Shown here: positions 1-6,183 of the stretch, piece after piece
Layout: each line of letters begins with the position of its first letter
How positions within the stretch are numbered: position 1 is the first letter of the stretch
Virus record (IMG/VR): IMGVR_UViG_2617270985_000007
DNA length: 6,183 bases
DNA from: a virus
Taxonomy: Duplodnaviria; Heunggongvirae; Uroviricota; Caudoviricetes
Direction: 5' to 3' (one strand)
The notes under the pieces: model-generated
Databases searched by the model: none
The model's input: the letters and a program-made list of their open reading frames with translations, nothing else
What the model was told of the DNA's origin: nothing
Translations under genes and position numbers: made by a program

Positions 1-1131
1 TCAAATGACCAGTTTTTTCCATTCCTTACCGCGTGCGTCGTTGTAAATATCGGTCATTTTTTGATTCGAATGGCCCAGCAAAATTTTGGTATCAACCCCC
101 TGCTCTCTGAACAATCGCTCTGATAAAGATCTCTGCTCATGGAAAGAGGGTGGGGTGCCATTAGCACGCCAGTTGTAATCCACAGAATCCCGGGCTTTTT
201 TAAATGCAACGGTTAATGTTGCTGGCTTAACCATCCCGCCGCGCTTAGCTGTCCCTTTCGCGTGATGGTGGTGCAATAGCCACGGACTAAGAACGCAATC
301 GCGGCAGGATGACACCACATCATCTAGGGTGAGATTTAATTTATCGCAACGCAGAGCCAGAGGGATGGCAATCCGGGTTCCTGTTTTTTGCTGTTCGACA
401 TGAAGATAACCATCCCGGATATCCGAAAATTGCATTTTGCAAATATCTGAAAGGCGCTGGCCTGTCATCAGTGCCAGCAGCATACCGCGCTGTAAAAAGT
501 AACCATCCTTTTCCGCTGCGTTATAAATCATCATCCACTCATCAAAAGTCAGTCGCTGTCTTGATATCCGCACCTGCGGTTTTTTTGCCGATTCTGCAGG
601 GTTAAAGCCTGGCGGGACATCGCCCGTTTGCTGAGCTTCCCGGAAAACATCGATCAGTACCTTCCTGAAAATTTGTCCCATTCTGTTATGTCCTCTGGCC
701 TTGTACTCTTCCAGTACTGATACCACATCTTTTACGGTTATGGCATCTAACGGTCTGGTGCCAAAACGTTCATCAAATACCCTGAGAGGGGCCGCTTTCT
801 GTTTCAGCGTGTTGAGTTTGATCTCGCCGTTTTCATATCTTTCCTGTTGAATTTTTCTGTAATTATTCAGAAAAATGGTAACGGTTGATGAACCGCCGGT
901 ATCACTAATAATTTTCTCCTGCAGACTGAGCATTTGTTCCATTTGCTGCCGGGCAAGACGGCTGTTCGCTTCTGCTGCAATAGTTTCTGCCAGTTTCTGG
1001 TCAATACTGCCGAGACCGTGATTTTTTCCTGTTATGGGATGCCTGTAACGCCAGTAAACTTTGTTATTTCTTTTGTCAAAATACGGAGATAATCCCGGAA
1101 CATTGGTTTTATATTTTCGCGGGCGCGCCAT
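1..1131 (-). CDS. int: Lambda-family tyrosine recombinase (prophage integrase), 376 aa
   Basis: Full-length ORF whose translation aligns by eye along its length with lambda Int: N-terminal arm-binding region (RHPITGKNHGLG vs lambda RDPRTGKEFGLG), catalytic-core blocks LMTGQRLSDICKMQFSDIRDGYLHVEQQKTGTRIAIP, TPPSFHEQRSLSERL, LLGH, and a C-terminal Tyr in MTDIYNDARGKEWKKL. A GAGGA Shine-Dalgarno lies about 9 nt upstream of the ATG at 1131. The 5' end is overlapped by the upstream xis ORF, as in lambda. Confidence 0.95.
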   Translation of the reverse strand: MARPRKYKTNVPGLSPYFDKRNNKVYWRYRHPITGKNHGLGSIDQKLAETIAAEANSRLARQQMEQMLSLQEKIISDTGGSSTVTIFLNNYRKIQQERYENGEIKLNTLKQKAAPLRVFDERFGTRPLDAITVKDVVSVLEEYKARGHNRMGQIFRKVLIDVFREAQQTGDVPPGFNPAESAKKPQVRISRQRLTFDEWMMIYNAAEKDGYFLQRGMLLALMTGQRLSDICKMQFSDIRDGYLHVEQQKTGTRIAIPLALRCDKLNLTLDDVVSSCRDCVLSPWLLHHHHAKGTAKRGGMVKPATLTVAFKKARDSVDYNWRANGTPPSFHEQRSLSERLFREQGVDTKILLGHSNQKMTDIYNDARGKEWKKLVI

Positions 1132-1357
1132 CTTCCAGTATCCTCTTCAAAGCAGGGTGATCTGTGGCGATCACCTCCGGCTTGTTTACCATTCCGACAA
1201 AGCGAGCTTGCGGATCCACTCGCCAGCGTCTTCCAACTTTTTTGGGGAGAGGAAATATCATTCCGGCTTTAGCGTATTTACTTAACGTACTCGGAGTTGG
1301 GACCGGTTCACTGAATTCCTCTTTTGCCCACTCAGTGAGCAGAATAAGTCTTGCCAT
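1109..1357 (-). CDS. xis: Excisionase (Xis-like recombination directionality factor), 82 aa
   Basis: Small ORF immediately upstream of int on the same strand, overlapping its start by 23 nt. It contains the W..(K/R)..GMIFPLPKKVGRRW motif, resembling lambda Xis (W...IFPPPVKDGRE). No strong SD is visible, so the exact start is less certain. Confidence 0.8.
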   Translation of the reverse strand: MARLILLTEWAKEEFSEPVPTPSTLSKYAKAGMIFPLPKKVGRRWRVDPQARFVGMVNKPEVIATDHPALKRILEDGAPAKI

Positions 1358-1421
1358 GAGCGTCGTTCGCTAATCATGGTCGCCGCCACTATAGCTGGTG
1401 GGCAACGACCGGGGTTGAACA

Positions 1422-3893
1422 TTAAAAATCAGCCTGGTTCGGGATCAGTTTTTGCCAGATAACTGAAACGTATTTTGCCTGGTAACGGGCGTCATCAAGT
1501 GCATTATGGCGCTCACCTTCGAATGGAATAGCCGTTCTGGCATCGAAGTCTATGGCTTTCCCCAGCTCAACGATTGTGCGTACATCGCGATCGTTGTAGT
1601 AACGCCACGGGCAGGGGATCCCCTGCCGTTCGTATGAACGGCGCAAAATCGTGTTGTCGAAGTTGGCTCCATTTCCCCAGACCTGAACAAAAAATTCACC
1701 GGAGTTTTCGTCGATAAATTCCCGCAATTGTAACAGTGCATCATCTAACGGGATTTCATCGGTCATAATGGCAGACTGCGCTTCACGTGATTGCTTCAGC
1801 CACCTTTTAATGACGTCACGATCAATGACTCCGCCAGCAGTTTCCAGATCGATAGTCTTACTAAATTCCGGTCCCATATCTCCGGTTTGCGGATCGAAAA
1901 ATATTGCACCTATTGAGATAATCGGGGCATCAGGATTTTTTCCCATGGTTTCAAGGTCGATCATTAGATGGTCACACGTCCTGCTGGTGGATGTGATAAC
2001 GTGATGACCGTTCATCGTAATTAAGGGATCTGCCGTCTCGCCAGTTTCACTATCGCTGGCGTGATCCTGAGCGCTACCAGCATTCTCCTTGTGTGGATGT
2101 TCAGCGCCTTCCATTTCCTTCGGATCATTTTCCTGAACTTCAACCTGATTCTCTTCATCGAATGTTTCCTGGTATGTTGCGTCACCCATCACCGCGCCAC
2201 AATCAGGGCAGTTGCCGCCACCGCTTTGACCGCAGGCGGTGCAGACTTTTTCCGGTTCCTGTTGCGCTACTGGCTCAGGTTGTTTCGTTTCTGGCTCGTT
2301 TTGTTGCGTATTTGGGCTGTTTTGTTCCGCTTTCTGGTCGTTCTGTTCCGATTCTTGCTGGTTCTGGTTTACAGAATCGCGGGTTTCAATCCCCTTTACC
2401 CATTTCGGATCATTCGGGTCGCTAATCCCTGCAACAAATTCTCCGCGAGAGGCAGCAAGCAACTTATCGGCGTCAGGCTGGCTGATATTGGCTGCCTGCA
2501 TAATTTTGTTTACTTCGTCAGCGGTAACTTTTACCGGCTCTGGTTGTGCGGTCGTGTCAGATGCACCAGTATTTTGTTGTGAACCTGAGTACGTGCCGTT
2601 TTTACGTGCGAAGTATTCCTCTTTTGTGATTTCCGTAGCTCCCAAGGCTAGTGCTTTTTCCAGACCAGAAAGTTTGTTTGCGCGACCGTATTTTTCGCCA
2701 TCCTTGTCGGTGAAGAGGAAGTAGAACGGCCCCTCACGCTCTACAGATGGTTCGACTTCCACTTTGCATTCGGTTTTTTCGTTGCCCGGAATTGCCGTTT
2801 CCACTGCATCAGTTTCTGGTACTGGCGACGAGAGAGTATCAGTTGCGCTCTGATTTCTTCCTTCATCTTCAAACACGCCCTTTGTAGTCAGGTATTCAGT
2901 AATGTATTTGTTCAGTGCCACAGGGTCTTTGTGAATGTCGATCGGACGTTCACGGACAAGGCCAAAAATAGTCTGGCGGTCGTAGCGAAGGGCATCAGGC
3001 TGTTTGCGCATTGATGCCGAGATACGCTTCCAGTCTTCGCGGTCGTTGTCGATAACTTCATTTTTTGCCCAGCGATGGATGCTGCCGTCAATGTTTCCGG
3101 CATCCACATCACCAGGCCAGAGAGCGTAGGCCAGTTCGTCATCCAGTGTTTTCCATGTCTGCTTGTATTCGCGATGAATGGCAGCAATGACCGGGCTGAT
3201 TTTTCCTGTTGAATTTTCAGTGTACTGTTGATTGGCTCTGGCGCGGGCGAGATCAACAACAGACGTGTATTTTCCGGTTTCCTTGCGTTCACCTTCGCGA
3301 CGTTTTTTCCAGATGCGCATCTCTGCCTGAATTTCGGGCCATTTAGCACCAGGAATACATTTATGCTTAACCCACCCAATGGCGTGCAACTTAAGCTCCG
3401 GATACATGGCGTTAACTTCTGGCATTTTCATCAACGCTTCAACGATATGTCCGTCGAATGTTGCCATGTCTTCCTGCAACAATTCCTGTGCGCTAATAAC
3501 CATATCAACGGTGATGTTTTCACATGTGTCGAACTTAACCATGACAGCGTTCTGTACTTCAGGGGCCAGCTTGTCAAAAGTGACGTTCATCGGATCGGAT
3601 TCAGTCTCAACCGGGACAAAAGATGCAGACTCCTCATCCCAGCGGTTTTCCTGCATATATTCAGCATCCCATGAATCGAGGGCTGGGCGGGGTATGCCAG
3701 GTTTATCCTCGCAGATAATAAATTTATAAGCGCAGTCCTGAGCAGCCGGATAATGTTCCAGGAACTGCCAGTGAAATTTTGCTCGAGCACGGCGTTCGTC
3801 GCCAGCTTCAATGGCTGTGGCTACAGCCACCGCGCTTTCTTCCCTTGTTGCCAGTTCGTCAGGAATAGCGGCGCAAATAAAGACTTTACTCAT
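1422..3893 (-). CDS. Prophage exonuclease, 823 aa: N-terminal region of the kind usually annotated exodeoxyribonuclease VIII-like, a C4 zinc ribbon, and a C-terminal DnaQ/PolIII-epsilon-like DEDDh 3'-5' exonuclease domain
   Basis: Long uninterrupted ORF upstream of xis in the pL-operon orientation. The C-terminal ~185 aa carry the three DEDDh motifs: Exo I MIDLETMG, Exo II VWGNGANFDNTIL, Exo III HNALDDARYQAKY. CTACGQSGGGNCPDCG (aa 551-566) is a C-x2-C-x7-C-x2-C zinc ribbon. Acidic Q/E/P-rich linkers flank the ribbon. A GAGG lies about 10 nt upstream of the ATG at 3893. Confidence 0.9.
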   Translation of the reverse strand: MSKVFICAAIPDELATREESAVAVATAIEAGDERRARAKFHWQFLEHYPAAQDCAYKFIICEDKPGIPRPALDSWDAEYMQENRWDEESASFVPVETESDPMNVTFDKLAPEVQNAVMVKFDTCENITVDMVISAQELLQEDMATFDGHIVEALMKMPEVNAMYPELKLHAIGWVKHKCIPGAKWPEIQAEMRIWKKRREGERKETGKYTSVVDLARARANQQYTENSTGKISPVIAAIHREYKQTWKTLDDELAYALWPGDVDAGNIDGSIHRWAKNEVIDNDREDWKRISASMRKQPDALRYDRQTIFGLVRERPIDIHKDPVALNKYITEYLTTKGVFEDEGRNQSATDTLSSPVPETDAVETAIPGNEKTECKVEVEPSVEREGPFYFLFTDKDGEKYGRANKLSGLEKALALGATEITKEEYFARKNGTYSGSQQNTGASDTTAQPEPVKVTADEVNKIMQAANISQPDADKLLAASRGEFVAGISDPNDPKWVKGIETRDSVNQNQQESEQNDQKAEQNSPNTQQNEPETKQPEPVAQQEPEKVCTACGQSGGGNCPDCGAVMGDATYQETFDEENQVEVQENDPKEMEGAEHPHKENAGSAQDHASDSETGETADPLITMNGHHVITSTSRTCDHLMIDLETMGKNPDAPIISIGAIFFDPQTGDMGPEFSKTIDLETAGGVIDRDVIKRWLKQSREAQSAIMTDEIPLDDALLQLREFIDENSGEFFVQVWGNGANFDNTILRRSYERQGIPCPWRYYNDRDVRTIVELGKAIDFDARTAIPFEGERHNALDDARYQAKYVSVIWQKLIPNQADF

Positions 3894-3986
3894 TTTGTTT
3901 TAACCTCATGACAGATTTAAGGATGAACAAATCCCTGCCATTGCTGGCATATAAGAATGAAACCGGATATTTATTACGGAACTGTT

Positions 3987-4178
3987 TTAAAGACCTGCCG
4001 GGATTTCGATATTATCCTGGTGAATAACTTTATCGACCGGGTAACAGTTACCGGGAATTTTCTGTTCGGTTGCTGCAGTCATACACTCCTGCATTGTCCT
4101 GTGAACACTGACTGCAATATCAACTGGCTCTCCGGAAACAAGAAAAACTGTCAGAACAAGCGCAAATGCTGAATTCAT
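3987..4178 (-). CDS. Hypothetical small protein (63 aa) with an N-terminal hydrophobic signal-peptide or transmembrane segment; function unknown
   Basis: ATG at 4176-4178 (minus strand) is preceded by AGGA with about 8 nt spacing and overlaps the stop of the upstream ORF in an ATGA arrangement. The translation MNSAFALVLTVFLVSGEPVD... has a hydrophobic N-terminus followed by a polar region with two Cys. The six-frame track extends this ORF to 4232 (81 aa), but that start lacks an SD and would overlap the upstream ORF by 58 nt. Confidence 0.5.
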   Translation of the reverse strand: MNSAFALVLTVFLVSGEPVDIAVSVHRTMQECMTAATEQKIPGNCYPVDKVIHQDNIEIPAGL

Positions 4179-4363
4179 TGTGCACATCCTTTTGGCATCA
4201 GACGTAAACGAGCCAGCATTGAAACAATGCATATTTTATTTAATAGCTCCCGTTCTTGTTTTCTCTTGTTAATGGCATCTTCAGTAAATACAGGGTTACT
4301 GATAGTGACACCAATTTCAAAACAACCTTCAGACGTATTAACGTTTGGTAATAACGTTTTCAT
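4175..4363 (-). CDS. Hypothetical small protein (62 aa), basic central region (KRKQERELLNK); function unknown
   Basis: ATG at 4361-4363 (minus strand) is preceded by GAGGA with 7 nt spacing. Its stop overlaps the start of the downstream small ORF (ATGA coupling). Same strand and orientation as the exo-xis-int operon. No recognisable domain by eye. Confidence 0.45.
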   Translation of the reverse strand: MKTLLPNVNTSEGCFEIGVTISNPVFTEDAINKRKQERELLNKICIVSMLARLRLMPKGCAQ

Positions 4364-4462
4364 TATCGCGTCCTCAACAATGAATTTTGTGATGCAGTGC
4401 CTGGTGCCTCCAGGTGACGTTAACCAGTTAACAATTAACGCCGGATACCTTCTGCCCGTAAG

Positions 4463-5599
4463 GTGAATGGTAAGGCGCTTTCAGCGGATATAACACTGAC
4501 GCCGAAAGATATTGGTACGCTTAACTCAACAACAATGTCATTCAGCGGTGGTGCTGGTTGGTTCAAATTAGCAACGGTAACCATGCCACAGGCGAGTTCT
4601 GTTGTTTCAATTACGTTGATTGGTGGCGCGGGATTTAACGTGGGGTCACCTCAACAGGCAGGTATATCTGAACTTGTTTTGCGTGCAGGTAATGGTAATC
4701 CGAAGGGGATTACTGGTGCTTTATGGCAGCGCACATCGACAGGGTTTACAAATTTTGCCTGGGTCAATACATCTGGTGATACTTACGATATTTACGTTGC
4801 AATCGGAAATTATGCGACTGGTGTAAATATTCAATGGGATTATACCAGTAATGCCAGCGTGACGATTCATACGTCACCAGCATATTCTGCTAATAAGCCG
4901 GAAGGGTTAACGGACGGTACAGTTTATTCACTCTATACGCCATCAGAGCAGTTTTATCCGCCTGGCGCACCAATCCCGTGGCCATCAGATACCGTTCCGT
5001 CTGGTTATGCCCTGATGCAGGGGCAGAGTTTTGACAAATCTGCTTACCCGAAACTTGCAACCGCTTATCCGTCAGGCGTGATCCCTGATATGCGTGGCTG
5101 GACGATTAAGGGCAAACCTGCCAGTGGTCGGGCCGTATTGTCTCAGGAACAGGACGGCATTAAATCGCACACCCACAGCGCCAGCGCATCCAGTACGGAT
5201 TTGGGGACGAAAACCACATCGTCGTTTGATTACGGCACTAAATCCACGAATAACACCGGGGCGCATACGCACAGTGTGAGCGGTACAGCCGCAAGTGCCG
5301 GAAACCATACTCATAGTGTCACAGGCGCATCAGCAGTCAGCCAGTGGTCACAAAATGGGTCAGTACATAAGGTAGTGTCTGCGGCCAGTGTGAATACAAG
5401 TGCTGCAGGAGCGCACACTCATAGTGTCAGCGGCACAGCTGCATCTGCAGGTGCTCACGCACATACTGTCGGTATTGGTGCTCATACGCACTCTGTTGCG
5501 ATTGGCTCACATGGACACACCATCACCGTTAACGCTGCTGGTAACGCGGAAAACACCGTCAAAAACATCGCATTTAACTACATTGTGAGGCTTGCATAA
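4463..5599 (+). CDS. stf: Side tail fibre protein, C-terminal receptor-binding module (378 aa as drawn); probably a 5'-truncated gene fragment
   Basis: Translation contains the conserved phage fibre-tip block [48 protein letters not shown], followed by repeated H-x-H motifs (HTHS x4, HAHT, HGHT) typical of T4 gp12/gp37-like and lambdoid Stf tips. The ORF opens with GTG at 4463 immediately after an in-frame TAA (4460-4462) and has no SD, so this is likely the 3' part of a formerly longer gene. The first in-frame ATG is at about 4535. Confidence 0.8.
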
Positions 5600-6183
5600 T
5601 GGCATTCAGAATGAGTGAACAACCACGGACCATAAAAATTTATAATCTGCTGGCCGGAACTAATGAATTTATTGGTGAAGGTGACGCATATATTCCGCCT
5701 CATACAGGTCTGCCAGCAAACAGTACCTATATTGCACCGCCAGATATTCCGGCAGGCTTCGTGGCTGTTTTCAACAGTGATGAGTCATCGTGGCATCTCG
5801 TTGAAGATCATCGGGGTAAAACGGTTTATGACGTGGCTTCCGGCGACGCGTTATTTATTTCTGAACTCGGCTCATTACCGGAAAATGTCACCTGGTTATC
5901 CCCGGAAGGGGAGTTTCAGAAGTGGAACGGCACAGCCTGGGTGAAAGATGCAGAAGCAGAAAAACTGTTCCGGATCCGGGAGGCGGAAGAAACAAAAAAC
6001 AGCCTGATGCAGGTAGCCAGTGAGCATATTGCGCCGCTTCAGGATGCTGCAGATCTGGAAATTGCAACGGAGGAAGAAACCTCATTGCTGGAAGCCTGGA
6101 AAAAGTATCGGGTGTTGCTGAACCGTGTTGATACATCAACTGCACCTGATATTGAGTGGCCTACGAACCCTGTCAGGGAGTAA
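5599..6183 (+). CDS. tfa: Tail fibre assembly protein (Tfa family chaperone), 194 aa
   Basis: Complete ORF starting [39 protein letters not shown]..., which matches the N-terminal signature of enterobacterial lambdoid Tfa proteins as I recall them (TfaQ/TfaR-like). A GAGG lies 8 nt upstream. The start ATG overlaps the stf stop (TAATG at 5597-5601), the canonical stf-tfa coupling. The stop TAA is the last three bases of the window. Confidence 0.93.

Follow-up and report, generated by a model that had tools for sequence, protein, structure and literature searches.

The 6,183-nt stretch of DNA analysed here, which we refer to as the window, joins parts of two different prophages, and the joint falls at a position in the side tail-fibre gene stf at which truncations of many unrelated prophages end. 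The two-prophage origin is evident from the arms and their flanks, with the caveat that the path of the contig through stf'-tfa could be mis-resolved. Taken as a whole, the account that we favour, namely that the window represents a prophage remnant, chimeric and no longer functional, which arose at this hotspot by breakage of the DNA, is in our judgment probable. The recurrence of the endpoint points to what may be a hitherto unrecognised site-specific DNA-breaking process acting within a common tail-fibre module.

Gene content of the window

The left arm (Table 1) presents int, xis, a ydfE-type exonuclease gene, ydfD and dicB in the same order as Qin of K-12 and the PPompW prophages (LC567822; ST648 CP008697), with 96-99% DNA identity. 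These prophages also share with it the attachment beside ompW: in the source contig (E. coli JNQK01000016, assembly GCA_000703965.1) ompW lies directly to the left of int, whose product is the integrase of ompW-integrating (PPompW/Qin-type) prophages and recurs as an identical protein beside ompW in thousands of assemblies. The ORF listing and Pfam searches bear out the preliminary description in that an int-xis-exonuclease block and a stf'-tfa block are divergently arranged, with 570 bp between the exonuclease gene and stf'; the two small ORFs that it had noted are ydfD and dicB, both on the minus strand. Its label 'exo' is right in so far as an exonuclease gene is present, but the product is neither lambda Exo nor RecE and is rather the full-length form of K-12 ydfE, which in Qin itself is cut by an IS. 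A lambda Red/RecET module was likewise rejected, as the domain is of the Rv2179c-like DEDDh type and there is no annealase gene in the window. The source's own gene call assigns both YdfE_N and YdfE_C to the 823-aa protein, and this exact sequence was found on one contig only. The remaining ORFs listed for the window all overlap int, xis, the exonuclease gene, ydfD, dicB, stf' or tfa, the last of which is annotated as tfaR in strain F163.

Table 1. Features of the window and the evidence for their assignment
Feature	Position	Strand	Evidence and remarks
int	1..1131	-	Arm-DNA-bind_1 + Phage_integrase (Pfam); lambda-type tyrosine integrase, intact
xis	1109..1357	-	Excisionase, 82 aa; Pfam Exc, E = 1.3e-7; annotated excisionase in matching genomes
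YdfE-type protein, 823 aa	1422..3893	-	C-terminal Rv2179c-like DEDDh 3'-5' exonuclease, residues 642-813, E = 3e-63 (Pfam)
ydfD (DUF1482)	3987..4178	-	63 aa in source gene call; DUF1482, E = 4e-26 (Pfam); longer ORF to 4232
dicB, cell-division inhibitor	4175..4363	-	62 aa; Pfam DicB, E = 2e-40
Part of DicF-dicB spacer (ompW prophage)	4364..4445		Last 82 nt of left arm; collinear with intact prophages to 4448
Junction TAC	4446..4448		Common to both parents; includes the recurrent exchange core, TA (4446-4447)
stf' (side tail fibre tip, receptor-binding), 5'-truncated	4449..5599	+	C-terminal 383 codons; Pfam Collar + Phage_fiber
tfa, tail fibre assembly chaperone, intact	5599..6183	+	Caudo_TAP, E = 7e-45 (Pfam); start overlaps stf stop

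As had also been described, neither the ORF listing nor the Pfam searches recovered repressor, replication, lysis, head or tail-shaft genes in the window. The same applies to the contig, where immunity, replication, lysis, head and tail modules are all lacking between ompW and uspF, and all are present in the intact relative L257. With int and xis at a known attachment site and the modules of the productive cycle missing, the element is a cryptic lambdoid prophage. Two other readings of this gene content had been entertained. The order is not that of a native phage, as tfa precedes attP-int convergently in phage and tandem-prophage maps, and no morphogenesis genes are hidden beyond tfa, the flank there being sitDCBA-uspF-ompN-ydbK. 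BLAST matches of 80-89% that appeared to cover the entire window proved to be tandem prophages at ompW that do not contain the dicB|stf' junction.

Origin from two prophages

The left 4.4 kb of the window comes from a lambdoid prophage of the Qin/PPompW type integrated at ompW, of which it forms the early-left arm next to attL, while the right 1.7 kb, comprising the stf C-terminal tip and tfa, comes from the attR end of a sitABCD-carrying prophage at the Rac (ttcA) site. Homology to the left parent, which beyond 4448 reads on as AGAGAATCC, stops at that position, and homology to the right parent begins at 4442-4446, with the arms in direct orientation and TAC as their 3-nt overlap. In the Rac-site prophages of F163 and of sister strains (JNQM01000003) the segment stf-C, tfa, sitDCBA, ttcC, uspF and ompN is 99.3-99.9% identical to the right arm, as is their stf to the stf' of the window; the sister strains' copy differs from it by 1 SNP in 6.4 kb, and the right end of K-12 Rac together with ttcC-uspF-ompN shows 98.9% aligned identity. 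Each parent is more complete than its arm: Qin and the PPompW prophages continue with DicF, ydfC/B/A and the immunity, replication, lysis and morphogenesis genes, whereas the window's arm ends 85 nt past dicB, and in the F163 prophage, unlike in the window, stf is full-length and the tail module complete.

The preliminary description had proposed a large internal deletion in a single prophage. The join is indeed of the deletion type, with the arms oriented as on a prophage map (int leftward, stf-tfa rightward), but the flanks come from two prophages: where it had suggested looking for attL/attR, ompW lies on the left and the Rac attR (ttcC) followed by uspF-ompN on the right, which are different attachment sites. 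The endpoints could be mapped as it had suggested, to positions ~41 kb apart in the full PPompW prophage L257, except that the right endpoint is not an arbitrary one and coincides with the recurrent hotspot described below.

The contig cannot be accepted in every respect as it stands. Taken literally, the junction removes >100 kb, including essential genes (topA, ribA, lapB and fabI presumably lie in the K-12-equivalent ompW-Rac interval); hence, either the missing segment sits elsewhere in the genome or the long-range path of the contig is wrong, and in some part the picture given by the contig must lack something. This suspicion about the path lends some weight to a version of the single-prophage proposal, in which an ompW prophage had a stf-tfa of its own with the same sequence as the Rac-site copy. 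About 41 kb from dicB to stf would then have been deleted, again at the hotspot, and the assembler would have left the 1.7-kb repeat by the wrong exit (sitD). Exactly such an architecture, int-xis...orf60a|stf'-tfa, is found within one true lambda prophage (L021), and the SNP at +416 that is private to this stf' may be a sign that a second copy exists. We nevertheless regard it as unlikely, given the near-identity to the sister strains' Rac-site copy noted above, the mere 89-98% identity between the window's stf-tfa and that of other ompW-site prophages, and the fact that a 1.7-kb repeat normally breaks a short-read contig and is seldom bridged.

Among 5,426 complete E. coli genomes, the GTDB representatives, IMG/VR and the JGI metagenomes, none showed the dicB|stf' junction, the source contig being the only one to carry it. 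Its occurrence in a single draft assembly might suggest an assembly or library artefact. A k-mer assembler, though, cannot yield a join from an overlap of only 3 nt, so the junction is not an assembler product, and a random chimera would miss a hotspot that is defined from independent genomes. We accordingly find an artefact, or the CRISPR-Cas3 self-targeting of the fibre gene that is taken up below, scarcely credible.

A recurrent endpoint in the tail-fibre gene

Searches anchored on the stf-side breakpoint, GGG-TA-CCTTCTGCCCG, recovered at least 24 different left partners joined at this one 4-nt position; its rate relative to other prophage positions is based on about 120 loci. The site reads ...AATGGTCGGG-TA-CCTTCTGCCCGTAAGG..., corresponds to ...NGRV|... 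in the protein and lies inside a widely shared tail-fibre module; in every IMG/VR copy the right-hand 22-mer is preceded by AC. Truncations at the site occur in lambda-, Rac-, DLP12-, Qin-, HK97- and P2-like prophages. For instance, among finished genomes the same endpoint is used in terminase A'|stf' of a DLP12-like remnant and in nohQ'|stf' of a Qin remnant, besides gpJ' and portal partners; about 20 further distinct left flanks come from IMG/VR and another three from metagenomes; and the sister strains carry trkG-ynaK'|stf', that is, another left partner at the same nucleotide. On the lambda map the left endpoints are spread from nu1 to the early-left region. Other truncations of stf (at -107, -258 and -742) are singletons. 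Totals for intact and truncated copies in finished genomes disagreed from one search to the next and do not enter into these figures.

The joins are one-sided, in that the stf-C side alone is ever retained, and the left half-site followed by another fibre sequence was never found, though the stf-N|foreign class could be under-sampled, being a smaller target. They occur in both orientations, with two inverted joins (L037 and L277). Literature searches turned up no earlier description of a deletion hotspot in stf. A boundary between mosaic modules does not account for the endpoint: intact alleles show conservation over -125 to +775 relative to the site, and no boundary falls there. The DNA at the site folds no better than shuffled sequences, i.e. 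there is no sign of a hairpin. K-12 Qin was considered as a textbook example and set aside, its nohA|stfQ junction being different and devoid of the hotspot sequence.

Alignment of the junctions with the parents indicates that the exchange behaves as one at a 2-nt TA core within an imperfect similarity to GG-TA-CC. TA is found at the aligned position in 14 of the 18 recovered parents (p = 3e-14); the base to the left of T derives from the partner in 8/9 informative cases, and that to the right of A from stf in all of the 12. There is a G at -2 in 17 of the 24 left flanks and a C at +2 in 12 of the 18 parents, and microhomology at the joins amounts to 0-8 nt. For L011 and L021 to obey the rule, their actual parents would have to be different from the available ones, which are 95-96% identical.

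What might break the DNA at the site

We think the most likely course is one in three steps, the initiating break and its strand being deduced from the products only: 1) a site-specific break or nick would be made in the TA of the hotspot sequence; 2) the stf-C side would survive, intact, either because protein is bound to it or because a fork collapsed and this was the template side left unbroken; 3) another DNA end would be ligated to this side or would prime its copying, all of the stf-N side being lost. What selects the partner would be a partial match of a few bases to cGGG-TA-cC.

Several known systems share part of this behaviour. Lambda Int-promoted deletions (b2 type) and the quasi-site recombination of Cin, Gin and Pin likewise combine one fixed with one variable endpoint and have few core bases in common; yet the fixed point in stf does not correspond to an att core, and the integrases differ among the prophages concerned. 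A serine recombinase acting between a true site in stf and quasi-sites, with exchange at TA, could be an invertase of the Pin/Cin/Gin type, such as Rac, Qin and e14 encode beside tfa, or some other enzyme of the class, whether small or large. The behaviour of the 2-nt core, the tolerance of single core mismatches and the finding of both join orientations would all fit such an enzyme, and pinQ directly follows tfaQ in L004 and L278. Cin, according to Iida and Hiestand-Nauer, reportedly uses quasi-sites that have the central dinucleotide in common. The stf site, for its part, is palindromic over GGTACC only, and the quasi-sites resemble it over only about 6 nt. It has neither the half-sites nor the AA core of the e14 pix sites (TTCTCCCAAACC-AA-GGTTTGGGAGAA). 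It was also rejected as a 26-bp crossover site of the Din family (Pin/Gin/Cin/Hin; TTCTCNNAAACC-NN-GGTTTNNGAGAA), from which it differs in half-sites and core; no inverted partner was found near tfa or pin, and the source locus has no pin gene. We therefore give a serine recombinase little credence.

The confinement of all exchanges to the 4-nt GTAC could instead reflect a strong cleavage site for a type II topoisomerase (gyrase or topo IV), with abortive or quinolone-stabilised complexes leading to Ikeda subunit-exchange recombination or to break repair. A cut before G with C last in the 4-nt stagger agrees with the quinolone cleavage preference G-N-N-C (PMC6379681), protein-linked 5' ends would shield an end, and both orientations as well as distant partners are expected under this model. 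On the other hand, G-N-N-C is satisfied by one position in 16, and one-sided retention is not predicted. A 4-nt heteroduplex, moreover, predicts tetranucleotides that are either all stf or all partner, against which at least 7 junctions are mixed, with the partner's base at position 1 and that of stf at position 4. A topoisomerase is thus rather improbable as the source of these joins.

E. coli also offers precedents for large one-sided deletions with 0-8 nt of microhomology, in IEE/IS629 excision and in microhomology-mediated end joining. If an IS had formerly occupied the site, transposase- or IEE-dependent excision might have taken variable flanking DNA and left a fixed endpoint, as IEE/IS629 excision yields deletions with microhomology (PMC9943667; bioRxiv 10.1101/2023.06.07.543989). 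The stf endpoint differs from such cases in lying within an intact coding module that bears no IS or trace of one: when IMG/VR was scanned with six patterns and the JGI metagenomes with one, no IS was seen to abut the site on either side. Furthermore, the resemblance of the partners to intact stf extends to the left and the right of TA, which means that nothing interrupted the site at the time of the events, and the hotspot has been active in many unrelated prophages. A former IS is hence very improbable.

Cas3 deletes DNA unidirectionally, and type I-E PAMs (AAG, ATG) are present at a distance of 12-26 nt on the right of the site. Moreover, E. coli CRISPR spacers are known to match prophage tail fibre genes (PMC2886076). 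For three PAM-proximal candidate spacers on one strand, no full-length match between type I-E repeats was present in the 5,426 genomes, and Cas3 deletions start heterogeneously, not at an exact nucleotide.

Of the break mechanism proposed above, a more general form can be put forward tentatively, at somewhat less than even confidence. The tail-fibre module (stf of lambdoid phages, H of P2-like phages) may contain a target, GGG-TA-CC with the sequence to its right, at which a putative nuclease, recombinase or topoisomerase would truncate prophages directionally, sparing the tip and its chaperone, and could fuse distant prophages. This would amount to programmed-looking decay and chromosome rearrangement in place of random deletion.

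Retention of the fibre tip and structure of the junction

The decay of prophages is usually modelled as random deletion combined with selection, and tail-fibre genes that persist are interpreted as 'domesticated'. In the present case most truncations of a common fibre gene fall at a single exact position, with the same side kept across unrelated prophage types. As one side is always kept at the hotspot, its polarity explains the retention of stf-C and tfa, which in many cryptic prophages (DLP12-, Qin- and Rac-like) may be a mechanical by-product and not a benefit to the host. The earlier suggestion that the remnant keeps what its host benefits from finds no support in the window either: the event is confined to one draft genome, the arms are promoterless at the junction and the control of dicB is lost. 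If a specific enzyme proves to be responsible, it would add a new participant to the conflicts between phage and host or among phages, and would also give rise to large inter-prophage rearrangements.

At the junction itself, dicB has been left without DicF, its promoter and the dicA/dicC control region; in the intact prophage L257 the DicF RNA lies 90 nt past the breakpoint, in the part missing from the remnant. Inspection of the sequence upstream of dicB and at the junction revealed no promoter-like site for either arm. The reading frame of stf' is open from 4448 to its end at 5599, and its first possible start is a GTG at 4463. The reciprocal junction would take the form ...AGTCTA or stf-N...GGGTA followed by CAGAGAATCC.

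Gene content and composite origin of the window

Six-frame ORFs and Pfam searches identified seven real genes in the window (see the table), and the preliminary description of them was accurate save for two points. The gene it called exo does code for an exonuclease, but one of the full-length YdfE type rather than lambda Exo or RecE; YdfE_N and YdfE_C are additionally assigned to this protein in the source's annotation. Its two small ORFs are also present, and correspond to ydfD and dicB, toxic genes of the Qin type. Genes for immunity, replication, lysis, head and tail-shaft functions were absent from the window by the same ORF and Pfam criteria, and no tRNAs were found in it. A full-length match to the Rfam family RF02111 ("IS009") lies inside tfa (5942-6140, plus strand; 225.8 bits versus a gathering score of 117); what this candidate sRNA family describes is evidently the conserved 3' portion of tfa genes.

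Genes of the window and inverted left partners at other loci
Locus	Feature	Position	Strand	Remarks
Window	int	1-1131	minus	lambda-type Arm-binding and catalytic domains (Pfam)
Window	xis	1109-1357	minus	
Window	823-aa protein	1422-3893	minus	C-terminal 170 residues: Rv2179c-like DEDDh 3'-5' exonuclease
Window	ydfD (DUF1482)	3987-4178	minus	
Window	dicB	4175-4363	minus	
Window	stf' (5'-truncated side tail fibre)	in frame from 4448; first start GTG 4463; stop 5599	plus	Collar, Phage_fiber
Window	tfa	5599-6183	plus	Caudo_TAP
L037	prohead/capsid gene	left flank, -2419..-299		inverted left partner
L277	portal gene	1024-1509		inverted left partner

When 5,426 complete E. coli genomes, together with phage records, were searched by megablast, the window split at 4442-4448: positions 1-4448 share 96-99% identity with the early-left arm of ompW-integrated prophages (PPompW; Qin-like), and from 4442 on the matches are to the C-terminal part of stf and to tfa. 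The dicB-stf' junction was recovered from none of the 5,426 complete genomes, nor from GTDB representatives, IMG/VR or JGI metagenomes. Seemingly "full" window matches (80-89%), which might be taken for a native gene order, come in fact from prophages in tandem, where one prophage's tfa is followed by its neighbor's int, the reverse of the window's order. Relative to an intact ompW prophage (L257, ST648), the left breakpoint lies 85 nt past dicB, with the DicF RNA 90 nt beyond it, and the two breakpoint positions are about 41 kb apart. A promoter scan recovered no site reading across the junction into either arm; the one match that it gave overlies ydfD, on the opposite strand. In another ompW prophage (L264, OZ038595.1) a beta-lactamase gene and a DDE transposase are inserted in the early-left arm at 3278-5671, about 600 bp upstream of dicB and about 0.5 kb past where the window's left arm ends.

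Source contig and its flanks

The exact 823-residue protein was found on a single contig of E. coli assembly GCA_000703965.1, JNQK01000016.1, with the order oppF-cls-kch-tonB-yciABC-ompW, int-xis-exo-ydfD-dicB, stf'-tfa and sitDCBA-uspF-ompN-ydbK. The DNA past sitA aligns at 98.9% to the K-12 Rac right end, ttcC, uspF and ompN, and in strain F163 a matching right arm (99.3%) forms the end of a complete Rac-site prophage whose stf is full-length. An identical 378-residue Stf' is encoded in sister assemblies (JNQM01000003 and ten others), whose right arm differs from that of the window by one SNP in 6.4 kb and whose left partner is a different one, Rac's own trkG-ynaK' region. These different flanks and sister-strain partners imply that the attL side of one prophage and the attR side of a second one have been united in the window, with their K-12 orientation kept.

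At face value, the contig, on which ompW and uspF are 11 kb apart, has lost the remainder of both prophages together with the ompW-ttcA chromosome. This interval, about 97 kb on the K-12 map and with topA, ribA, lapB and fabI in it, holds essential genes, so a viable isolate cannot simply have lost it, which leaves two readings. One is that the interval is present elsewhere in the source genome, with the ompW-Rac linkage being real, as is favored by the near-identity of the window's right arm to the Rac-site copy. Alternatively, a second, identical stf'-tfa might end an internally deleted ompW prophage, with the assembler having taken the wrong path out of the repeat; the lethality of the literal contig argues for this second copy, whereas the near-identity to the Rac-site copy argues the other way. 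The single-prophage internal deletion originally proposed conflicts with the flanks, which place the arms in two prophages, and survives only in the form of the second copy. The junction itself is not producible by any k-mer assembler, because the parents share only TAC.

In itself the window is a cryptic prophage remnant of an ordinary kind, made of Qin/PPompW and Rac-site parts, recent and strain-specific. It is probably inert and, with mismatched att sites, is unable to excise; the earlier suggestion that it selectively retains what benefits the host finds no support. The unusual element is the breakpoint rather than the remnant.

Two further features of this neighborhood were observed. The uspF-ompN spacer (source contig, L260, 16486-16517) has nine mismatches in 32 nt private to the source strain versus three near-identical relatives, which could stem from a short converted or inverted patch or from local misassembly. 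A 506-residue large serine recombinase accompanied by phage genes is inserted beside tonB-yciA in two loci (L268, 14837-16357; L272, 13936-15456), making this site, a few kb from the ompW prophage, another integration hotspot.

A recurrent breakpoint within stf

Alignment showed that the window, a DLP12-like remnant (FORC_081, terminase A' joined to stf') and a Qin remnant (strain 97.3, nohQ' joined to stf') end at the same stf nucleotide. Scanning IMG/VR with the 22 nt right of the junction recovered 119 loci, of which about 98 carry the usual left flank ...AATGGTCGGGTAC and about 20 have other, mutually unrelated left flanks adjoining the same position. Complementary scans indicated that this list is essentially complete for IMG/VR and that AC precedes every copy of the 22-mer. 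With three more junctions from metagenomes, and gpJ' and portal partners from finished genomes, 24 distinct junctions are known in all. Their left endpoints fall in nu1, A, the portal gene, a prohead gene, H, L/K, J (three places), lom, the stf N-terminus (two places), bor, the cos region, ynaK (two places), codon 3 of a P2-type H gene, the lambda early-left region and, in the window, the dicB-DicF spacer. By comparison, other truncations in about 1.8 kb of stf-N, the part left of the hotspot, are singletons in the same loci (-107, -258 and -742). The existence of the hotspot is near certain; the literature searched yielded no description of it. A mosaic boundary was ruled out, as conservation in intact genes extends over a 900-nt block that includes the site.

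The lambda case (L021, IMGVR_UViG_2939152649_000004) is a genuine lambda prophage with the att core and with int and xis 98.5% identical to lambda, cut from orf60a/exo (lambda 31259) to the hotspot nucleotide (junction 4816, minus orientation). It has the window's architecture, and is an independent second case of an int-xis arm joined to stf'-tfa. P2-like prophages are also hit: in L123 the H tail-fibre gene is joined to the site at codon 3 (ATGAGTAC/C; parents L039, L047 and L120), and the C-terminal module with its 30-nt left flank is common to lambdoid stf and P2-type H genes. In contrast, K-12 Qin (L273, MG1655 1631000-1638500) lacks the hotspot sequence, and its nohA and stfQ overlap at a different junction; hence the Qin remnants of K-12 and strain 97.3 were truncated differently. 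In PapRG-04-4 (L276, 136-2707) nohD, 903 nt of terminase A, 477 nt of gpJ and then stf' at the hotspot are stacked, which shows successive deletions within one DLP12-like element.

Rules of the exchange and candidate mechanisms

Uninterrupted parents were recovered for 18 partners. In all of them the switch from partner to stf can be placed within G^T^A^C^C, with a microhomology of 0-8 nt (median 2.5), and TA occupies the aligned position in 14 (p = 3e-14). For eight of nine partners with another base than stf before the T, the junction retains the partner's base (the ninth has only a 95% parent); for partners with another base after the A, it has the stf base in 12/12. Stf-like bases extend into the left flanks (G at -2 in 17/24, G at -3 in 12/24 and C at -4 in 11/24), and C is present at +2 in 12 of the 18 parents. 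This resemblance on both sides of the core means that stf was uninterrupted when the events occurred. Only stf-C, the part right of the hotspot, is joined to foreign DNA, with no junction of stf-N to foreign DNA in any locus examined or in IMG/VR. The partners are mostly in direct orientation; two are inverted, and a reciprocal stf-N junction was seen for neither in the loci examined. The prophages using the hotspot have different integrases. Together, the TA rule, the one-sidedness, the occurrence of both orientations and the varied integrases indicate a break-and-join process centered on a 2-nt core, not replication slippage, with an intrinsic polarity and with its determinant in the site itself (probably the right side) together with a host or trans-acting factor.

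We propose that a site-specific nick or staggered break might occur in the TA; the stf-C side would survive, because a bound protein holds it or because it serves as the unbroken template when a fork collapses, and would be joined to, or primed from, a 3' end chosen by the similarity of a few bases. Such a mechanism would be consistent with the late operons being co-oriented with replication and with a variable, RecBCD-like origin-proximal loss. A Din/Pin crossover site, CRISPR I-E self-targeting and a hairpin at the hotspot were tested and not supported, nor was a resident IS with IEE-type excision, since no IS was seen and the site was still intact when the events took place. One candidate is that the hotspot is a strong site for gyrase or topo IV: GTAC fits the G-N-N-C rule, although the 4-nt stagger accounts poorly for the mixed tetranucleotides. 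Other candidates are a free-standing homing-endonuclease-like enzyme generating 2-nt overhangs and an unrecognised serine recombinase.

Follow-up and report, generated by a model that had tools for sequence, protein, structure and literature searches.

The locus described here raises the question whether two short overlapping ORFs on the minus strand of a 6,183-nt stretch of tailed-phage DNA (the whole analysed stretch, hereafter the window) are genuine genes and, if so, whether they stand for a function that has not been described before. A sequence-only reading of the window had singled them out as its best candidate for such a function. It had placed two ORFs, a ribosome-binding site for each (GAGGA and AGGA) and an ATGA in which stop and start overlap, and all of these elements are found where they had been put (Table 1). 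The reading had also called the upstream product of 62 aa basic and soluble-looking, in agreement with a pI of 9.0 and the lack of any hydrophobic span. Its description of the downstream product of 63 aa as a protein with a hydrophobic start is borne out by a membrane-type segment at the N-terminus (MNSAFALVLTVFLVSG) with a Kyte-Doolittle 19-residue maximum of 1.87 over residues 5–23, followed by an acidic remainder with Cys32 and Cys45. The window contains 70 ORFs of at least 30 aa, and ORFs of the size considered here are frequent by chance, so that the gene status of the pair has to rest on homology and conservation rather than on ORF length.

Table 1. Features of the window (position 1 is its first nucleotide).
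Feature	Position	Strand	Details
Integrase gene	1–1131		
Excisionase gene	1109–1357		
Exonuclease gene, 823 aa ('exo' of the sequence-only reading)	1422–3893	-	Pfam Rv2179c-like 3'-5' exonuclease, E=3e-63; PHROG 2082 exonuclease
Terminator-like hairpin between ydfD and the exonuclease gene	3936–3949	-	Pattern scan
ydfD-like ORF, 63 aa	3987–4178	-	ATG 4178–4176, stop ends at 3987
dicB stop/ydfD start overlap, ATGA	4175–4178	-	Read from sequence
dicB-like ORF, 62 aa	4175–4363	-	ATG 4363–4361, TGA 4177–4175
Shine-Dalgarno AGGA, (A)AGGA, of ydfD	4187–4190	-	8 nt before ATG, within the 3' end of dicB
Shine-Dalgarno GAGGA of dicB	4371–4375	-	7 nt before ATG; read from sequence
Conserved 58-nt dicB leader core	4390–4447	-	Hairpin 1 4442–4416, single A 4415, hairpin 2 4414–4400
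Deletion junction, dicB leader/antisense truncated tail-fibre gene	4442–4448	.	Homology ends from both sides
N-terminally truncated side tail-fibre gene	4449–5599	+	Listed ORF starts at GTG 4463; Pfam Collar, Phage_fiber

The upstream product is identical to DicB of E. coli K-12 (b1575) at 62 of 62 residues and matches the Pfam family DicB (PF05358, E=1.9e-40, 136.8 bits with a cut-off of 27, residues 1–62 on model positions 1–62) as well as the NCBIfam model NF049927 'cell division inhibition protein DicB' (132.8 bits, cut-off 100). The downstream product shares 62 of its 63 residues with YdfD of K-12 (b1576) and matches DUF1482 (PF07358, E=2.1e-26, 92 bits, cut-off 25) with residues 4–61 on model positions 1–57. 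NCBIfam holds no model for YdfD, and the RefSeq name of the genes matching ydfD is 'lysis protein YdfD'. The single difference between the two YdfD proteins lies at residue 6 within the hydrophobic segment, with Ala in the window and Val in K-12, and the allele of the window is the commonest one among the sampled loci (50 loci). The likeness to the K-12 prophage Qin extends beyond the proteins: the ribosome-binding site of dicB, its 85-nt leader and the 4-nt overlap with the neighboring ydfD are shared, and ydfD is followed by the same exonuclease gene. In PHROGs both proteins belong to families labelled 'unknown function', which shows only that this resource trails the literature. Neither small protein was matched by the anti-phage defence families of PADLOC, and a search of solved structures yielded no relative of DicB or YdfD at E up to 1.

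Judged by sequence, positions 4175–4363 and 3987–4178 are thus the already known genes dicB and ydfD, which are near-universal in E. coli. With products 100% and 98% identical to named and studied K-12 proteins, and with both matching curated families above threshold, the suggestion that neither could be assigned to a known family had to be given up, and with it the idea of an undescribed function. The class of function that had been guessed, host killing or superinfection exclusion, agrees well with the published work on DicB (PMC6832061) and YdfD (PMC8835842). We are highly confident that the pair represents the distal genes of the early-left dicBF operon of lambdoid phages of the Qin/mEp460/PPompW type, intact and most likely transcriptionally orphaned. 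As both genes are named, widespread and experimentally characterised, the window is no source of a new small-protein function; its use is rather that of a worked example, a decaying prophage which has kept two toxic genes after losing their regulator.

Of 5426 complete E. coli genomes, 4514 were hit by a megablast search with positions 3800–4600, the genes under the hits being annotated as dicB and ydfD, and the block is shared by lambdoid phages, live or newly described, among them mEp460, HannyBb, Tritos and the PPompW family. For comparison we gathered over 300 related loci, drawn from viral contigs, metagenomes and genomes. A 62-aa DicB frame is present in 176 of them; the ATGA overlap is retained in 163 of these, in keeping with the translational coupling proposed by the sequence-only reading, and a 63-aa YdfD frame follows in 139, most of the other loci having YdfD-like frames that differ slightly in length and a few having broken ones. 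In two viral contigs (L019 and L103) the dicB stop codon is missing and the reading frame runs on from DicB into YdfD (...KGCCTMNSAFALV...), a fusion that may be genuine or may stem from a sequencing error. Pooled pN/pS values of 0.48 for dicB and 0.35 for ydfD point to purifying selection on both genes. A comparison of 61 distinct YdfD variants, the most distant at 44% identity, shows conservation of the hydrophobic N-terminus, of G16-E17, of the EQKIPG motif and of EIPAG; of the two cysteines, Cys32 never varies and Cys45 reaches at least 90% conservation.

The sequence-only reading had named a conserved plus-strand ORF, at 3957–4172 or 4227–4466, as what could be the true gene in place of two chance ORFs on the minus strand. 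Both plus-strand ORFs are indeed open in the window, yet among 34 alleles less than 90% identical to it they are open in only 2 and 12 cases, respectively, compared with 32 for the dicB frame and 25 for the ydfD frame, and it is the sense products that match curated HMMs. We therefore rejected the plus-strand ORFs as real genes and regard this alternative as having a negligible probability. The two minus-strand ORFs had been taken for real genes from their signals, and the Pfam matches, the kept overlap, the pN/pS values and the open sense frames bear this out.

The gene order int-xis-exonuclease-ydfD-dicB is common to the window, Qin of K-12, mEp460 and PPompW and corresponds to the left arm of such phages. 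The exonuclease is the intact form of the K-12 pseudogene ydfE, with a DEDDh/Rv2179c-like 3'-5' domain at the C-terminus; only its middle segment resembles RecE (exodeoxyribonuclease VIII), with 283 bits far below the cut-off of 1269. Integrase and excisionase form a module of the PPompW type (95.9% identity over 1–4448) and not of the Qin type. Upstream of dicB the similarity to these relatives breaks off. In alignments with K-12, mEp460 and PPompW, homology reaches no further than 4448, a point 85 nt before the ATG of dicB, and homology to a full-length stf begins at 4442, with the crossover at an imperfect microhomology (GTATCCG in the leader, GTACCCG in stf). The truncated gene beyond it matches the distal portion of a prophage stf of 972 aa at 99.6% identity and is followed by a tail-fibre assembly gene (5599–6183). 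We conclude that a deletion spans dicF through the immunity, replication, lysis, head and tail genes. By Rfam, DicF scores 76.7 bits upstream of dicB in K-12, mEp460 and PPompW, and the window gave no DicF match at any E up to 1. Compared with Qin, the window thus carries dicB and ydfD without dicF, ydfABC, the DicA-repressed promoter dicBp or the DicA operator, and its dicB leader abuts the truncated tail-fibre gene instead.

In K-12 a single polycistronic transcript from dicBp covers ydfABC-dicF-dicB-ydfD with the pair in distal position; dicBp is repressed by DicA and relieved by the antirepressor Rem (PMC10448788). The longest species found, a transcript of 1,608 nt, ends after ydfD and does not extend into ydfE (PMC10448788), and the terminator-like hairpin of the window (3949–3936) fits this published 3' end. 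No promoter was found inside the dicBF operon, with no evidence for one upstream of dicB (PMC10448788), whereas PMC11430063 cites a promoter listed upstream of dicB in RegulonDB. A crude consensus search yielded no sigma-70-like site on the minus strand between 4364 and 6183, and the leader itself was rejected as a sigma-70 promoter, as it contains no consensus match. Since the deletion has removed dicF, ydfABC and the DicA-controlled promoter, the pair, though intact, has most probably been left without its promoter and is probably silent. The promoter scan was a crude one, and given also the RegulonDB entry as cited in PMC11430063, some residual expression of dicB-ydfD may occur.

Published work describes what the two proteins do. 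DicB binds MinC and takes it via ZipA to midcell, where MinC depolymerises the FtsZ ring and the cells filament; the interaction of DicB with MinC also inhibits the inner-membrane proteins ManYZ, and expression of the operon raises the resistance of cells to lambda and other phages using ManYZ for entry about 100-fold (PMC6832061). Over-produced YdfD leads to rapid lysis, and it is dividing cells that are affected (PMC8835842). Co-expression of DicB or SulA prevents this lysis (PMC8835842; for dicB also PMC11430063), which argues that lysis needs active division. Direct binding of YdfD to IspG was reported by pull-down, SEC, ITC and FRET, the lysis is rescued by over-expression of ispG or by the IspG product, and both termini of YdfD are required (PMC8835842). 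For the window, where identity and gene structure of the pair are established as described above, the activities can be expected from near-identity to the tested K-12 proteins: the cytoplasmic 62-aa DicB would recruit MinC to midcell via ZipA, so that the FtsZ ring would be dismantled and division would stop, and the DicB-MinC pair would block ManYZ and thereby exclude phages that inject their DNA through it. The 63-aa YdfD would be translated by coupling to dicB and would bind and inhibit IspG, leaving the envelope starved of isoprenoid carrier, so that dividing cells would lyse.

The IspG mechanism comes from one paper and sits uneasily with the anchor-like N-terminus and the Cys pair of YdfD, which would also suit a periplasmic domain. 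A different account, closer to what the sequence-only reading had in mind, makes YdfD a peptide that is exported or anchored in the membrane, with an acidic and disulfide-bonded C-terminal part acting in the periplasm or in the membrane at the division site. No positive charge precedes its hydrophobic N-terminus, which is followed by V-S-G|E as a possible signal-peptidase site, the C-terminal part is net-negative (7 acidic and 3 basic residues), and the conservation of both cysteines over variants as distant as 44% identity would fit as well, as would the dependence of lysis on active division. The binding of IspG seen by four methods and the rescue by ispG or the IspG product speak against this account, which we consider unlikely, if worth keeping in mind. 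We think it improbable that the two genes form a toxin-antidote-like pair, in which coupled translation would always provide the division-blocking DicB along with YdfD and so hold lysis in check. The conserved ATGA overlap, the co-occurrence of dicB and ydfD in almost all loci and the prevention of lysis by dicB co-expression would be expected from such a pair; DicB is itself toxic, however, and SulA protects equally well, so that the protection appears as an indirect effect of stopped division and not as a specific neutralisation. The missing PADLOC matches for both proteins point the same way.

Whether the pair still serves its host is a separate matter. It may be an intact but silent relic, useless to the host and kept only because the deletion is recent, and to this we give somewhat less than an even chance. 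None of the 5426 complete E. coli genomes has the exact junction of the window, so that the event may well be young, and the loss of dicBp, ydfABC and dicF, the negative promoter search on 4364–6183 and the published finding of no promoter inside the operon (PMC10448788) would all leave the genes unexpressed. Against this reading stand the intactness of both frames, both ribosome-binding sites and the overlap, and the repeated finding of comparable dicB-ydfD remnants without a promoter in many strains unrelated to one another, which could mean that they are tolerated or that they are useful through read-through transcription.

Across 96 distinct sequence contexts, the leader core of about 58 nt shows conservation of at least 90%. 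It precedes DicB variants down to 55% identity with the protein of the window, and it is also found in front of kilR, of a 42–53-aa hydrophobic ORF in phage-plasmids of about 90 kb and of another short ORF. The RNA is predicted to fold into two hairpins with one A between them, the second of which is CCUGG-AGGCA-CCAGG, and ten variants differing in the sequence of hairpin 1 have the same two-hairpin architecture. Hairpin 2 shows covariation: its one variable pair is a G-C in 20 distinct sequences and a U-A in 11, and mismatches never occur, even though the search pattern allowed any bases at this pair. Against Rfam, the leader gives a weak match to STnc100 (RF02076; 21.8 bits, gathering score 47), restricted to model positions 90–140 and including the invariant hairpin ACC(G/U)GGAGGCACC(C/A)GG. 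Full copies of STnc100 in a viral contig (L321) score 61–78 bits and contain the same invariant hairpin. The two-hairpin unit is the central and most conserved part of the STnc100 family. In contrast to STnc100 itself, the leader is a fragment which lacks the 5' domain, the closing helix and the terminator, and a full STnc100 gene was rejected as an explanation, with scores below threshold in the window and ten related loci. We found no paper containing the leader sequence in a literature search. Elsewhere in the leader, at 4359–4384 on the minus strand, a 10-bp RNA hairpin is predicted to pair the dicB start codon with an upstream UUCAUU and to leave GAGGA in its loop; the fold of the whole dicB leader was not significant against shuffled sequences (z = -1.79).

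KilR of Rac and Kil of lambda occupy the same place on the phage map as DicB and have the same broad effect on FtsZ-dependent division, and kilR shares the conserved 58-nt two-hairpin leader with dicB. Both proteins are unrelated to DicB in sequence and, unlike it, act on FtsZ and are not known to need MinC. The leaders of kil-type phage genes are hereby connected with STnc100, an RNA family that is poorly understood.

The same leader element marks the place where deletions end. The window carries one of at least 13 independent prophage deletions, with distinct junctions which join (N)TATCCG(G/A)CGTTAA... at the same nucleotides (in the window GTATCC, 4443–4448), each to a different truncated rightward phage gene: tail-fibre genes three times, a DUF968 gene, a replication protein gene, a methyltransferase gene and others (window, L001, L003, L074, L089, L093, L135, L217, L218, L229, L251, L256 and L258). 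The undeleted partner was recovered for every junction, and almost all show a short imperfect GTATCCGG match at the crossover. A mirror event was found in one genome (L095), where the dicF side, retained as far as ...CTCTGTA, runs into the host gene rspA. In a breakpoint census of 128 loci, picked out by protein similarity and examined across some 1.15 kb in front of dicB, 8 partner classes were counted at the 6-nt foot of hairpin 1 and 1–3 at every other breakpoint. A leader variant noted in loci L003, L217, L229, L251, L298 and L299 is TATCCGACG, a G to A change in the region corresponding to 4439–4441 of the window, which lengthens the perfect DNA inverted repeat of hairpin 1 to GACGTTAA...TTAACGTC. 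This variant occurs in about 5 of 13 deletion classes compared with 18 of 237 undeleted loci; as the loci are not phylogenetically independent, its higher frequency among deletion junctions is suggestive only.

Taken together, we tentatively propose that an STnc100 core has come to lie before unrelated toxic genes (dicB, kilR and the small membrane ORF), and that the base of its hairpin 1 is a site-specific deletion hotspot which again and again deprives lambdoid prophages of immunity, replication, lysis and structural genes; we hold this for possible rather than probable. Candidate causes are template switching driven by the hairpin, a bound protein that arrests replication, or the action of a recombinase on secondary sites. 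Replication-arrest sites behave as deletion hotspots, and by analogy our best guess is that the hairpin, or a protein sitting on the GTTAAT/GTTAAC repeats, may make DNA synthesis stall or switch template. A quasi-site of a Pin/Hin-type invertase or a secondary att site of Int was not adopted, as only TATCC resembles their crossover sites in a comparison by eye, and as the integrase module that accompanies the hotspot differs between the window and L003/L217. We likewise rejected a Chi-like protection of the end that was kept, the nearest Chi-like octamer having two mismatches and lying about 40 nt inside. If a defined cause could be assigned, the hotspot would represent a built-in route of prophage domestication. 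A recurrent endpoint, precise to the nucleotide, at the foot of a conserved RNA/DNA hairpin would offer an easily testable model of prophage disarming, and it could outweigh the identification of the genes; the leader element and the hotspot are the part of this analysis worth following up.

Some further RNA-related patterns were noted in the collected loci and in the window. In the phage-plasmids L007 (1792–2817) and L196 (4364–5546) the leader and the 42–53-aa ORF, which is hydrophobic with a basic C-terminus, lie within a tRNA gene cluster, and L007 has a gene of a type I toxin family nearby. The viral contig L321 carries an array of four tandem STnc100 matches (4349–5513; three full-length, one partial) together with an isrI match, located between a Q-like gene and the holin/endolysin genes. 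Finally, the window itself contains a full-length match to Rfam IS009 on the plus strand (5942–6140; 225.8 bits with a gathering score of 117), which falls within the tail-fibre assembly gene.

Follow-up and report, generated by a model that had tools for sequence, protein, structure and literature searches.

Gene Content and Flanks of the Prophage Remnant

The stretch of DNA analyzed here (6,183 nucleotides, hereafter the window) is 100% identical to L671:1539-7721 (NCBI assembly GCA_000703965.1), where it is flanked by ompW on one side and by host transporter, usp, and porin genes on the other. Since host genes flank both ends, the window represents essentially the whole of a 6.2-kb prophage remnant. 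Its left end, which adjoins ompW in L671, is formed by a tyrosine integrase gene of 376 aa (positions 1-1131, minus strand), recognized by its open reading frame and by the Pfam domains Phage_integrase and Arm-DNA-bind_1. On the same strand follow the genes for an excisionase of 82 aa (1109-1357; open reading frame, Pfam Exc, and the same annotation in relatives) and for an exonuclease of 823 aa (1422-3893), the latter with an open reading frame carrying YdfE_N/YdfE_C and a Rv2179c-like DEDD exonuclease domain in Pfam and annotated as exonuclease in the relatives L004 and L005. The minus-strand genes are completed by ydfD (DUF1482, 3987-4178), which encodes 63 aa according to the call of the source genome and was assigned via Pfam and its annotation in relatives, and by dicB (4175-4363), whose open reading frame, Pfam DicB domain, and dicB annotation under 100% matches identify a cell-division inhibitor of 62 aa. 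The plus strand carries stf', the 3' 1.15 kb of a side-tail-fibre gene (4449-5599), as recognized by its open reading frame, a Pfam tail-fibre domain, and alignment to relatives, followed at the right end of the remnant by a complete tail fibre assembly gene tfa of 194 aa (5599-6183; open reading frame and Pfam). The stf' frame is open from 4439, and its first start codon is a GTG at 4463 (open reading frame 4463-5599, 378 aa), for which neither a usable ribosome-binding-site spacing nor a promoter was found. No repeat common to the two ends of the remnant was found, so that an att core is not derivable.

Between dicB and the first start codon of the truncated stf frame lies a gap of 99 bp (4364-4462), which an initial reading of the letters and open reading frames (the sequence-only reading) had delimited correctly. 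This gap consists of 83-85 bp of the dicB 5' leader (4364 to about 4447) joined to stf coding sequence.

The Gap Contains the Joint of a Large Internal Deletion

The sequence-only reading had proposed that the gap could be a recombination or deletion scar, and that alignment with full-length stf genes and related prophages would locate the breakpoint; this alignment placed it at 4446-4448. Positions 4100-4450 of the window matched about 4000 complete E. coli genomes, the best of them with 100% identity up to 4448-4449 and under annotated dicB and ydfD genes, while the right part of 4150-4750 matched thousands of tail-fibre genes, only from 4437-4443 rightward. As a whole, however, 4150-4750 was spanned across the joint in none of the 5426 complete E. 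coli genomes, and the joint was present only in the source assembly L671. A 37-mer over the joint had no match among the GTDB representative genomes, which is uninformative for a collection of one genome per species, and a 17-mer gave chance matches in unrelated phyla only. Followed past the joint in intact relatives, the left flank continues toward dicF (L004) and the right flank belongs to a full-length stf (L001). An intact prophage contig of 44.7 kb carries both sites, separated by about 34.9 kb and with their relative orientation unchanged. Moreover, DicF (RF00039) gave no match in the window at E <= 1, whereas in the intact sequence a match of 72.5 bits was found past the breakpoint, at a distance of about 90 nt.

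Base-by-base comparison with L004 and L001, together with the extent of the 100% matches, assigned TA (4446-4447) and C (4448) as the bases common to both parents. The window reads GCCGGA-TA-CCTTCTG at the joint. The intact leader of L004 reads GCCGGATAC to the left and AGAGAATCC to the right of the joint position (with longer left context, AATTAACGCCGGATAC before AGAGAATCC), and the intact stf of L001 reads GGTCGGGTAC before CTTCTGCC (in longer context, GCGAATGGTCGGGTAC before CTTCTGCCCG). The window combines the left side of the leader with the right side of stf, i.e., AATTAACGCCGGATAC followed by CTTCTGCCCG, and its scar sequence is GCCGGATACCTTCTGCC. The homology common to the parents comprises TAC only (imperfectly, CGG-TAC).

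With flanks that are distant and co-oriented in intact relatives, and with a joint that is absent from them and has a short crossover homology, the gap marks the place at which a lambdoid prophage, integrated next to ompW, underwent a large internal deletion. On its own, such a scar is ordinary prophage decay. As compared to an intact relative, about 35 kb are absent, including dicF, ydfABC, the immunity region with dicBp, the replication and lysis genes, and nearly all morphogenesis genes. The sister assemblies L672 and L673 share the stf'-tfa-host flank of the window with 99.9% identity, and at the same stf TA their left partner is the start of the gene after a trkH-like gene (GATAGTCTAC joined to CTTCTG), preceded by lysis genes. 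Since at this chromosomal site the sister genomes keep lysis genes and a trkH-like gene fused to the stf TA, the remnant probably arose by two successive deletions, both ending at this TA.

The proposal of a scar thus holds for the gap as a whole, given the intact relatives, but not for the two palindromes within it to which the sequence-only reading had drawn attention. The joint is located 14 nt to the right of the GTTAAC-N2-GTTAAC motif and 32 nt to the right of the palindrome at 4400-4414; with the breakpoint at 4446-4448, both palindromes fall entirely within the homology on the dicB side, so that they are not the scar and were not produced by it.

The Palindromes Are Hairpins of the dicB Leader RNA

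Of these palindromes, CCTGGTGCCTCCAGG is located exactly where it had been placed, at 4400-4414, whereas GTTAAC-N2-GTTAAC (GTTAACCAGTTAAC) is present but lies at 4419-4432 instead of 4417-4430, a 2-nt error. Its two GTTAAC half-sites occupy 4419-4424 and 4427-4432, and a third TTAAC at 4435-4439, which had been missed, forms the true longer inverted repeat with 4416-4423. The expectation by chance was estimated from 5000 dinucleotide shuffles of the 99-bp gap. A perfect 5-bp inverted repeat with a loop of 3-8 nt occurred in 31.5% of the shuffles, so that the palindrome at 4400-4414 (hairpin B, see below) is not significant by itself; a 6-bp inverted repeat with a spacer of 0-12 nt was found in 16.5%, and a palindromic hexamer repeated within 12 nt in 0.12%. 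The non-chance nature of the palindromes rests on their conservation and covariation among relatives.

The minus-strand RNA of 4355-4462 folded at -29.1 kcal/mol (z = -2.5) into three hairpins. Hairpin A (4416-4442, minus strand), GGCGUUAAUU-GUUAACU-GGUUAACGUC, is a stem of 10 bp including three G.U pairs, found in the fold and backed by compensatory changes in a Klebsiella copy; GTTAAC-N2-GTTAAC (4419-4432) corresponds to its 3' arm and loop. Owing to the three G.U pairs, it pairs fully only as minus-strand RNA. Hairpin B (4400-4414, minus strand), CCUGG-AGGCA-CCAGG in the fold, belongs to the most conserved core of the RNA family described below (UCACC-GGGAGGCACCC-GGCACC). Hairpin C (4359-4384, minus strand), UUCAUUGUUG-AGGACG-CGAUAAUGAA, is a minimum-free-energy prediction that applies to the truncated leader only; it would enclose the dicB Shine-Dalgarno sequence and AUG, whereas the intact leader puts this stretch in a long closing duplex instead. 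In the fold of the intact leader, positions 4379-4399 (minus strand) provide the 3' strand of this closing helix, CACUGCAUCACAAAAUUCAUU, whose partner AAAGUGAAUUUUGUGAUGCGGUG, just after the DicF terminator, is deleted in the window. No terminator-like site was detected at 4400-4442 on either strand, and hairpin B followed by CACUGCAUC does not make an intrinsic terminator. Taken together, the palindromes are not DNA-level sites but represent, in the minus-strand (dicB-sense) transcript, two hairpins (A and B) of a structured RNA module. In the window this module is a relic, because its 5' half and DicF are gone and it has no promoter.

Two further functions put forward by the sequence-only reading, a regulator operator and a promoter-associated site of the small-gene operon, would place the role of the palindromes in the DNA. 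A DNA operator, e.g., for DicA or DicC, or a secondary dicB promoter would agree with the rarity of a GTTAAC repeated 8 bp apart (0.12% of shuffles) and with a promoter upstream of dicB that was suggested in an older study, as far as that study is relayed in the 2023 dicBF paper. However, the pairing is kept while the stem sequences change (33 different stems), the G.U pairs function only in minus-strand RNA, and the second GTTAAC falls in a loop, of which CUGG is the conserved part. Furthermore, no promoter-like site was found on either strand of 4150-4750, as compared to 1.1 expected, in agreement with the earlier statement that no sigma-70 -35/-10 pair is visible, and the 2023 study reports dicBp as the only promoter of the operon. 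Because stem sequences change under preserved pairing, G.U pairs are present, and no promoter-like site exists here, we consider it very unlikely that the palindromes act as an operator or promoter element.

The Leader Module in Relatives and Its Putative Affiliation to STnc100

The intact leader of L004 folded at -70.5 kcal/mol into a multi-stem structure, closed by a predicted duplex of about 25 bp (AAAGUGAAUUUUGUGAUGCGGUG / CACUGCAUCACAAAAUUCAUU) that would join the sequence directly after the DicF terminator with the sequence just before the dicB ribosome-binding site. In Rac-SA53 and in Shigella Stx phages, the hairpin-bearing segment recurs with 81-98% identity at a distance of about 20 nt before kilR. 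It also precedes a terB-like gene in P7 and D6, and a further copy is carried by a Klebsiella phage. KilR, which is annotated as Kil and inhibits FtsZ, is an unrelated protein. Among the kilR, P7, D6, and Klebsiella-phage copies, compensatory changes occurred in both hairpins; for hairpin B, the variants were CCGGG/CCCGG in the Klebsiella phage and CCGGG/CUCGG in P7. A scan with variant cores recovered at least 133 copies (95 unique) in at least 120 phage contigs, many of which carried several copies, in some cases spaced 253 nt apart. An anchored hairpin A stem of at least 7 bp preceded the core in 64 of the 95 unique copies as compared to 1.7% of shuffles; the stems comprise 33 different sequences, and CUGG is conserved in the loop. 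For the 3' strand of the closing helix, after hairpin B, a perfect 8-nt partner (8/8) was present upstream in 53/95 copies as compared to 1.2% of shuffles; the helix was represented by 20 distinct sequences, and the partner was always followed by AAUC or AAUG.

Comparison with the Rfam model STnc100 (RF02076), whose gathering threshold is 47 bits, yielded a match of the window at 4400-4451 on the minus strand (21.8 bits, E = 0.15) that covers model positions of about 90-140 only. The intact dicF-dicB spacer matched over the full length with 34.5 bits, and the Rac and P7 copies scored 43-43.8 bits; like the window fragment, all of these lie below the threshold. The common variant-core copies, by contrast, are bona fide STnc100 (69-175 bits) and are often located just after tRNA genes. 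The Rfam alignment pairs GAUGCGGUG with CACUGCAUC. The core hairpin of the family is found in the window as UCACCUGGAGGCACCAGGCAC with a compensatory U-A for G-C, and the preceding hairpin covaries; the 5' strand of the closing helix is deleted in the window, and the helix is present and covarying in intact relatives. Since the scores of the subfamily are below the STnc100 threshold, the family assignment rests on the shared core and architecture, from which the dicB-leader module appears to be a divergent, sub-threshold relative of STnc100. The RNA is a divergent member of a known but functionally uncharacterized family, and detection of canonical STnc100 in the literature is by PCR only.

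The 2023 dicBF study showed that RNase III and RNase E process the dicBF transcript, RNase III having been mapped only 5' of DicF, and found no operon promoter besides dicBp. With regard to the predicted fold and the covariation, we propose that the closing duplex would act as an RNase III-type processing and translation-control element, through which the toxic gene would be separated from the stable RNA that precedes it, namely DicF or, in other phages, tRNAs. In the literature searched, we found no description of the structure of the dicF-dicB spacer, or of the placement of such leaders with a long closing duplex before division-inhibitor genes.

Both Endpoints Recur as Joints at Single Dinucleotides

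The leader end of the deletion was compared across at least 80 IMG/VR loci with an identical DicB, in which the sequence 5' of UAUCCG(G/A)CG fell into a canonical class and 8 unrelated partner classes (in another count, 8 partner classes in the 77 dicB loci listed), with non-canonical joints in 11 of the loci listed. Further partners of the leader TA are a truncated DUF968 gene in the complete genome L005 and stf in the window, which brings its unrelated partners to at least 10. In 7 of the 8 classes the partner is a 5'-truncated gene of the rightward/late operon in normal orientation, so that these joints are simple deletions. The eighth class (L136) is located within the operon of dicB itself. 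For each partner, intact copies have a near-copy of TATCCGG on the deleted side. The leader site itself reads GGATAC (CCGGA-TA), not GGTACC, and is located 4-5 nt from the foot of the 10-bp hairpin A.

The stf site, GGG-TA-CCTTCTGCCCG, which contains GGGTACCTTCTGCCCG, behaved similarly. At least 119 loci had the sequence to the right of the joint, 97 of them with the canonical and 22 with a non-canonical left side; the latter fell into 18 partner classes, all ending in NTAC at the joint except for one ending in CAC. The partners are upstream late genes (terminase, protease, portal, J, H, the stf N-terminus, and others), and as the continuation of the partner gene was never found downstream, the stf joints are not insertions. 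Prophages of the DLP12-like, Qin-like, and ompW types, whose integrases differ, all show the joint, which argues against one particular integrase. The Qin prophage of K-12 was considered as a textbook example of the stf scar and rejected, since K-12 stfQ is a different allele at the joint. Truncations at other positions of stf were scattered singletons, and anchoring at the stf/tfa boundary gave about 7 singleton endpoints over 1.1 kb as compared to 14 loci within 5 nt at the hotspot, a rough control only, as the very mosaic fibre family mixes mosaic boundaries with scars. Altogether, about 14-18% of the sampled copies are scars at two single-dinucleotide positions; these recurrence counts are conditioned on the retained flank, the frequencies are rough, and the sampled loci are at least those listed. 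Both endpoints of the window deletion are thus recurrent fixed-position joints in E. coli prophages, with single-dinucleotide precision. In the literature accessible to our search, we found no report of recurrent TA joints.

On the stf side, all 13 resolvable events as well as the window (15 stf-side events in another count) fit a crossover in one TA with a microhomology of 1-8 nt. Likewise, all 9 events on the leader side are compatible with an exchange inside a single TA. Even where no more than 1 nt of homology flanks the crossover (L437, L359), the TA used does not change, and the joints always retain the version of the fixed site. The 20 intact partner sites have the consensus GGG-TA-YC-SG, with T in 19/20, A in 17/20, C at +2 in 14/20, and G at +4 in 13/20. 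At +4, stf has T and the leader has A, neither being the partner-enriched G. Perfect GGTACC is present at 3 partner sites, and the two hotspots have no extended motif in common beyond CSGG(N)TAC. With regard to the idea that joints form at the outermost usable site, there is no other perfect GGTACC in the arms of the window; a second GGATACA lies at 3400, where the sampling could not see joints.

Besides deletions, the stf site took part in a precise reciprocal inversion. The joints GGGCGCTG-TA-CCTTCTG (L362) and GGTCGGG-TA-AGTGCCG (L677) correspond to both products of a single exchange between stf and a site in the portal gene, without any base lost or gained. L362 has the portal sequence in antisense to stf, and IMG sample 3300029469 is the source of both contigs.

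A GGTACC in a late gene served as control. Among the copies listed, it was canonical in 117/118 as compared to 97/119 at the stf site, which makes it about 20-fold colder, and its single aberrant joint consists of ATAC joined to C. Since this site is cold, the motif alone is not sufficient. A restriction-type cleavage at any GGTACC was rejected in view of the cold control and of the leader site, which reads GGATAC; a KpnI-type 3' GTAC end with fill-in would fit the stf joints, but the control GGTACC is cold. An exchange with a 4-nt stagger, as by a gyrase-type enzyme, was likewise rejected, because the hybrid ATAC of L437 (ATGA x GTAC) does not fit the segregation of a 4-nt heteroduplex. The flanks on the deleted side were nearly never joined to foreign DNA (108/110 and 185/185), but geometry alone predicts the same. 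This polarity was not counted as evidence, because deletions lose that side and there is little prophage DNA outside the sites.

Candidate Mechanisms of the Recurrent Joints

The deletion at the TA, the RNA-hairpin nature of the leader palindromes, and the recurrence of both endpoints jointly make up the best explanation of the locus, to which we assign a probability of about 0.85. For the hotspots, we favor an explanation that is unproven, namely a precise exchange at the central TA of GG-TA-CC-like sequences, filtered by selection for large inactivating deletions. That such a site-preferring exchange, as yet undescribed, would yield precise deletions and inversions in E. coli lambdoid prophages, with stf and the dicB leader as its strongest sites, and would, in place of random decay, shape which remnants persist (e.g., int-to-dicB plus stf'-tfa) is put forward tentatively and is more doubtful than not. 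The exchange could be catalyzed by an enzyme with a 2-nt stagger at the central TA, either a conservative site-specific or site-preferring recombinase or a nuclease, for which stf and the leader would be strong and the partners weak sites; the window would then be the product of a strong site crossed with a strong site, and selection would keep large inactivating deletions. The finding that all stf- and leader-side events fit an exchange in the same TA, even with 1-nt homology (L437, L359), is in line with such an enzyme, as are the enrichment of the partner sites for a +4 G that is the base of neither hotspot and the three perfect GGTACC partners. Moreover, the inversion is reciprocal to the exact base, with both joints in sample 3300029469, and the lone aberrant joint at the control GGTACC also shows ATAC joined to C. 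On the other hand, there is no candidate enzyme, the sites are unlike Pin/Gin sites, and the prophages concerned differ in their integrases. Conservation is concentrated around the center, unlike in known serine-recombinase sites, the control GGTACC is about 20-fold colder, and the hotspots share only CSGG(N)TAC. We regard this enzyme as conceivable, with a likelihood somewhat below even.

Microhomology of 1-8 nt is also expected from end-joining or template switching. The joints could accordingly stem from RecA-independent illegitimate recombination, by template switching or microhomology-mediated end joining, guided by local DNA structure, so that the leader end would be set by the foot of hairpin A and the stf end by small CGGG/CCCG or ACCTT/AAGGT stem-loops. 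Such microhomology is present at every joint, the version of the fixed site is always retained, and a distance of 4-5 nt separates the leader site from the base of a stable 10-bp hairpin. In E. coli, arrested forks and palindromes are established hotspots of deletion; Bierne et al. reportedly described one at terB in 1991, and Glickman and Ripley are said to have described palindrome-linked deletion in 1984. Yet the stems at the stf site are weak (4-5 bp) and stf is the hotter of the two sites, events with 1-nt homology reach the same phosphodiester, and a perfectly reciprocal inversion is unexpected from slippage or single-break end joining. We consider illegitimate recombination possible, at clearly less than even odds. 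As a third source, a Pin-family invertase may have made the deletion at an stf crossover site or quasi-site: pin genes commonly adjoin tfa, PinQ, PinR, and PinE act in trans, and Pin-family enzymes exchange at a 2-bp core, with Cin using quasi-sites. However, the pix sites of e14, TTGGTTTGGGAGAAGG and CCTTCTCCCAAACCAA, which were found de novo and agree with published PinQ sites, have an AAACC-NN-GGTTT core that is absent from both hotspots. An inverted copy of the stf site was searched for within 9 kb downstream in 60 loci and none was found, the best having 18/30 matches, so that the stf site does not bound an invertible segment; a Pin invertase is rejected as extremely unlikely. The remaining probability falls to mixtures of these processes or to something else.

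Significance and Comparison With Known Systems

The dicF-dicB spacer carries a conserved, covarying RNA module that is also found before other genes with toxic or host-modulating products (kilR and the P7 terB-like gene) and whose canonical STnc100 relatives are found after tRNA genes and in tandem arrays. This offers a testable structural hypothesis, in which the expression of division inhibitors would be uncoupled from upstream stable RNAs, and it gives a context for STnc100, a family of uncharacterized function. Prophage decay is usually treated as random deletion followed by selection; here, two dinucleotides were joined independently to dozens of partners, and at least one precise reciprocal inversion took place. 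Should these joints be due to a specific enzyme or structure, prophage domestication would become mechanistically predictable and open to experiment.

As for the operon, the window resembles Qin-type dicBF operons in the gene order dicB-ydfD-exonuclease, and its positions 4364-4448 are 100% identical to the dicB-proximal 85 nt of the dicF-dicB spacer in about 4000 E. coli genomes. In contrast to these operons, its spacer ends 85 nt before the dicB ATG, where it is fused to stf, and DicF, ydfABC, and the DicA-controlled promoter are missing. The leader shares with the STnc100/PasD family of prophage sRNAs the order of a closing helix followed by GUGAAU, internal hairpins, a variable-stem hairpin, and then UCACC-GGGAGGCACCC-GGCACC, and both STnc100 and the dicB/kil-leader branch are prophage-borne and multi-copy. 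The branch differs from STnc100 by CCUGG/CCAGG in hairpin B and by its UUGUUAACUGG loop; furthermore, it forms the 5' leader of division-inhibitor genes instead of a free-standing sRNA gene.

With respect to the joints, the prophage hotspots resemble the Int-promoted deletions of lambda at att and the action of Cin at quasi-cix sites in that one fixed endpoint is combined with many weak secondary sites over a short core, and in that both deletions and inversions arise. Unlike in those systems, no att core was found, the sites are not invertase sites, and the common core is TA only. Deletion hotspots of the terB and palindrome type in E. coli likewise have an endpoint fixed by a structure-forming sequence and short homologies; the prophage hotspots are distinguished from them by a reciprocal inversion and by single-phosphodiester precision with 1-nt homology.

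Leader module in other gene contexts

The two-hairpin leader module found before dicB also precedes kilR, annotated as Kil protein, and likewise lies ahead of a terB-like gene of P7, neither of which resembles dicB in sequence. It follows that the module and the gene downstream of it move separately. Copies were located in Rac-SA53 (L206, 1501-1570), Shigella phage 75/02 Stx (L207) and P7 (L208, 1501-1553), and in Rac-SA53 a DicF-like sequence lies just upstream of the module (41.1 bits, below threshold). Leader sequence was also detected in records of phages from other hosts: a 95-nt stretch near the end of the record of the Aeromonas jumbo phage AP1 (MT713136.1, 250058-250152; match H81) shows 100% identity to the E. 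coli dicB leader, and the record of Actinobacillus phage vB_Apl-pPE4 (match H84) carries a Rac-like leader copy. These two copies may be due to contamination, to chimeric assembly in the records or to real transfer.

Unusual deletion joints

At the leader site, one of the two TA positions recurrently used as deletion endpoints, the deletion in L136 (IMGVR_UViG_2617270976_000006, ~1300-1430) joins ...CAGTTCCGC to TATCCGG, and GCGTTAA is common to the leader and to the intact partner of this joint. The far endpoint apparently falls in a 5' untranslated region, just past a promoter-like sequence of dicB's own leftward operon; the deletion would remove ydfABC and dicF and bring dicB immediately after the operon promoter. 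At the stf site, the second such position, L381 (IMGVR_UViG_2737471849_000007, ~4100-4125) displays a complex joint in which ~10 extra bases (TCAACGTTAC) are placed between the end of the partner homology and the stf sequence, and a clean two-parent exchange is thus not true of every stf-site event. Among 118 copies of the unrelated control GGTACC site, the sole aberrant joint, in L848, connects ...CTGATAC to CGGCTGG, and the junction within the hexamer is once more at its TA(C).

Within the window, the 7-mer GGATACA of the intact leader hotspot recurs at 3400-3406, inside the exonuclease gene. A 79-aa ORF at window 4227-4466 (+) runs opposite dicB and continues through the whole gap between dicB and stf, crossing both the conserved hairpins of the leader RNA and the deletion joint; it is unsupported as a gene.

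In L671, the 45-nt interval separating ompW from the integrase gene, immediately to the left of window position 1, contains TCTGCAAAAC(C) three times in tandem (1495-1535). They may represent integrase arm-type or att-associated repeats; a matching core is absent from the other end of the remnant.

Comparison with Rfam families

The full-length match to Rfam IS009 at window 5942-6140 (+) (225.8 bits, E = 3e-56) lies wholly inside the tail-fibre-assembly (tfa) coding sequence; therefore, despite its 'sRNA family' label, the IS009 model is largely a conserved piece of tfa. In the set of loci L565 (457-981), L577 (1810-2334), L610 (4463-5452), L564, L552 and L573, canonical copies of STnc100, the family of which the leader module is a divergent relative, are found in tandem arrays of 3-5 copies with a 253-nt period and in positions directly after tRNA gene clusters. 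Because of this tandem arrangement and the position directly after tRNA gene clusters, our results suggest that canonical STnc100 is a repeated processing or leader cassette rather than a single sRNA gene.
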